Shown here: piece after piece, positions 1 through 64,000 of the stretch
Layout of the letters: each line of letters begins with the position of its first letter
Position numbering within the stretch: the stretch's first letter is position 1
Source of the DNA: Nanobdellota archaeon
GTDB lineage: Archaea; Nanobdellota; Nanobdellia; Woesearchaeales; UBA583
NCBI GenBank assembly: GCA_048625195.1
Contig: JBMCRE010000003.1
Coordinates: 5,341 to 69,340, forward strand
Direction: 5' to 3'
Length of the DNA stretch: 64,000 bases
Made by a program: the position numbers and the translations under genes
The notes under the pieces: model-generated
The model's database searches: none
The model's input: the letters and a program-made list of their open reading frames with translations, nothing else
What the model was told of the DNA's origin: nothing

Positions 1-3000
1 AGGTCTATTGTTTTCATATCTCTTGATGAATTAAGATTATTTTTTATGTTAATATTTATTTTATACATATCATTAGAATTAATCGAAGTAATAGATTTAG
101 AGATACTATTGTTTATTTGAAGAATTTTTAAGAAATTTTCTTCTTTTGCAATTGAACTTAAATTGTTAATTTCATCAGTTGCATTTATAGTCCAATTATA
201 ATACCCTGATTTTAATTTTATATTTAAACTATTATTAACATAAGAACTACAATTAATTGTTTGATTTAGTATAGAATTTAAATACAAATAACATGTTAAA
301 TTAGTTTGAGGAGATTGTATATGCCAACTAAAATTAACTTTATCTAAGGTTAATAATTTAGTATTATTTATTGGGTAGAGTAATTCTATTATTGGACCAC
401 AAGGTATTTTGAAATTAATATTTGAATATGTCGTATGATTGGTTGAATTTTTATTATCTGTTGAGTATAAATCTGTTAAATTATATTGTCCACATATACT
501 AGTATTAGTAAAAACACCACTCCAGTTACTTGTATAAGTTTTATAATTGATATTTAATTTTGTTAAATTCCAAAAAATTTTATCTAATTGAAATTCTGAG
601 TAATAATCAAAATAAACACCATTAATTTTTAAATCTCTATTTTGAGCATTTTGCCAAGCAGATAAAATAGTTTTATTTGTTATATTAATTGAATAAATTC
701 CTTTTTGTGTAATGTTTAAAGTTCCAACATTTAACCAATTATCGTTTCCAATTGATAGTTCAAGTTCTAAATCAGGATTATTATTTCCTCTTGGAGAGGA
801 ACCAGAATTGTTGTAATGAGTTACATTTATGTTTATATTGATCATTGTAATATTATGAGTTTTTTGTGAGAAGGCATTATTGTATGTTTTAATTGTAACA
901 TTTTTTTCAATATCATTTCCTCCATTACCTATTGTTATTGGTCCATTTTCTATAGCAAACCATCTTGTAACTTCATCGTTATGAGTATCACAATAATTTG
1001 CACCATCTGTTTCACAATATCTTATATCAGCACTACTTGAAGTTAAACTTTTTGCCCATGGATATGCAGGATCTTGTGGACCTGATTCTGAATTTACCAT
1101 TGTAAAAATTCTAGGATTATTGTATGTTTCTCCATAATTGATTGTAGTCCAATCAGAATTACCAATATTTTGGGTGCCGCCTGCAAATTTACTAAAGTTT
1201 GCATTTGTAATATCTATTGCAACATATCCAAATTCTTCAATTGCAGTTCCACCGCAATTATCTCCTGTACCAGGATGATCACATCCTATAATATTTGCTC
1301 CACTTGTACTTGGTGATGTGAACCATGAATGAGCTGCTATACCATTTGTAACAGATGAACCAATATTGTATGTTTGTGGTAATGCGAAAATGTAGGGAGT
1401 ATTTGTAAAGGTTTTATTAAAAGATAATGAATTAGTATTTCCATTAGTTGTTGCATTAATTTTTCCTACTTCTATCCATGAATAATTGTTAGTTTTGTCT
1501 ATATCAAATACTGCGTAATGAATATTTTCTGGGAGATAATTGTTGTCACAAGTTGTTGCTCCATTATCACGACATAATGAAATATTTGCATGTGTTTTGT
1601 TTATTGAATGAATTACTGGAATAAATGGTGAATTATCATTATTTTGAGTTGTTGCAATACCAATAATTATAGGAGTTTTATTATAAGTTTGAGTAAAGGT
1701 AATTATTTTAGAAGTTCTATTTGAAAGTTCTATTTCTCCTGTTTCTCCTATAGTTTCTCCTCCAGTAAGTGCAGTATAATTTTGCGTTTGATTTTCAATA
1801 TTATTAGTTATTACAGTTCGATTTATTATTTGAGGAATCAAGCTAATATTTTGTTTTGTTGAGTTGGGATTTACTATTGTTGAAATAGCAGATATAATAG
1901 TATTATTTCCATTAATGTCTGTTATAATTGCATTAATAGTATTGTTTTCATTAAAAAATATTTGAGATTTTGAAAAATTTATATAATTATTTTGAGGTAG
2001 TATATTACCATAATTCCCTGATTTATCAAAAGCCCATCCTCCTCCACTTTCTGAACCTGAGTGTGCTCTTTCATTAGGTTCGTCTACAAACATTCTAATA
2101 TCATTTTTATCTCCAGTATCATAAATTACAACCCAACTTCCATCTGAACCTGCAGTTGATGTTTGGGAACCAATTATAATATCTGGTGTATTTGTCCATG
2201 TTCTAGTCCAACTTTGAGTAAAAGGTCTACCATCAGGATATCCATTAATCCAATTACCTCCACTATCACCAGTATCTTTTAATTGCCATAATATTTCATA
2301 TTCAATATTACTTAATGTTCCAGTTCCTTGATCTACTGCAATCCAATAAATAGTTTCATTGTTAGTAATAGAAATAGGTGATATTGTTTTGCTTTGTGAT
2401 AAACCAATACACATCTGATCAGTTGGAACAGGATTTGATTGATTTGAAGGGTGATTTTGAAATGTTAATCCCCAAGAGTTAGGATTATTATTAGTTCCTC
2501 TTGTAGATATAACTAAAGGATTAGAGTCAAATGAGTTTGTAAAAGAAACTGTTTCTCCATAAGTAGGACATTGATGATTTCCTGTTCCAGAACTTCCTAC
2601 TTTATTGGTAGATAGTTTGTTTGCTTCAACTTTTATGTTAGAACCTGGAATTGTCCATGCTCCTTTTTCAATTGCAATATAGTGTATAGTTATTGTATCT
2701 GATGCTCCAAAGTTTTCATCACTACTTTTTATCATAAAGGAATTTGAAGTTACATTTGTAATCCAAACACCAATTCCATAATTATTTGTTGTACTTGAAT
2801 ATTCAGGAGTTGCTGTAATAATTGGTTCATTATAATTATTTGTTAAATTTATTTTTGTCCATGTTTCAGGGGATATTGATTGTGAATTCCATTCCATTTG
2901 AAAGTTTTGAGCAAAAATTTGTTGTGTGAAAATAATTATAGTTATAACTATGATTATGGATTTTAGAAATGTTCTTTTGCAATTTTGAGTACTTTTATTT

Positions 3001-3008
3001 TCTTTCAT
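1..3008 (-). CDS. Large secreted/surface protein. The 5' end is complete and the 3' end runs off the window, with about 1002 codons visible. It has a signal/anchor, six tandem H-type-lectin-like modules, and an Asn-rich sequon-dense distal part.
   Basis: Absent from the ORF track because it has no in-window stop. I translated the minus strand from the ATG at 3008..3006 (MKENKSTQNCKRTFLKSIIIVITIIIFTQQIFAQ...). Spot checks of the frame at several places down to base 3 found no stop. The N-terminus is hydrophobic. Repeated modules end in IHYIAIEKG, IYWIAVDQG, GGWAFDKSG, IHYAVFDID, FGYVAIDIT and TRWFAIENG. Confidence 0.7.
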   Translation of the reverse strand, partial: MKENKSTQNCKRTFLKSIIIVITIIIFTQQIFAQNFQMEWNSQSISPETWTKINLTNNYNEPIITATPEYSSTTNNYGIGVWITNVTSNSFMIKSSDENFGASDTITIHYIAIEKGAWTIPGSNIKVEANKLSTNKVGSSGTGNHQCPTYGETVSFTNSFDSNPLVISTRGTNNNPNSWGLTFQNHPSNQSNPVPTDQMCIGLSQSKTISPISITNNETIYWIAVDQGTGTLSNIEYEILWQLKDTGDSGGNWINGYPDGRPFTQSWTRTWTNTPDIIIGSQTSTAGSDGSWVVIYDTGDKNDIRMFVDEPNERAHSGSESGGGWAFDKSGNYGNILPQNNYINFSKSQIFFNENNTINAIITDINGNNTIISAISTIVNPNSTKQNISLIPQIINRTVITNNIENQTQNYTALTGGETIGETGEIELSNRTSKIITFTQTYNKTPIIIGIATTQNNDNSPFIPVIHSINKTHANISLCRDNGATTCDNNYLPENIHYAVFDIDKTNNYSWIEVGKINATTNGNTNSLSFNKTFTNTPYIFALPQTYNIGSSVTNGIAAHSWFTSPSTSGANIIGCDHPGTGDNCGGTAIEEFGYVAIDITNANFSKFAGGTQNIGNSDWTTINYGETYNNPRIFTMVNSESGPQDPAYPWAKSLTSSSADIRYCETDGANYCDTHNDEVTRWFAIENGPITIGNGGNDIEKNVTIKTYNNAFSQKTHNITMINININVTHYNNSGSSPRGNNNPDLELELSIGNDNWLNVGTLNITQKGIYSINITNKTILSAWQNAQNRDLKINGVYFDYYSEFQLDKIFWNLTKLNINYKTYTSNWSGVFTNTSICGQYNLTDLYSTDNKNSTNHTTYSNINFKIPCGPIIELLYPINNTKLLTLDKVNFSWHIQSPQTNLTCYLYLNSILNQTINCSSYVNNSLNIKLKSGYYNWTINATDEINNLSSIAKEENFLKILQINNSISKSITSINSNDMYKININIKNNLNSSRDMKTID

Positions 3009-3029
3009 AAATCGTACTAAGTACGATTT
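3009..3029. promoter_or_regulatory. Perfect 9-bp inverted repeat (AAATCGTAC taa GTACGATTT) directly abutting the start codon of the surface-protein gene
   Basis: Read directly from the sequence. The GC-containing core stands out in AT-rich DNA. Its function (operator or 5' mRNA hairpin) is unknown. Confidence 0.3.
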
Positions 3030-3206
3030 AATTGATTAAATTATAAAGTTTTTAATAAGAATTAAAAAGTAATGAAAGAATTTTATTTTTTTAGAGTGGT
3101 TTGTTTTTGAGTGAAGTTTTTTTATTAGAAAAAATATTTTTTATAAATAGATGAATTTGAAAAAAATTAGATAAAATTTATAATTGTTTAATATTAAATT
3201 TGATTT

Positions 3207-3542
3207 TTAGAAGTATTGATATAAATTTAATTTTATTGTAAATAATATAAATAATATAAATATTGATATTAGTATGCTAGTAATTGCAAATCCAATTCCC
3301 CAATCTTTATTTTTATTGTTTTTAATATTTATAATGGCAATTACTCCTAAAGTTATAGAAAGAATTGTTATTAATGTGAGAAATATTGTATAGATTAAAT
3401 ATTGAATTAATGGAAATAAAAATATTATGTTAAACAACAAAAAAAGTGAAATTATAAAAGACCATAAAGAATAAAAGTTAATTTCTTTTTTTATCCTTTT
3501 ATATGCTTTTGTTTTTTTGTAATATTCTTGTGCTTTATCCAT
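3207..3542 (-). CDS. Small integral membrane protein (hypothetical)
   Basis: 111-aa ORF with a Lys-rich N-terminus followed by three long hydrophobic stretches. No family recognised. Confidence 0.5.
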   Translation of the reverse strand: MDKAQEYYKKTKAYKRIKKEINFYSLWSFIISLFLLFNIIFLFPLIQYLIYTIFLTLITILSITLGVIAIINIKNNKNKDWGIGFAITSILISIFILFILFTIKLNLYQYF

Positions 3543-3575
3543 AGTTTAAATTTATTTTTTTTAATGATTTATGAT

Positions 3576-3890
3576 TTATTGTACAACTACAGCAGTTCCA
3601 TATACTAATATTTCTGCAGCACCACTTGACACTGCAGCAGTCATAAAATGTATATTTACTATTGCATTTGCACCAATTTTTGTTGCGTCATTGATCATTC
3701 TTTGCATTGCAGCTTCTCTTGCTTCGTCTAATAATTCTTTATATTCTTTCAATTCTCCACCTACTATATTTCTAAATCCTGCAAGTATGTCTTTTCCAAA
3801 CCACTTAGCTCTAACTGAACTACCTCTTACTACTCCTAATGTTTTAACTGTTTTTTTTCCAGTAACTTCTTGGGTATTTACTATAATCAT
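3576..3890 (-). CDS. YbjQ/UPF0145 family protein
   Basis: The 104-aa length and the motifs GVVRGSSVRAKWFGKDILAGFRNIVGGE...YGTAVVV are typical of the family. The overlapping plus-strand ORF 3571..3981 is its shadow. Confidence 0.8.
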   Translation of the reverse strand: MIIVNTQEVTGKKTVKTLGVVRGSSVRAKWFGKDILAGFRNIVGGELKEYKELLDEAREAAMQRMINDATKIGANAIVNIHFMTAAVSSGAAEILVYGTAVVVQ

Positions 3891-4085
3891 ATTATATTAT
3901 TTTATTGATAGTTTAAAAATTTTTGGGAAGTGTTTTTGCTTTTTTGAGATTATTTTATACTTTATTATTGTAAATTTTTAATGTATTATTTATTTTTTAA
4001 GATAAAGTAAATTTTTATTTCTAAATCTTAATTTTATATTGAAATTCAACAAAAGGTTTATATATAAATAAAAAGTATTTAAATT

Positions 4086-4487
4086 ATGACTAAAATATTA
4101 AATGATATTCCACTTTTGACTTTCAATTCTTTATATAATCTTTTAAGAGAAGAAAAAAGAACAAAAAAACTTCAAAAATTACCAGAATTGTTTTATGAGG
4201 CTTTAGAAAAATTTTTAATAGAAAAAAAAGACGAGATAAAGCAATTAAAAAAAGATAATGTTGATATGCAAAAATTAAAAAAAGAGAGGTATATTTTTTA
4301 TAATTCTAAAAAGATATCTAATGAATTATTGAATTTAAGATTTATGAAGATTAGTAATATTACAATTAAAAATAAAATTTTTGAAGATGAAATATTGTCT
4401 GAAGATAATATATTAGAAAGAGAAAAGGAATTTTATGTAAGTGTTCAAAAAGGAGTTAGTAAAATGTTAAAGTTAATTCAAATATAA
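4086..4487 (+). CDS. GINS-like DNA replication protein (small archaeal GINS subunit)
   Basis: The N-terminal pattern LTFNSLYNLLREEKRTKKLQKLPELFYEALEKFL matches the archaeal GINS A-domain signature (L..L...E......LQ.L...FY) as I remember it. Confidence 0.45.
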   Translation: MTKILNDIPLLTFNSLYNLLREEKRTKKLQKLPELFYEALEKFLIEKKDEIKQLKKDNVDMQKLKKERYIFYNSKKISNELLNLRFMKISNITIKNKIFEDEILSEDNILEREKEFYVSVQKGVSKMLKLIQI

Positions 4488-4488
4488 A

Positions 4489-5517
4489 ATGCAATCAAAA
4501 TATAATATAAAGACTGAGAAAATTTTTTTGTTAATATTGAGTGTATTATTTATTATTTTAACAATAATTTTATTGAGAAGTATTTTTTCAGTAATTATTT
4601 ATAGTATAATTTTATCGTATTTTTTATATCCTTTGTATAAAAAGTTTAATCAGAAAATAAAAAATGAGAGTATATGTGGTATTTTGACTATTTTTAGTTC
4701 TATTTTTATTGTTTTTGTACCGTTAGTTCTTTTAACATATTTTTTAATTTTAAACTTAATAAAAATTTTAGTTGAATATAAAGAATATATAGAAAATCCT
4801 GAATTATTAAATTTAGTTGTATCTGATTTTATTGGAAAAATGACTAATTCAACATTTTTTACTAATTTTGATTTTTCTGGATTAATAAATATGGTAGTAT
4901 CATTTGTGTTGAATTTTTCTAAATCTTTTTTTTCTTCAATTCCTATGATGATGGCTTATTTTGTAATAATGCTTTTTATTTCTTATTATATTTTAATGCA
5001 TAACAAAAAAATTTTAAAAGCAATTAATGATTATATTCCTCTTAGTATTCATAAGCAAAATCAAATTTTAACTAAAATTGAAAGAAATGTGAAATCTTTA
5101 TTTAGAGGATATTTTTTAACAGGATTGATTCAAACTTTTATTGCATTTTTAGGTTATTGGGTATTAGGTGCTCCAAATTTATTGATAATTACTTTTTTAA
5201 CATTGCTTACCAGTTTAATTCCATATATTGGTACTCCTTTTGTTTGGTTGCCTGTTGCTTTATTTATGATGTTTACAGGTAATGAAGTAGGGGGAGTTTG
5301 GCTTCTAATTTATGGAAGTTTGGTGATTAATTTAGTAGATAATTTTTTGAGACCTATTTTAATGAGTGGAAAAGATTCAGCTCCTCCTGCAGTTGTGTTT
5401 ATAGGGTTTGTTGGAGGTATTTTTGCATTTGGAATTTCAGGAATTATTTTAGGACCTTTAATTTTGACTATTACAAGTATTTTATTAAAGTATTTAAAAG
5501 ATGCTTATGAATATTGA
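4489..5517 (+). CDS. AI-2E family transporter (PerM/UPF0118)
   Basis: Multi-TM 342-aa protein with the characteristic LIPYIGTPFVWLPVALF and RPILMSG segments. It lies 1 nt downstream of the previous ORF. Confidence 0.8.
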   Translation: MQSKYNIKTEKIFLLILSVLFIILTIILLRSIFSVIIYSIILSYFLYPLYKKFNQKIKNESICGILTIFSSIFIVFVPLVLLTYFLILNLIKILVEYKEYIENPELLNLVVSDFIGKMTNSTFFTNFDFSGLINMVVSFVLNFSKSFFSSIPMMMAYFVIMLFISYYILMHNKKILKAINDYIPLSIHKQNQILTKIERNVKSLFRGYFLTGLIQTFIAFLGYWVLGAPNLLIITFLTLLTSLIPYIGTPFVWLPVALFMMFTGNEVGGVWLLIYGSLVINLVDNFLRPILMSGKDSAPPAVVFIGFVGGIFAFGISGIILGPLILTITSILLKYLKDAYEY

Positions 5518-5560
5518 TATTTTAAAGTTATTATTTTATAATATTAGATTTTATATAAAG

Positions 5561-5654
5561 AGTTTTGAAAAAGTACTAATTTAATAAAATGGAGCTTATG
5601 AAACCTTTAAATTTAAGTTTTTAAAGATGTTTCTTAAAAATTGTTGAGTTTTTC
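5561..5654 (+). repeat. Copy A of a ~95-nt conserved intergenic element (partner at 39209..39303)
   Basis: Hand alignment to 39209..39303 gives roughly three quarters identical positions, including long identical runs (tttgaaaaagta, taaaat.gag.ttatg, aaatttaagttttt, ttgagtttttc). Confidence 0.6.
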
Positions 5655-5660
5655 AAAGTT

Positions 5661-5996
5661 CTATATAATTAGTTTAAGTTCTTTTTTGACTTTTTCTAAA
5701 ACTTTGTTATTGACAATTCCAATTTTCATTTTAATCATTTTTTTTTCAATAGGGGTTATTTTGTCAATTCTAATTCTACTTTTTTTTATTAATTTACCTA
5801 AAACTAAATCTGATTGATTTATAGTAAAAGAATATTTAACATGTTTTAATATTGTAGTCATAGGTACAACTAAACAATCTTTAGAATAATTATTAAATTT
5901 ATTATTTGATATAACTAAAGCAGGTCTAACTTTAGAATTTTCTTTATTTGAAAAAGGGAAAGATATTAAAATTATTTCTTTTTGTTTAATTTCCAT
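5661..5996 (-). CDS. mazF: MazF/PemK family endoribonuclease toxin
   Basis: ISFPFSN...KVRPALVISNN...CLVVPMTT pattern. It sits immediately downstream of an AbrB-type antitoxin gene. Confidence 0.8.
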   Translation of the reverse strand: MEIKQKEIILISFPFSNKENSKVRPALVISNNKFNNYSKDCLVVPMTTILKHVKYSFTINQSDLVLGKLIKKSRIRIDKITPIEKKMIKMKIGIVNNKVLEKVKKELKLII

Positions 5997-5999
5997 TTG

Positions 6000-6269
6000 T
6001 TAAGAAATTTTATTTTCTAAGTATTTGTTCCATATATCATCTTCTTCGTTATCCCATACATCTAATAAAGATTTTTGATTAAGTTCAATCATATCTGAAA
6101 AATTATCAATAATATTTTGATTAACATTATTAACTTTTTCAATAAGTATTCTCCCTTTATTTTCTATAATAATTAATTCATCTCCTTTTTGAATTCCAAT
6201 AATTTCTCTAATTGAAGAAGGTATGGATATTTGACCTTTATTTGTTACTTTTATTGTTTTTGTGATCAT
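6000..6269 (-). CDS. AbrB/MazE/SpoVT-type antitoxin
   Basis: N-terminal swapped-hairpin motif VTNKGQISIPSSIREIIGIQKGDELIIIENKGRILIEKV. It lies 3 nt upstream of mazF. Confidence 0.75.
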   Translation of the reverse strand: MITKTIKVTNKGQISIPSSIREIIGIQKGDELIIIENKGRILIEKVNNVNQNIIDNFSDMIELNQKSLLDVWDNEEDDIWNKYLENKIS

Positions 6270-6465
6270 AATAAAGTAAGAATTTTCTTACTTATAAATA
6301 TATCTATTTTATTTTGTAGTACTTGATAATTATTTTATCCTATATTTATTTTTAAATTTGAGAATAATATTTAGTTTAGTTATAATTTGGTAATATTTTT
6401 GTATGTTTTTTTGAAATTTTTTATAGTAAAATTTAAAAATATTTAGTTTGATTTTTTTTTATTGA

Positions 6466-8631
6466 ATGAATTTTAATGTAAATAAATTTGAGTGTATAGA
6501 AAAGATTTTGAGAGAATATAATTATGATTTTGAATTAGTTAGAGTTATTGATGATAAATGTTTTAGTGGTTGTTTTATTGTTAAAAATAAAAAGTTAGCA
6601 AATAGATATGAGATAATTAAATTTATAGATTCAGTTGAAAAAGAAGTTATTGATAATTTTAAATCAGAAATAAATGTTTTGTCTATTTTAAATCATTCAA
6701 ATATTCCAAAAATATATGATGTATTGATAGATAAAGATATTGTTTTGTTTAGGTGTGAATATGTAAATGGAATGTCTTTAGAAGAATTGATCAAAATTTG
6801 TAAGAAAAAAAATATTTATTTGTCAGAAGTTTTTATTTTAAATTTGATATTGAAATTATCTGATGCTTTGTATTATACTCATAATGAATTGAAAAGTAAT
6901 GGTCAAAAAGTTGAAATAATTCATTGTGATGTAAAGCCATCTAATGTTTTAGTTAAAATTGATGAAAAAGATTTGAAAAACAATTTTAATTTGGATAATT
7001 TAGAAGTTTATTTGATTGATTTTGGGATTTTTATTTTGCAAAATGAGATAAGGAATAATTTTGTTGGAAGTATCAATTATATGTCAAAATGGCAAATTGA
7101 AAATAAAAAAATAGATTGGAGGACTGATGTTTATCAATTAACTTTATTGTATTTAGAATTATTAACTAATGAAAAACCTTTTTCTAAATTTAGTTATAAA
7201 AAAATTGTTGAATTGAAAAAAAATGATGAAATAAATATTCCTAAAAATATTTCAATAAGTAAAATAAATTTTATTAAGAAAGGAACTTTTACTAATGAAA
7301 ATAAAAAATATTTAGATGAAAAAGATTTTTTAAATGATTTGAATAAATTGTATATACGTCAAAAAGTTTTGAAAAAGTTTAATGATAATAAAATGTTTAT
7401 TAAAGGATTTTTTTTGTTTTCTTTTTGTTTGTTATTTTTTAATATGAGTTATCTTGTTTATGATTATAAATTTAATAGTGTTTATTCTATGTTGAAAATT
7501 GTTGAAGATAATGATAATTTATCTTTAGATGAATTAGAGCATGTTTTAAATAATATTCAAAAAAGAAGCTTTGAAAAAAAGTATTTGAGTTCTTTATTAG
7601 ATGGTTATTTTATTGATAAAAATAATTCTTTATTATATCCTAGTTTTTTAGATGATAGAGGTGAATGGATTTTAATTAAAAATCATTTAGAGGCCTCTGG
7701 CGCTTTTGTAGGGTTGTTATATGATAATAGTAATGATGATTTGAAGGTATTAAATATTGCAAATAAATATGTAGATGATATTTTGAAATCGAGTTATAGA
7801 GGTTCTGATGAAAATAGATATACTTATGCATTGATTAGTGCATATCAACATACAGGTGATGAGAAATATGTCAATAGTTTGAAAAATATTTCAGAAGAGA
7901 TTATAGTGGCATTTGAAAAAAAACAAGGATTGAATCAAATTAGGGATATGTATTATTATGAATTATTTTTATTTTTGTATAATTATACTGGGAATAAAAA
8001 ATATTTAGATGTTTTTGAAAATAGAGTTAAGGATTTTATTAAGTATAATATTAATGAAAATGGATATGTTTATGAGAATTCGATTATTAATTTTACTTCT
8101 CCTATGGGATTTATTAGAGAAGATAAAAGTAATGTTCTTTTGGTTGAATTGGATGATAAAAAAATAGGTAAGCGTTTGTCTAATAATTATTCTAATTTAG
8201 AATATTTTGAGAATAAAACTTCTTGTTTCACAAGAGATTTTGCAATAGTTTTAATTGCTTTGAATAGTTTATACGATGTGACTAATGATAGTTTATATGA
8301 AGATACTATCGAGAGAATGGTTGATTATTATATTAAAAATAATTTGGTAGAGGGAGTAGATTATTTATTTGTTTTTAGAGCTGGAAATTTAGAAATACCT
8401 TATGATATTTTAGCAACTGTTAGGATGGTTGATTTTTTTAAAGAATATAATTCTTCTTTGTATGAAAAAAAATTAAGATCTTTATTAGATTTGAGTAATT
8501 TTAATTTAAAGTATGATCATGGTATATTGGTTAATAATGTTAAAATTAATGGTTTTCAATATCAACATAATGCTCATGAGTTGATTAATCAAACATTTGT
8601 TTTAACAGATAGAGAATTTTTGAATATTTGA
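6466..8631 (+). CDS. Membrane Ser/Thr protein kinase (Hanks-type) with a large C-terminal alpha/alpha-repeat domain
   Basis: Catalytic loop IIHCDVKPSNVLV and DFG motif (YLIDFGIF). There is one hydrophobic segment (FIKGFFLFSFCLLFFNMSYLVY). The C-terminal ~385 aa carry repeated helical-hairpin motifs (ALISAYQHTGDEKYVNSL, LFLYNYTGNKKYLDVF, LNSLYDVTNDSLYEDTI). Confidence 0.75.
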   Translation: MNFNVNKFECIEKILREYNYDFELVRVIDDKCFSGCFIVKNKKLANRYEIIKFIDSVEKEVIDNFKSEINVLSILNHSNIPKIYDVLIDKDIVLFRCEYVNGMSLEELIKICKKKNIYLSEVFILNLILKLSDALYYTHNELKSNGQKVEIIHCDVKPSNVLVKIDEKDLKNNFNLDNLEVYLIDFGIFILQNEIRNNFVGSINYMSKWQIENKKIDWRTDVYQLTLLYLELLTNEKPFSKFSYKKIVELKKNDEINIPKNISISKINFIKKGTFTNENKKYLDEKDFLNDLNKLYIRQKVLKKFNDNKMFIKGFFLFSFCLLFFNMSYLVYDYKFNSVYSMLKIVEDNDNLSLDELEHVLNNIQKRSFEKKYLSSLLDGYFIDKNNSLLYPSFLDDRGEWILIKNHLEASGAFVGLLYDNSNDDLKVLNIANKYVDDILKSSYRGSDENRYTYALISAYQHTGDEKYVNSLKNISEEIIVAFEKKQGLNQIRDMYYYELFLFLYNYTGNKKYLDVFENRVKDFIKYNINENGYVYENSIINFTSPMGFIREDKSNVLLVELDDKKIGKRLSNNYSNLEYFENKTSCFTRDFAIVLIALNSLYDVTNDSLYEDTIERMVDYYIKNNLVEGVDYLFVFRAGNLEIPYDILATVRMVDFFKEYNSSLYEKKLRSLLDLSNFNLKYDHGILVNNVKINGFQYQHNAHELINQTFVLTDREFLNI

Positions 8632-8849
8632 AAAGTGAGTTTTATAATTTGTTTATTTTTTTATATTAGTGTGATTAAAAGTTAATAGGTTTAATTTTAT
8701 TAAAAGGATATTTTTTCAAAGTATTCTATGGTCTAATTAGTTTATTTAAGGATTGTTTTATATCGATGAATTGAAATATAATTTAAAAGATATTTTAAAA
8801 TTATTTATATAAAGAAAAGTTTATAATATAGAAGTATAATTTATTATTT

Positions 8850-10037
8850 ATGAGAGAAAAACAAGTTAGATTAATTATTTTTCCAGGATATTTTTTACCT
8901 CATGTTGGAGGTTTGGAAACACATGTTGATGAATTTGTTAAGCATTTATCTAAAAATAAAAAATATGATATTACAATTTTTGTTCCTAAAATTCCTAAAT
9001 TTGCAAAAGAAAAAGAGATTATATATAATAATGTTAAAGTAATTCGTTACCCTGCCTTTGAAGTTATTTCTAATTTTCCTTGTTTAAAATTTTGGGATTT
9101 GAAGTTTTGGAAATTATATTTTAGTTTGTATAAAAAAGATTATGATATTGTTATGAGTAGAACAAGATTTTTTTTAAATTCTTTTTTAGGGATGTTTTTT
9201 GCTAAGTTTAGATTTAAAAGAATTAAATTTATTCATGTGGAGCATGGTAGTGATTTTGTAAAGCTTGAAAGTAGTTTTAAGTCTTTTATTGCTAAAGTTT
9301 ATGATAAAACTTTTGGAAAGTTGATTTTTTTATTAGCAGATAAAATTGTTGCAATATCTGATGTGTCTTATGGTTTTGTACAAAAAGAATTTGTTAAATT
9401 TAAAAGAGAAGTTCCTATTATTAAAAGAGGAGTTGATTTTGAGTTATATAAAAATATTAAAAAAGATTTGAATATTAAAAAAAAGTATAAAGGAAAAATT
9501 ATTATTGGTTCTTTGTGTAGATTGTATAAATGGAAAGGTGTTGAAAATGCAATTAAAGCATTTATTAGTTTAGATTATGATGTTAAAAAAAAATGTGTTT
9601 ATTTGATTGTTGGAGATGGAGAAGATATTAATAGGTTGAAAAAATTAGCTTTAAATGAGAAAAATATTGTTTTTTTAGGTTTGGTTGATTTTAATAGAGC
9701 AATTAGTTCGCTTAAAAGTTTTGATATTTTTATTCATTCTTCTTATATGGGAGGTGCTTTGTCTAATTCGCTTCTTCAAGCTTTGTATTGTAAATGTTCT
9801 GTTGTTGCATCTCCTAATGAAGGTGCAAAGGAAGTTGTTTTTAATGGTAATACAGGTTTATTATTAAAGAATAATTCTGTTGAGGAATTGAGACGAGGAA
9901 TTTTGAAATTAATTATTGATGAGCATTTAAGAGAAGAGTTAAGTTTGAATTCTAAGAAGTATATTGAAAAAAATTTTAGTTGGAATGAAGTTGTTAAGAG
10001 TTATGAGAGAGTTTTTGATGAGGTTTTGAAGGGATGA
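8850..10037 (+). CDS. Glycosyltransferase family 4 (GT-B, group 1)
   Basis: N-terminal FPGYFLPHVGGLETHV. C-terminal SSYMGGALSNSLLQALYCKCSVVASPNEGAKEVV..GNTGLL (E-x7-E region). Confidence 0.85.
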   Translation: MREKQVRLIIFPGYFLPHVGGLETHVDEFVKHLSKNKKYDITIFVPKIPKFAKEKEIIYNNVKVIRYPAFEVISNFPCLKFWDLKFWKLYFSLYKKDYDIVMSRTRFFLNSFLGMFFAKFRFKRIKFIHVEHGSDFVKLESSFKSFIAKVYDKTFGKLIFLLADKIVAISDVSYGFVQKEFVKFKREVPIIKRGVDFELYKNIKKDLNIKKKYKGKIIIGSLCRLYKWKGVENAIKAFISLDYDVKKKCVYLIVGDGEDINRLKKLALNEKNIVFLGLVDFNRAISSLKSFDIFIHSSYMGGALSNSLLQALYCKCSVVASPNEGAKEVVFNGNTGLLLKNNSVEELRRGILKLIIDEHLREELSLNSKKYIEKNFSWNEVVKSYERVFDEVLKG

Positions 10038-10042
10038 AGAGA

Positions 10043-10135
10043 TTAAGGGCTTGAGGGCTGAAGAGCTGGAGGGATGAGGGCTGAAGGGTTATAGTTTTTA
10101 TTAAACCTGTTTGGAAATGGCTTTTAGATTTAGTT
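10043..10135 (+). pseudogene. Remnant of the 3' end of a COG1373 (AAA+/DUF4143) ATPase gene
   Basis: This GC-richer patch aligns at the nucleotide level to the tails of the ATPase genes ending at 17308, 28855 and 15911. It ends in attaaacctgtttggaaatggctttta (IKPVWKWLL). No upstream body is present. Confidence 0.6.
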
Positions 10136-10347
10136 TAAAAGGTGAGTAAGAATCTTTAGTTGTTATATATGGTTTGGGATTTTGGGTTGAAGCGCTTAAG
10201 TGTTTGAGATTGAATTGAGAGAGTTATTTGTTAATTTTTGGATAAAATTTTGTGCAATTATTTTTAAAAATAAAATAATAAAATTAATCAATGTCTCTTA
10301 AGAAAATTATTGATTTTGTAAAATCTAGAAAAAAGAATTAAATAAAA

Positions 10348-10593
10348 TTGAAAAAACATGCAATAAAGAGAATAATTCAAAGAAATTTAAATAAAAAAGT
10401 TATTATTGATTTTCTTACTAATAAAGAAATTGTAGGAATTCATAAACAAAAGAGACAAGTTTATAAATTGTGGTTTGAATATAATAATATTGAAGATTTA
10501 ACTATTATATTTAAAATTCAAATTTTAGAAATTGAAATTATTACAGTTATTAAAGAGAATAATAAAAAAAGATTAAAAAATGATAAAAAATAA
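10348..10593 (+). CDS. DUF4258-like putative toxin
   Basis: KKHAIKRIIQRNL N-terminus and ...IEIITVI near the C-terminus, as in DUF4258. It overlaps the following DUF2283 gene by 14 nt. The start is a non-ATG (TTG) codon in the track. Confidence 0.45.
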   Translation: MKKHAIKRIIQRNLNKKVIIDFLTNKEIVGIHKQKRQVYKLWFEYNNIEDLTIIFKIQILEIEIITVIKENNKKRLKNDKK

Positions 10594-10957
10594 AAAAAAG
10601 TCAAAAATTGATTATGATTTTAATAATGATAACTTATTTGTTTATCCTAAAAAAAGAGAACCTAATGAATATCAGTTTTCGGAGTATGTTGACAATATTA
10701 TATTTGATTTTGATAAAAAGAATAAGTTAATTGGAATTGAAATACTTGATGCATCTAAAACTTTAAATTTATCAAGATATAAATTGTCTTTTCTTGATAA
10801 GTGGAACTTTGAAGTAATTATTAATCAAGAAATAATTAAAATAAAGATAAATTTAAAGTTTCAAGTAAGAAATAAAATAAATAAAAATAGTATATATATT
10901 GAAAAATTGAATGGAAGTATTTTGAATTCAGTTCATATGAATTTAGCTTTTTCTTGA
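10580..10957 (+). CDS. DUF2283 family protein (putative antitoxin partner)
   Basis: DYDFNNDNLFVY ... FDFDKKNKLIGIEILDASK matches the DUF2283 signature (YD...D.L.i ... G.lvGiEil.As). Confidence 0.55.
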   Translation: MIKNKKKSKIDYDFNNDNLFVYPKKREPNEYQFSEYVDNIIFDFDKKNKLIGIEILDASKTLNLSRYKLSFLDKWNFEVIINQEIIKIKINLKFQVRNKINKNSIYIEKLNGSILNSVHMNLAFS

Positions 10958-11018
10958 TATTTTTTTTTAATAAATATTTTATGAAAAACATATAAAGTAG
11001 TAAGTATATTATATAAAT

Positions 11019-11209
11019 ATGGATACAACTTTATTTGTAAATAGAGAATATGAATTAAAATTTTTACAAGATTGAAGTTAGATGAATATGAAATTGAATA
11101 TAAAGTGTTTGCAAAGAGTTATAGTTTATCAAAAGATGAGTTAGATGAGTTTGTTGAAGTTAATTTTTATGATTTAAAGGATATGAAAAAGTTGTGGAAG
11201 ATTAGATAA
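11019..11209 (+). pseudogene. Short gene fragments. The N-terminal 18 codons resemble an archaeal ATPase, and other fragments follow in other frames.
   Basis: MDTTLFVNREYELKFLQD then a stop. FVNRE.EL is the usual start of PF01637-type archaeal ATPases. A downstream frame gives ...DELDEFVEVNFYDLKDMKKLWKIR. There is no intact ORF. Confidence 0.3.
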
Positions 11210-11284
11210 AAATTTATCTTATTTTTAATTATAAGGATAAATTTTAATGTAATTAGTTTTAAATAAGTATTTTTTGATTTATTT

Positions 11285-12151
11285 ATGGAATTTAAAATTG
11301 AAGAAATAAAAAGTAAAATAGAAACAATTAGAGGAGTTCAGGTGATAATTGATAATGATTTAGCAAAAATGTATGAAGTAGAAACAAAAGTGCTAAATCA
11401 AGCAGTTAAAAGAAATATTGAGAGATTCCCAAGTGATTTCATGTTTCAATTAAGTGAAGAAGAAGTAATAAACTTGAAGTCACAATTTGTGACTTCAAAA
11501 GAACATGGTGGTAGAAGAACATTGCCTTATGCTTTTACTGAACAAGGTGTTGCAACTTTATCTGGAGTTCTAAAGAGCAAAAAAGCAATTGAGATAAATA
11601 TTCAGATTATGAGGGCTTTTGTTCTTATGAGAAAATATTTTACTCAAACTTATAATATTTTACAAAAAGTTCATCTGATTGAGAGCAAACAATTAAGGTT
11701 TGAAATTGAATTTAATCAAAAACTAAATGATTTATTTGATAAATTTGAAGTTGGGGGAATAGATAGAAAAGAAGGAGTGTTTTTTGAAGGAGAAATATTT
11801 GATGCGTGGGTTTTTATTTCTGATTTAATTAGAAGTAGTAAAGAAAAAATAATTCTCATAGATAATTATGTTGATGAGAAAGTATTAAAATTATTTACAA
11901 AGACTAATTCTAATGTTAATGTTATAATTTATACTAGTAAATTTAATAAGTTAGATTTTGAAAAATATAATCTGCAGTATGGAAATATCAAATTAAAAAC
12001 TATTGATGGTATTCACGATAGATTTATAATAATTGATGATAAATTATATCATATTGGAGCATCATTAAAAGATTTAGGTAAAAAGATGTTTGCATTTTCT
12101 AAATTAGAACATTCTCTTGAAAAAATTAATAAAATATTATATGAAAGGTAA
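11285..12151 (+). CDS. ORF6N (KilA-N-like DNA-binding) domain protein with a C-terminal PLD-like (HxR variant of HKD) domain
   Basis: N-terminus: IRGVQVIIDNDLAKMYEVETKVLNQAVKRNIERFPSDFMFQL...GGRRTLPYAFTEQGVATLSGVLKS. C-terminus: IHDRFIIIDDKLYHIGASLKD, which fits H-x-[KR]-x4-D-x6-G spacing. Confidence 0.7.
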   Translation: MEFKIEEIKSKIETIRGVQVIIDNDLAKMYEVETKVLNQAVKRNIERFPSDFMFQLSEEEVINLKSQFVTSKEHGGRRTLPYAFTEQGVATLSGVLKSKKAIEINIQIMRAFVLMRKYFTQTYNILQKVHLIESKQLRFEIEFNQKLNDLFDKFEVGGIDRKEGVFFEGEIFDAWVFISDLIRSSKEKIILIDNYVDEKVLKLFTKTNSNVNVIIYTSKFNKLDFEKYNLQYGNIKLKTIDGIHDRFIIIDDKLYHIGASLKDLGKKMFAFSKLEHSLEKINKILYER

Positions 12152-12200
12152 TATTCCAAAGATTTATAATAAATAAGTTTAGATTAATAAATATAGAAAA

Positions 12201-12347
12201 ATGATATTTGATTTTCAAGAAGATGAATTTGTGGAGTATAAAAAAAGTTTTAACTATTCTGTGATTGAGAGTTTAGTTGCTTTTTCAAATTTTAAAGGTG
12301 GAAAGGTTATTGTTGGAGTAGATCAGAAAAAAGAAAAGTTATTATGA
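12201..12347 (+). pseudogene. N-terminal fragment (48 codons) of an AlbA_2/Schlafen-type putative DNA-binding regulator
   Basis: MIFDFQEDEFVEYKKSFNYSVIESLVAFSNFKGGKVIVGVDQKKEKLL then a stop. E.EfK ... AfaN..GG.i.iGv is the AlbA_2 signature. Confidence 0.5.
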
Positions 12348-12985
12348 GGTTTTTGAGTATGTTTAAATATATTTACATTGATGAGAGTGGAGATTTAGGG
12401 TTTAATAATAAAAAAAGTTCAAGATATTTTATTATTTCAGCTTTAATTATTGATGAACCAAATGATGCTAAAAGAATTATCAAAAATGCTCGAAGAAATA
12501 AGTTCAAAAAAGAATTAAAAAAAACAAATGAATTAAAAGCAAATAATTCTTCTAAAGAATTAAGAAGTTATATTTTAACTAAAATTAATTATATAAAAAA
12601 TACAAGTATATTTCATATTGTTTTAGATAAAAAAGAAGTAAGAAGTAGTTTTTTAAAAAGTAATAAACATAAATTATATAATTTTGTTGCAGGGAAACTT
12701 GTTAAAAATATTCTAATGAATAATACAGATTTATATATTACAATTGACAAATCAAAAGGAAAATTGTTTTTAATAAATGATTTTAATCAATATTTTAAGG
12801 AAAAGTTGTTTGAGAGGAATAGTTGTTTGAAATGTAAGATTTCTAATAGTTATTCTCATAATTTTGCAGGGTTGCAATTGGTAGATTTTATTGCTTGGTC
12901 GGTTTTTAGAAAGTATGAGAGTTTAGAATCTTTTTATAATGACAAATTAAGAATAGAACAAGAGGTATTTAGTGTATGGTATTGA
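12344..12985 (+). CDS. DUF3800 family protein
   Basis: YIYIDESGDLGF near the N-terminus and GLQLVDFIAWSVFRKY near the C-terminus, both typical of DUF3800. Confidence 0.7.
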   Translation: MRFLSMFKYIYIDESGDLGFNNKKSSRYFIISALIIDEPNDAKRIIKNARRNKFKKELKKTNELKANNSSKELRSYILTKINYIKNTSIFHIVLDKKEVRSSFLKSNKHKLYNFVAGKLVKNILMNNTDLYITIDKSKGKLFLINDFNQYFKEKLFERNSCLKCKISNSYSHNFAGLQLVDFIAWSVFRKYESLESFYNDKLRIEQEVFSVWY

Positions 12986-13002
12986 ATTTTAGAAATACAG
13001 CA

Positions 13003-13048
13003 CCACTAAGCACTGAAGCGAACACCTCAAGGTATTCTGACTTAGTGG
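13003..13048. repeat. Inverted repeat/hairpin (CCACTAAG ... CTTAGTGG, 30-nt loop) just 3' of the DUF3800 gene
   Basis: Read from the sequence. It lies in a locally GC-richer patch between the DUF3800 stop and the downstream gene remnant. Confidence 0.4.
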
Positions 13049-13128
13049 TTTTACCTGATATTAATATGTGTATTTATTTATTTATAAATGTATTTATTAA
13101 ATTAAATTTAATACAAAAATTAAAAAAT

Positions 13129-13425
13129 TATGGTTTGCCTGATTTGAAAGTTTCTTTATTTGGAAGTGGATTTAATGTTTTTGTTGATTCTAAAGATTAT
13201 AAAAAGACCGTCCAAAAGACCACCCAAAAAGAAACATTAACAGAATTAGAATTAAAAATTTTAGAAGTGATAAAAAAAAATAACAGATTAACTAGAGAAA
13301 ATATAGCAAAAATTTTAAATATTAGTCCTAATACTGTTAAAGAATATTTAGCAAAATTAAAAAACAAAAATATTATAGATAGATTAGGTGGCAGAAAAAC
13401 TGGTTATTGGAAGGTGTTAAAATGA
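13129..13425 (+). pseudogene. C-terminal fragment of the same type of AlbA_2/HATPase_c_4 regulator (wHTH end)
   Basis: LPDLKVSLFGSGFNVFVDSKDYKKTVQKTTQKETLTELELKILEVIKKNNRLTRENIAKILNISPNTVKEYLAKLKNKNIIDRLGGRKTGYWKVL resembles the C-terminus of RecG-like/AlbA_2 regulators. The upstream part of tracked ORF 12976..13425 looks non-coding. Confidence 0.5.
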
Positions 13426-14522
13426 AAAAGAAAAAAATAATGTTTTTTATAACAGGATTAGGTAGAGGTGGGGCGGAAGTTATGTTATTTAAAATATTAC
13501 CTTTATTAAAAAATAAATATGATATTGTTTTAGTTAGTTTACTTGGAAAAAGTGAAGTTGGAAAAGAAATTTCTAAAAAAGGAATTAATGTAATTTATTT
13601 AAATTCAAAAGGATTTAATTTATTTAAATCAATTTTTAATTTTAGAAGAGTTATTAAACAATTTAAACCGGATTTGTTATTTACATTTTTAATTCATGCT
13701 GATGTTTTTGGACGTGTTTTTGGTAAGATGTTTGGAGTTAAAAAAGTTTATTGTTCTATTAGAAACGATTATTCAAAAGTTACTAAATTTTATTTATTTG
13801 ATAGATTTAGTAGATTTTTAGTTGATAAATATGTTCCAAATTCTTATTCTTTATATGATTATTTAGAAAATAAAGTTAAAGTTGATAGAAAAAAAATTAT
13901 AGTTATTCCAAATGCTATAGATTTAAATGATATATATAGTCAAATTAATTCTAGTTTTGATTTGAGAAAAAAGTTTAAAATTAATAAAAATAGGTCAATT
14001 TTAGTGAGTATTGGAAGGTTTAAAAAACAAAAGGACTATCCTACATTGATTAGAGCAATTAATATTTTAAAAAATAAATTTAGATTAAAAGTTAGTTTAA
14101 TATTGATTGGGTATGGTGATGAAGAGAAAAATTTGAAATCTTTAGTTAATGAATTGGGTTTGAATGATGAAGTTTATTTTCCAGGTAATTGTTATGATGA
14201 TAGGTTTTCAATTGTTAAACAATCAGATGTATTCGTATTACCTTCATTAACTGAAGGTATGAGTAATGCAATATTAGAAGCAATGAGTTTAAAAAAAGCT
14301 ATTATTGTAAGTAATATAGAGCAAAATAAAGTATTAATTAAAAATAATGAGAATGGTTTAACTTTTAGAGTTGGTAATTCTGATGATTTAGCAAAAAAGA
14401 TTGAGAGATTGATTAGGGATGGTAAATTGATAAAAGATTTAGGAAAAAAAGCATATAATGATATTAATGAAAAATATGAATTAGAAGGTGTTATTAAGCA
14501 ATTTGAAAAAGTGATTGATTGA
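13407..14522 (+). CDS. Glycosyltransferase family 4
   Basis: FFITGLGRGGAEVMLFKIL N-terminus. LPSLTEGMSNAILEAMSLKKAIIVSN...NENGLTF C-terminus. Confidence 0.85.
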   Translation: MEGVKMKKKKIMFFITGLGRGGAEVMLFKILPLLKNKYDIVLVSLLGKSEVGKEISKKGINVIYLNSKGFNLFKSIFNFRRVIKQFKPDLLFTFLIHADVFGRVFGKMFGVKKVYCSIRNDYSKVTKFYLFDRFSRFLVDKYVPNSYSLYDYLENKVKVDRKKIIVIPNAIDLNDIYSQINSSFDLRKKFKINKNRSILVSIGRFKKQKDYPTLIRAINILKNKFRLKVSLILIGYGDEEKNLKSLVNELGLNDEVYFPGNCYDDRFSIVKQSDVFVLPSLTEGMSNAILEAMSLKKAIIVSNIEQNKVLIKNNENGLTFRVGNSDDLAKKIERLIRDGKLIKDLGKKAYNDINEKYELEGVIKQFEKVID

Positions 14523-14592
14523 ATTAAAATAAAATAATTAAAATCATTCTTTTCAAACGAAAGATTTTAAACAAATTTTTCTTTTATGTTGC

Positions 14593-15911
14593 ATGGATAA
14601 AGAAAAGATAAAAAAAATATATTTAGATCAAAGAGAATATTATTTAGAAAAAAAGAGATTATATCAAGAGAAATTGATTTAAATTTTTATATAAAATCTA
14701 AATAAATTGTATTAATTTCAGGAATTAGAAGATGTGGGAAATCAACATTACTATACTTGATAAAAGATAAAATAAACCTAAAAAAAGAAGAGATATTTTA
14801 TTTTAATTTAGATGATGAAAGGATAATTGATTTTCAAGTTGAAGATTTTAACAAATTGCTTGAAATTCATATGGAAATGTTTGAGATAACTAATATTAAA
14901 GATATAGTTTTGTTTTTTGATGAAATTCAAAATATTAAAGGTTAGGAGAAATTTTTAAATAGAATGTATGAGAGAGAATGAAAATATTTGTTACAGGTTC
15001 TAATGCGAAATTGCTTAGTTCTGAAATTTCAACATCTCTTACAGGGAGAAATTTGGTTCTAAAACTATATCCTTTTTCTTTTACAGAATTTCTAATTTAT
15101 AAAAATAAATCATTTAATTTGGATTATTTAAGTACAGTATATTCAGTTAATCTAAAGATTTTATTTAATGAATATTTACAATATGGTGGTTTCCCATTGG
15201 TTTTGTACGAACAAAATTTACAAATAATAGATATATTTTATCAAGACATATTATGTAGGGATATAGTTGCAAGATACAATTTAAGTCAAGTTGATGAGTT
15301 AAAAAGTTTAAGTACTTCCTTAATTATAAATATTGGAAAATTATTTTCATATTCTAAATTGAAAGATATTACTAAAATGAAAAGTCTTAGCAGTTTGAAA
15401 ACTTATTTAGATTATTTATCAAATTCATATTTATTATATTATTTAAGTAAATTTGATTATTTATATAATAAACAGGTTTTAAATTCTAAAAAAGTTTATG
15501 TTCAAGATATTGGTTTTCATAATAGTTTAGGTTTTAAATTTAGTAACGATAAAGGTAGAATTTTAGAAAATATTGTTTTTATTGAATTAAAAAGACGAGG
15601 AAAGAAGATATATTATCATAAAGATAAAAAAGAGTGTGATTTTATTATAAAAGAAGGATTGGATACAGTTTCTGTAATTCAGGTAACACAGAGTTTGGAG
15701 AATGGAGAAGAGTGGATAGAGACAAAAAAAAAGAGAAATAGAAGGATTAATTGATGCTTGTAGAGTTTATGGCTTAAAGAGAGGATTAATTCTAACTGAA
15801 GATGAAGAGGGATAAGAGACTAGAGAATTGAGTTTAGAGAATGGGGGAAAGAGAGTGGTTAAAATTGTAATAAAACCCATATGGAAATGGTTATTGAGTG
15901 AAGGTTTTTAA
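14593..15911 (+). pseudogene. Decayed COG1373 AAA+/DUF4143 ATPase paralogue
   Basis: Collinear with the intact copies (ISGIRRCGKSTLLYLI, FFDEIQNIKG, KIFVTGSNAKLL, ECDFIIKEGLDTVSVIQVT, IKPIWKWLLSE). It is broken by in-frame stops (IKG*EKF, ERE*KIF, EEG*ETRE) and a frameshift near 15750. Tracked ORFs 14757..14945 and 14978..15754 are its pieces. Confidence 0.75.
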
Positions 15912-15964
15912 AATTGTTAATAATTGTTAATTTTATCGATTATGAACGATAATTTTATAAATAA

Positions 15965-17308
15965 TTGACGACTATAATCTATAATATGAATACAAAAATA
16001 AGAGAAATTCTTGAAAACCAAAACCATTGGTGGTTTAATAAAAGTTTTGAGACAGGAATAATTAGAACACAATATTTCTCTAAAATAGATAGTTATATGA
16101 GTGCAAAAGAGATATTTTTTCTTGTAGGGGTAAGGCGTACAGGCAAATCAACAATAATGTATCAAATAATTGATAAACTTCTAAAAAGTAAAGTTAATGA
16201 GAAAAATATATTGTATCTTAATTTGGATGAACCATATCTTCAAAGCCAATTTTCAGATCCTAATCTAATTACTTCAATTATTGAAGAATATTTAGTTGAA
16301 AATAAAGAAATAGATAAATTATATTTATTCATAGATGAAATACAAGTATTTCCTTATTGGTCTCAAAGTTTAAAATTCATCTATGATACAAAATCTCAAA
16401 TTAAAATAGTTGCAAGTGGTTCAAGTTCAAATCTAATAAAAAGTGATTTGGCAGTTAAATTATCAGGAAGATATTTTTATACAAGTGTATATCCTTTATC
16501 TTTTAATGAATACTTATACTTTAACAATTTAAAAGACCTAAAATCTATTGAAATAAAAAAAGAATTTGAAAACTACATAAAATATGGTGGATTTCCAAGG
16601 GTTGTTCTTGAAAAAAATAATGATTTTAAACAAGAAATTTTGAAAAATTATTTTCAGACAATTTACATGAAAGATATTATAGTTCCAAATAAAATTAGAA
16701 GTAATGAAGATATATACAAATTATTATACTATTTGCTCTCAAATGTAGGAAAACACTTCTCATTTACATCATTATCTAAAGTATTGAATATTTCTGTTGA
16801 TACAATAAAAGAATATATAGAATATATGGCAAAAACATACTTTGTAACAATATTAAATAAATATGATTATTCTCTCAAAAAACAACTGGTAAATCCCAAA
16901 AAAATATATTCAATAGATACTGGAGTAATTAATGCAATTGCATTTAAGTTCAGCGAAAATTATGGCAGACTGCTAGAAAACCTTATATTTACACAATTAA
17001 AAAGACAAGATAAAGAAATCTACTATCATAATAACAAGTATGAATGTGACTTTGTGATAAAGGAAGGATTGGACATAGTATCAGCAATACAGGTAACTGC
17101 ATCACTAGAAAGCGAACCAACAAAAAAAAGAGAAATAGAGGGTTTATTAGATGCTTGTAGAGTTTATGACTTAAATACAGGATTAATTTTAACTGAAGAT
17201 GAAGAGGGAGAAGAGATGAGGGAGTTGAGACTGGAGAGTGGGGAAAAGAGAGAAGTTAGAATTGTAATAAAACCCATATGGAAATGGTTATTGAGTGAAA
17301 CTCAATAA
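15965..17308 (+). CDS. COG1373-type ATPase (AAA_14 + DUF4143 domains)
   Basis: Walker A GVRRTGKST, Walker B-like LFIDEIQ, and C-terminal ECDFVIKEGLDIVSAIQVT...IKPIWKWLL. The real start is probably the ATG at 15986 (MNTKIREI). Confidence 0.8.
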   Translation: MTTIIYNMNTKIREILENQNHWWFNKSFETGIIRTQYFSKIDSYMSAKEIFFLVGVRRTGKSTIMYQIIDKLLKSKVNEKNILYLNLDEPYLQSQFSDPNLITSIIEEYLVENKEIDKLYLFIDEIQVFPYWSQSLKFIYDTKSQIKIVASGSSSNLIKSDLAVKLSGRYFYTSVYPLSFNEYLYFNNLKDLKSIEIKKEFENYIKYGGFPRVVLEKNNDFKQEILKNYFQTIYMKDIIVPNKIRSNEDIYKLLYYLLSNVGKHFSFTSLSKVLNISVDTIKEYIEYMAKTYFVTILNKYDYSLKKQLVNPKKIYSIDTGVINAIAFKFSENYGRLLENLIFTQLKRQDKEIYYHNNKYECDFVIKEGLDIVSAIQVTASLESEPTKKREIEGLLDACRVYDLNTGLILTEDEEGEEMRELRLESGEKREVRIVIKPIWKWLLSETQ

Positions 17309-17472
17309 ACGACTAAGAATTTATGAAATAAATTGTTATGTATGGTTATTGAATGAAATTCATTAGTATTATAACAAATATTAAAAGAAATTAATAAAAA
17401 AGTTTTTAAAGAGTATTAATGTTTTAATAAATATGTGTGGTATATTAGTTACTACATTATAACTAATTTCAA

Positions 17473-18252
17473 ATGGATTCAAAAATTTATGAAAAAAGAT
17501 TTGATAAAGAAGTGGGGGTATGGAATGAACATTATCAAAAACAAAAATTGAATTCATTGATAGAATTAGAAGTTAAAAGAAGAACTAAATTTACATTAGA
17601 ATTTATTAAAAAAATAAAAAAAAATAATTTAAAAGTACTTGATATTGGCTGTGGGAGCGGGAATCTACTTCAAAAAATTAAAAAGTTAAATACAAATATT
17701 GATATAACTGGTATAGATATCTCCTCAGAAATGGTTAAAACTGCACAAAAAAATAATAATACAAAAAAGATATATCAAAAAAATATTGAGAAGGAAAGTT
17801 TAAATCAAAAATTTGACGTTATAACTTTAATGGGAGTTTTCCCATATTTTAAAAATCCCAAAAAAACAATAAAAAATATTGATAATATGTTAAAACCAGA
17901 AGGATACATTATATTTACATATAACAACAAGATATCTTTATCGTATAAAATAAATAGATTTTTCAAAAATATTGCTAGTACGTCAATGGGCAAGCATATT
18001 ATTGAATTTATTAGAAAATATTTCTTAGGAAGAAAAAATAAATTAGAAAAAAGCACTTTAACATTAAGAGGATATAACATAGGGGAAATAAGAACTCTTT
18101 TAAAAAATTATGAAATCATAAAAGAAGAGGGTTTAGTCTACTCTCCAGGTTTAATGGGGAGTTTATCTGTTAAAACAGATAAGATTTGGAAAAAACTACT
18201 TCCTAAAAAAAGTGGTTATGCTAACATAGTATTTATGAGAAAGAATGAGTAA
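17473..18252 (+). CDS. Class I SAM-dependent methyltransferase
   Basis: VLDIGCGSGNLL motif I and FDVITLMGVFPYF post-II region. Confidence 0.8.
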   Translation: MDSKIYEKRFDKEVGVWNEHYQKQKLNSLIELEVKRRTKFTLEFIKKIKKNNLKVLDIGCGSGNLLQKIKKLNTNIDITGIDISSEMVKTAQKNNNTKKIYQKNIEKESLNQKFDVITLMGVFPYFKNPKKTIKNIDNMLKPEGYIIFTYNNKISLSYKINRFFKNIASTSMGKHIIEFIRKYFLGRKNKLEKSTLTLRGYNIGEIRTLLKNYEIIKEEGLVYSPGLMGSLSVKTDKIWKKLLPKKSGYANIVFMRKNE

Positions 18253-19432
18253 TGAGAATGAATCTAAAAAGAAAATATTATTTGTAATAGCATCATTAAA
18301 ATTAGGTGGTGGTGCAGAAAGAGTTGCAAGTATAATTGGCACACAATTATATAATAAAAAATATGACATTCATTTTTTAACTTTTTATGATAGAAGAGAA
18401 AAATATAATTTTAAAGGAAAATATTTTTCATTAAATGAAAAAGATAGTTCTAATATTCTAATTCAATCAAAAAAATTGATAAGTAGAGCAAGAGCTATTG
18501 CTAAATACTGCAAAAAACACAAAATTGATACATCAATTGGATTTATGGAAGAAGCAAATTTTCCATTAGTTTTAAGTAAACAATTATTTGGAAATAAAAG
18601 TAAAATTGTTGTGTCTCAAAGAGTTGATCCTTCAAAACAAAATGAAAAATATAGACATTTAACTAAATTTTTATATAATAAATCAAATAAAGTGGTTGCT
18701 TTATCAAGAGGAGTAGAAAATTTTTTACAAAAATCAATTGGTGTAAATTCAAAGAAAACAACTACTATATATAATACAATTAATTTAGAAAATATTAATG
18801 TTTTAAAAGAAGAAAAAATACCTTCTAAATATGCAAAAATTTTTACAAAAAAGAATAATATATTTATTAATATTGGTAGGTTAGAAAAACAAAAAGGTCA
18901 AAAATATTTAATAAAATCTTTTAAAAAATTAGTTGATTATAATAATAATTGTAAACTTATCATTTTAGGAGAGGGGAAATTAAGAAATGAACTTCAAAAT
19001 TTAATTAATTCTTTGAATTTGCAAAATAATGTATTTTTATTAGGAAATCAAAAAAATATTTTTCCTTTTATTCAAAAAAGTGATTGTTTTATATTTTCAT
19101 CAATATATGAGGGTTTCGGGAATGTTTTATTAGAAGCTTTATATTTAAATAAACCAATTATAAGTACAGATTGTAATTATGGTCCTAGGGAAGTCCTTGC
19201 TCCTAGTTTGAAAATTGATGAAGTTATCAAATATCCTTATTACGGAGAATTTGGAATTTTATTTAAACCTTTTTTAGATAAATCTTATATTGAAGAAAAA
19301 CAATTATTTGAATTAATGAGAGAAATAATAGAAAAAAAAGATTTAAAAGAGCAGTATTCACAAAAAGGAATAGAAAGGGTTAAAAACTTTTCAACAGAAA
19401 ATATAATTAAAGAATGGGAGAGAGTAGTATGA
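18245..19432 (+). CDS. Glycosyltransferase family 4
   Basis: SLKLGGGAERVASIIG N-terminus. SSIYEGFGNVLLEALYLNKPIISTD C-terminus. 8-nt overlap with the upstream gene. Confidence 0.85.
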   Translation: MSNENESKKKILFVIASLKLGGGAERVASIIGTQLYNKKYDIHFLTFYDRREKYNFKGKYFSLNEKDSSNILIQSKKLISRARAIAKYCKKHKIDTSIGFMEEANFPLVLSKQLFGNKSKIVVSQRVDPSKQNEKYRHLTKFLYNKSNKVVALSRGVENFLQKSIGVNSKKTTTIYNTINLENINVLKEEKIPSKYAKIFTKKNNIFINIGRLEKQKGQKYLIKSFKKLVDYNNNCKLIILGEGKLRNELQNLINSLNLQNNVFLLGNQKNIFPFIQKSDCFIFSSIYEGFGNVLLEALYLNKPIISTDCNYGPREVLAPSLKIDEVIKYPYYGEFGILFKPFLDKSYIEEKQLFELMREIIEKKDLKEQYSQKGIERVKNFSTENIIKEWERVV

Positions 19433-20082
19433 GAAAAATAAATCAAAAACAAGTTGAAAAAGAGCATTATGATTTTGATAATTATTCTAATTTAGAAAGA
19501 TTTACTGATTATTATTATCAAACAAAAATTATTATGAATTTTGAAGGAAAAAAAATATTAAATATTGGTGTGGGAGATAATATATTAACTTCCATTATAA
19601 AAGAATATAATAAATTTAAATCTAATAATAAAAAAATTAAATTTAAAACTTTTGATATTGATTCTCAATTAAAGCCAGATTATGTTGGAGATATATATAA
19701 TATAGATAAGTTTTTATTTAAAGAAAAATTTGAAGTTGTTTGTTTATTTGAGGTTTTAGAACATTTTCCAAAAAAAGATTTAAATTTATTATTGAGTAAA
19801 ATTTCAAATATTACTAATAAATATGTCATTATTAGTGTTCCTTCAGTTGGGATTACTCTTAATGGAATGATAAAATTTCCATATTTTAAAAAAATTAATT
19901 ATTTAATTAAATTTCCTATTTATAACAAGATAAATCATAAAGAACATTTTTGGGAAATAGGAAGAAAAAATATGAAAAAAAAAGAATTTGAAAAAATAAT
20001 TTCAAATAATTTCAAAATAAAAAAAACTTTTATTAATAAAGTACAAGGGAGTCATATGTTTTTTATATGTGAAAAAAAATAA
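19414..20082 (+). CDS. Methyltransferase-like protein (class I fold, divergent glycine loop)
   Basis: ILNIGVGDNILT in the motif I position and VVCLFEVLEHFPKKDL, typical of Methyltransf_11/23-type proteins. Confidence 0.55.
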   Translation: MGESSMRKINQKQVEKEHYDFDNYSNLERFTDYYYQTKIIMNFEGKKILNIGVGDNILTSIIKEYNKFKSNNKKIKFKTFDIDSQLKPDYVGDIYNIDKFLFKEKFEVVCLFEVLEHFPKKDLNLLLSKISNITNKYVIISVPSVGITLNGMIKFPYFKKINYLIKFPIYNKINHKEHFWEIGRKNMKKKEFEKIISNNFKIKKTFINKVQGSHMFFICEKK

Positions 20083-20725
20083 AATGAAAAAAATAAAAAA
20101 AGGGGTTTTTTTAGATAAAAAAAACAAAATTGTTTATAAATATATTAATTTATCTTTTAAAGAACCAATGAATATTCTCTCCCAAGAATTTCAAAATCTA
20201 AAAGAAGCACAGAATTTTAAAACTAATTCTAATATTAGATTTCCTGAACCAATTAGTTTTAATAAGAAAGAAAAATATTTTACTATGAAGTTTATTGGAG
20301 GAAAAAATTTAAAAGATATTACTAATCCAATTATTTACAAAATTTTTGGCAGAGAATTAAAAAAAATTCATGAAGAAGGATTTACTCATAGTCATCTTGA
20401 AATTCATGATGTTATATATAAAAAACCTTATTTTTATTTAGTTGATTTAATGAGAGTAAATAAAAACAATAAATTGTGTGACTATGTAAGAATATTATTA
20501 AGTTTGTATTTATATATGATAAAAAAACCTTATAGATATTACAAATATAAAAAATGTTTAATGGCATTTAAAGAAGGTTATAATTTAAATGATAAAAAAA
20601 TAGAAAAAAAATATTTTGAAGAAGAATTAGATTTAACTATTAATCTTTATAAAAAAGGAAATTTTATAAACAAGTCAAAAGCATTAATAGTAGATAAAGT
20701 AGTAAGAAAAATTGCTTTAAAGTAA
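20069..20725 (+). CDS. Small protein-kinase-like fold protein (Kdo/WaaP/Bud32-like) with a substituted catalytic loop
   Basis: The order of elements matches small PKL kinases: ...FTMKFIGGKNLKDI...LKKIHEEGFTHSHLEIHDVIY...FYLVDLMRV. The usual HGD(L/l)...N and DF(G) read HSHL...D and DL. Confidence 0.4.
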   Translation: MKKNKMKKIKKGVFLDKKNKIVYKYINLSFKEPMNILSQEFQNLKEAQNFKTNSNIRFPEPISFNKKEKYFTMKFIGGKNLKDITNPIIYKIFGRELKKIHEEGFTHSHLEIHDVIYKKPYFYLVDLMRVNKNNKLCDYVRILLSLYLYMIKKPYRYYKYKKCLMAFKEGYNLNDKKIEKKYFEEELDLTINLYKKGNFINKSKALIVDKVVRKIALK

Positions 20726-20728
20726 AAA

Positions 20729-21559
20729 ATGAAAGATAAAAGATTAGTAAGACTAGAGCAAGGAAAAAATCGAGGAAAGAATGTAGAACAAGTTTTTAAA
20801 TTGTATAAAAATGATTTTAAAAATTTAAAAATATTAGATATAGGTTGTGGTTTTGGTTCATTAACTTTAGATTTTGCAAAAGAGTTTAAAAAAGTACACT
20901 CTATAGATGCAGGTAATAAGCAAATTGAAACAACAAAAAAAAGAGTAAAAGAAAATAATTTAAAAAATGTTTCAGTCCATAAAGACAATGCCTTAAATCT
21001 TAAAACAACTAATGATAAATTTGACATAATACATTTAACAGGAGTTTTTGAATGGCTTAGAGCAGGAGATTTAAATAAGTCAGCATACCAAACGCAAAAT
21101 ATATTTTTAAAAAATATTAAAAACAATATGAATGATGATGCAATTTTATATTCGGGAACTGAAAATAAAGGATTTCCTTTTTTTTGGATAAAAGATCCTC
21201 ACAACGATAAGTGGCCATTAATGGTATTACTTCCAGAAAAACTATCTGATTTTATTTTCAAAATATTCAAAAATAGAAAATACACAGCAAAAATTTACAC
21301 ATATTGGACTTTAAAAAAAATGTTTAAAAAACACTTTAAAAAAGTAGATTTCTACATTCCAATTCCTCACTATCAATATGTATTTGAGTTTGCAGATATT
21401 AATAATCGAAAAGAAATTATTCAAAAATGTAATAAAGTTTTAAAAACTAAAAAATTAGATTTCAAACATAAAGTTAGTGTTAAATGGATAAAATGGACAA
21501 CAAGATTTGGATTAATTAAATTATTTACGCCAGGTTTTATAACTGTTGTTAAAAAATGA
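20729..21559 (+). CDS. Class I SAM-dependent methyltransferase
   Basis: ILDIGCGFGSLTLDFA motif I and FDIIHLTGVFEWL. Confidence 0.75.
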   Translation: MKDKRLVRLEQGKNRGKNVEQVFKLYKNDFKNLKILDIGCGFGSLTLDFAKEFKKVHSIDAGNKQIETTKKRVKENNLKNVSVHKDNALNLKTTNDKFDIIHLTGVFEWLRAGDLNKSAYQTQNIFLKNIKNNMNDDAILYSGTENKGFPFFWIKDPHNDKWPLMVLLPEKLSDFIFKIFKNRKYTAKIYTYWTLKKMFKKHFKKVDFYIPIPHYQYVFEFADINNRKEIIQKCNKVLKTKKLDFKHKVSVKWIKWTTRFGLIKLFTPGFITVVKK

Positions 21560-22644
21560 AAATAAAATTTTTTACTCTCTATCATAATAATTTAATAGAT
21601 TTTACAAATGAGTTAAAAAAAAGACAAAAAATTGTATTTATGTTACCTCAAAAATATAAAAAACTTCAAATTCTAAACAAAGAAGAAATAGAATATTTAA
21701 ATTATAGAAATTTAAAATTATTTGGTAAAACTACTATGTATTATCCAATATTTAAACTTTTTAAAAGTATTAAAAAAGATGATACACATATAATTGTAAA
21801 ACATCTTTTTCAGCCAATTAATTTTTTAATATTTCTTATATGTAAATTTAAAAAAAAACAATTAATAATATATCAACAAGATTTAAATGAAATAAATTCA
21901 AAATTCAAAATTTTATTTATAAAATCTTTTTTTAAACTGATAACTCCTAAGAATATAAAAGCATTTAGTGTTACAAAACAAGGAACAAATGAATTAAAAA
22001 AATATCTAAACCATGTAAAATATATACCTATGCCAATTGAAGATGAAAAATTTTCTAAAAGAAAACCTAAACAAAACAAAAAAGAACTAAACATCCTAAC
22101 AGTTGGAAAATTAACACAAGATATTAAAAATCATTCTTTTTTGGTAAAATCAATTGAAAAAATCAAACAAAATAATCCAAATATCAAAATAAATTTAACT
22201 TTAATTGGTGCCTTTAAAGAACAAAATGACATATACAATAACTTGTTAAAAATCACAAAAAAATCTAATTTGGATAATATAAACATTATAAAAAATATGC
22301 CATATAACAAAATTCAAAAAGAATTTGCTAAACATGATTTATTTATCTTGCCTTCTATAAAAGAATCTTTAGGTTATTCAATAATAGAGGCAATGTCTGC
22401 AGGACTCCCGATTATATGTTCAAATACTTGTGGTGCTAAAAGTTATATTGAAAATAATAAAAATGGATATATATTTAATTTAAAAAAAGAAAATGACCTA
22501 CAATATAAAATTCAAAATTTTATTAAAAATAATGCAATAGATACTAATAAGATAAATCAGATGTCAAAAAACAATATAGAAATAATAAAGAACAACCACG
22601 ACCCCAAAACTAATGTTGAAAAATTTAGTAAATTATTAAAATAA
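21556..22644 (+). CDS. Glycosyltransferase family 4
   Basis: C-terminal LPSIKESLGYSIIEAMSAGLPIICSNTCGAKSYIENNKNGYIF. 4-nt overlap with the upstream gene. Confidence 0.8.
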   Translation: MKIKFFTLYHNNLIDFTNELKKRQKIVFMLPQKYKKLQILNKEEIEYLNYRNLKLFGKTTMYYPIFKLFKSIKKDDTHIIVKHLFQPINFLIFLICKFKKKQLIIYQQDLNEINSKFKILFIKSFFKLITPKNIKAFSVTKQGTNELKKYLNHVKYIPMPIEDEKFSKRKPKQNKKELNILTVGKLTQDIKNHSFLVKSIEKIKQNNPNIKINLTLIGAFKEQNDIYNNLLKITKKSNLDNINIIKNMPYNKIQKEFAKHDLFILPSIKESLGYSIIEAMSAGLPIICSNTCGAKSYIENNKNGYIFNLKKENDLQYKIQNFIKNNAIDTNKINQMSKNNIEIIKNNHDPKTNVEKFSKLLK

Positions 22645-22680
22645 AAAGTTTTTTAAAAAAGTTTTAATAAAAATAATATA

Positions 22681-23556
22681 ATGGAATTTAAACTAGACTT
22701 TTTAGGAATTGGTGCACAAAAAGCAGGAACAACCTGGCTATATGAAATGCTCTCTCAACATCCTCAAATAAATATGGGAGATGAAAAAGAAATTAATTTT
22801 TTTAATGATAAGAGTTCATTTAATTCCAAAAAAATTGAAAAAAATTACCTAAAAGGAATGTCTTGGTATAAAAAGCAAATTAATCCAAAAAAAAATAAAA
22901 TCAATGGAGAAATCAGTCCAAACTACCTTTTTGATAAAAAAGTGCCTCAAAGAATTAAAAAACACTTCCCAAACACGAAAATAATAGTTGTTCTAAGAAA
23001 TCCTATTAGTAGAGCATACTCACAATTTGAATTTGTAAGCAAAACATTTCATATAGAAAACTCTTTTTTTAAAGCAATCAAAAAACAACCAGAATTCATA
23101 CAAAGAAGTCTCTACTATAAGCAATTAAAAAGATATTACGACTTATTTAAGAAAGACCAAATAAAAGTTCTATTTTTTGAAGATATTAAAAACAATCCTC
23201 AAAAAATAATAAAAGAAGTTGAAGAATTTCTCAAAATAAAACATTTCACACCAAATAATCTAAACAAAAAGGTAAATAAAACTACTTATCCAAGATTTAA
23301 AATAATAAACAAAATACTAACAAAAATTCAAAAAATTAAAACTACTAAATTAGGTAAAAAACTATGGAAAAACAAATATTTTTGGAAACTAAACAGACAA
23401 TTCATAAGTATAATTAAAAAAATCAATCTAAAAGAAGGAAAAAGAATTCAACTATCAAATAAAGATAAAAAATATCTCTACGAAAATTACTTCAAAGAAG
23501 ATATAAAACAATTAGAAAAATTACTAAATAAAGACTTGTCAAGTTGGAAATACTAA
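22681..23556 (+). CDS. PAPS-dependent sulfotransferase
   Basis: 5'-PSB loop GIGAQKAGTTWLYEML and 3'-PB motif VVLRNPISRAYSQF. Confidence 0.8.
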   Translation: MEFKLDFLGIGAQKAGTTWLYEMLSQHPQINMGDEKEINFFNDKSSFNSKKIEKNYLKGMSWYKKQINPKKNKINGEISPNYLFDKKVPQRIKKHFPNTKIIVVLRNPISRAYSQFEFVSKTFHIENSFFKAIKKQPEFIQRSLYYKQLKRYYDLFKKDQIKVLFFEDIKNNPQKIIKEVEEFLKIKHFTPNNLNKKVNKTTYPRFKIINKILTKIQKIKTTKLGKKLWKNKYFWKLNRQFISIIKKINLKEGKRIQLSNKDKKYLYENYFKEDIKQLEKLLNKDLSSWKY

Positions 23557-25088
23557 ATAAATCTTTTCAAAATCCTCTTAACAAACCCTAAATTAACTCC
23601 CAATTTTTTCTCAATTAATATCAATATCTTTATATCTTCTTTATCAAATATTTTTAATATAAATAATAAGAATATAAATAATCCCATATAAACTCCCCCA
23701 CCTAAAACCAAATCAAAATATTTATTTATATCTAAAATTCTATAAACAATAGCTCCTAATAAAACAGATGGTACTCCTGCAATAAAACATTTTAAATAAT
23801 AAATCCAATCTAATTTTAAACTAATGTGTTTATTTGCTTTGATATATAATAATGAATTTTGTAAAATAAAAGATATAGATGTTGCAATAGCAGCTCCTAT
23901 AATTCCAATTAATGGAATTAAAATTAAATTTAAAATCAGATTAAATCCAGCAATAAAAATGTTGTTATAAAAGATAGATTTAGTTTTTCCTTTTGCAAAA
24001 AGTATTTGTTGATTTAATCCAAACATAATATTAATTAATAATCCTATAGATATTATCATTAAAGGTATATATGCATTAATATAACTTTTATCATATAATA
24101 ACAATATAATTTGTTTAGAAAAAACTATTATTACTAAAAATATAGGTAATGTTAAAGAGAATATCCAATTAGTTCCTTTTTTATATAAATATTTTATTTC
24201 TTCATAGTTTTTCTGTGCAAATTTTTGTGAAATTATAGGAGAAAAAATATTTGTCATATTTGACCTAATTGTATATAAAAACATTGCCATAGAAAATGCA
24301 ACAGAATAAATACCAAGTTCAGTAGGACTTAAAAATTTTGCAATAATTATTTTATCACCCCAATTATAAACAAAACTCATAAATCCTGAAAAAAATAAAG
24401 GTAAAGAAAATAAAAACCAATTTTTATATTCTTTTTTTTTCTCTTTTTCTTTTATTAAAAATTTATCTTTATATAAAACAAAAATAATAAAACTATATGT
24501 AAATCTAATAATTGCAATAATTAATAATAAATAAATTAAAATAATAATTTCTAGATTAAAATAAATAATTAATAATATTCCAACAATTAAAGATAATTTA
24601 TTTATTACATTAAAACTAATATTTGTATGTAAATACATCTTATTACTAAGAAATAACTTTCCTGTAATTTGAGAGAACATCCTAAAGGGAATAATAATTG
24701 CAATTATTTGAATAAACTTAGAAAAAATAGAAGGAAAATTAAAAAAATTAGTAATATGACCAGAAAATATAAATAATAAAATTCCTACTACAAAAGACAA
24801 AGATAAAGGTATTAAAAAAATAAATTCCATATAACCTTTTAATTTTGCTTTACTTGTTTCTCTATAATATGTGAAATACCTTAGAATTGAATTAGTAATT
24901 CCTAATCCTGCAAGCATAATTGACAAACCTAAAATTGTTTCAACCAAAGAAAAAAATCCAAAATTTTCTGGACCAAAATAATTTGCAGCCAAAATATTAA
25001 AAATAAGTGTTGTAATAGATGCAAAAATAGCAAAAATAAGATTTATGCTAGTTCCTTTAGCAAGCGAATTGAGATCTTTTGAAGTCAT
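23553..25088 (-). CDS. Wzx-type polysaccharide/oligosaccharide flippase (MOP superfamily)
   Basis: 511-aa protein with about 12-14 hydrophobic segments. The N-terminal KGTSINLIFAIFASITTLIFNILAANYFGPENFGFFSLV is typical of polysaccharide biosynthesis (PF01943-like) proteins. It converges on the sulfotransferase with a 4-nt overlap. Confidence 0.75.
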   Translation of the reverse strand: MTSKDLNSLAKGTSINLIFAIFASITTLIFNILAANYFGPENFGFFSLVETILGLSIMLAGLGITNSILRYFTYYRETSKAKLKGYMEFIFLIPLSLSFVVGILLFIFSGHITNFFNFPSIFSKFIQIIAIIIPFRMFSQITGKLFLSNKMYLHTNISFNVINKLSLIVGILLIIYFNLEIIILIYLLLIIAIIRFTYSFIIFVLYKDKFLIKEKEKKKEYKNWFLFSLPLFFSGFMSFVYNWGDKIIIAKFLSPTELGIYSVAFSMAMFLYTIRSNMTNIFSPIISQKFAQKNYEEIKYLYKKGTNWIFSLTLPIFLVIIVFSKQIILLLYDKSYINAYIPLMIISIGLLINIMFGLNQQILFAKGKTKSIFYNNIFIAGFNLILNLILIPLIGIIGAAIATSISFILQNSLLYIKANKHISLKLDWIYYLKCFIAGVPSVLLGAIVYRILDINKYFDLVLGGGVYMGLFIFLLFILKIFDKEDIKILILIEKKLGVNLGFVKRILKRFI

Positions 25089-25190
25089 TTATATATTTAA
25101 TAATTATTTAATTTTAAACTTTTGCAAAAAAATAAAATAAATTATAAAATTCATATTTTAAATATAATTTAAACAAAATAACTAAATATT

Positions 25191-25607
25191 TTAATTATCA
25201 GATTGTAAAAATATTTTTATTTCATCAATGAAATCTAAAAAAACATTTTTTTCTTTTACAACTTCATAAATTTTTCTTTTATTTAATTTACCATATTGAT
25301 GAGCTAACATATTTCTTTGATAAATAAAACTACTTAATTTCTTAGAAACTTTTAAACTTAAAACTTTATTATTATTTAAAATTTCGTATATTTCTCTGTA
25401 TTTTAGAGGAGTCTCAAATTTTTTTGTACTAATTATTTCTTCTCCAATCTCTATTGTAGAGTTTATAATGTTAAAAATACACATGCAAGATGATAATAGT
25501 TTTTGTCTATTTGTTATCAAATCATTAAAATCTTTAATCTCTAAATCATTAATATCTTTTAGATATGTTAAAATTTCTTCAATCTCATAATTAATTTTTT
25601 CATTCAT
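25191..25607 (-). CDS. HEPN (DUF86/HepT) toxin
   Basis: R-x4-H motif in IYQRNMLAHQY. It is adjacent to a minimal nucleotidyltransferase. Confidence 0.7.
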   Translation of the reverse strand: MNEKINYEIEEILTYLKDINDLEIKDFNDLITNRQKLLSSCMCIFNIINSTIEIGEEIISTKKFETPLKYREIYEILNNNKVLSLKVSKKLSSFIYQRNMLAHQYGKLNKRKIYEVVKEKNVFLDFIDEIKIFLQSDN

Positions 25608-25608
25608 T

Positions 25609-25992
25609 TTATATAATAGGCAATAATCCTTTTCTTATATATATTCTATTTAATTTTGGTCTAAAATCAAACCATTGATTAGTAATATTATGTTTTAGAG
25701 TATTTAAATTTATCTTACTTTTGAAAACAACGCCGTATGTCATAATTTTATATTGCATAGGAAGTCCTAAATCATCAAATATGTTAATATCTAATTCATC
25801 AGTTTTGTAAAAATAAATTTTATTTTTTTTATTCATATTTAAATTACTTTTTGTAATAACACATATGTCCAAATCAGAATTACAATTATAGTTATTATTA
25901 GCATATGAGCCAAATATGATAATACTATCTACAAAATCAAAATTATATATTTTTTCTAAATCAGACCTGTATTTATTTAATAAATTTTTCAT
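25609..25992 (-). CDS. Minimal nucleotidyltransferase (MNT) antitoxin
   Basis: IIIFGSYANNNYNCNSDLDICVI (G-S ... D-x-D). 1-nt gap to the HEPN gene. Confidence 0.7.
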   Translation of the reverse strand: MKNLLNKYRSDLEKIYNFDFVDSIIIFGSYANNNYNCNSDLDICVITKSNLNMNKKNKIYFYKTDELDINIFDDLGLPMQYKIMTYGVVFKSKINLNTLKHNITNQWFDFRPKLNRIYIRKGLLPII

Positions 25993-26103
25993 TTAAATAT
26001 TATTATATATTATAATTTATAAAACTTATTAAATAAAAAAGATTTTTATTTTTTAAAATAAATTAAAACAAAACTTATAAAATAATATTTTTTTTATTAA
26101 ATT

Positions 26104-27417
26104 ATGAATATAAATTTAGATGAGTTGTTTGAAAAATTAAAAGAAATTGGTGATGAGATATTAAAAATATATAATTCGGATTTTAGTTATGAAAGTAAAG
26201 ATGATAATTCTCCTTTAACAAAAGCTGATATGTTATCACATGAGATGCTAAAAAATTATTTAAAGAAAATAACTAATTATCCAATTTTATCTGAAGAGAG
26301 TAAGAATTTTCAAACAGATGATGAAAATCAAAAAATTTGGATAATTGATCCTCTTGATGGAACTAAAGATTTTATTGGAAAAACAGATGAATTTTCTATT
26401 ATGATTGCTTTAATAGAAAATAAAAAACCTATTTTAGGAATAGTTTATGTTCCTGCTTTAGATATAATTTATTATGCTCAAAGAGGAATGGGAGCAAAAA
26501 AGATTGAAAATAATATTGAAACAAAATTAGAAGTTTCAAATAAAACATTATTTAAAGATTCAAGAGTGATAGTTAGTAGAAACAATATAAGGGAGGAAGA
26601 TAAATCTTTGTTAAATAAATTAGGTGTTAAAAATTATAAACAAATGGGTAGTGTGGGAATTAAATTTGGAGAAATTGCAAAAGGTTCTGCTGAATTATGT
26701 TTTTATACGACTTCAAAAATTGGAATTTGGGATTGTGCTCCTTCTCATATAATATTAAAAGAAGCTGGTGGTGATGTTTTTGATAATAGAGGATTAGATC
26801 CTACTTATGATTTAAAAAATAAGAAAATGAAAAATGGTTTTTTTGGAACAAATTCTTATTTAGATAAAAATAAAATACTTAAAGCATTAAATTTTTTAAA
26901 TGGCTTTGTTTTATGGTTTACAGGTTTATCAGGTGCTGGTAAAACAACTTTAGCAAATGAAGTTAGTAAAAATTTGTATTCTTTAGATATAGTTTGTCAA
27001 AGATTAAATGGAGATGAAATGAGAGAACATATAACTTCTGATTTGACATATAATAGAGAAGATAGAATAAAAAATATAAAAAGAGTTTCTTATATTGCAA
27101 ATTTGTTGAGTAAAAATAATATAAAAGTTGTAGCAGATTTCATAACCCCTTATAGAGAAATGAGAGAATATTTGAGAGATAATATTTGTAATTATATAGA
27201 AGTATTTGTTTATGCTCCTTTGGAAGAATGTGAAAAAAGAGATATTAAAGGATTGTATAAAAGAGCAAGAGAAGGAAAAATTGAACATTTTACAGGTATA
27301 GATGATAGATTTGATAATCCAATTAAACCTCATATAATAGTAAATACAAAAGAAGAAGAAATAGAACAAAGCGTTGAAAAGATACTAAATTATCTAAAAA
27401 AAAATAAGTTTTTCTAA
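26104..27417 (+). CDS. Fusion protein: CysQ-like 3'(2'),5'-bisphosphate nucleotidase (N-terminus) plus adenylylsulfate (APS) kinase (C-terminus)
   Basis: The N-terminal half has ILSEES, WIIDPLDGTKDFI and WDCAPSHIILKEAGG (inositol monophosphatase/CysQ family). The C-terminal half has LWFTGLSGAGKTTLA, LNGDEMR, ADFITPYREMR, RDIKGLYKRAREGKIEHFTGIDDRFDNP (APS kinase). The domain junction is near nt 26890. Confidence 0.8.
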   Translation: MNINLDELFEKLKEIGDEILKIYNSDFSYESKDDNSPLTKADMLSHEMLKNYLKKITNYPILSEESKNFQTDDENQKIWIIDPLDGTKDFIGKTDEFSIMIALIENKKPILGIVYVPALDIIYYAQRGMGAKKIENNIETKLEVSNKTLFKDSRVIVSRNNIREEDKSLLNKLGVKNYKQMGSVGIKFGEIAKGSAELCFYTTSKIGIWDCAPSHIILKEAGGDVFDNRGLDPTYDLKNKKMKNGFFGTNSYLDKNKILKALNFLNGFVLWFTGLSGAGKTTLANEVSKNLYSLDIVCQRLNGDEMREHITSDLTYNREDRIKNIKRVSYIANLLSKNNIKVVADFITPYREMREYLRDNICNYIEVFVYAPLEECEKRDIKGLYKRAREGKIEHFTGIDDRFDNPIKPHIIVNTKEEEIEQSVEKILNYLKKNKFF

Positions 27418-27445
27418 ATTCCATAAATCTAACTTAATAAATTAT

Positions 27446-27504
27446 TATAAAATTATAAAGTCAACTTTATAGATTACTATAAAATCATAAAGTTAACTTT
27501 ACAG
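27446..27504. promoter_or_regulatory. Two 27-nt direct repeats, each with an internal palindrome ATAAAGT-nn-ACTTTA, upstream of the ATPase gene
   Basis: tataaaattataaagtcaactttatag (27446-27472) versus tataaaatcataaagttaactttacag (27478-27504), 24 of 27 identical by my count. Confidence 0.4.
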
Positions 27505-27529
27505 TTTTAGTTAAATTTATAAATTTATA

Positions 27530-28855
27530 TTGATATATATAAATATGGAAAAAAATATTATATATTGGAATCCTTGGTGGAACAAGAGTTATGAACCAAA
27601 AGACATTGTTGATAGAATAGAATATAATAATATAAAAAAGTTAATGAATAGAAACGAAAGCATTTTTTTAACTGGAATTAGAAGATGTGGAAAAACTACT
27701 GCGATGTATTATTTAATAGATAATTTATTAGAAGATAATATTCTACCTGAAAATATATTATATATTAATTTAGATGATGAAATTTTAAAATATGAAAAGT
27801 TGGAAGATATTTATCAGAAATACAAGACTTTATTTCCTAAAGTGCAAGATAAAATCTATATTTTTTTAGATGAAGTTCAAAATATAACCGATTGGCAAAG
27901 ATGGGTAAAAAATAAGTATGATTCAAATGAAAATATTAAATTTATTATAACTGGTTCTAAATCTCACATTCTTAAAAGTGAAAGAGAAACATTATTAACA
28001 GGCAGAATGTTTGAAATAGAATTTTTCCCTTTTTCATTTAAGGAAATGTTGAGTTTCAACAAAATAGATTTTTTTAATAAAGTTGAATTAACAAATAATG
28101 AAAATGTGATAAAAAATTCATTTTTAAAGTATTTAGAATATGGGGGATTCCCTGAAGTTCTATTTGAAGAAGATGATGATATGAAGTATTTAATTTTAAA
28201 AGAATATTTTAAAAATATTAGAAATAAAGATATTATTAATTATTTTGGAATTAAACAAATAAAAAAATTTGAAAAATTAACAATATTTTTAATTTCAAAT
28301 TTAGGGAAATATTATAGTGCAAACAAAATAGGTAAAGTAATAGATTTAAGTCCATCAGTTGTAGAAGATTATATTGATTATTCTAATTTAGTATATTTAT
28401 TTATTCCCTTATTAAAATTTGATTATTCTGTAAAAAAACAATTAATTAATCAAAAAAAGATTTATACCATTGATACAGGATTTGTTAATGCAATTTCTTT
28501 TAAATTTAGTGAAAATAAGGGGAGTTTGTTAGAAAATTTAGTTTTTATTGAATTAAAAAGACAAAATAAAGAAATTTATTATCACAAACAAAAAAAAGAG
28601 TGCGATTTTGTAATAAAAGAAGGACTAGATATAGTTCAAGCTATTCAAGTAACTAATCATATGAGTAATGATGATACTCGAAAAAGAGAGTTTGAAGGTT
28701 TATTAGATGCTTGCAAAGCATATAATTTAAAAGAAGGATTAATGTTAACACAAGATGAAGAAGGAAAAGAGATTAGGGAGTTAAAACTAGAGAATGGAGA
28801 AAAAAGAGAGGTTAAAATTATAATTAAACCTATTTGGAAATGGTTGCTTGAGTAA
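27530..28855 (+). CDS. COG1373-type ATPase (AAA_14 + DUF4143)
   Basis: GIRRCGKTT Walker A, FLDEVQNI, ECDFVIKEGLDIVQAIQVT and IKPIWKWLLE. The probable true start is the ATG at 27545 (MEKNIIYW). Confidence 0.8.
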   Translation: MIYINMEKNIIYWNPWWNKSYEPKDIVDRIEYNNIKKLMNRNESIFLTGIRRCGKTTAMYYLIDNLLEDNILPENILYINLDDEILKYEKLEDIYQKYKTLFPKVQDKIYIFLDEVQNITDWQRWVKNKYDSNENIKFIITGSKSHILKSERETLLTGRMFEIEFFPFSFKEMLSFNKIDFFNKVELTNNENVIKNSFLKYLEYGGFPEVLFEEDDDMKYLILKEYFKNIRNKDIINYFGIKQIKKFEKLTIFLISNLGKYYSANKIGKVIDLSPSVVEDYIDYSNLVYLFIPLLKFDYSVKKQLINQKKIYTIDTGFVNAISFKFSENKGSLLENLVFIELKRQNKEIYYHKQKKECDFVIKEGLDIVQAIQVTNHMSNDDTRKREFEGLLDACKAYNLKEGLMLTQDEEGKEIRELKLENGEKREVKIIIKPIWKWLLE

Positions 28856-29042
28856 ATTTAGATTTTATTAAATTTTTTAAATTTATATTTTCTTTTAAAA
28901 TGAATTTATTTTATTTATAAATATTTTAATTCTCAATTATAATTTCAACATCAAACCTTTAATTACCAATTATAATTATATTTCAATTTTTACATTACTA
29001 AATCAAAAAGTATATAAAAACATATATATTAATCAAATACAT

Positions 29043-29969
29043 ATGAATGAGAGAAAAATTATAGGTTTTGGAAAAGCGTCTTATATTATTACTCTTCCTA
29101 ATAATTGGATAAAAGAGAATAAGTTAGAAAAAGGTAGTGTGGTTATAACTAAAGAAATGAAAGATTCTTTGGTTGTAGAGGTTAAAAAAAAAATACCTAC
29201 AAAAGAAGTAGTAATACATTTTGATGATTTACCTCTTAAAATATTAAATAAAAAAATTATTTCTTATTATTTGAAAAATTATAAATATATAAAATTAAAA
29301 GGAGAGAAAGTTATAGAGAGATTAGAAGAGATAAGAATTTTTAAAGAGAAACTATCATCTATTGAAATATATGAAATAGGAAAAGATTACATTATTTTAA
29401 AAGATTTAAGTGATGCATCTAAATTTGAAGTTTATGATTTATTAAATAAAATTACAAATATGATATCTGTTTTATTTGATGAGGTTGTTGATAAGCAAAG
29501 GCATAATTTTATTTCTCAAATTGATTCTAATATTAATAAATTAACTTTTTTATCATATAAAACTATAAATTATAATCTTGATAATATGGTAAAAATTGAA
29601 GAGAACAAACATGCTATACATTTATGGAGAATGGTAACTTCATTAGAAACTATTGGAGATATTCTAAAAAGAATTGCAAGATATTTAAATAGAGATAAAG
29701 AAAATGCTAAAAAATTACAAATTTTAATAATTAGTGTTAAAGAATATTATGATTTTATTATTAAGTTAATAAATACAAAAGCAAATATTGATAATAATTT
29801 AAAATTATATCTTGATAGAAAACAATCACTTTTAAAAGAAATTGAAGAAGGTAAAAATAATTCTAATTCTCATATGAATTTATATTTAGTTGTAACTCAG
29901 TTATTAAAAGATTTAATTGGAAATTTGGATAATGTTGCACTTTCTGTTATAGATATTCATTTTGAATAA
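29043..29969 (+). CDS. AbrB-domain/PhoU-like phosphate uptake regulator (archaeal type)
   Basis: The N-terminal KIIGFGKASYIITLPNNWIKENKLEKGSVV (SpoVT/AbrB) is followed by helical PhoU-like repeats (...LETIGDILKRIARYL...). Confidence 0.6.
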   Translation: MNERKIIGFGKASYIITLPNNWIKENKLEKGSVVITKEMKDSLVVEVKKKIPTKEVVIHFDDLPLKILNKKIISYYLKNYKYIKLKGEKVIERLEEIRIFKEKLSSIEIYEIGKDYIILKDLSDASKFEVYDLLNKITNMISVLFDEVVDKQRHNFISQIDSNINKLTFLSYKTINYNLDNMVKIEENKHAIHLWRMVTSLETIGDILKRIARYLNRDKENAKKLQILIISVKEYYDFIIKLINTKANIDNNLKLYLDRKQSLLKEIEEGKNNSNSHMNLYLVVTQLLKDLIGNLDNVALSVIDIHFE

Positions 29970-30083
29970 TAATTTTTATTTTTTTTAATTTTCAAATATT
30001 TTATAAAAATTTATCCTTAATATGAATTTGTGCTTACTATAAATCAAAACATTTATTAATAATTAACATTTTATATTTTTAAG

Positions 30084-30827
30084 ATGGAATTAGTTTTAGA
30101 AAACCCTAATTTAATAAAAAAAAGTATGGAGATTATCTCTGATATAGTATTGGAAGGTACATTTGTGTTTAAACCTAATTATATTGAACTTGTGGCCTTA
30201 AATTCAAATAATGTGGTAATGGTTATTTTTAGACTTTTAGCTACAAATTTTGAAAAATATAATGTAAAAGAAGAATTTCAAATATCTTTGAGTTTAGAAC
30301 ATTTTAGTGATGTTTTAAAAAGATGTGATGATAGAGCTAAATTAGTTTTAGATCTAGATGATAAATCAAATAAGTTAAAAATAACTTCTATGGGAAAAAA
30401 TCAAAAAACCTTTGAATTATCATTAATAGACTTTAATGATGAGAATTTACAAAAAGTTCCTACTTTAGAATTTCCTGTAAAAATTGTATCATCTTCGAGT
30501 AGTTTTACAAATGCTATAAATGATTTAAACTTTTTAGAAAATGCAGTTAGTTTTAAAGTAAATGAAAAAACTTTTACAATTAAAGGTAAAACTAACTCAA
30601 TGTCAGGAAAGATTGATTTAACTGATGAGATAGATATACAAGCAAAAGAGAAAAAAGAATATAATTGTAGATATTCAATTGAATATTTAAAGAAATTTAT
30701 TAAAGCAGATAAAATTGTAAATACTGTAGAATTAAGTTTTAGTGAAGATTATCCTTTAAAGATAGAGTATAAATTAATAGATAAATTACTTTTAGCATTT
30801 ATTTTAGCTCCAAGAGGAGAAGAATAA
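30084..30827 (+). CDS. pcn: DNA polymerase sliding clamp PCNA
   Basis: 247-aa length, two-domain repeat pattern, N-terminal ...IISDIVLEGTFVFKPNYIELVALNSNNVVMV and C-terminal PLKIEYKL...LLAFILAPR. Confidence 0.8.
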   Translation: MELVLENPNLIKKSMEIISDIVLEGTFVFKPNYIELVALNSNNVVMVIFRLLATNFEKYNVKEEFQISLSLEHFSDVLKRCDDRAKLVLDLDDKSNKLKITSMGKNQKTFELSLIDFNDENLQKVPTLEFPVKIVSSSSSFTNAINDLNFLENAVSFKVNEKTFTIKGKTNSMSGKIDLTDEIDIQAKEKKEYNCRYSIEYLKKFIKADKIVNTVELSFSEDYPLKIEYKLIDKLLLAFILAPRGEE

Positions 30828-30897
30828 TTATATTTTTTTCTATAATTTACATCTTATAATAATAATATTTATAAAATAATATAAATAAGATTTATTT

Positions 30898-33800
30898 ATG
30901 GCAAAAAAAGTTGTTAAAAAAAAAGTTGAAAAAAGTGTCGTTGATAAAAATAAAAAACAAAACAAAAATACTTCTTCAAAAAAACAAGTTAGAAAATCTT
31001 CTGATTTAACAAATAATGAAAAGAAAAGTTTTTTAAAAAATTATAATTCTTTATCTTTGTTTAAAAAAGTATTACCTATATTAGTTATTTTATTTATTAT
31101 GTGGTATGCTTTTTTTATAAGATCTGGACCAATTAATTTAAATGGAATTGATGAGATGGTTGAACAAAATACTTATTCTCAATTAAAAAGTATTATACAA
31201 CAAGATGTAAATAGTCAATATCCAAATTTAAATGATGTATATAAACAAGAAGAGATTGATAAAAGATATAATGCTATGCTTAAGAGTGGTGTTATAGATA
31301 TTCAAGGTCAACAAATGAATATTCAAGATATAGTTGATCAAAATGTAAAAACTATAAAAGATTCTTTTAAGGCAGATAATGGACAAACTTATTTAACTGC
31401 AATAGATCCATATCATTATTATAAATTATCTGAAAATATGTTAAAAAATGGTCATCAAGGAACTTCCCTAAAAGAGAATGAAGATGGAGAATTACAACCA
31501 TATGTTTTTTATAAAAAAGCACCTAATGGTAAATTTATTTCAAAAGATCCTACTTTTCATGTTTGGTTACAAACAAAATTATTACAATTTAATGAAGTTA
31601 AAGCAGATGATAGTCCAGGAAAAAAAATTTCGGCAATATTTTTAATCTCAGCAATATTTGCAATGCTTAGCGCAATACCTTGTTATTTGATTATAAGAAA
31701 ATTCTCTAATGATTTATTTGCATTTATGGGAACTATGATATTTGTAAGTATTGGAACTTTTGTTTCAAGAACTGTTGCTGGGTTTGTCGATACAGATGCT
31801 TATGTAGTATTTTTTCCTTTAACAATATTAGCATTTATATTATATGGATTTACTGCTAAAAATAATGTTGTAAAAGTAATTTTATCTGTTTTATCAGGAG
31901 TGTTTATGGGATTATTCTTATGGGCATGGGGAAATGGATGGTTTATATTTTTATTTATCATAATAGCATTTTTAGGTTATACAATATATGTAATTATAAA
32001 TAATATTATTGGAAATTATTTAGAAGAAAAAAGAGAAGTGAGAACAACTTTTTTAAATGATTTTTTGGTTTTATCTGCTTTTTTAATAAGTTCATTTATA
32101 TTTACTTTTATTATATCAGGTAGAAATATATTTACTCATACTATTAATAAAATTTATGGACAATTAGAGAGTTTAGCTTCTATTTCTCAAACAAATATTT
32201 GGCCTAATGTTTATTCTTCTGTTGCAGAATTAAGTCCTGCTTCATTTAATAAAATAATTAGTTCAGTTGGAGGAGGTTTTATATTTTTTGTTGCTTTGAT
32301 TGGATTATTATTTTTAGCAATGGATTTTAAACATAAAAGTCCTAAACAATTATTATTAAAAAGAATAGTTGCAATTTTGAGTGTTTTATGGTTTATATTG
32401 TTTATAAATACAAATATATTTACTTCAATTAGTGCAAATAATGCATTATTATTTATAGTGTTATTATTTTTACCAATAGGTATTACATTATTATTTTCAT
32501 TGTTTAATGGAAATATTTCTAATAAAATATTTTTAACTATTCTTTTGAGTTCTTGGGTTGCAGGAACTATATATATGAGTTTGAATGGTGTAAGATTCAT
32601 TTTATTACTAGCTCCAGCATTTAGTATTTGTTTTGGAATTGGTATGTATTACAAATATAAAATTATTAATTTTTTTACAACTAAAGAATTTGAATTAAAA
32701 GGAAATATTGGACAACATATTTTTGGAATAATTTATGTATGTATATTTTTTGCTATATTTATAATCTCTGCACATTCTAATGCAATGCAAATATCTAATG
32801 GAACTACTCCTAATTTTGATGATGCATGGTATGGAGTTATGGATGATATAAATGCAAATTCTAGTAAAAGTGCAATTATTACTTCATGGTGGGATTTTGG
32901 TCATTTCTTTGCTGCAATTGCTGATAGAGGAGTTACTTTTGATGGAGGTTCACAGACAACTCCTGCATCTCATTGGGTAGGAAAACTTTTAATGGAGAAT
33001 GATGAAGAAGTATCAGTAGATATATTAAGAATGCTTAATTGTGGAAATAATAATGCTTTTGATTATATGTTAGAAATAACTAATGATGAAACAAGTGGAG
33101 TATTAATAAATAAAATTATTTATGAAACATTTGGAAAATCAAAAGAAGAAAAAATTGATATTTTAAAAAATAATAAATATTTTAAATTTACTGATGAACA
33201 AGTGGACAATATTATGGAAGAATTATATTGTGAAAATCCACCTGAAAATTTTTTAATTACTTCAGAAGATATGGTGTCTAAAGCAGGTGTTTGGGCTCAT
33301 TGGGGTTCTTGGGATTTTACAAAGAAATATGTAAGAGATAATTATAAAAAACAAACTGCTCAAGAAATTTCGGAAAAAATTGATGAAAATATTTCTTTAG
33401 TTGAAACTTATATTGAACAATTAAATAATATTGATTTAAGATCTAAACAAGAAAATATTAAAAAAAATGATTTATTGAATCAATGGTTTGCTCCATATCC
33501 TACATATCTAGGAAATGGAAAATGTGATATAGGAGAGAATATGACACTTAGTTGTGGTATACAAGTCCAATTAAATAATCAAGGACAATTAAATAATGTT
33601 TATGCGACAGATTATCCTGGACAAGTAGGATGTATGCAAACAGATAATTCTAATGTTTTAGTTTGTGGATATGAGTTAGATGTATCAAATGGTAGTGTTG
33701 GTGGTGATGAATCAATTAAGTCAATATTTACTTATAATAATATTTTGATGGCAAATGCTCAAACAAACACAGTTGATACTTTGCACTCAGGAACAGGAGA

Positions 33801-34131
33801 TTTTGATTTTTTAGTTATACCTACAAGTGAAGATCAAGTTACAGCGTATTTTATGCAAGCACCTTTAGGTGATTCATTATTTACTAAATTGTTTTATTTA
33901 GAAGGAATAGGAACTAATCATTTTGAAGAGTTTAGTAATGTTAGAAGTGTAACTGGTGTTGGAATTAAAACTTGGAAAACTGTATGGGAAGTAAATGAAA
34001 CTAATACTTCTTTTGATGTAAATGACTTTAGAATAGAAGAAGATACTATTATTAATGAAAGTGATATTGTTGAAGTAAATAATTCTATTGAATTAAATGA
34101 TAGTGATGTAGAAATAAATATTACTAATTAA
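30898..34131 (+). CDS. aglB: Archaeal oligosaccharyltransferase AglB (STT3 family), long form
   Basis: Multi-TM N-terminal half with AIDPYHYYKL and FVDTDAYVVFFP loops. The catalytic WWDFGH motif (ITSWWDFGHFFA) is present. The C-terminal soluble region is large. Confidence 0.85.
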   Translation: MAKKVVKKKVEKSVVDKNKKQNKNTSSKKQVRKSSDLTNNEKKSFLKNYNSLSLFKKVLPILVILFIMWYAFFIRSGPINLNGIDEMVEQNTYSQLKSIIQQDVNSQYPNLNDVYKQEEIDKRYNAMLKSGVIDIQGQQMNIQDIVDQNVKTIKDSFKADNGQTYLTAIDPYHYYKLSENMLKNGHQGTSLKENEDGELQPYVFYKKAPNGKFISKDPTFHVWLQTKLLQFNEVKADDSPGKKISAIFLISAIFAMLSAIPCYLIIRKFSNDLFAFMGTMIFVSIGTFVSRTVAGFVDTDAYVVFFPLTILAFILYGFTAKNNVVKVILSVLSGVFMGLFLWAWGNGWFIFLFIIIAFLGYTIYVIINNIIGNYLEEKREVRTTFLNDFLVLSAFLISSFIFTFIISGRNIFTHTINKIYGQLESLASISQTNIWPNVYSSVAELSPASFNKIISSVGGGFIFFVALIGLLFLAMDFKHKSPKQLLLKRIVAILSVLWFILFINTNIFTSISANNALLFIVLLFLPIGITLLFSLFNGNISNKIFLTILLSSWVAGTIYMSLNGVRFILLLAPAFSICFGIGMYYKYKIINFFTTKEFELKGNIGQHIFGIIYVCIFFAIFIISAHSNAMQISNGTTPNFDDAWYGVMDDINANSSKSAIITSWWDFGHFFAAIADRGVTFDGGSQTTPASHWVGKLLMENDEEVSVDILRMLNCGNNNAFDYMLEITNDETSGVLINKIIYETFGKSKEEKIDILKNNKYFKFTDEQVDNIMEELYCENPPENFLITSEDMVSKAGVWAHWGSWDFTKKYVRDNYKKQTAQEISEKIDENISLVETYIEQLNNIDLRSKQENIKKNDLLNQWFAPYPTYLGNGKCDIGENMTLSCGIQVQLNNQGQLNNVYATDYPGQVGCMQTDNSNVLVCGYELDVSNGSVGGDESIKSIFTYNNILMANAQTNTVDTLHSGTGDFDFLVIPTSEDQVTAYFMQAPLGDSLFTKLFYLEGIGTNHFEEFSNVRSVTGVGIKTWKTVWEVNETNTSFDVNDFRIEEDTIINESDIVEVNNSIELNDSDVEINITN

Positions 34132-34165
34132 TTTTTTTGAGCTTTTTTCAAAAAGAGTACTTGTT

Positions 34166-34432
34166 TTATATTCTCTCATTCTTTTTTAACTTTGCTCTTT
34201 TTCTTAGTTTATTCATAAATTTTTTTGAATCTTCTATACTACTAAAAGTATTTGCTTCTTTACTATCTAAGACTTTTTTATATTCATCTCTAATTTCTAA
34301 ATTATCAAATATTTTTTTTCTAACTGCTTCTCTTATAAATTCTTGAATACTCATATATCTTCTAGAATCAGCATAATCTTTTGCTAAATCAAAAAAATTA
34401 TCTTGAAATTTTAAATTAATTTGTGTTGCCAT
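34166..34432 (-). CDS. Ribbon-helix-helix (CopG-like) protein
   Basis: MATQINLKFQDNFFDLAKDYADSRRYMSIQEFIREAVRKKI has the beta-strand/helix/helix pattern of RHH antitoxins or regulators. The plus-strand ORF 34137..34346 is its shadow. Confidence 0.55.
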   Translation of the reverse strand: MATQINLKFQDNFFDLAKDYADSRRYMSIQEFIREAVRKKIFDNLEIRDEYKKVLDSKEANTFSSIEDSKKFMNKLRKRAKLKKNERI

Positions 34433-34509
34433 ATATCTTATTGTATCTCTAGATATACAAATTTTTTGGTTTTAATTATTATCTCAATATTTTTTATTTA
34501 TTTAAAAAA

Positions 34510-35262
34510 TTATAATTTTGATTGAATTTCTTCTAAAATTGTATTAAATTCAGGAACAATTTTTATTAAGTATTGCATTTCATTTTTCCAAATTTTTTCT
34601 TTATTTTTAAGTAATGAGATGAATTTTTTTTTATTATATTTTAAATCATAAATTTTTAGTTTTTGATTAATTAATTTTTCATTTAATTGAATATTTCTTT
34701 GAATTAAATAATGCAAATCGTAAATATCTCTTGCTTTATCGCGTGTAAAAATGCATCTTATTTTTTCTGCTAAAATTTCATTTAAAGATAGAACATTAAT
34801 ATAAAATTGTTGAAAATCATCGAAAATATGATAAACTTTTTTCATAACTGGTTTTAAAAGTAAATCATCTCTATGTGAAAAATCAAGTTCAATTCTACAT
34901 AAACTTTCAGGTTTTCCCATATATAAAGGACCTTTAATGAAAATAATATATGATTGAGAATTATTTGTTTCATTTAAGATTTTATATTCGAGTTCATAAG
35001 AATATTTATTGAAAAAAATTTTACTTTGTTTGAGTAATTCATTTAAGTTTATTTGTTTTGTTAATGTAAAATCGAGATATTCTGAGAACCTATCTAAATT
35101 ATAACAAATCATTAATGCTGTACCACCTTTAAAAATTAAATTATTTGGAAAATATTTTGATAAAAAATATAAAAATAATGTATGCATGTAATTTTTTTCA
35201 GTTTGTCCTAAATTCATATTTTTTTCTTTGCTAATTTTTATTAAATCCTTTTTGGTTATCAT
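34510..35262 (-). CDS. AbiEii/AbiGii-family nucleotidyltransferase toxin (DUF1814)
   Basis: TEKNYMHTLFLYFL...LIFKGGTALMICYNLDRFSEYLDFT matches the AbiEii N-terminal signature (eKDy ... FKGGTaL ... RfSeDlDf). Confidence 0.7.
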   Translation of the reverse strand: MITKKDLIKISKEKNMNLGQTEKNYMHTLFLYFLSKYFPNNLIFKGGTALMICYNLDRFSEYLDFTLTKQINLNELLKQSKIFFNKYSYELEYKILNETNNSQSYIIFIKGPLYMGKPESLCRIELDFSHRDDLLLKPVMKKVYHIFDDFQQFYINVLSLNEILAEKIRCIFTRDKARDIYDLHYLIQRNIQLNEKLINQKLKIYDLKYNKKKFISLLKNKEKIWKNEMQYLIKIVPEFNTILEEIQSKL

Positions 35263-35263
35263 T

Positions 35264-35932
35264 TTAATATTTAATTCTCCATTTTTTTGAAATATTTTGT
35301 GTTTCTATTTTATTTGTATTTAATAAAATATAATTTTTATCTTTTTTTATTTGTTTTTCAAAATAATTGTAAATATCAATATTATTTTGTTCAAGTAAAA
35401 ATCCAATTCTCTTAATAAGTGAAATTTTATTTATTTTTTTTAAATAATTTATGATTAATTTTATATTTAATTTTTCTTTTAATAATAAATTTAAATCTAT
35501 TATTGATACTCCTAGATATTGAAAATTGACTAAATCAATTAATAATTTTTCTTTATTTGCGATAAATAAATCAAAATTTTTATAATTTACTTTATTATAT
35601 CCAAAAAAATAATTTTTATTAACTTTAATAAAATTAAAATTTTTAAAAGATTTTTTTTGATTTTGTGTGATAATTGTATGTTTGATTGGTATTTGAGTTG
35701 TTAATCCATAATAATAAAGAGCAGATAAACCACTTAAATAAGATGGAATTGTTATAATCGTTGCATAAATAAGTTCATCGTTATGTAGAGTATATTTTCC
35801 TTTTTCAATTTTTTCAATTTTTTTATTTTTATTAAGTCTTGATAAAACAACTTCACTATTATTTATATTTAAAAAAGCACTAAATTGTTTATGATTGAAA
35901 TATGCAAATTTATTTAATATACTTAAATCCAT
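35264..35932 (-). CDS. AbiEi-like antitoxin/transcriptional regulator
   Basis: Its position is immediately upstream (1-nt gap) of AbiEii. The N-terminal wHTH-like segment (FSAFLNINNSEVVLSRLNKNKKIEKIEKGKY) and the ~220-aa size are typical of AbiEi. Confidence 0.55.
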   Translation of the reverse strand: MDLSILNKFAYFNHKQFSAFLNINNSEVVLSRLNKNKKIEKIEKGKYTLHNDELIYATIITIPSYLSGLSALYYYGLTTQIPIKHTIITQNQKKSFKNFNFIKVNKNYFFGYNKVNYKNFDLFIANKEKLLIDLVNFQYLGVSIIDLNLLLKEKLNIKLIINYLKKINKISLIKRIGFLLEQNNIDIYNYFEKQIKKDKNYILLNTNKIETQNISKKWRIKY

Positions 35933-36030
35933 AATAATTATATATTTTGATTATTTATAAATCTTATGTATTTATACTAATGTTAACAAAATTGTTTAAT
36001 TCAATACATCAAAATAAGAAAAGAAGATAT

Positions 36031-36717
36031 TTATTTAACTTTTTTTAATTCTTTTTGTTCTTGTAATTTTTCTTTTTTATATAAATTTATTAGTTCTTTG
36101 TAATCTTTTTTGTAAATTTTCATTATAGATTTTTTGATATTACAATCTTTAAAAAAAGTATCTAAATTGCTATATATAAAATCATATCCAGATTTTTCTA
36201 GCATAACATATAGTATCATAAGTAATTCTAAATCTTTTTTATATCTTAAATTTTCATTATATTTTAAAATTTCATATTCTATCCAACTTGTAACATAGTT
36301 TCCAGAAATTAATTTAGCAATTACATCTGATAAATATTTATAATATAATTTAAAATCTTCTTCTTTAGGATAATATATTTTACATAAATACATTTTAAGA
36401 AGAGTGTAATCAATCATTATACTTAATTGTTTATCTAAATTTTCTGAGAAAATAGGTTTAATTGCAATAGGATGAGCAATATTAATTACATCTTCATAAT
36501 CCACATATCCACTAAATACTCCTAATCTTTCATCGTGACTTCCTACTTTACTTACTAATTGAGAAGTTACATAATATAAATGAACATTTACATCAAGAGG
36601 TTCTATGTTAAACTTTTTTGCAATTATTTTATTTCTATCTTCTACAATATTTCTAACTTTAAAGTTAGTTTCTTTATCTTCTTTTTTTTCTGGTATTGTT
36701 TTGATTGTTATTCCCAT
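36031..36717 (-). CDS. Hypothetical protein
   Basis: 228-aa ORF in an operon-like arrangement, 3 nt downstream of tatD. No family recognised. Confidence 0.5.
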   Translation of the reverse strand: MGITIKTIPEKKEDKETNFKVRNIVEDRNKIIAKKFNIEPLDVNVHLYYVTSQLVSKVGSHDERLGVFSGYVDYEDVINIAHPIAIKPIFSENLDKQLSIMIDYTLLKMYLCKIYYPKEEDFKLYYKYLSDVIAKLISGNYVTSWIEYEILKYNENLRYKKDLELLMILYVMLEKSGYDFIYSNLDTFFKDCNIKKSIMKIYKKDYKELINLYKKEKLQEQKELKKVK

Positions 36718-36720
36718 TTT

Positions 36721-37488
36721 TTATAAAAATACTTTTTGATAATTTCTGTAAATTATATTTTCTATTTCAATAGTATCATATTTTTTTATTTGTGCAATTT
36801 TTTCATATATTTTAGGTATATTTAGTGGAGAATTTCTAGTTTTATCTGGATTTAAATAAGGTGAATCAGTCTCTATAAATAAATTTCTTATAGATAGTAT
36901 TTCAACTAAAGATTGAAAACTTTGTGTGTTTAAAATTATTAATGGAACTGATGCGTATATTTTTAGTTCTTTTATTTTTTTTATTAATTTTTTTTTCCCA
37001 GTAAAACAATGAAGAATGAATTTGTTAAAATTAGTTTTTAGGACATATTCTTCTATTATTTCTAATACTTCTTGTTCTGCACCCCATGTATGTATAATCA
37101 TAGGTTTATTAAGCTCTATTCCTAGTTCAATTAAAGATTTAAATCTTTGAACTTGTACTTTGAACTCTTTATTATCACTTCCATGCTTTAAATCAAGCCC
37201 AATTTCTCCTATTGCTAGTATATCATTTTTTTCTTTTTTTATTTGTTTGATATAGTTATTAAAATTTTCATTGGATATTTTTTGAGCTTCTATTGGATAT
37301 AAGCCAGGACAAACTTTTATTACATCATTATGTTTTTTAAATAATTCTTTTGAGTAATTATAGTTTTCTTGATTTAGAGTGTTTGATAGAGTAATTATAT
37401 TATTTTTTTTCATTTCCTCTATCAAATTAATTCTATCATTATCAAAATGATTAAAATCCATATGTGAATGTATATCTATTAATACCAT
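36721..37488 (-). CDS. tatD: TatD family metal-dependent hydrolase/DNase
   Basis: N-terminal LIDIHSHMDF (H-x-H), GEIGLDL, IIHTWGA, HCFTG and ETDSPYL motifs. Confidence 0.85.
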   Translation of the reverse strand: MVLIDIHSHMDFNHFDNDRINLIEEMKKNNIITLSNTLNQENYNYSKELFKKHNDVIKVCPGLYPIEAQKISNENFNNYIKQIKKEKNDILAIGEIGLDLKHGSDNKEFKVQVQRFKSLIELGIELNKPMIIHTWGAEQEVLEIIEEYVLKTNFNKFILHCFTGKKKLIKKIKELKIYASVPLIILNTQSFQSLVEILSIRNLFIETDSPYLNPDKTRNSPLNIPKIYEKIAQIKKYDTIEIENIIYRNYQKVFL

Positions 37489-37533
37489 TATTCTTTTTAC
37501 TTATATTTTTTATTTGAAATTATTATAAAGATT

Positions 37534-39153
37534 TTATTCTTCGTCTTCTTTATCTTCTTCTTTTCTTTGTTTTCTTGTTGTCATGAATACTCTAAGCATA
37601 ATTGCATATGCTGGTCTTGTAATTAAAACTCCAATTGTAACTCCAATTAAAATCATAAATGCAAATCCTTGAATCATTTTTAGACCTGCAAACATTAATG
37701 GAAGCATTGCTGCAAGTGTTGTAAAATATGCAATCATAATAATATAAATTGCATTTTTAAGTTTTTTTCTAGAAGATACTGTAGATTTTCTTTTTCTGAA
37801 GTATTCATCAGTTATAATTATTTGATCATCAACTCCTGTACCTATTGCAGCTATTAATCCTCCAATTGCAGCTAAATCTATACTAATTTTTAAAAATGCA
37901 GCAACTCCAAATATAATTAATACTTCTCCTAAAAGAGCAATTAAAATACATACAAAAATAGCAGGATGTCTATATCTTATAGCAATTATGCTAGATACTA
38001 ATAAAATTACTGCAAATCCAATTAAAAAAGCATTTTCTAGAAGTTTTTCTCCTAATGTAGATGAAATAGAATATGATTGAACTACTTCTAATTCTGATGG
38101 TAATGATTGAGTAGAAAGAATAGTTTGTAATAATTTCATTTCTTTTTGTCCACTTTGCATTGCTAAATCTCGTGTTGGCATTGGGCTTCCTGAAACACTT
38201 ATTTGAGGATTAGTAATTTTTTGTTGTTTAAAAGATGATGCGATACTTAATGAAGTAATATTGTTGCCATCTAAGAAGAAAGTAATTTTTTCACTTAAAC
38301 TTTGTCCAACTACATCAAGAGTTTTAGTTTTATTGAAAAATTTATCACCTGCTTGACTACTAATTTCTATTGAAAATGTAAAAGTACAAACTGTACCTTG
38401 TGCATTTTCACTACATCCTTCTAATTTTGCATGTTGTGGGTCTGTAAAAACATTTAAAACATCATTACCAGTAAAAACAGTAGTATTTCCAATTTGTGCT
38501 TCAAATTTTCCCTGTCTTGATATTAGTTCATATATATCATTTTTATTTGAAGAAGTACTCTCAACTATTATAAATTTATCATTTGAAAAAGCATCTTCTA
38601 ATTTATTTACTTTAGTTCCAGAAGCACCATAAATGTCTAACCTATTACTTAGACTTGTAATTAATAAGTCATATTGCTCATCAGTTATATTAGATAATGG
38701 TTTTAAAATAAGTCTTGAACCACCTTCTAATTCTATACCTAATTTTATATTAGAACTAGGAGAATCTCTTATACTAATTCCTAAATTTTGAGATATAGAA
38801 TTATTGTTTAATTTTTTTATATTGATTGTATAACCATTTTCATTTTCGTTGGTTATAACTCTTAGAGTGTCATTTACTTTTAGATTATTTATATAATTAT
38901 AATAATCTTCTTGAGAATTTATAGGAGTGTTATCTAGATATGTTATTTTTTCTAAAGATCTTAGATTATTATTTTGTACACTGATTCCTGATTGTTCTGC
39001 AAGACTATTAATTCCAATTCCATTTATTACTACACCTTTATTATCAAATGTATAATTAATTGTAAGAAGACTAATTAATAAACATATAATTAAAATCCAA
39101 ACTTTGAAACTTTTAATAATATCTATTAATTTTATCTTAAATTTTTCATTCAT
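37534..39153 (-). CDS. secD: Protein-export membrane protein SecD (SecDF family)
   Basis: The C-terminal TM bundle has ISIDLAAIGGLIAAIGTGVDDQIIITDEY and MIQGFAFMILIGVTIGVLITRPAY. The N-terminal extracytoplasmic domain is large. Confidence 0.75.
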   Translation of the reverse strand: MNEKFKIKLIDIIKSFKVWILIICLLISLLTINYTFDNKGVVINGIGINSLAEQSGISVQNNNLRSLEKITYLDNTPINSQEDYYNYINNLKVNDTLRVITNENENGYTINIKKLNNNSISQNLGISIRDSPSSNIKLGIELEGGSRLILKPLSNITDEQYDLLITSLSNRLDIYGASGTKVNKLEDAFSNDKFIIVESTSSNKNDIYELISRQGKFEAQIGNTTVFTGNDVLNVFTDPQHAKLEGCSENAQGTVCTFTFSIEISSQAGDKFFNKTKTLDVVGQSLSEKITFFLDGNNITSLSIASSFKQQKITNPQISVSGSPMPTRDLAMQSGQKEMKLLQTILSTQSLPSELEVVQSYSISSTLGEKLLENAFLIGFAVILLVSSIIAIRYRHPAIFVCILIALLGEVLIIFGVAAFLKISIDLAAIGGLIAAIGTGVDDQIIITDEYFRKRKSTVSSRKKLKNAIYIIMIAYFTTLAAMLPLMFAGLKMIQGFAFMILIGVTIGVLITRPAYAIMLRVFMTTRKQRKEEDKEDEE

Positions 39154-39208
39154 AAATTATTAAACGATGTTTTTTTTATAAAGTTTTTTGGTGTTTTTGT
39201 GAAATGAG

Positions 39209-39303
39209 AACTTTGAAAAAGTAATAATATTATAAAATAGAGTTTATGGATTTTTAAAATTTAAGTTTTTTGAAGATATTTTTTAAATTTTTTTGAGTTT
39301 TTC
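39209..39303 (+). repeat. Copy B of the ~95-nt conserved intergenic element (partner at 5561..5654)
   Basis: See the hand alignment under 5561..5654. Copy B runs into the annotated TTG start of the methyltransferase gene. Confidence 0.6.
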
Positions 39304-39862
39304 TTCAGTGTCAAATACTAATTTATATAAATTAAAAAGTATTAATATTGTTGTGAATAAATTAAAAAAAACATTTTTATATTATGATGGTATTGCTCAA
39401 GGTTATAAAGATTTATATCATGAAGAGCAAATTAAAAAGATAATTTTAGTTGAAAAATATTTTTTAAATAATGGTTTAATGTTAGATTTAGGAAGTGGTG
39501 ATGGGGTTTTGAATCAATTTATAAGTGAAAATGTTGATTTAATTTCTTTTGATTTGAGTTTTAATTTGTTAAATTTAAATAATAATAAATATAAAATACA
39601 AGGAATAATTGAAAAGTTGCCTTTTAAAGATAATGTTTTTGATTGTGTTTGTGCTTTTACTAGTATTCAAGATATAGAAAATCCTTGTATAGCAATAATT
39701 AATGTTCAAAGAATTTTAAAAAAAAGAGGAATATTTATTTTAAGTTTTTTAAAAATAAGTTCATCTTATTTGGATGTTTTAAGAGAAATAAATAAATATT
39801 TTGATATTTTAATTAAATTAGAAGAAGAAAAAGATTATATTTTTGTTTTAAAGAGAAAATAA
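39293..39862 (+). CDS. Class I SAM-dependent methyltransferase
   Basis: MLDLGSGDGVL motif I and FDCVCAFTSIQDI. The start codon is uncertain (TTG in the track; a GTG at 39308 is also possible). Confidence 0.7.
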   Translation: MSFSSVSNTNLYKLKSINIVVNKLKKTFLYYDGIAQGYKDLYHEEQIKKIILVEKYFLNNGLMLDLGSGDGVLNQFISENVDLISFDLSFNLLNLNNNKYKIQGIIEKLPFKDNVFDCVCAFTSIQDIENPCIAIINVQRILKKRGIFILSFLKISSSYLDVLREINKYFDILIKLEEEKDYIFVLKRK

Positions 39863-39884
39863 TGTTAAATAATTATTAGGCAAA

Positions 39885-40238
39885 TTATTTATTATGTTTA
39901 TTTGTTTTGTCTTTGTGAACTATTGCTTTTGTTTGAAGCAGAGAGACTACTTCATCAATATCTCTGTCCATTTTATTAAAGTGTTCAATTACATATAAAT
40001 ATACTAAAAATAAAAGTAATGTTGCAAGAATTAATGTTAGTCCTAAAAAATTTTTAGAAATTACATTTTCAATGGTTGAATACATTGCTATTGCAATAAT
40101 TATTACATAAACTATTACGGTCTTAGATAGTATAAGGCTATATTTCTCTTTGCTGAGTTTTGTTTTCTCAACTATAAGACTAATTACTGCGTTGTCTAAT
40201 AAATTGAAGTCTTTTTCTTGTTCTTTTTGTTTTAACAT
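39885..40238 (-). CDS. Small membrane protein (hypothetical)
   Basis: 117 aa with two hydrophobic helices (VIVYVIIIAIAMY, LTLILATLLLFLVYLYVI). Confidence 0.45.
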   Translation of the reverse strand: MLKQKEQEKDFNLLDNAVISLIVEKTKLSKEKYSLILSKTVIVYVIIIAIAMYSTIENVISKNFLGLTLILATLLLFLVYLYVIEHFNKMDRDIDEVVSLLQTKAIVHKDKTNKHNK

Positions 40239-40302
40239 ATATTTATATGTTTCTAGAATATATATATATGTTTCTTACTTTTTAAAAGTGATGAATTTTT
40301 TT

Positions 40303-42633
40303 TTAATTTATTTGATAATAACTACAAACATCGTATTGAGAGATAACTTTATATATTTCACATTTTTGTTTCATGTTTGATTTTGTCATTTGAGTTGTTA
40401 AGATATTTTTTTGATATTTTATTAGTTCTATATTTTTATAATTGAAATTTTCTTGAAAACTTAAAATTTGATTATCAAATGTGTTTATTGGTGTATTTTC
40501 TTGAAAAAAAGATTGCTTTGGATTGATTATTAATTCTTTGATAAATTCTTCTAGTGTATATTTATTACTTATATAATTATAATTAGATTCATTAAGAACA
40601 GTAAGGTAAGTATTTAATATATTTTGAGACCAATTAATATTTTTATTAAATGTTAATTGGTTGTTTGAACAAATAGTTGTATAGTATGCTGGGTTTAATA
40701 AAATGTATTTGCAATTCAAGAAACTTTCATCAAGAGTTTTTGACATTGATTGCATACCTTCAATTCCAAGATTAACATCAAACCATGCAACATAAATGCC
40801 ATTTTTATTCAATTTTTTAGAAATTTGATTATATACGTTTTGTGTCCAAAATTTACTTGCAGAATAGTAAGTTGGTGATGTAATTGTGTTGACAATTAAG
40901 TCGTATTTTTCGTGTGTTTGAAAAATTGTAATAATCCCATCTTCAATTTTTATATCTATATTAGATTTATTTGATAAATTATAATTAATATTTTGAAAAT
41001 CTTTAATTACGTTTAACATTGCAGGATTAATGTCGACAATTGTTACTTTATTATATATTTCTGCAGTTGCTCCTGGTGTTATTCCACTACCTAATCCAAT
41101 AACTAATGCTTTGTTAGTATTATTGCTAAAAATATAACTACTAATTCCTACTAATGTTTCTCTAAATGAGTTAATGTTATGATTGTTTGATAATGATAAT
41201 GAATGATATCCGTTTAATGTTAGAAATCTAGAATCATTTTTATAATTTATAATTGAAACACTGTCATCAAATTCTTTATATGTTTGTGAATATTCAAAAT
41301 TTTTGTAAAATTGATTAATTCCATCAATAGAATTATAATTTCTATATCCTACTTCGAGTAAATTTGTTGGCCATGTTGATATTAGGACAGTTGATAGACA
41401 AATTAATGAAATTAAATAAATCACTATAGTTTTAAATTGAATTTTAGAATTATAAGTTATAGATGATAAAAAAACTATTAAGCTAATTAATATAACTATA
41501 ATTGGATAATTAAATTTTTCAAATAAAAAAAAAGTTATTAATAAAAATCCTAAACAATTTCCAAAACTTGAGATTGCAAGTATTTTTCCAGGTTCTTTTT
41601 GATATACGTTTTTTCTTAAGAATAAAGGTATAGACATTCCAAAAATGATAAAAGTAATTATGCTTATAAAAGAGATACTTAAGAATTTAAATATCCAAGT
41701 GAGATTCATTTCTATAATAAAACTTTGTTGTAAAAATGCCCATGTATAAATTATAGGTTTTGTAAATATAAAACTACTAAACACTATTAAAGAAGCTATT
41801 AGTAGATATGAAGTGAATTTGAAGTTGATTTTGCTTTGTATTATACTACCTATAGCCATTCCACTTAAAACTAATATTAATATGATTGAAAAGTTCTCGT
41901 TAAAAGGTCCATAAATAATATTTATAATTTTTAGAAATAATAATTGGAACATACCACTTGCAATACTTATTAAAAATAGTGAGATATATTTATTGATTTT
42001 TATTTTTTTTTTGTTTTTTTGTTTTAAGATTTGAGGAGTTTTTAATTTTAAAATCAAGATACTAAGTAAGATATTTATGCTTGCAATAAAAGAAACAGTT
42101 ATGGTGATTCCAAAATTTCTAAGTAATAAGTATTCTATAAAAAATATTGCAAAAGCTGCACCAAAATTATAAATAAAGTATATAATTTTAAAGTTATTTT
42201 TATGTTTACTTTCTTTTGAATATTCTTTTAGATATATTGTCATAATTGGGATACTAAAACCAATAAAAATTGCAGGGAGTAGTAATATAATAATAATTGT
42301 GATTATTAAAATTATAGGAGTATTAGTTTGTATATTAGAGATGAAATTGATAATAATTTCTTCTTGGTTGAATAAAAATATATATATAAATCCAAATATT
42401 CCAATTAAAAATTCAATAAGTGAGAAGTATTGAATATATTTATGAGCAATTAAAAATCCTATTCCAATACTTAATAAAAATGTTATTAATATTGCAGATT
42501 GAATATAAAAGATATTTCCAAAATATGTTGATAACATTTTTGAATAAAGAGTTTCATAGGCAATACCACAAAAACCAGAAAATAGTGTTATGATAAAAAT
42601 TAGTAAAAGGTTTTTGTAATATTCTTTATGCAT
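40303..42633 (-). CDS. Fused polytopic membrane domain plus spermidine-synthase-like (class I MTase fold) protein
   Basis: The N-terminal ~440 aa contain many TM helices. The C-terminus has ALVIGLGSGITPGATAEIYNKVTIVDINPAMLNV and YDLIVNTITSP, characteristic of spermine/spermidine synthase-like proteins. Confidence 0.65.
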   Translation of the reverse strand: MHKEYYKNLLLIFIITLFSGFCGIAYETLYSKMLSTYFGNIFYIQSAILITFLLSIGIGFLIAHKYIQYFSLIEFLIGIFGFIYIFLFNQEEIIINFISNIQTNTPIILIITIIIILLLPAIFIGFSIPIMTIYLKEYSKESKHKNNFKIIYFIYNFGAAFAIFFIEYLLLRNFGITITVSFIASINILLSILILKLKTPQILKQKNKKKIKINKYISLFLISIASGMFQLLFLKIINIIYGPFNENFSIILILVLSGMAIGSIIQSKINFKFTSYLLIASLIVFSSFIFTKPIIYTWAFLQQSFIIEMNLTWIFKFLSISFISIITFIIFGMSIPLFLRKNVYQKEPGKILAISSFGNCLGFLLITFFLFEKFNYPIIVILISLIVFLSSITYNSKIQFKTIVIYLISLICLSTVLISTWPTNLLEVGYRNYNSIDGINQFYKNFEYSQTYKEFDDSVSIINYKNDSRFLTLNGYHSLSLSNNHNINSFRETLVGISSYIFSNNTNKALVIGLGSGITPGATAEIYNKVTIVDINPAMLNVIKDFQNINYNLSNKSNIDIKIEDGIITIFQTHEKYDLIVNTITSPTYYSASKFWTQNVYNQISKKLNKNGIYVAWFDVNLGIEGMQSMSKTLDESFLNCKYILLNPAYYTTICSNNQLTFNKNINWSQNILNTYLTVLNESNYNYISNKYTLEEFIKELIINPKQSFFQENTPINTFDNQILSFQENFNYKNIELIKYQKNILTTQMTKSNMKQKCEIYKVISQYDVCSYYQIN

Positions 42634-42736
42634 ATTTTTAAATATTTAGCTTATTTATTTTAAATTTTATGATTTTTTCTGTAGAGTAACATGAAAATTA
42701 ATAAAAATTAATAAATACTATTAAATATATTATTTT

Positions 42737-43336
42737 ATGTTAAATAAAAAAATTAATTTTAAGTTAGAAAAAAGTTTTTTTGATAAAAATACTTTAGATA
42801 TTGCAGAAGAATTAATAGGTAAAGTTTTTGTTTATGAATCACCTTTAGGAATTATTAAAGGAATAATAAATGAAACAGAAGCTTATAGAGAAGATGATCA
42901 AAGTTGTCATGCATATAATGGTAGAAAAACTAAAAAGAATGCAGCTATGTTTTTAAGAAGTGGTCATTTGTATGTTTATTTTACATATGGAATGTATTAT
43001 TGTGTAAATATTGTTACTGGAAAAAAAGATGTTGGAGAAGCTGTTTTAATTAGAAGTGTTATTCCAATTCAAGGAGAAGATATTATGAGAAAAAATAGAA
43101 AATGGAATAAAAAACAAGTTAAAGGTTTATGTGATGGTCCTGCAAAGTTTTGTATGGCTTATGGATTAGATAAAAAATTTAATGGTTATGATTTATTAGA
43201 TGAAAATTCAAAAATTTATATAGAAGATTTAAATTATAATGTTAATAATATTGAAAAAAATCAAAGAATAGGTATTTCAAAAGATAAACATTTAGAATGG
43301 AGATTTTATTGTAATGAAAAAGATATTGTTTTTTAG
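42737..43336 (+). CDS. mpg: 3-methyladenine DNA glycosylase (AAG/Mpg family)
   Basis: IAEELIGKVFV...ETEAYREDDQSCHAYNGRKTKKNAAMFLRSGHLYVYFTYGMYYCVNIV, then DGPAKFCMAYGLD. Confidence 0.85.
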   Translation: MLNKKINFKLEKSFFDKNTLDIAEELIGKVFVYESPLGIIKGIINETEAYREDDQSCHAYNGRKTKKNAAMFLRSGHLYVYFTYGMYYCVNIVTGKKDVGEAVLIRSVIPIQGEDIMRKNRKWNKKQVKGLCDGPAKFCMAYGLDKKFNGYDLLDENSKIYIEDLNYNVNNIEKNQRIGISKDKHLEWRFYCNEKDIVF

Positions 43337-43425
43337 TTGTTTTTTTATTTAATTAAATTTTATTATTTTATTTATCATTTTCTATTACTTCTAATACTTT
43401 AGGTAATACGTTTTTTTTAACTATT

Positions 43426-43540
43426 ATTTCATATCCTTTTTTAACTATTTTTTTATTGTAGTTATTGGATATTTTAGCTCTATTAATATTATTAAAAAAA
43501 GACCTCTTGAGTATATAAGAGAAAATAATGTGGAATGATT
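43426..43540 (+). repeat. 115-bp direct repeat, copy 1
   Basis: Identical to 47707..47821 except for one C/T difference, by base-by-base comparison. It contains small inverted repeats ATATCC...GGATAT and CTCTT gagtatat AAGAG. Confidence 0.9.
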
Positions 43541-43600
43541 CTTTTAATTGATTATTTAATGTTTTAAATAAATATATATATGAAGTATTAAATTATTATA

Positions 43601-44287
43601 TTATTTAAGTAAAGGAACAAATACATAATTTTCATTAGTAGATTTTTCTTTTATAATATTATTTTTTTTCTCAAGTATTATAATAGGTCCTTGTGTATAA
43701 GGAAATATCAATTTACCATTATCTTTTAATAATTTATTTGCTATATTGTAAATTAATTCTTTTTGACTTTCTTTTATACCTGCAGTAAATATAATTTTAT
43801 TATATTTTTCAGTCCATGAGTTAATTTGTGTTAAAATATTTATTTTTTTAAATTCTATATGATCTAAACATGATTTTATACCATGATTTGTATTTTTTTG
43901 TAAATTCATCACATTTTCTTTTGCTTGTAAAATTAATTCATAAATTATATCTAAACTCAAAACTTTACCTGGATATACAATATATGCCATTAAACTTGCA
44001 TTCCATCCACTTCCAGTACCAATTTCTAAAACATTATCTTTTTTATTTAAATCTAAAAGCATTAACATTCTTGCTACTGTTGAAGGTTGTGATATGGTTT
44101 GATTATATCCAATAGGTATTGCTGAATCAACATATGAGTATTCTTTTATATAAAATTTTCTATCAATGTATTCAATTGCGTTTAATATTATTCTAACATT
44201 TTCTTTGTCTTTTTCTGTTTTTATAAAATTTGTTAAATAATTTTTAACACTTTTTATCATTTTTTCTTTTTCTTTATTGTTTATCAT
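43601..44287 (-). CDS. pcm: Protein-L-isoaspartate O-methyltransferase
   Basis: TISQPSTVARMLMLLDL...VLEIGTGSGWNASLMAYIV motifs. Confidence 0.85.
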   Translation of the reverse strand: MINNKEKEKMIKSVKNYLTNFIKTEKDKENVRIILNAIEYIDRKFYIKEYSYVDSAIPIGYNQTISQPSTVARMLMLLDLNKKDNVLEIGTGSGWNASLMAYIVYPGKVLSLDIIYELILQAKENVMNLQKNTNHGIKSCLDHIEFKKINILTQINSWTEKYNKIIFTAGIKESQKELIYNIANKLLKDNGKLIFPYTQGPIIILEKKNNIIKEKSTNENYVFVPLLK

Positions 44288-44558
44288 TTAAAAACCTCTT
44301 TAATTTATTGTATTCATAGGTATTAATAATTTTTTTGTTAAAACAAAAAAGTTATATTTCTTAAATTCTTTTTTTATTAAATATTTGTTGAGTATTATTT
44401 TATTATAAGTTTGTCTGATTTTTATTATTAAAGTATTTCAAAGTTCTAAATTGTTATTTTTATATTTTCGAATAATTATTCTAAATACTAATCATATTAA
44501 ATTTTTTATAAAGTTTAATTAATCTTTTTATTTTAAGTTTGTATTATTTTTAAGATTC

Positions 44559-45023
44559 TTATTTTTTAATTTTAATAATAATTTCTTCAAGTGATGATGC
44601 AACACCTGCAATTCCAAGTATTAATAGGAAAATTATTGATAAAGGAACATATATATATAAAAATGTAATAAATAAAGATATCCACATTCCTGTACACCAT
44701 GGACAATTAATAAGTTGTTTGAATGATTGAAAAAAGGAACTTGTTTTTGAATATTTATCTACAAAATCTCTAAAAAAATCCATTACTGTATCATAAACTA
44801 TTAAATGTATTAATCTAAAAACTGCTAAAGTTAAAATCACAAGCGTTAATAGATTAATATTCAAATTTAAAATTTTATTATGTGTACCAAAACTTAATAT
44901 TATAACTAATATTATAAAAATTAATGATGATAAAAAGTGCCAAAAATATAATTTATATTTATTATTTTTTTCAATATTTTCTTTTTTATTATTTATGTTT
45001 TTATTTATATTATTTTTGTACAT
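44559..45023 (-). CDS. DUF1360-like membrane protein
   Basis: RLIHLIVYDTVMDFFRDF and LINCPWCTGMWISLFI (the CPxC-containing helix typical of DUF1360). Confidence 0.55.
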   Translation of the reverse strand: MYKNNINKNINNKKENIEKNNKYKLYFWHFLSSLIFIILVIILSFGTHNKILNLNINLLTLVILTLAVFRLIHLIVYDTVMDFFRDFVDKYSKTSSFFQSFKQLINCPWCTGMWISLFITFLYIYVPLSIIFLLILGIAGVASSLEEIIIKIKK

Positions 45024-45028
45024 TTTTA

Positions 45029-45187
45029 TTAGTTTTTATTAGTTTTTGTTTTAAATATGTGTTTTGCTTTTAGATAAACACTAATATCAATTTTTGTTTT
45101 TAAATAAACACTAATAATAATTAATATTACACCTATAAACCATTTTATAGTATTACTAATTATTATATTGTTGTTTTTTATTTTCAT
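45029..45187 (-). CDS. Unannotated 52-aa single-TM micro-protein
   Basis: I translated MKIKNNNIIISNTIKWFIGVILIIISVYLKTKIDISVYLKAKHIFKTKTNKN. The ORF fills the gap almost exactly, starting 2 nt after the PEBP stop and ending 5 nt before the DUF1360 start. It is below the ORF-track length cutoff. Confidence 0.4.
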   Translation of the reverse strand: MKIKNNNIIISNTIKWFIGVILIIISVYLKTKIDISVYLKAKHIFKTKTNKN

Positions 45188-45189
45188 TT

Positions 45190-45627
45190 TTATTCTTTTT
45201 TGTAAATTCCCATTATTTGGGCTTTTTGTATTATATGATTTTGCATTGCGTCTTCTAAATCTTTTTTATTTGTTTCTTGATTTAAATCTAGCATTTTATT
45301 GAGTGCATATACTTTAAAAAAATACCTATGAACTCCATTAGGTGGACAAGGTCCTTTATATTTATTAACTCCAAAGTCATTTATTCCAGAAGATGTGTTT
45401 GCAGAAAAAAAACTTTCTTTTATTTCTTTTTGGGGTTTTATATTCCAAATTATCCAATGAACAAAAGTTTTTTGAGGTGCATCTGGATCATCTACTATAA
45501 TTGCTAAACTTTTTGTGTTTTTAGGTATATCTCTTATAATTAAACTTGGGTTAATATCATCACCTTGACAAGTGTATTTAGAAGGTATATAACAATTTTC
45601 CTTAAATGAATTACTTTTTATTTCCAT
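45190..45627 (-). CDS. PEBP family protein (YbhB/YbcL type)
   Basis: IVDDPDAP...FVHWIIWNI...YKGPCPPNGVHRYFFKVYAL. Confidence 0.85.
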   Translation of the reverse strand: MEIKSNSFKENCYIPSKYTCQGDDINPSLIIRDIPKNTKSLAIIVDDPDAPQKTFVHWIIWNIKPQKEIKESFFSANTSSGINDFGVNKYKGPCPPNGVHRYFFKVYALNKMLDLNQETNKKDLEDAMQNHIIQKAQIMGIYKKE

Positions 45628-45693
45628 TTTTTATTTTTAAATCATAATAATTTTATATAATATTAAATATATTAATATATTAATATATATTAA

Positions 45694-46359
45694 CTAAATT
45701 CGAATCACGATATCATTTATAACATCTATTACCCCTAGTGTGAATTTAGCAGCATTTTCTGCATCTTTATATGCTATCCAATCAAGTACTTCTCCTGTTA
45801 AAGTAACATTACCATTATCAACTTCTACATCAATAAATTCTTCATCAACGGTAGATTTTCTTTTAAGAGATGCCATAATATCATCAGCAATTATTTTATC
45901 ATCAATATCATTGCTTGGAACAATAGTTAATTCATTAATAACATCCCAAACACCAAATATATTGTATGCTAATTCTTCTGCTCTAGTTTTTTTCCAAAAA
46001 GCATCCACATTCCCAGATAATGTTACTATTCCATCTTCTGAACTAACAATAATATCTGTTGAATCAATGTCAGGATTAAATAACAATAAATCATTTACTC
46101 TTCTTTTTATTTCATTGTCATCAGGAATTTCTAAAGAAGATGGAATTGTTACAATCAAATTATTTACAACAGAGATTACACCTTCAACTAAAATAGCATT
46201 ATCTGTTGCTGCATTTTTTGCTAAATAAGTTGGAACATTACCTGTTAATATAACTTTTTTTTCATTTACTTCTACATTTATATTTGAAACATCAATTCTT
46301 GAATCCCAATATAAACTATCAATTATATCTTTTTTAATATCTTCATCTGTTCTAATCAT
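45694..46359 (-). CDS. BON-domain protein (three BON repeats)
   Basis: A repeated pattern ...V.V..G.VTL.G.V... occurs three times (KKVILTGNVPT, GIVTLSGNVDA, GNVTLTGEVLD). The plus-strand ORF 45740..46228 is its shadow. Confidence 0.8.
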   Translation of the reverse strand: MIRTDEDIKKDIIDSLYWDSRIDVSNINVEVNEKKVILTGNVPTYLAKNAATDNAILVEGVISVVNNLIVTIPSSLEIPDDNEIKRRVNDLLLFNPDIDSTDIIVSSEDGIVTLSGNVDAFWKKTRAEELAYNIFGVWDVINELTIVPSNDIDDKIIADDIMASLKRKSTVDEEFIDVEVDNGNVTLTGEVLDWIAYKDAENAAKFTLGVIDVINDIVIRI

Positions 46360-46376
46360 TTTTTATATCCTCTTTT

Positions 46377-46790
46377 TTAATTAAATAATTCTTGAAATCT
46401 TAATGGCAATAAATTTTTAACATCATTAATTTCTCCTTGAGATATCTTGTTTTTTAATACTTCAAACATATCTTTGACTAAACTTTCTGGAATAATGTTT
46501 GGGTCATTCCCAGTATAAGAGTGTATTCTACTTATAAATTCAGATTTATTATATTTAATTGGTAAATTTTTTGGATTCCATTGTTCATAAAATAAACCTC
46601 TTATTATTCTTGGTAATTCCGATGCAAAATGTGCACCTTCAATAGGTGTTAATCTATCTCTTAATTCATGTAATGTCCCTTTGAAAACACTAAAAGCTTC
46701 ACTTTCACTTAATCTAGTTTTATCTTGGATATCTTTAAGCCACTTATTAGCTTTTTCTAAATCTTTATCAAATTTATGAATTGCCATCAT
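46377..46790 (-). CDS. DUF2267 family protein
   Basis: FSVFKGTLHELRDRLTPIEGAHFASELPRIIRGLFYEQWNP matches the DUF2267 core. Confidence 0.7.
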   Translation of the reverse strand: MMAIHKFDKDLEKANKWLKDIQDKTRLSESEAFSVFKGTLHELRDRLTPIEGAHFASELPRIIRGLFYEQWNPKNLPIKYNKSEFISRIHSYTGNDPNIIPESLVKDMFEVLKNKISQGEINDVKNLLPLRFQELFN

Positions 46791-46853
46791 ATATGTAATG
46801 GTTTTAAAATTATATAAATGATGGTAGTATAAAGAATACTATCAAATTATTTA

Positions 46854-47642
46854 ATGAATTTAATTAAAAAAAGTAAGTTATATAAATTAAATTATACATT
46901 ATCATATAATATGGAGAGAAAAACAAAAGAATTAGTAGAAGAAATTTTATATAAAATTGGCTTAAATAAAAATGAGGTGACAATATATCTTGATCTTATA
47001 CAATATAATTTATCATCTGCTGTAGATATTTCTAAAAGAACTTCTTTACATAGAACAAATATTTATGACTCTTTAAGACAATTGGTTACAATGGGATTTG
47101 TCTATGAAAATATTAATAATAATTTAAAGTTATATTATGCTGTTGAACCAACTAAAATTAAAACTTATATTGATGAACAATCAAAACAATTTATGAAATT
47201 ACTTCCTGAATTAACAAATATAAATCAAAAACAATCAAATGAAAATATATTTCTTTGTTCAACAGGAAATTTTTCAGCAAAACAAGAAATCATTCAATTA
47301 ATACAACAAGAAAATGAGGTAATGATTTTTGGGTTATCATTTCATTTATTTGAAAAAATAGGTATAGGATTTACTTCAAAATTTATTAATACAATTAAAA
47401 AGAATGAAAATAAGGTAAAAATCATATTTAATAATAATCAAGATAAAACAAAAATAAGAGGTAAATATATAGAAACTAAAGTATATGATGATAAAAATCT
47501 TAAATCAGTATTTTTTATTTCTAAAAATTTAATAATAATAATTGTAAATGACACTCCTGTAAAAGTTTTAAAGATAAAAGATTCTGATGTTGGATATTCT
47601 TATAAAAAATTTTTTGAAATAATGTGGGAAAATGTAAAATAG
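46854..47642 (+). CDS. TrmB family transcriptional regulator
   Basis: N-terminal wHTH LYKIGLNKNEVTIYLDLIQYNLSSAVDISKRTSLHRTNIYDSLRQLVTMGFV. Size and C-terminal domain are as in TrmB-like proteins. Confidence 0.7.
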   Translation: MNLIKKSKLYKLNYTLSYNMERKTKELVEEILYKIGLNKNEVTIYLDLIQYNLSSAVDISKRTSLHRTNIYDSLRQLVTMGFVYENINNNLKLYYAVEPTKIKTYIDEQSKQFMKLLPELTNINQKQSNENIFLCSTGNFSAKQEIIQLIQQENEVMIFGLSFHLFEKIGIGFTSKFINTIKKNENKVKIIFNNNQDKTKIRGKYIETKVYDDKNLKSVFFISKNLIIIIVNDTPVKVLKIKDSDVGYSYKKFFEIMWENVK

Positions 47643-47706
47643 TTTGATTTTTGTTGTTATATTTTATTACAATTTTTATTTTAAAAGTTATTAATAAGTT
47701 TAAAAT

Positions 47707-47821
47707 ATTTCATATCCTTTTTTAATTATTTTTTTATTGTAGTTATTGGATATTTTAGCTCTATTAATATTATTAAAAAAAGACCTCTTGAGTATATAAG
47801 AGAAAATAATGTGGAATGATT
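47707..47821 (+). repeat. 115-bp direct repeat, copy 2
   Basis: See 43426..43540. Confidence 0.9.
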
Positions 47822-47897
47822 ATTTAGTTGAGTATGTGAAAATATTATGATAATATAAATTTTAATTTTTTTAAATGTTTTTAGTATGTGAATTTAT

Positions 47898-48680
47898 ATG
47901 CAATCGGTAATCAGTTTTTTAAAAAAATACTTCTTAATATTTAACACTATGGTAAATATAAAAAATATGATAGCAGTTTTTTTAGTCATATCTGTTATTC
48001 TTTTTACAGGGTGCAGTTCAATACAACAAGATACTAATGTGGAAGAATATGATGATTTTGAATCTGACAATACAGATGATAATAACAATGATTTTGAATC
48101 TGAAAATACAGATGATAATAATATACCTAATCAACAAGAAAATGATATTTTAGCAACAGTTAATAATGAAGAGATAACATCAGAGGAAGTTGTAGTTATT
48201 CAACAATCATTATCACAACAAGGTGAAGAAATTTCTCAAGATGATGCACTTGAACAAGTAATAAATCAAAAAGTGCTTGAACAAAAAGTTGAAGAAGAAA
48301 ATATTGTTGTTGAAACTCAAGAAGCAGAGTCTGCAATTGAACAACAACTTCAGATGCAAGGTGCAACATTAGATGATTATAAAGAGCAAATGGAATCTCA
48401 AGGAATTTCTTATGAAAAAGAATTAGAAAATATAAAGAAACAAATAGCATCTCAAAATTTTTTAGAAACTCAACTTGAAGGACAATCATTTAATGTAACT
48501 CAAGAAGAAGCTCAAAATTTTTATGAAATGTATAAAACACAGTCTACTGATGAAGAGATTCCTCCATTTGAAGAATTAGAACAACAAATAATTGCAACAT
48601 TAGAACAAGAAAAAGAACAAGAAGCAATAGCTAAGATTATTGAAGAACTTAGAAAAACTATTGATATTGAATATAAATAA
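47898..48680 (+). CDS. Secreted, very acidic Gln/Glu-rich protein with a lipobox-like signal and a SurA_N-like region
   Basis: Signal-like MIAVFLVISVILFTGCSS, then ATVNNEEITSEEV..., as at the start of SurA N-terminal-type chaperone domains. The minus-strand ORFs 47894..48088 and 48196..48489 are shadows. Confidence 0.45.
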   Translation: MQSVISFLKKYFLIFNTMVNIKNMIAVFLVISVILFTGCSSIQQDTNVEEYDDFESDNTDDNNNDFESENTDDNNIPNQQENDILATVNNEEITSEEVVVIQQSLSQQGEEISQDDALEQVINQKVLEQKVEEENIVVETQEAESAIEQQLQMQGATLDDYKEQMESQGISYEKELENIKKQIASQNFLETQLEGQSFNVTQEEAQNFYEMYKTQSTDEEIPPFEELEQQIIATLEQEKEQEAIAKIIEELRKTIDIEYK

Positions 48681-48895
48681 TTTTTTATATTAAAAAATTA
48701 AATATTTTAATTTTTTTAATTTTTATCTAAATTTTTAGTTACGAAATTTTATAAATTTTTATACTATAAATTAATTTAAATTTTTATAAAATAATAAGAA
48801 TTAATAAAAATTAATTAAACAAAAAACAAAAAATATTTTTTAACACTAAATTTAAATAACAAATTATTAAAAAGTGTAAATAAAATAAAATTATT

Positions 48896-49795
48896 ATGAG
48901 TATAGAAAAAGGAAATATTAATGAAAAAAATATTAATAAATTTAAAAAGATTAAAAAAGTTGATAATATAAATAAATTAAAAATTATTGCATTAAATATT
49001 AGAAAAGATATTATTAATATGTTGTATTTAGCAAAGAGTGGACATACTGCAGGTTCTTTAGGATTAGCAGATATATTTACAGTGCTGTATTTTGATAAAT
49101 TAAATCATAAACCTAAAAATCCTCAATATTCTAAAAGAGATTTTGTAATATTATCTAATGGTCATGTTTGTCCTGTTTTATATTCTGTTTTAGCAAGAAG
49201 TGGTTATTTTAAATTGGATGAATTGAAAAAATTAAGGAAAAAAAAATCATTACTTCAAGGACATCCACATAAAAATTTAAATATTGGTATAGAAAATAGT
49301 TCTGGACCATTAGGACAAGGAATTTCTCAAGCAGTAGGATTAGCTGTATCTTTGAAAAGAGATAATAAAAAGAATAAAGTTTATACAATAGTTGGTGATG
49401 GAGAATTGCAAGAAGGACAAGTTTGGGAATCTTTTATGTTTGCAAGTAAAGAAAAATTAGATAATTTGATAGTAATGATTGATAGAAATAATATACAAAT
49501 TAGTGGAAGTACTGATGATGTTTGTAGTTTAGAACCATTATCAAAGAAAATTAATTCATTTGGTTTTTCTACTATTAATATTGATGGGAATAATATATCA
49601 CAAATTCAACATGCAATAGATTATGCTTTAAAAATTAAAGATAAACCTGTTTGTATTATTGCAAATACTATTGCAGGTAAAGGTGTATCTTTTATTGAAA
49701 GTAATTATCAATGGCATGGTAGAGTTCCTAAAGGTGAAGAAAAAGAATTGGCAATTAAAGAGTTAAATAAAAAAATTAAAGAGGTGAATGAATAA
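48896..49795 (+). CDS. Transketolase, N-terminal subunit
   Basis: SGHTAGSLGLADIFTVLYF, LSNGHVCPVLYSVLA, GPLGQGISQAVG and GDGELQEGQVWE. Confidence 0.85.
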   Translation: MSIEKGNINEKNINKFKKIKKVDNINKLKIIALNIRKDIINMLYLAKSGHTAGSLGLADIFTVLYFDKLNHKPKNPQYSKRDFVILSNGHVCPVLYSVLARSGYFKLDELKKLRKKKSLLQGHPHKNLNIGIENSSGPLGQGISQAVGLAVSLKRDNKKNKVYTIVGDGELQEGQVWESFMFASKEKLDNLIVMIDRNNIQISGSTDDVCSLEPLSKKINSFGFSTINIDGNNISQIQHAIDYALKIKDKPVCIIANTIAGKGVSFIESNYQWHGRVPKGEEKELAIKELNKKIKEVNE

Positions 49796-50913
49796 TGCTT
49801 AAAAAACCAGTTTCTTCTAGATTAGAAGAAAGAGAAGAATCTAAAAAAAACGAAAATATTATTAAAAAAAAATTTAAAAAAAAGTTAGTTAAAAGTGTTG
49901 AAGATAATAAAAAAATAGTTTATAAAACTCAAAATAAAAAAGAAAAAATAATAAAAAAATCTTATATTGATAAACTTGATATTAATTCTTTTGGTTCTAT
50001 TAGAGAAGGATTTTCAAAGGGTTTAATGGAATTAGGTAAATTAAATAAAGATGTTGTTGTTTTATCTGCTGATTTAGCAAGTTCTGTTAAAGTTGCTGAT
50101 TTTGCAAAAAAGTATCCTAAAAGATTTTTTGAATTTGGAATTGCTGAACAGAATATGATGAGTGCAAGTGCTGGAATGTGTTTGAATAATAAAATACCTT
50201 TTGTAACATCTTATGCTGTTTTTAATCCTGGTAGAAATTGGGATCAAGTAAGAGTAAGTGTTTGTTATTCTAATGCAAATATTAAAATATTTGGTTCACA
50301 TGCTGGATTATTAACTGGAGCAGATGGGGCAACTCATCAGGCATTAGAAGATATTGCAATAACAAAAGTTTTAGCAAATATGTGTGTAATTTCTCCATGT
50401 GATGAAGAAGAGATGAGAAAAGCAGTAATTGAGAGTGTAAAGTATAATGGACCTGTTTATTTAAGAGGTGTTAGAGAAAATTCTTTAAATATTACAAATA
50501 AAAATACTAAATTTGAAATAGGAAAGTCAAATGTATTAGACAAAGGAGATGACTTATTAATAGTTTCTTGTGGAATTTGTGTTAGATTTGCACTTGAGGC
50601 TAAACGAGAATTATTAAAATTAGGAATAGATTCAACTGTTTTAAACATGCATACAATTAAACCTGTTGATGAACATAATCTTTTAAAATATGCAAAAAAA
50701 TGTAAAAAAGTTATTACTATTGAAGATCATCAAGTTATTGGTGGACTTGGAAGTAGTGTTTGTGATGTTTTATCTGAAAAATGTCCTGTAAGAGTTGAAA
50801 AAATTGGAATGAATGATAAATTTGGTGAGAGTGGAGAAGGGTATAACTTATTAGAAAAATATAATATATCTACAAAAGAAATAATTAAAAGAGCAAAAAA
50901 ATTGGTGAAATGA
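49795..50913 (+). CDS. Transketolase, C-terminal subunit, with a Lys-rich N-terminal extension
   Basis: SIREGFSKGLMELGK, FEFGIAEQNMMSASAGM and GATHQALEDIAI. The start overlaps the upstream stop (TAATG). The first ~65 residues are extra and Lys-rich. Confidence 0.8.
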   Translation: MLKKPVSSRLEEREESKKNENIIKKKFKKKLVKSVEDNKKIVYKTQNKKEKIIKKSYIDKLDINSFGSIREGFSKGLMELGKLNKDVVVLSADLASSVKVADFAKKYPKRFFEFGIAEQNMMSASAGMCLNNKIPFVTSYAVFNPGRNWDQVRVSVCYSNANIKIFGSHAGLLTGADGATHQALEDIAITKVLANMCVISPCDEEEMRKAVIESVKYNGPVYLRGVRENSLNITNKNTKFEIGKSNVLDKGDDLLIVSCGICVRFALEAKRELLKLGIDSTVLNMHTIKPVDEHNLLKYAKKCKKVITIEDHQVIGGLGSSVCDVLSEKCPVRVEKIGMNDKFGESGEGYNLLEKYNISTKEIIKRAKKLVK

Positions 50914-50916
50914 TTT

Positions 50917-51462
50917 TTATTTAGAATATTTATTAATTAGAGTTTTTACATAGTTTTCTTTATTTTCAAAATGTTTTGTAGTAAAAAATTCTACATAATA
51001 TTTTTTTAAATTATAATTATTATTTTTTTCTAAGTCTATTTTAAAACAATCATTATTAAACTTTTCAAATATATTTTTTGTTTTTTGAAAATCTTCTAAA
51101 CAATATACATTTTGTTTGAAGTTTGTAAATATATTAATTTGGTTATTTAATAAACAAACTCTACTTTCTAGCTTTAAGTTTAAATTATTTATATTTAAGA
51201 ATTTTACTTCATAAAATGGAATTTTGACTTTATTTTTAATGTTTTTTTGTGATTTCAAAGTATTTTTATTGTTACCCATATATATTAAATTATTATCTAC
51301 AGCAAAATGTAGCATTTTTGATGCTAAGTGATATAATTGTAAATATTGATTTTTGTAATTAGGATTATGATTTAATAATTTTACATTTGTATAACCACTA
51401 AATTTTGATGTTTTGTAATGAAAAAATATTTGTGATTGTTCTAATTTGAATTTTTGATTCAT
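50917..51462 (-). CDS. Hypothetical protein
   Basis: 181-aa ORF with no recognisable family. Asn/Lys-rich. Confidence 0.4.
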   Translation of the reverse strand: MNQKFKLEQSQIFFHYKTSKFSGYTNVKLLNHNPNYKNQYLQLYHLASKMLHFAVDNNLIYMGNNKNTLKSQKNIKNKVKIPFYEVKFLNINNLNLKLESRVCLLNNQINIFTNFKQNVYCLEDFQKTKNIFEKFNNDCFKIDLEKNNNYNLKKYYVEFFTTKHFENKENYVKTLINKYSK

Positions 51463-51520
51463 AATTCATAAAAATTAGTTTGATTTTATAAACTATTTTA
51501 TTTGATAACAAATAATATAA

Positions 51521-52138
51521 ATGTTTAATGATATTTTATTTTATATGGAAATAAAAAGTTTAATATTGATATTAATGATTCCTATTATAAGTGCTTTTAT
51601 TGGATGGTTGACAAACTTTATAGCAATAAAATCATTGTTTAGACCAGTAGAGAAAATTAATATATTAGGTGTAAAATTTCAAGGTTTAATTCCTAAAAGA
51701 AAAAGAGATTTAGCTGTTAATATATCAGAAGTAGTAGAAGAATATTTTTTGTCTCATGAAGATATTAAAGAATCATTGGAAAAACCATCTAATATTAATA
51801 AAATTAAAAGGAAAATACTTCCTATTTTGGAGAGTAAAATTTTAGAAAAAATCCCTTTAATGTTTCAAGTAATTGCAAAACCAATTATAAAAAAAACGCT
51901 TGAGAGTGAAATTGATAGTGTTATTTTAAAGATTAATGACGAAATAATAAATCATGCCTTTGAAGTTATAGATATAAAGAAGATTATAGTTGATAAAATA
52001 AAAGATTATGATATTGATGAACTTGAAAGGATAACTTATAAGATTGCTAAAAAAGAGTTAAAACATATAGAATATTTAGGTGCAATAATTGGTTTTATTT
52101 TAGGTTTGACTCAAGTATTTATTGCAATATTATTATGA
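51521..52138 (+). CDS. DUF445 family membrane protein
   Basis: IGWLTNFIAIKSLFRPVEKINILGVKFQGLIPKRKRDLA at the N-terminus and LGAIIGFILGL at the C-terminus are typical of DUF445/YheB-like proteins. Confidence 0.6.
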   Translation: MFNDILFYMEIKSLILILMIPIISAFIGWLTNFIAIKSLFRPVEKINILGVKFQGLIPKRKRDLAVNISEVVEEYFLSHEDIKESLEKPSNINKIKRKILPILESKILEKIPLMFQVIAKPIIKKTLESEIDSVILKINDEIINHAFEVIDIKKIIVDKIKDYDIDELERITYKIAKKELKHIEYLGAIIGFILGLTQVFIAILL

Positions 52139-52188
52139 TTTATTATTTTTAAGTGAAATTATAAAGATAAATTTTTTATTAATTATTA

Positions 52189-53142
52189 TTATAGATTTTC
52201 TTTTTTGATATATTCAATAATACCATACAATGATATTTCATAATCTATTATAATATATATTGGAATATTTTTTAATAATAATGAATAAGTATCATTTTTT
52301 GTAAATTCTTTAAGAAAATCTTTTTTTGAAATTTTTTGATTTTTTGTAATAATGCCACCTGCAATGTAAATTCCACCTAAGGCTAATTCAGATATTGCAT
52401 AATTTTTAATAACTCTTGCATAAAATTTAAAAAATAAATTAAATGTTTTTTTGGCATTTTTATCGATGTTTTTTAATTCAAATATTTTTTCAGGGGGTAA
52501 TTTTTTATTTGTGAAAAATTCATAAATGTTTTGAATACCTTTTCCAGATACTAAATCTTCTTCTTGAATATTTTTTTTGTTATATTTATTTTTAATAAAT
52601 TGAGTAAGTTTTAGTTCCTCTTGATTGTGTATAGAAAAATCTTTATGTCCTGCTTCTGATTCTTTTATGATATAAGAATTATTTTGTTTATTATAAATTA
52701 AAGTTGCAAAACCTAATCCGGTTCCAGCACCTACAACTATTTTGTTATCATGATTATTTTTATTATTTTTTACTTTATTTATTATTTTGATTTGTTTAGG
52801 ATTTATATTTTCAATTGTATTTGCAATTGCATAAAAGTCGTTTATTATTATTATTTTTTCAAATAAGAATTTTTGTTTTATTTTGTTAATATTAACATTA
52901 ATATTACTATTGGTTAGTTTAATATTGTTATTATTTTTAATATTTCCTGCAATACTTAATATACAAATTTGTATTTGGAATATATTATTTTTAAAAAATT
53001 GAGCGATGATTTCTTCAATATCTTTAAAGTTATTTGTTTTAAAAGTTTTTTTTTTTATGATTTTAAAATTATTCTTTTTATCAATAATTGCAAGAGTGGA
53101 GTTTGTTCCACATATATCTCCAATTAAGTATTGTATTGTCAT
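52189..53142 (-). CDS. glk: Glucokinase (bacterial Glk-type, PF02685-like)
   Basis: LIGDICGTNSTLAII N-terminus (DiGGTN pattern), VVGAGTGLGFA, EAGHKDF and GGIYIAGGI. Confidence 0.55.
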   Translation of the reverse strand: MTIQYLIGDICGTNSTLAIIDKKNNFKIIKKKTFKTNNFKDIEEIIAQFFKNNIFQIQICILSIAGNIKNNNNIKLTNSNINVNINKIKQKFLFEKIIIINDFYAIANTIENINPKQIKIINKVKNNKNNHDNKIVVGAGTGLGFATLIYNKQNNSYIIKESEAGHKDFSIHNQEELKLTQFIKNKYNKKNIQEEDLVSGKGIQNIYEFFTNKKLPPEKIFELKNIDKNAKKTFNLFFKFYARVIKNYAISELALGGIYIAGGIITKNQKISKKDFLKEFTKNDTYSLLLKNIPIYIIIDYEISLYGIIEYIKKENL

Positions 53143-53228
53143 TTATTATATTTTGTTTGGATAATTTATAAAGGTTATTGAAAATTGCTATGTTTAAACT
53201 AAAATATTAAAAAAGTGCAAATATTTTA

Positions 53229-53330
53229 GATACTCAAACTGCTATTAATTTAGATATATTAAAAGAATTTAATAAAGCAAAATTAAATATGGCATTTCCT
53301 ACTCAAACTATTGAATTGTTAAAAAAATAA
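53229..53330 (+). pseudogene. 33-codon remnant resembling the C-terminus of an MscS-family mechanosensitive channel
   Basis: DTQTAINLDILKEFNKAKLNMAFPTQTIELLKK then a stop, preceded by an in-frame TAG. The ...I.FPtQtv.l ending is typical of MscS proteins. Confidence 0.35.
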
Positions 53331-53350
53331 ATATCATATATTTGTATTTT

Positions 53351-56300
53351 TTATAATAATTTTTTTAAAAATTGTCCTGTATAACTTTTTGTATATTTAA
53401 TTAATTCTTCAGGAGTTCCTTTTGCTATAATTTCTCCACCATTTTCTCCACCTTCATATCCTAAATCTATAATATAATCGCAACTTTTTATTACATCTAA
53501 ATTGTGTTCAATTACAAATACACTATTCCCTTTATCTACTAATCTATTTAAAACTTGTATTAATTTATTTACATCTTCGAAATGTAATCCAGTTGTAGGT
53601 TCGTCTAAAATATATATTGTGTGTCCTCTTTTAAATTTAGCAAGTTCTTTTGTAAGTTTAATTCTTTGTGATTCTCCTCCAGATAGAGTAGTTGCTGGTT
53701 GTCCTAATTTAATATAACTTAAACCAACATCATATAGCGTTTGTAATTTTCTTTTAATACTTTTGTGATTGTCAAAAAATTCAAGAGCAGTTTCTACATC
53801 CATATTTAATACATCGGATATATTTTTTCCTTTGTATGTGATTTCTAAAGTATCTTTATTATATCTTTTTCCTTTACATTCTTCACATTCAACATATACA
53901 TCTGGTAAAAAGTTCATTTCAATTTTTATAACTCCATCTCCTCTACAATTTTCACATCTACCTCCATGAACATTAAATGAAAATCTTCCTGGTAGGTATC
54001 CACGAATTTTTGATTCTTTTGTTTGTGAAAAAATTGTTCTAATATCATCAAAAATTTTGGTATATGTTGCAGGATTAGATCTAGGAGATTTTCCAATAGG
54101 ATCTTGGTCTATTACTACAATATTTGTAACTGAATCAGGAATGGTTATTTTATCGTATTTTCCAACTTTTTCATTTACTAAAGAGAAATGTTCTCTTATT
54201 GCACCAACTAAAGTTTGATTTATCAGAGTACTTTTTCCTGAACCAGATACACCTGTAATTCCACATAAGATATTTAAAGGAAATTTAACATTTAAATTTT
54301 TCAAATTATTTTCTTTTGCTCCTTCTAAAATTATGTAATTTTTTGCAAAACTTCTTCTATAAATTTTATCGTAAATTTTTTCCCAACTATAAAATTTAAT
54401 AATTTGATTATTCTCCTTAATAGATTTATTCCATGGCTTATCTAGTGTTAAAAATAAAGTTTTGTTATTTTCAATTTTTTTTATAGGATTTTTAAAATCA
54501 TCTATTAAAAAATCAAGTTCAAATTCTTTAGTTATAGCAGTTTTAGTTTTTGAAAATGTTTTTTCTATAAATATTATTTCTTCAAAGGTATTTTTAGAAA
54601 ATTCTTTATTAATCCAACTTATAGTTTCTGTGTAAAACTCTTCTTTTCTTGATGTTATAATATATAATTTATGTCCATCTTTTTTTAATTGTTTAATGTA
54701 TTGTTTAATATTATCATTTATTGTAAAGTTTGAAATATTTTTTTTATAATTATTATTATATTCTTTTTTTATTTCTTTTGGTTTTATTCCAATTGTATTT
54801 TTAAATTCCCAATCATAAATTGTATTATAATTTATATTTGTGAATTTAAAAGTATTAATTAATATATCATCAATCTCTATTCCTATATTGAATTTTTTAT
54901 TCTCTCTATTACCTATAGTTCTTCTTGTATTAGGTGTTTGAATACTTTTTTTTTTTGATAAATATTGTCCAGTTAGAGATTTTGAATTATTGGAAATTTC
55001 TTTTGGAGTTCCAATAGCTGTTATATGTCCACCATGTATTCCTGCACCAGGACCAATGTCTATAATATAATCACTTTCTTTCATAGTGTCTTCATCGTGT
55101 TCGACAACTATTAGTGTATTTCCTATATCTCTTAACTGTTTTAATGTTTGAATTAATTTTGTATTATCTTTTTGATGTAATCCAATTGAAGGTTCATCTA
55201 AAACATATAAAACTCCTGTTAAATTTGAGCCTATTTGAGTTGCAAGTCTAATTCTTTGTGCTTCTCCACCTGACAGTGTTCCTGCGTTTCTTGACATTGT
55301 TAAATATCCTAAACCTACATTATTTAAGAAAGATAATCTATCATCGATCTCTTTTAAAACTTGTTTTGCAATAAATAATTCTTTTTGAGTTAATTTGCTT
55401 GGTAATTTTTCAAAAAATTCTTTAGATTTTTGTATAGATAAATCAGTTATATCAATTATAGACTTATTATCTATTTTTACAGCAAGTATTGTATCTTTTA
55501 ATCTTTTTCCTTTACATGTAGGACAAGGTTGCATAATAAAAAATTTTTCTAATTTGTTTTTTCTATATTCAGAATCTGTTTGATTAAATAATCTTTGTGT
55601 TTGTGGAATAATCCCTTCCCATTGTGTATAAACATTTGATGGATCTGTTCCATACAATAATATATTTTTTTGTTTATCTGTTAATTTTTTAATTGGAGTA
55701 AATACATCAAAATTATATTTTTTAAATATACCTGATAGTTGTTTTACTCTCCATGAAAAATCCATTTTTCCATAAACTGCAATTGCTCCTTGCATAATTG
55801 ATTTGTTTTCATCTGGAATTATTAATTTTTCAGATATGATCATTTGTTCTCCTATTCCTAAGCAAGTAGGGCATGCTCCAAATGGTGAATTAAAGGAAAA
55901 CATTCGAGGTTCTAATTGTTCAAATACTATTTCAGGGTGGTTAGGACAAGCTCCAAAAGTAGAATAAATAGTTTCTCCAAAACCTCTTTGTATATCTTTT
56001 TTGATTTTATTATTTGTTTTTTTTAATTTTTCTTCTTTTTCAATATCTAGGGTTATAAGCGTTCCTTTTCCAAATTTTAAAGCTTGTTCAACAGAGTCAG
56101 AAATTCTTTGTTTATCTTCATTTGAAATTTTAATTCTATCTATTACTACTTCTATATAATGTTTTTCATATCTTTTTAATTTAAGTTCTTCGTTTATATT
56201 ATCTAATTCATATATATTTTGATTAACTCTTACTTTTGAAAATCCTTCTTTTTTTAAATCTTCAAATATTTTTTCGTGTGTTCCTTTTTGTCCTCTTATA

Positions 56301-56761
56301 ATTGGAGCTAATATTATAAGTTTTTTATTTGATTCTAACATTATTAGTTGAGTTATGTTTTGAGCTGATTGAGGTTTTATTGGAGTATTACATTTAGGAC
56401 AATAAGATGTTCCTATTCTTGCAAATAGTAATCTTAAATAATCATAAATTTCTGTAACTGTTCCAACTGTAGATCTTGGATTTTTAGAAGTAGTTTTTTG
56501 CTCAATAGATATTGCAGGTGATAAACCATCTATTGAATCAACATCTGGTTTATTCATTAATCCTAAAAATTGTCTTGCATAAGCTGATAGAGATTCTACA
56601 TATCTTCGTTGTCCTTCAGCGTAAATTGTGTCAAATGCTAGTGTAGATTTTCCTGAACCTGATATACCAGTTATAACTACAAATTTATTTCTTGGTATAT
56701 CTACATCTATATTTTTTAAATTATGTTCTCTTGCTCCTTTAATTGTGATTTTATTTTTCAT
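53351..56761 (-). CDS. uvrA: Excinuclease ABC subunit UvrA with an inserted HAD/NT5C-like domain
   Basis: All UvrA landmarks are present: [82 protein letters not shown] and [12 protein letters not shown]. It is 1136 aa, versus a usual length of about 940. The extra block is at aa ~621-803 (nt 54353..54901). Confidence 0.9.
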
Positions 56762-57023
56762 TTTTTAATTTTGTTGGAATTTCATATTATAAATAAAGAT
56801 TTAATTAATTGTTTATATCTGATATTATATAAAAACTATTTGTAAAGTTTGATGATGCATATAATATATAAAGTAGTAAAGAATATTAATTTATAAAATT
56901 AAGTTTGAAGTTATATTTTTTTTTAAAAAAATCTTTTCTAATAATTTGTTTTTATGGTATTTTAGTTATTAAAATTAAAATTGAATTAATTTTTTAATGA
57001 TCATTTTTTTTAGAAATATTTGG

Positions 57024-57152
57024 TTAAAAAATAAGGTGTTTTTTATCATCTAAATTGTTTTTTTCATATTCTAATCCATCAAAGAATATATTCCCAAATA
57101 CTATATTTTGACATGTGAATATAAGAATTAAAAAAAATAAAATTTTTTTCAT
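57024..57152 (-). CDS. Unannotated 42-aa secreted micro-protein
   Basis: I translated MKKILFFLILIFTCQNIVFGNIFFDGLEYEKNNLDDKKHLIF. It has a signal-like N-terminus and starts 6 nt after the stop of the upstream gene. Confidence 0.3.
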   Translation of the reverse strand: MKKILFFLILIFTCQNIVFGNIFFDGLEYEKNNLDDKKHLIF

Positions 57153-57158
57153 TTTTTT

Positions 57159-57470
57159 TTAATTAATAGAATTATCTTTTAGCCACCTTGTACAAACATG
57201 AGACCAGTCTTCACGACATTCTTGTTTTAAGCAGAAATTTCCTTTTATATCAACTTTCTCTGAGAAGTAATAATCGCCATGTCCTTCGTCTCCCCCAAAA
57301 ATTCCTGGTTTTATATCTTCTGCTTTGTGCCAGATTCCGTTTGTGTCTCCCCAAACAATGCCTCCAACTATCAGAGAGCATAAAATTAAAATATTTGTAA
57401 TAAAATTAAATTTAAATACAAATTTTTTGTTTTTTTTGTGATTTTTCTTATTTATATTTTTCTTTTTCAT
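57159..57470 (-). CDS. Small membrane-anchored, Cys-containing protein (hypothetical)
   Basis: Lys-rich N-terminus, one TM (ITNILILCSLIVGGIVW), then a ~60-aa ectodomain with three Cys (FCLKQEC...HVC). The plus-strand ORF 57188..57400 is its shadow. Confidence 0.5.
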   Translation of the reverse strand: MKKKNINKKNHKKNKKFVFKFNFITNILILCSLIVGGIVWGDTNGIWHKAEDIKPGIFGGDEGHGDYYFSEKVDIKGNFCLKQECREDWSHVCTRWLKDNSIN

Positions 57471-57613
57471 AGTATTTTACTTGGAAGGTTGTTTATATTA
57501 TTTTTTTATCACTACCATATAGCAATAATATATTTTATCGATTTAGATTTGTTAATTTATATTGTTTGAAGATAAACTGGTTTTTATTATATTTTATAAT
57601 AAAAATTAGTTAC

Positions 57614-58729
57614 TTATTTTTTCTTTATTTTTTTTTGTTTGATTTTTTTTTCTAAAATATTTAATACATCTTGTGCAATTTGAGGAATATTCCACCTTTC
57701 TTTTTTTTTATCGTTGTAGATTTCATCAGATGTTCCAGGTGATATTTCTTTTTGAACATTTATTACATTGTTTGCATGAGAAATTAATGCCTTTATTTCT
57801 ATTTTATTTAAATGTCCACTATCTTTTTCTCCTATTGTTTTAAAGGTTAATTTTAAAGAATCATAATTGCTCATTTTAATAATTTTATTCATACTTTTAA
57901 TTGCAAAGTCTTGAATTAAATCAAAGTCTTCTGGGTATAATATAGATGCTCCCTGATATTCAATTGTATATTTTTCTTTTTCATTGCTTTTTTTATAAAG
58001 TCTAAATATATCTTTGTAAGAAATAACAGAGTATAATTTTTCTTCTTCATCTACAATTATAACAGATGGAAGATGTTTTTTTATCATTAATTCAATTAAT
58101 TCTTTGATTTTTTTATCTTTTGATATAGTGATAGGACGTGTATTAACAATGTTTTCGATATCTAAATTTAATATACTTTTAGAATGTTTTTTATTAGGTA
58201 GATTGCCCGTACTGTTTTGATCATATAGGTCTGTTATTAAAAAATCTATAGGTCTTACTTCGCCAATGACGTTTAATCCTTTTATTACAGGTAGTAGATT
58301 TATTCTTTTATTTAAAAATAAATTTCTAGCATTGGATAATTTGTCTTCTTGGTTTAATGCATATATTTCTTTTTTCTCAATATCTTTTATAGCCTTTTTA
58401 AGAAAGTCAGCTTCTTGATTTAGTATTTCTTCTAGAGCATTTAAAAAATCAAAATAATCATTATTGTATTGAATAACTCTATCTCCACTATCAATTAATA
58501 AATTAACTAATTTTGATGGATTGGTTTCTTGAGTTGTTGTTAATGGTTTTTTTAATCCTTTAAGTTTTTCGTTAATATTAGATGCTTTTAGTGCAATTAT
58601 TCTAATATCTACAAAAGATTCTGGAGTTGAATCCAAAATTATATAATGTGAGTTTTTCTTTTCTTTTACGCTTTTTAAAAAATTGTTTATTTTTTCGTCT
58701 TCTTTTACTTTAAAATAGTTTTTTAACAT
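57614..58729 (-). CDS. CBS-domain pair protein with uncharacterised flanking domains
   Basis: Two CBS-like units: ...ARNLFLNKRINLLPVIKGLNVIGEVRPIDFL and ELIELMIKKHLPSVIIVDEEEKLYSVISYKDIFRLY. Confidence 0.6.
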   Translation of the reverse strand: MLKNYFKVKEDEKINNFLKSVKEKKNSHYIILDSTPESFVDIRIIALKASNINEKLKGLKKPLTTTQETNPSKLVNLLIDSGDRVIQYNNDYFDFLNALEEILNQEADFLKKAIKDIEKKEIYALNQEDKLSNARNLFLNKRINLLPVIKGLNVIGEVRPIDFLITDLYDQNSTGNLPNKKHSKSILNLDIENIVNTRPITISKDKKIKELIELMIKKHLPSVIIVDEEEKLYSVISYKDIFRLYKKSNEKEKYTIEYQGASILYPEDFDLIQDFAIKSMNKIIKMSNYDSLKLTFKTIGEKDSGHLNKIEIKALISHANNVINVQKEISPGTSDEIYNDKKKERWNIPQIAQDVLNILEKKIKQKKIKKK

Positions 58730-59096
58730 TAAATTCCACCTCGTATTTATTATATATTTTTTAAAATTTATAAATATATGTTACAAAAGAAAAGGAATAC
58801 CATTATTTTGTTTTGTTTGTGGTTTTTGTATTTATATTATAAAATTAAATTGAATTTATAGGTTGATTTAATTTAGTATTATTTAACTTGTTTTATAATG
58901 TTATTTTAACTTTGATACTACAAAATTTTGAGTTAATTATTATTTATTTGTATTATAAAATATGTGGTTTGAATAGGTTATAATTAGAAACATTTAAAAA
59001 CCAATTACAATTCTATTTTAATTAAGTTATAGTTTAGATTGTATAAACTATTTTAATATATTTAAGATAAAAAGTATATAAAGGTATAAAATAAAA

Positions 59097-59201
59097 ATGA
59101 AAAGAAGTTCAAGAAGATGGAAGAAGAAAGGTCAAATGAGATGGAAGTGGCAAAAAAAGATTATGAGAGCAAGAAAGAGAAAATTAAAAAATAATAGATA
59201 A
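59097..59201 (+). CDS. rpl41e: Ribosomal protein L41e (eL41)
   Basis: 34 codons: MKRSSRRWKKKGQMRWKWQKKIMRARKRKLKNNR. It closely resembles archaeal L41e sequences as I remember them (..RKWKKKGRMRWKW.KKR.RRLKR..). It is below the ORF-track cutoff. Confidence 0.6.
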   Translation: MKRSSRRWKKKGQMRWKWQKKIMRARKRKLKNNR

Positions 59202-59209
59202 ATTTTGAG

Positions 59210-59764
59210 ATGAATAATTTAATTTTAAAAAAGCTTGATTTTCTTGATAAAAATCAAGATAATAATGAAAATAATTTTAATATTACTTGGAGTCAAGGTG
59301 TTTTTATTGAATACTTGGTTAATATAAAAAAGCCTAAAAATATTTTAGAGATTGGATGTGGAAATGGTTTTTCTACTTTGTGGATAGCAAAAGGATTGTT
59401 AAATTATAATTTTAATATTGATACAATAGATATCAATTCTCAAAAAATAGAGGCTGCAAAGAAGAATACGAAGTATTGTAAAATAAATGATAAAGTAAAT
59501 TTTTATATAGGAGATGTTTTTGAAGTGCTTTTAAAGTTGCAAAATAAAAGTTATGATTTTATTTTTATAGATAGTTGTCAAAAAGATTATACAAAAATAC
59601 TTGAAGAATTAAAAAGGTTAGAATTATTTGATGAAGATGTCACAATAGTTTTTGATAATATTTTTTCACATAAAATGAATTATTTTGTATCTGAGATGAA
59701 TAAGAGCTATTTTTGTGAAACTATTAATATAGGTGGAGGATTTTTAGTTTTAAAAATAAATTAA
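59210..59764 (+). CDS. O-methyltransferase family 3-like SAM-dependent methyltransferase
   Basis: ILEIGCGNGFSTLWIAKGL and YDFIFIDSCQKDY are typical of the YrrM/caffeoyl-CoA OMT-like family. Confidence 0.65.
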   Translation: MNNLILKKLDFLDKNQDNNENNFNITWSQGVFIEYLVNIKKPKNILEIGCGNGFSTLWIAKGLLNYNFNIDTIDINSQKIEAAKKNTKYCKINDKVNFYIGDVFEVLLKLQNKSYDFIFIDSCQKDYTKILEELKRLELFDEDVTIVFDNIFSHKMNYFVSEMNKSYFCETINIGGGFLVLKIN

Positions 59765-59813
59765 TATTTAATATTTTTTTTAAGTGATGAACTATTTAGT
59801 AGCAAGATTTATT

Positions 59814-61790
59814 TTATTTTTTAACTAATAATTCAAAATAATTATTATTTATTTTTTGGTTATATTTATGATAAACAGCTTGTATTGTATAGAGCTGAGG
59901 AGTTAATTTTATTTTTTTATCTTTTATTTTTAATATTGGATTATAAGGAAGGTTTTTAGGTTTAATTTTAGATATAGAATCAGATATGATTTTATTATTA
60001 TATTTGAATAAAGCATTTATTTTTTTTTTATTTGGTTTTAAATATTCTTTGTATGTAGGTTTTGATTCAAATTGGGGGATATTAATATTAAAGTTATATG
60101 GTAATTTTTGTTTATAATAAATATATGTTTCTTTTTTTTTTGAAATTTTATATGATAATATTATATCTTCTACTAATTGTTCATATTCTTTATTTATTTC
60201 ACAATATTGTTTTTGATTAGGAAATTCTTTAATATATGCATTAAAATTTTCTTGAATTTTGGTTGATGCATCTGAATTAAAGATGTATAAAATTTTATTT
60301 AAATTTAAAAGGCATAGTGTAATAAAGTATAAATCTTCAACGTTAGAGTGAAAAATTTTTTGCGATTGAATAATTTTATTGCAAATCTCTATACTCTTGT
60401 TTATTATTGTTGTTTGCGAGGGATATTTAGTAAAATTTTCTTCTGATTCTTTTAATGAGCTATATAAAGATAAATAATATTTTTCAGTGAATGTTTGTGG
60501 TCTTTTGTAGTATGGAGTTTTATTGTATTTTATAGAGTTTTCAATGATTATATTATTGATGTGATTAATTTTTTTTGTTAGTGAATGAATTTTATTATGT
60601 TGTATGTGTTGTTTTTGTAAAAGTATGGGAAATTCAATACTATTATTTAGAATTAGTTTTAAAATTAATTCTTGAACTGTATTAAATGTTATGGTTTTTG
60701 ATTCTGTTAGTGTTTCAATTGTTTGATTTAGATTTGGATGAAGATATCTGTTTTTGTATAAAACTTTTTCGCCTTCTATTGATTGTAGATATAAATTTTC
60801 AAATTTATTGATATTTAGTGTAAAGTTTACCCCAGTAATTTCTTTAAACGAGTTAGTATTTTCTATTTCTACATATTTTTGAGTATTAAGTGATTTCCAT
60901 ATTGGAAGAGGATATTTACCATGGTTTGTACTAAAATCGATTTTGTTTAATGATTTAATTACTGAAATTATTTTTTCTCTATTGAAATTTACGGTTTGAG
61001 ATTTTAATATTTTTTTTATTATATGATCTTTTTTGAAATCTATTATATAACAATTTTTAATGTCTGGATATATTTTTAAATTGTTAGGTTTATATATTTT
61101 GAATATTTTTTTTGTGTTTGAAGTTAATATGGGCTGTATGATGTTATTCATAGTTTTATTGTCATATATGTTTATAGTTGATTCTCTTATGTAGTTGTTT
61201 TTAATTAAAGGAATAAGAGGTAGATTTAAGTTTTTTGCAATTTTTAAGTGAGTTGATTTTAAGGTAGGTACAAAGTTTTCAACTTTTTGTGGATGTTTTA
61301 CAATATGGATTTTATTAAAAGGCATATTTTTTATTGAAAACAAATAATCTTTTATGTTTATCATAAGTTTTGGTTGTTTAAAATTGAAATAATAATTTTG
61401 GTTGAACAATTCTTTTGCTTTAATTTCTTTGATGTTGTTTTTGTTTATATTAAGAATATTATTTATTTTGTTGAGTAGTTTTTTGTCTGCGATGTAGATA
61501 TTGTTTTCAAAATTATTGTTTGTGGCATTAAATTCAATTAGAGGTGTGTTTTCTCCAATTATTATTGTATGACTGAGTAAGAAGTTGAGAGGTAGGTCTT
61601 CAATTAGTAAAATTTTATTATTTTCTAACTTAACTGGTACAACTATGATTTGTGTGTTTGAATAATCTTTTTTTATGTTGGTTGATTTTATTTCTTTATC
61701 TTTTAAAAAATTAGAAATTTTAATTTCTTCTTTTAAGTATCCTTGTTTTATTGTTTCGAAAATAAGTTTTAAATAAAGATCATTGTCCAT
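59814..61790 (-). CDS. Hypothetical 658-aa protein. It may be a catalytically eroded class Ia aminoacyl-tRNA-synthetase-like protein.
   Basis: A long intact ORF in stop-prone AT-rich DNA. There are faint collinear similarities to ValRS/IleRS/LeuRS landmarks (see the finding). No HIGH or KMSKS motif. Confidence 0.6.
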   Translation of the reverse strand: MDNDLYLKLIFETIKQGYLKEEIKISNFLKDKEIKSTNIKKDYSNTQIIVVPVKLENNKILLIEDLPLNFLLSHTIIIGENTPLIEFNATNNNFENNIYIADKKLLNKINNILNINKNNIKEIKAKELFNQNYYFNFKQPKLMINIKDYLFSIKNMPFNKIHIVKHPQKVENFVPTLKSTHLKIAKNLNLPLIPLIKNNYIRESTINIYDNKTMNNIIQPILTSNTKKIFKIYKPNNLKIYPDIKNCYIIDFKKDHIIKKILKSQTVNFNREKIISVIKSLNKIDFSTNHGKYPLPIWKSLNTQKYVEIENTNSFKEITGVNFTLNINKFENLYLQSIEGEKVLYKNRYLHPNLNQTIETLTESKTITFNTVQELILKLILNNSIEFPILLQKQHIQHNKIHSLTKKINHINNIIIENSIKYNKTPYYKRPQTFTEKYYLSLYSSLKESEENFTKYPSQTTIINKSIEICNKIIQSQKIFHSNVEDLYFITLCLLNLNKILYIFNSDASTKIQENFNAYIKEFPNQKQYCEINKEYEQLVEDIILSYKISKKKETYIYYKQKLPYNFNINIPQFESKPTYKEYLKPNKKKINALFKYNNKIISDSISKIKPKNLPYNPILKIKDKKIKLTPQLYTIQAVYHKYNQKINNNYFELLVKK

Positions 61791-62121
61791 TTTGATGTGT
61801 AATATCGTAGGTGTTTTTTGTTTTTTCTTTTATAGTGACTGGTTTTCCAAAATAATTTTTAGAATAAGAAGCTTGTTTTATTTGAGCTACTATGTTGTTT
61901 TCCTGGGTTTCTAGCTTTATATCATATGGATATTCGAGTTGTATTTTTGTATTATAATTAGTTGAGAGTGTTGCAATATATGATAGTTGTGAAGAGATTG
62001 CTTTGGTTTTTAGGTTATCTGTATCAGATACCATAAAGATTCCTCCTCCAATTATTAATAATAGACTTGCAATTATTGAGTATTCCACAATTTCTTCAAT
62101 TCCTAGGTTTATATCTACCAT
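61780..62121 (-). CDS. Hypothetical 113-aa protein with an N-terminal hydrophobic segment, overlapping the downstream ORF by 11 nt
   Basis: MVDINLGIEEIVEYSIIASLLLIIGGGIFMV... It is either a membrane/pilin-like leader or the degenerate N-terminal piece of the aaRS-like gene. Confidence 0.45.
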   Translation of the reverse strand: MVDINLGIEEIVEYSIIASLLLIIGGGIFMVSDTDNLKTKAISSQLSYIATLSTNYNTKIQLEYPYDIKLETQENNIVAQIKQASYSKNYFGKPVTIKEKTKNTYDITHQNGQ

Positions 62122-62296
62122 TTTATTTTTATTTTATAATATTATTATATATTTATTTATTACTGCTATATATGATATTTAGTTTCATTTCTTTATTAGT
62201 TTCTTGTTTTATTTTGAGGTAGTGAAATTTAATTAAAACTGTTTTTTTTTAAAGGTATTAAAAAGATTTAAAAAGAATTGTTGCGTTTTAATATAT

Positions 62297-63562
62297 ATGA
62301 CATTTAATTTTTTTGTGGCGAATCAATATTTTATAATTTTTATTATTTTTTTGTCAGTTTTTTTGATTTTCAAGAGGAAAAAATTAGAAATTCAAGGTTT
62401 TTTTCCGTTTTTCTATATGTTGATGTATAAAACGACTCTTGGATTGAAGAAAATGAAGTCATGGTCTCGTGATAATCCTAGGTTATTTTTATACTTGGCA
62501 TATTTTTCTTTTTTTGTTGGAGTTGTTGGATTAGTGTTTTCATTTTTTTTTATGTTTTATCAATTATATTTAATATTAGATTGGGATTTAACAACTGGTG
62601 GAGGATTGGTTTTGCCTATTCAAACTCAAAGTGGAACTATTGCTGGAATACCTGTTTTTGCACCTCCTTTTGTTGAATGGTTAATTGCTTTGGCAATTTT
62701 AGTTATTGTTCATGAATTTGCTCATGGAGTGATTGCACAAAGATTTAATATTAAAATAAAATCTTCAGGTTTTGCATTTGGTGGATTATTAGTTCCTATT
62801 TTACCTGCAGCGTTTGTTGAACCAGATGAAAAACAATTAAAAAAAAGTAAATGGTGGCATCAAATTAGTGTTTTTGGTGCAGGTTCTACTAGTAATTTTA
62901 TATTTGGTTTTTTATTTTTATTGATATTTTTATTTGTTGCAATTCCATTTACTACATCAACAATGCAAGTTGATAGAGTTAGTTTTGATGGTGTTATGAA
63001 TGATAGTTCTTTGTTCAATTATGGAATTGAAAGTGGAGATATTTTACAAATAAATGGTAGAAATATTTCAGAATATGATTTTGTTGTTTCAAATGGTCAA
63101 GGTCAGGGGCTTACAGATGTTATTTTTTTAGAAAATTTTTTGACATTAAAGCCAAATGAGAGTTTTAATTTGACTATTGATAATGGAAATTATACTAAAG
63201 TATATAATATTGATACCTTTCCAAGAGAAGATTTTAATGAATCAGGTATGATAGGAATTTGGAATGTTGAAACACATCTTGAAAGTAAAGAGGAATATTC
63301 TTATCTAGGTACTTTTCAATTGTTTTTTCAAAGATTATTGTTTTGGGTAGTTTTATTAAATATTGGTATTGGTTTGATGAATTTACTTCCATTATGGATT
63401 ACAGATGGAGGACAGATTACAAGAACATTATTATTTAGATATGTTAAAGATGAAAAAAAAGTTTATAGATATTTAAATATAGTTTGTTTTATTTCTTTAA
63501 TTACAATAATACTTTTAATATGGCCTAGTTTGCTTAGGATGATTGTTGGTGTATTTGTTTAA
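62297..63562 (+). CDS. Site-2 protease (peptidase M50) with a PDZ-like insert
   Basis: HEFAHG (HExxH) in a TM helix, NLLPLWITDGG (NxxPxxxxDG), and multiple TM helices. Confidence 0.85.
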   Translation: MTFNFFVANQYFIIFIIFLSVFLIFKRKKLEIQGFFPFFYMLMYKTTLGLKKMKSWSRDNPRLFLYLAYFSFFVGVVGLVFSFFFMFYQLYLILDWDLTTGGGLVLPIQTQSGTIAGIPVFAPPFVEWLIALAILVIVHEFAHGVIAQRFNIKIKSSGFAFGGLLVPILPAAFVEPDEKQLKKSKWWHQISVFGAGSTSNFIFGFLFLLIFLFVAIPFTTSTMQVDRVSFDGVMNDSSLFNYGIESGDILQINGRNISEYDFVVSNGQGQGLTDVIFLENFLTLKPNESFNLTIDNGNYTKVYNIDTFPREDFNESGMIGIWNVETHLESKEEYSYLGTFQLFFQRLLFWVVLLNIGIGLMNLLPLWITDGGQITRTLLFRYVKDEKKVYRYLNIVCFISLITIILLIWPSLLRMIVGVFV

Positions 63563-63850
63563 TTTTTTTGTTTTTATTTTATTTTCAAAATAATTTAAAT
63601 ATATTTTTAATAAAAGAATTATTGATTTTATAAATAATAAACAATATATTATTGAGAAATTCTAAATAAAAGGTTTTATATTTATTGTATATAGTTCAGA
63701 GAAGAAAAATGTTGTAAATAAAATAGTGTGATTAATTATTTTAGTATTATATTTTCAATTTTTAATTAAAAAGTTGTTTTGAAATTGTTTAATGTTTTAT
63801 ATATTTTTTTAAAAGAAAATTTTATAAAGTATTTATTTTAAATATTATAT

Positions 63851-64000
63851 ATGGTTAATTTCAAATTTAATAAAAAGTGTATATCTTTATATTTTCTTGT
63901 TATTTTAATTGTTAGTTTGGTTAGTTTAGTAGTTTTAATTTTTTTTATTACATCTGTTATGGAAGATTCTAAATATGATAATTCCATTATTGAGTGTCAA
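63851..64000 (+). CDS. Start of a membrane-anchored protein (truncated by the window end)
   Basis: ATG at 63851, then MVNFKFNKKCISLYFLVILIVSLVSLVVLIFFITSV..., open to the window end. Only 50 codons are visible. Confidence 0.35.
   Translation, partial: MVNFKFNKKCISLYFLVILIVSLVSLVVLIFFITSVMEDSKYDNSIIECQ

Follow-up and report, generated by a model that had tools for sequence, protein, structure and literature searches.

The 64-kb stretch of DNA analyzed here (the window) belongs to a genome of the Nanoarchaeota (DPANN) with a GC content of 22% (21.9% in the window itself). An open reading frame at positions 53351-56761 on the minus strand encodes 1136 aa followed by a stop codon, and its product is identical to NCBI MFW6285781.1, annotated as 'MAG: excinuclease ABC subunit UvrA [Nanoarchaeota archaeon]'. 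The protein is matched by the NCBIfam model NF001503 with 1400 bits (cut-off 1147) in two stretches, the first covering aa 2-619, with a break at aa 619 and resumption past an inserted block, and by TIGR00630 with 1339 bits, also above cut-off. Both ABC-type nucleotide-binding domains (NBDs) are present, each with Walker A, the signature LSGG and Walker B, and the zinc-module cysteines (CPKC, CPTCLG, CPTCKG, CENCRG and CEECKG) are invariant in an alignment of 64 UvrAs. Every UvrA landmark that an earlier sequence-only reading had quoted for this frame was recovered. The frame encodes a full-length class I UvrA, a protein that senses damage in nucleotide excision repair of the bacterial type; neither uvrB nor uvrC was found in the 64-kb window. 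The parts of the host protein are:

54914-56761, minus strand: N-terminal half of UvrA, aa 1-616, containing NBD-I with its Walker motifs, zinc modules and the signature LSGGEAQR (first NCBIfam stretch and alignment)

56051-56371, minus strand: UvrB-binding domain (UvrA_inter), aa 131-237, a hallmark of class I UvrA (Pfam PF17760, E 2.3e-32)

55544-55828, minus strand: UvrA DNA-binding (insertion) domain, aa 312-406 (Pfam PF17755, E 2.2e-21)

53351-54343, minus strand: C-terminal half of UvrA, aa 807-1136 and the stop codon, containing NBD-II with GVSGSGKST and the C-terminal zinc finger (NCBIfam and alignment)

The domain order is that of the class I UvrAs solved from Geobacillus (B.) stearothermophilus (2R6F/3UWX), M. 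tuberculosis (3ZQJ) and T. maritima (3PIH), in which NBD-I is split by the UvrB-binding and DNA-binding domains and the zinc modules, and is followed by NBD-II with its C-terminal zinc finger. The solved UvrAs share 41-46% identity with the window protein. A full-length AF2 model gives target-normalized TM-scores of 0.79-0.94 against 3uwx, 2r6f and 6n9l, the values for 3uwx and 2r6f being 0.79-0.85, whereas most chains of 3zqj reach 0.75-0.79 and 3pih reaches 0.81. The UvrA core is therefore predicted to pack like that of the solved UvrAs despite the inserted block, a point that the sequence-only reading had marked for checking with regard to NBD-I and NBD-II.

Alignment with the nearest insert-free UvrAs (P0006-P0008 and P0020, 954-968 aa) places the insert at aa 617-806, window positions 54344-54913, with a length of ~190 residues. 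Its site in the 950-970-aa relatives is a short loop joining the two NBDs, which is described as flexible in solved UvrAs. The span of aa ~621-803 estimated by the sequence-only reading is therefore correct to within a few residues. Unlike the class I UvrAs, which have a short loop here, the window protein carries a folded domain of ~190 aa at this point, which makes it a variant and leaves its homology to UvrA unaffected. The insert is composed as follows:

54887-54913, minus strand: N-terminal junction peptide GNRENKKFN, aa 617-625, missing from standalone NT5C proteins and ordinary UvrAs alike

54356-54886, minus strand: NT5C-type HAD domain, aa 626-802, with a Rossmannoid core and a shortened cap (standalone-only HMM, hhalign, AF2 and Foldseek)

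54869-54877, minus strand: HAD motif I, E629-I630-D631, with Glu (codon GAG) at the position of the Asp nucleophile and the second Asp kept

54650-54655, minus strand: HAD motif II, T703-S704, within LYIITSR

54542-54544, minus strand: lysine of HAD motif III, K740, within SKTK

54497-54502, minus strand: HAD motif IV, D754-D755, within FLIDD

54428-54436, minus strand: family-specific motif P776-W777-N778

54344-54355, minus strand: C-terminal junction RSFA, aa 803-806, after the conserved last helix (alignment)

The nature of this domain was established through its homologues, to which its similarity greatly exceeds what chance would give. An exhaustive phmmer search of 1.84 billion representative sequences with the insert returned 801 matches at E<=1e-3, the best of which are proteins of ~190 aa aligned end to end. 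An HMM built from standalone homologues only matches aa 626-802 of the window protein with 140 bits over model positions 2-189 of 192, and hhalign comparison of three inserts (see below) with 11 archaeal standalone proteins gives a probability of 99.96% (E 4.9e-39). Each of the 34 standalone homologues aligned with the insert matches Pfam PF06941, and the profile of the standalone homologues matches solved PF06941 enzymes at E 5e-15 to 1e-9, among them a putative 5'(3')-deoxyribonucleotidase (PDB 3bwv, 5e-15) and human mdN (1mh9, 7e-10). The insert alone has no PF06941 match at E<=0.01 and reaches no Pfam gathering score; its matches to HAD_2 (22.2 bits, cut-off 23.8) and HAD_PNKP (E 0.031, 14.8 bits, cut-off 27.6) fall below threshold, and when the PDB was searched by phmmer with the insert sequence alone, only marginal matches came up, to a copper-transporting ATPase in its HAD-type domain (E 0.56). 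Thus the NT5C assignment is transitive, via the homologues. The sequence-only reading had proposed a domain of the 5'(3')-deoxyribonucleotidase type and expected it to hit PF06941: the assignment is borne out by the homologues, while the direct match of the insert itself did not materialize. The insert is a complete NT5C-type HAD phosphatase domain at aa 626-802.

Structure prediction supports independent folding of the insert as a HAD Rossmannoid, as had been anticipated. Modeled alone with AF2, it adopts this fold with pLDDT 90.4 and pTM 0.88. Foldseek finds 77 PDB matches to the model at E<=1e-3; of the ones listed, nearly all have the HAD fold, with probability 1.00, and the best TM-scores (0.63-0.69) belong to mdN, cdN and an mdN-like designed protein. 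The model places cap helices at insert residues 46-63 and 68-79, where the NT5C cap is located, the first being 10 residues shorter than in every standalone homologue. An alignment that mixed UvrAs with short NT5C proteins smeared the short sequences and was discarded, so that the full-length structure was predicted with three insert sequences; because three sequences cover the insert, the full-length model is unreliable inside it (pLDDT 27-72). The PF06941 enzymes of known structure (human mdN 1MH9 and cdN 2I7D, bacterial 3BWV) have in common with the insert the HAD Rossmannoid and a helical cap that follows motif I, which in the insert is a predicted one; motifs II, III and IV and the second Asp of motif I are in register. 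They differ from it in the residue at the nucleophile position, in the length of the cap helix and in not being embedded in another protein, and their identity to the insert is just 13-16%. Elsewhere in the window, a 16-bit match to the NT5C HMM at positions 34169-34471 was rejected, as it covers a K/E-rich helical segment with no HAD domain.

The best standalone matches to the insert are Nanoarchaeota and Woesearchaeota proteins. The top one, P0123 (MFW6285984.1), lies 203 accession numbers from MFW6285781.1, and the GC content of its contig is 22.5% as against 21.9% for the window; judged only by accession proximity and GC content, P0123 and the window UvrA probably belong to one genome. Together with P0277 and P0170, which are encoded in PolD operons, it represents the nearest relatives of the insert, at 28-36% identity end to end, and these proteins share with the insert the PWN motif, the C-terminal W-x-x-I helix and the archaeal lineage. 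Unlike the insert, they are free proteins of ~190 aa with an intact DxD motif (P0123 included) and a full-length cap, and they have neither of its junction peptides, GNxxNKxF and RxSF. By sequence comparison, the insert is a descendant of this DPANN archaeal family of standalone NT5C proteins. Of 21 archaeal loci in species-representative genomes, 10 have the NT5C gene between the genes for DP1 and DP2, the subunits of DNA polymerase D (PolD), and downstream of Cdc6; L003 and L004/L005 show this arrangement as well. NUDIX genes adjoin uvrA in the L002 locus and are also found near standalone NT5C genes in L007-L010. The HD-domain gene that follows uvrA in L001 has no detectable relationship to the HD gene of the PolD operon. 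The sister contig L006 derives from SRR21542054, possibly the source metagenome of the window.

The same 191-aa block is found at the same site in two other UvrAs, P0004 (JGI 3300036940, GC 29%) and P0005 (ENA ERZ23498389, GC 37%), so that with the window protein (P0003) three carriers are known, all of them metagenomic. None of the 117 other closest UvrAs listed, and none of the solved UvrAs, has the insert. A scan of GTDB species-representative genomes and JGI metagenomes with a profile of the three inserts gave no further carriers, and a metagenome scan with the P0004 insert gave only three distant standalone relatives, none of them flanked by UvrA. Homologue searches with the insert or the three-insert profile missed all three known carriers themselves, and therefore their silence is uninformative about other embedded copies.

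The recurrence of the block in JGI and ENA assemblies made independently rules out an assembly artefact. A chimeric assembly or an intein-like or other selfish insertion could be suspected from the GC content, which dips to 16-19% in the insert as compared with 25-30% in the flanks, yet the in-frame junctions are shared by three independent assemblies of differing GC, and GC3 is 9% in the insert and 8% in the rest of the gene. Pfam detects no Hint or LAGLIDADG signal, and the junctions RRTI|GNRE and RSFA|KNYI lack intein termini (a C/S start, and an HN end followed by C/S/T). An origin of this kind has a negligible probability, and we rejected the intein and chimera readings on the junctions, the Pfam result and the three assemblies.

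In a neighbor-joining tree of the UvrA core the carriers form a single clade, ((P0003,P0004),P0005), with 100% bootstrap support; therefore a single insertion, in the ancestor that the known carriers share, accounts for all three. Identity within the insert among the carriers is 38-55%. The best-conserved parts are the junction peptides, with 5 of 10 residues invariant at insert positions 1-10 (aa 616-625) and 9 of 14 at the last 14 positions. The dN/dS ratio is 0.26-0.35 for the insert as compared with 0.11 for the UvrA core, values that are rough with dS near saturation, and the non-synonymous rate of the insert is ~2.4 times that of the core. The insert has kept a constant length in the three carriers, with no indels and no stop codons. 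It has been maintained under purifying selection as the carriers diverged.

These data bear on the possibility that the domain is a tolerated passenger, a resident NT5C copy that entered UvrA in frame at a permissive loop on its surface, has no function, and persists only as its clean removal is unlikely; loss of the nucleophile (described below) would then be the first step of its decay. The higher dN, the lower GC content, the lost nucleophile, the very narrow distribution over three proteins and the described flexibility of the insertion site agree with such a fate. The observed dN/dS of ~0.3 is not the ~1 of a passenger, however, and the 191 codons have remained free of indels while identity among the three lineages has fallen to 38%. 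Moreover, conservation extends to the PWN motif, the two junction peptides and five residues of catalysis or ligand binding, whereas useless sequence is expected to erode in an AT-rich reduced genome. We regard the passenger explanation as decidedly unlikely.

The catalytic motifs of the domain show one departure from the family. All motifs quoted by the sequence-only reading for its HAD-like order were found, SWEKIYDKI included. Motifs II, III and IV are present in the window insert and are nearly or fully invariant in the family: Thr of motif II in 267/267 members, Lys of motif III in 268/268, the acidic pair of motif IV in 268/268, and the Asn of the PWN motif in 263 of the 267 members with a residue at that column. 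Of 257 family members in which the nucleophile column is occupied, 256 have Asp, and the sole Glu belongs to the P0004 insert; Glu629 of the window protein was read directly from its sequence and stands outside this count. Motif I is E-I-D-D-I in P0003, E-L-D-D-V in P0004 and D-T-D-D-V in P0005, so the Asp nucleophile of HAD enzymes is missing from the first two and present in the third. The unusual E-I-D-D-I noted earlier is thus real, and its one counterpart is a sister UvrA insert. Asp-to-Glu changes in motif I abolish the activity of the HAD phosphatase Nem1 (PMC13543951). The sequence argues against efficient turnover by the window insert, whereas P0005, the earliest-branching carrier with a full DxD, may be a working 5'(3')-deoxyribonucleotidase.

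An active bifunctional enzyme has to be considered here. On this view, the insert of every carrier would function as a 5'(3')-(deoxy)ribonucleotidase, with Glu629 as the nucleophile or with re-routed chemistry, and UvrA would dephosphorylate dNMPs where repair takes place, such as those set free from damaged oligonucleotides after excision. Conservation of the non-nucleophile catalytic residues in all three carriers, the DxD of P0005 and the purifying selection on the domain are in line with activity. So are the neighborhoods, with NUDIX genes beside uvrA and near standalone NT5C genes and with the parent family linked by gene order to PolD, a polymerase with a proofreading exonuclease in its DP1 subunit (PMC4996933). 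Against this, Glu occupies the nucleophile position in none of the >250 standalone or non-UvrA family members surveyed, the same replacement inactivates Nem1, the cap is 10 residues shorter, and the host probably retains a standalone paralogue with intact DxD (P0123). On balance, activity in all carriers appears rather unlikely.

The shortened cap could instead open the active site to DNA, and the insert might then act as a DNA-end phosphatase that clears DNA ends, at lesions located by UvrA, of 3'-phosphates or other phosphoesters that block them. Such a role would resemble in concept PNKP and T4 Pnk, where a HAD phosphatase module is built into a DNA-repair protein. The HAD domain of PNKP is of a different HAD subfamily, is capless, and acts on 3'-phosphate ends of DNA. 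The weak HAD_PNKP match of the insert and the linkage of the parent family to the replicative polymerase operon are compatible with this role; but the match is far under the 27.6-bit cut-off, the homology is to the NT5C proteins, a clade of capped enzymes acting on small molecules, the model still shows two long cap helices, and two of the three carriers lack the Asp nucleophile. We consider it very improbable.

With confidence slightly better than even, we favor the interpretation that the insert is a catalytically impaired module for binding nucleotides or phosphate, tethered to the inter-NBD loop. The UvrA part would still be a normal ATP-driven damage sensor, from which the inserted domain would loop out of the inter-NBD linker as an independent module. 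The P0003 insert would have lost efficient phosphomonoester turnover and would still bind a ligand that carries phosphate or Mg, with a deoxynucleoside monophosphate as the most plausible candidate. Impaired turnover and retained binding, both proposed, would together make the domain a regulatory or ligand-binding attachment to a linker that would be ordered or disordered according to the ATP state. In the cryo-EM analysis of C. thermocellum UvrA, 'linker' density is listed for AMPPNP-bound reconstructions only (PMC12796330). Two points weigh against an impaired binding module: the ~2.4-fold dN and lower GC of the insert would also fit a weakly constrained passenger, and a Glu nucleophile might still support slow catalysis.

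A broader proposal, which we put forward as doubtful, is that the DPANN NT5C phosphatases are a partner module of DNA synthesis and repair that binds or dephosphorylates (damaged) dNMPs from proofreading and excision, and that the UvrA copy is a nucleotide-sensing pseudo-enzyme coupling the dNMP pool, or the release of excision products, to the ATPase cycle. DPANN archaea are generally thought to depend on salvaged nucleotides. The insert and the recurrent presence of its parent gene in the PolD operon point to an unstudied link between a dNMP phosphatase and DNA synthesis or repair in reduced-genome archaea. Were the domain to bind nucleotides or phosphate, it would represent a naturally occurring allosteric input to a damage sensor of the ABC type, acting via a linker with cryo-EM density reported only in the ATP-analogue-bound state. 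The scope is narrow, comprising three metagenomic sequences, and any function of the domain is a proposed one.

Few DNA-repair proteins are as conserved or as well studied as UvrA. As the sequence-only reading had supposed, we found in the literature no described UvrA of this architecture and no gain of an enzyme-type folded domain in the inter-ATPase loop; the described UvrA variants arise by domain loss (class II, Ecm16 and DrrC types). The class II UvrAs and paralogues, such as D. radiodurans UvrA2 (2VF7) and Ecm16 (7SH1), are likewise lineage-specific variants of UvrA, but they have lost the UvrB-binding domain, whereas the window protein keeps all class I domains and gains one.

The uvrA ORF of the window encodes a class I UvrA of 1136 aa, in which every UvrA landmark listed by the sequence-only reading was found. 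The protein scores 1400 bits against NF001503 of NCBIfam (cut-off 1147) and 1339 bits against TIGR00630, with the best N-terminal stretch of both matches stopping at aa 616-619, and is identical to the NCBI entry MFW6285781.1 ('MAG: excinuclease ABC subunit UvrA [Nanoarchaeota archaeon]'). The closest UvrAs without the insert have 954-968 aa, are 67-74% identical over the shared parts, and read RRKP directly followed by KSFIELKGA where the window protein has ~190 extra residues. Alignment with them places the extra block within a few residues of its earlier description.

53351-56761, minus strand: uvrA ORF
aa 131-237: UvrB-binding domain (Pfam)
aa 312-406: UvrA DNA-binding domain (Pfam)
54344-54913, minus strand: insert, aa 617-806 (alignment with the closest UvrAs)

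The full-length AF2 model (mean pLDDT 75, core blocks mostly 80-90) superposes on 2r6f and 3uwx with target-normalised TM of 0.79-0.85 and on the T. maritima core 6n9l with 0.94, and the two NBDs (the ATPase halves) are therefore predicted to pack normally. The insert itself was poorly modelled in the same run because only three sequences covered it. Some related Nanoarchaeia UvrAs (P0064 and P0118, 1005-1015 aa) have a different insertion after the UvrB-binding domain, ~30 aa long, Lys/Glu/Ser-rich and of low complexity (columns 250-280 of the alignment with the nearest UvrAs), as well as a C-terminal extension.

The proposed HAD/NT5C-like identity of the insert was only partly visible to a direct Pfam scan, in which HAD_2 reached 22.2 bits on the insert alone (cut-off 23.8), several further HAD models were weak, and the expected match to PF06941 (NT5C) was absent. 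It was borne out by comparison with standalone homologues. Searched exhaustively with phmmer against 1.84 billion representative proteins, the insert gave 801 matches at E<=1e-3, the top ones being ~190-aa proteins aligned across essentially the whole insert; the single best is P0123 (MFW6285984.1, 'MAG: 5' nucleotidase, NT5C type [Nanoarchaeota archaeon]'; E 1.6e-16, 36% identity). Of 37 aligned sequences, the 34 that are standalone homologues all match PF06941, and the profile of this alignment finds 3bwv, a putative 5'(3')-deoxyribonucleotidase (5e-15), and 1mh9, the human mitochondrial deoxyribonucleotidase (7e-10). An HMM of standalone proteins only matches aa 626-802 of the UvrA ORF with 140 bits (model positions 2-189 of 192), and hhalign assigns a probability of 99.96% to the match between the three known inserts and 11 standalone proteins from archaea. 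Modelled by AF2 with the 37-sequence alignment, the insert forms an independent beta-alpha Rossmannoid domain with a helical cap (pLDDT 90.4, pTM 0.88). Foldseek matches this model to HAD hydrolases at probability 1.00, and the top TM-scores (0.63-0.69) belong to mdN, cdN and an mdN-like designed protein. These results show that the inter-NBD loop of the window protein, a class I UvrA, houses an NT5C-type HAD domain able to fold independently. A PNKP-like DNA-end phosphatase is a very unlikely reading of the domain.

Only two other proteins exceed 1100 aa among the best 120 of 8000 UvrA matches, and both bear the insert:

P0004: 1145 aa, JGI metagenome 3300036940
P0005: 1156 aa, ENA ERZ23498389

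Both contain a 191-aa block at the identical site, and it aligns with the window block without indels. Further scans found no additional carriers; one of the homology searches, with insert-only queries, misses even the three known carriers and is blind to embedded copies. A same-site block in three independent assemblies of differing GC (29% and 37% for the P0004 and P0005 contigs vs 22% here) makes an artefact or a mobile element extremely improbable; the carriers are three different organisms, and a chimera is thereby excluded. A neighbour-joining tree of 950 UvrA core columns, insert excluded, has the topology ((P0003,P0004),P0005) with 100% bootstrap, P0003 being the window UvrA, and this grouping implies one insertion in a common ancestor. 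Judged from these sequences, the architecture, a UvrA that has captured an NT5C-type HAD domain, is real and known from three metagenomic sequences. In the literature searched, no publication connecting UvrA to an NT5C or HAD domain turned up, in line with the earlier view of the architecture as one not known to be described, and the first interpretation, a nucleotide-binding or phosphatase module grafted into a damage sensor, was essentially right.

The catalytic positions were compared across 269 aligned family members.

Conservation of active-site residues in the family
motif I, first Asp (nucleophile): Asp in 256/257
motif I, second Asp: Asp in 256/257
motif II: Thr or Ser in 267/267
motif III: Lys in 268/268
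motif IV: Asp in 268/268
PWN motif: Asn in 263/267

The deviating motif I noticed earlier (E-I-D-D-I) corresponds to E629 (codon GAG) at the nucleophile position, where the sole Glu in the census is that of the P0004 insert (GAA); P0005 keeps Asp (GAT). The window insert retains D631, T703, K740, D754-D755 and P776-W777-N778, and the first cap helix is 10 residues short in all three inserts. Thus two carriers out of three have lost the nucleophile but no other catalytic residue, and by parsimony the Asp-to-Glu change postdates the insertion, on the branch to P0003 and P0004. In the HAD phosphatase Nem1, motif I Asp-to-Glu changes abolish activity, a result read by the authors as a strict requirement for the geometry of aspartate (PMC13543951). 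From its residues, P0005 may have remained active as a 5'(3')-deoxyribonucleotidase; for the architecture as a whole, an active bifunctional enzyme has the retained catalytic set in its favour and the two Glu-bearing carriers against it, and is rather unlikely. We propose instead that UvrA would still function as a damage sensor, with the domain looping out of the inter-NBD linker; in the window protein it would bind, without efficient turnover, a ligand carrying phosphate or Mg (dNMP being the most plausible), and may modulate the ATPase cycle or serve as its readout. In cryo-EM of C. thermocellum UvrA, linker density is listed for the AMPPNP-bound reconstructions only (PMC12796330), which points to a linker coupled to the nucleotide state.

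Between carriers the insert is 38-55% identical in amino acids vs 76-84% for the UvrA core, and dN between P0003 and P0004 is 0.30 and 0.126, respectively. Such divergence might be expected of a tolerated passenger domain, a reading made quite improbable by dN/dS values of 0.26-0.35 (0.11 in the core, with dS close to saturation), which show that the insert is kept under purifying selection. Its two ends are its most conserved parts: 5/10 first positions (GNxxNKxF) and 9/14 last positions (W..IYDKI.R.SF) are invariant in carriers, as against 42/167 in the interior. Standalone proteins have nothing equivalent to these ends, which hints at constraint on the junctions themselves. GC3 is nearly equal in the insert (9%) and the remaining gene (8%), and the GC dip of the insert thus reflects amino-acid composition, not foreign DNA.

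The best standalone matches are labelled Nanoarchaeota or Woesearchaeota and archaeal proteins rank first with the three-insert HMM, showing that the inserted domain came from the lineage's own NT5C family; its origin is single. P0123 and the window UvrA probably share a genome, since their accessions are 203 numbers apart and the P0123 contig has 22.5% GC vs 21.9% for the window; in that case the genome still has a free paralogue whose DxD motif is intact. Its gene is a divergent neighbour of a Hef/XPF-type helicase-nuclease with DEAD, Helicase_C, ERCC4 and HhH domains (L006:2542-5606).

The most interesting extension concerns the DNA polymerase D (PolD) operons of DPANN archaea, with which this NT5C family is more widely associated. 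A scan of GTDB species representatives gave 80 loci, to which CPR bacteria and DPANN archaea contribute most, and in 10 of the 21 archaeal ones NT5C lies between the PolD subunits DP1 and DP2. The nested order Cdc6/Orc1-DP1-NT5C-DP2 occurs in Woese-, Pace- and Nanoarchaeota, and in some cases NT5C is present twice or accompanied by an HD-domain gene. The papers searched yielded no account of this arrangement.

L003:317-8890: Cdc6/Orc1, DP1, NT5C, NT5C, HD, DP2, with gene overlaps of 4 nt
L004:300-7212 and L005: Cdc6, DP1, NT5C, DP2
L015, L023, L024, L033, L042, L051, L054, L055, L061, L074: further nested NT5C genes
L015:4920-6158: stop-to-stop ORF, NT5C-HD in one frame
L042:585-1730: stop-to-stop ORF, HD-NT5C in one frame

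The two stop-to-stop ORFs suggest that two genes of the PolD operon, each for a putative nucleotide phosphohydrolase, have fused. NUDIX genes lie near other standalone NT5C copies, and two precede an insert-bearing uvrA directly (L002:32-1260); the uvrA of the third carrier is followed directly by an HD-domain gene (L001:5036-5620) with no detectable relation to that of the PolD operon. In the window neither gene type adjoins uvrA, and uvrB, uvrC, PolD and standalone NT5C genes are absent from its 64 kb.

Several other genes of this very AT-rich archaeal contig deserve mention.

6466-8631, plus strand: ORF of 721 aa with a Ser/Thr protein kinase domain of eukaryotic type at its N-terminus (Pfam Pkinase, E 9e-25); its other ~450 aa have no Pfam match
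11285-12985: genes with ORF6N and DUF3800 domains
14978-17308, plus strand: two adjacent AAA_14/DUF4143 ATPase paralogue ORFs
42737-43336, plus strand: methylpurine-DNA glycosylase (Pfam Pur_DNA_glyco, E 3e-60), ~10 kb from uvrA
48896-50913, plus strand: transketolase split over two abutting genes

The transketolase halves (N-terminal 48896-49795, C-terminal 49795-50913) share one base, and the second gene opens with a Lys/Glu-rich extension of ~60 aa. The first AAA_14 ORF (14978-15754) matches the end of the model only and thus looks N-terminally truncated; together with the nearby ORF6N and DUF3800 genes, the pair may be what is left of a mobile element or defence system within a cluster of glycosyltransferase genes.
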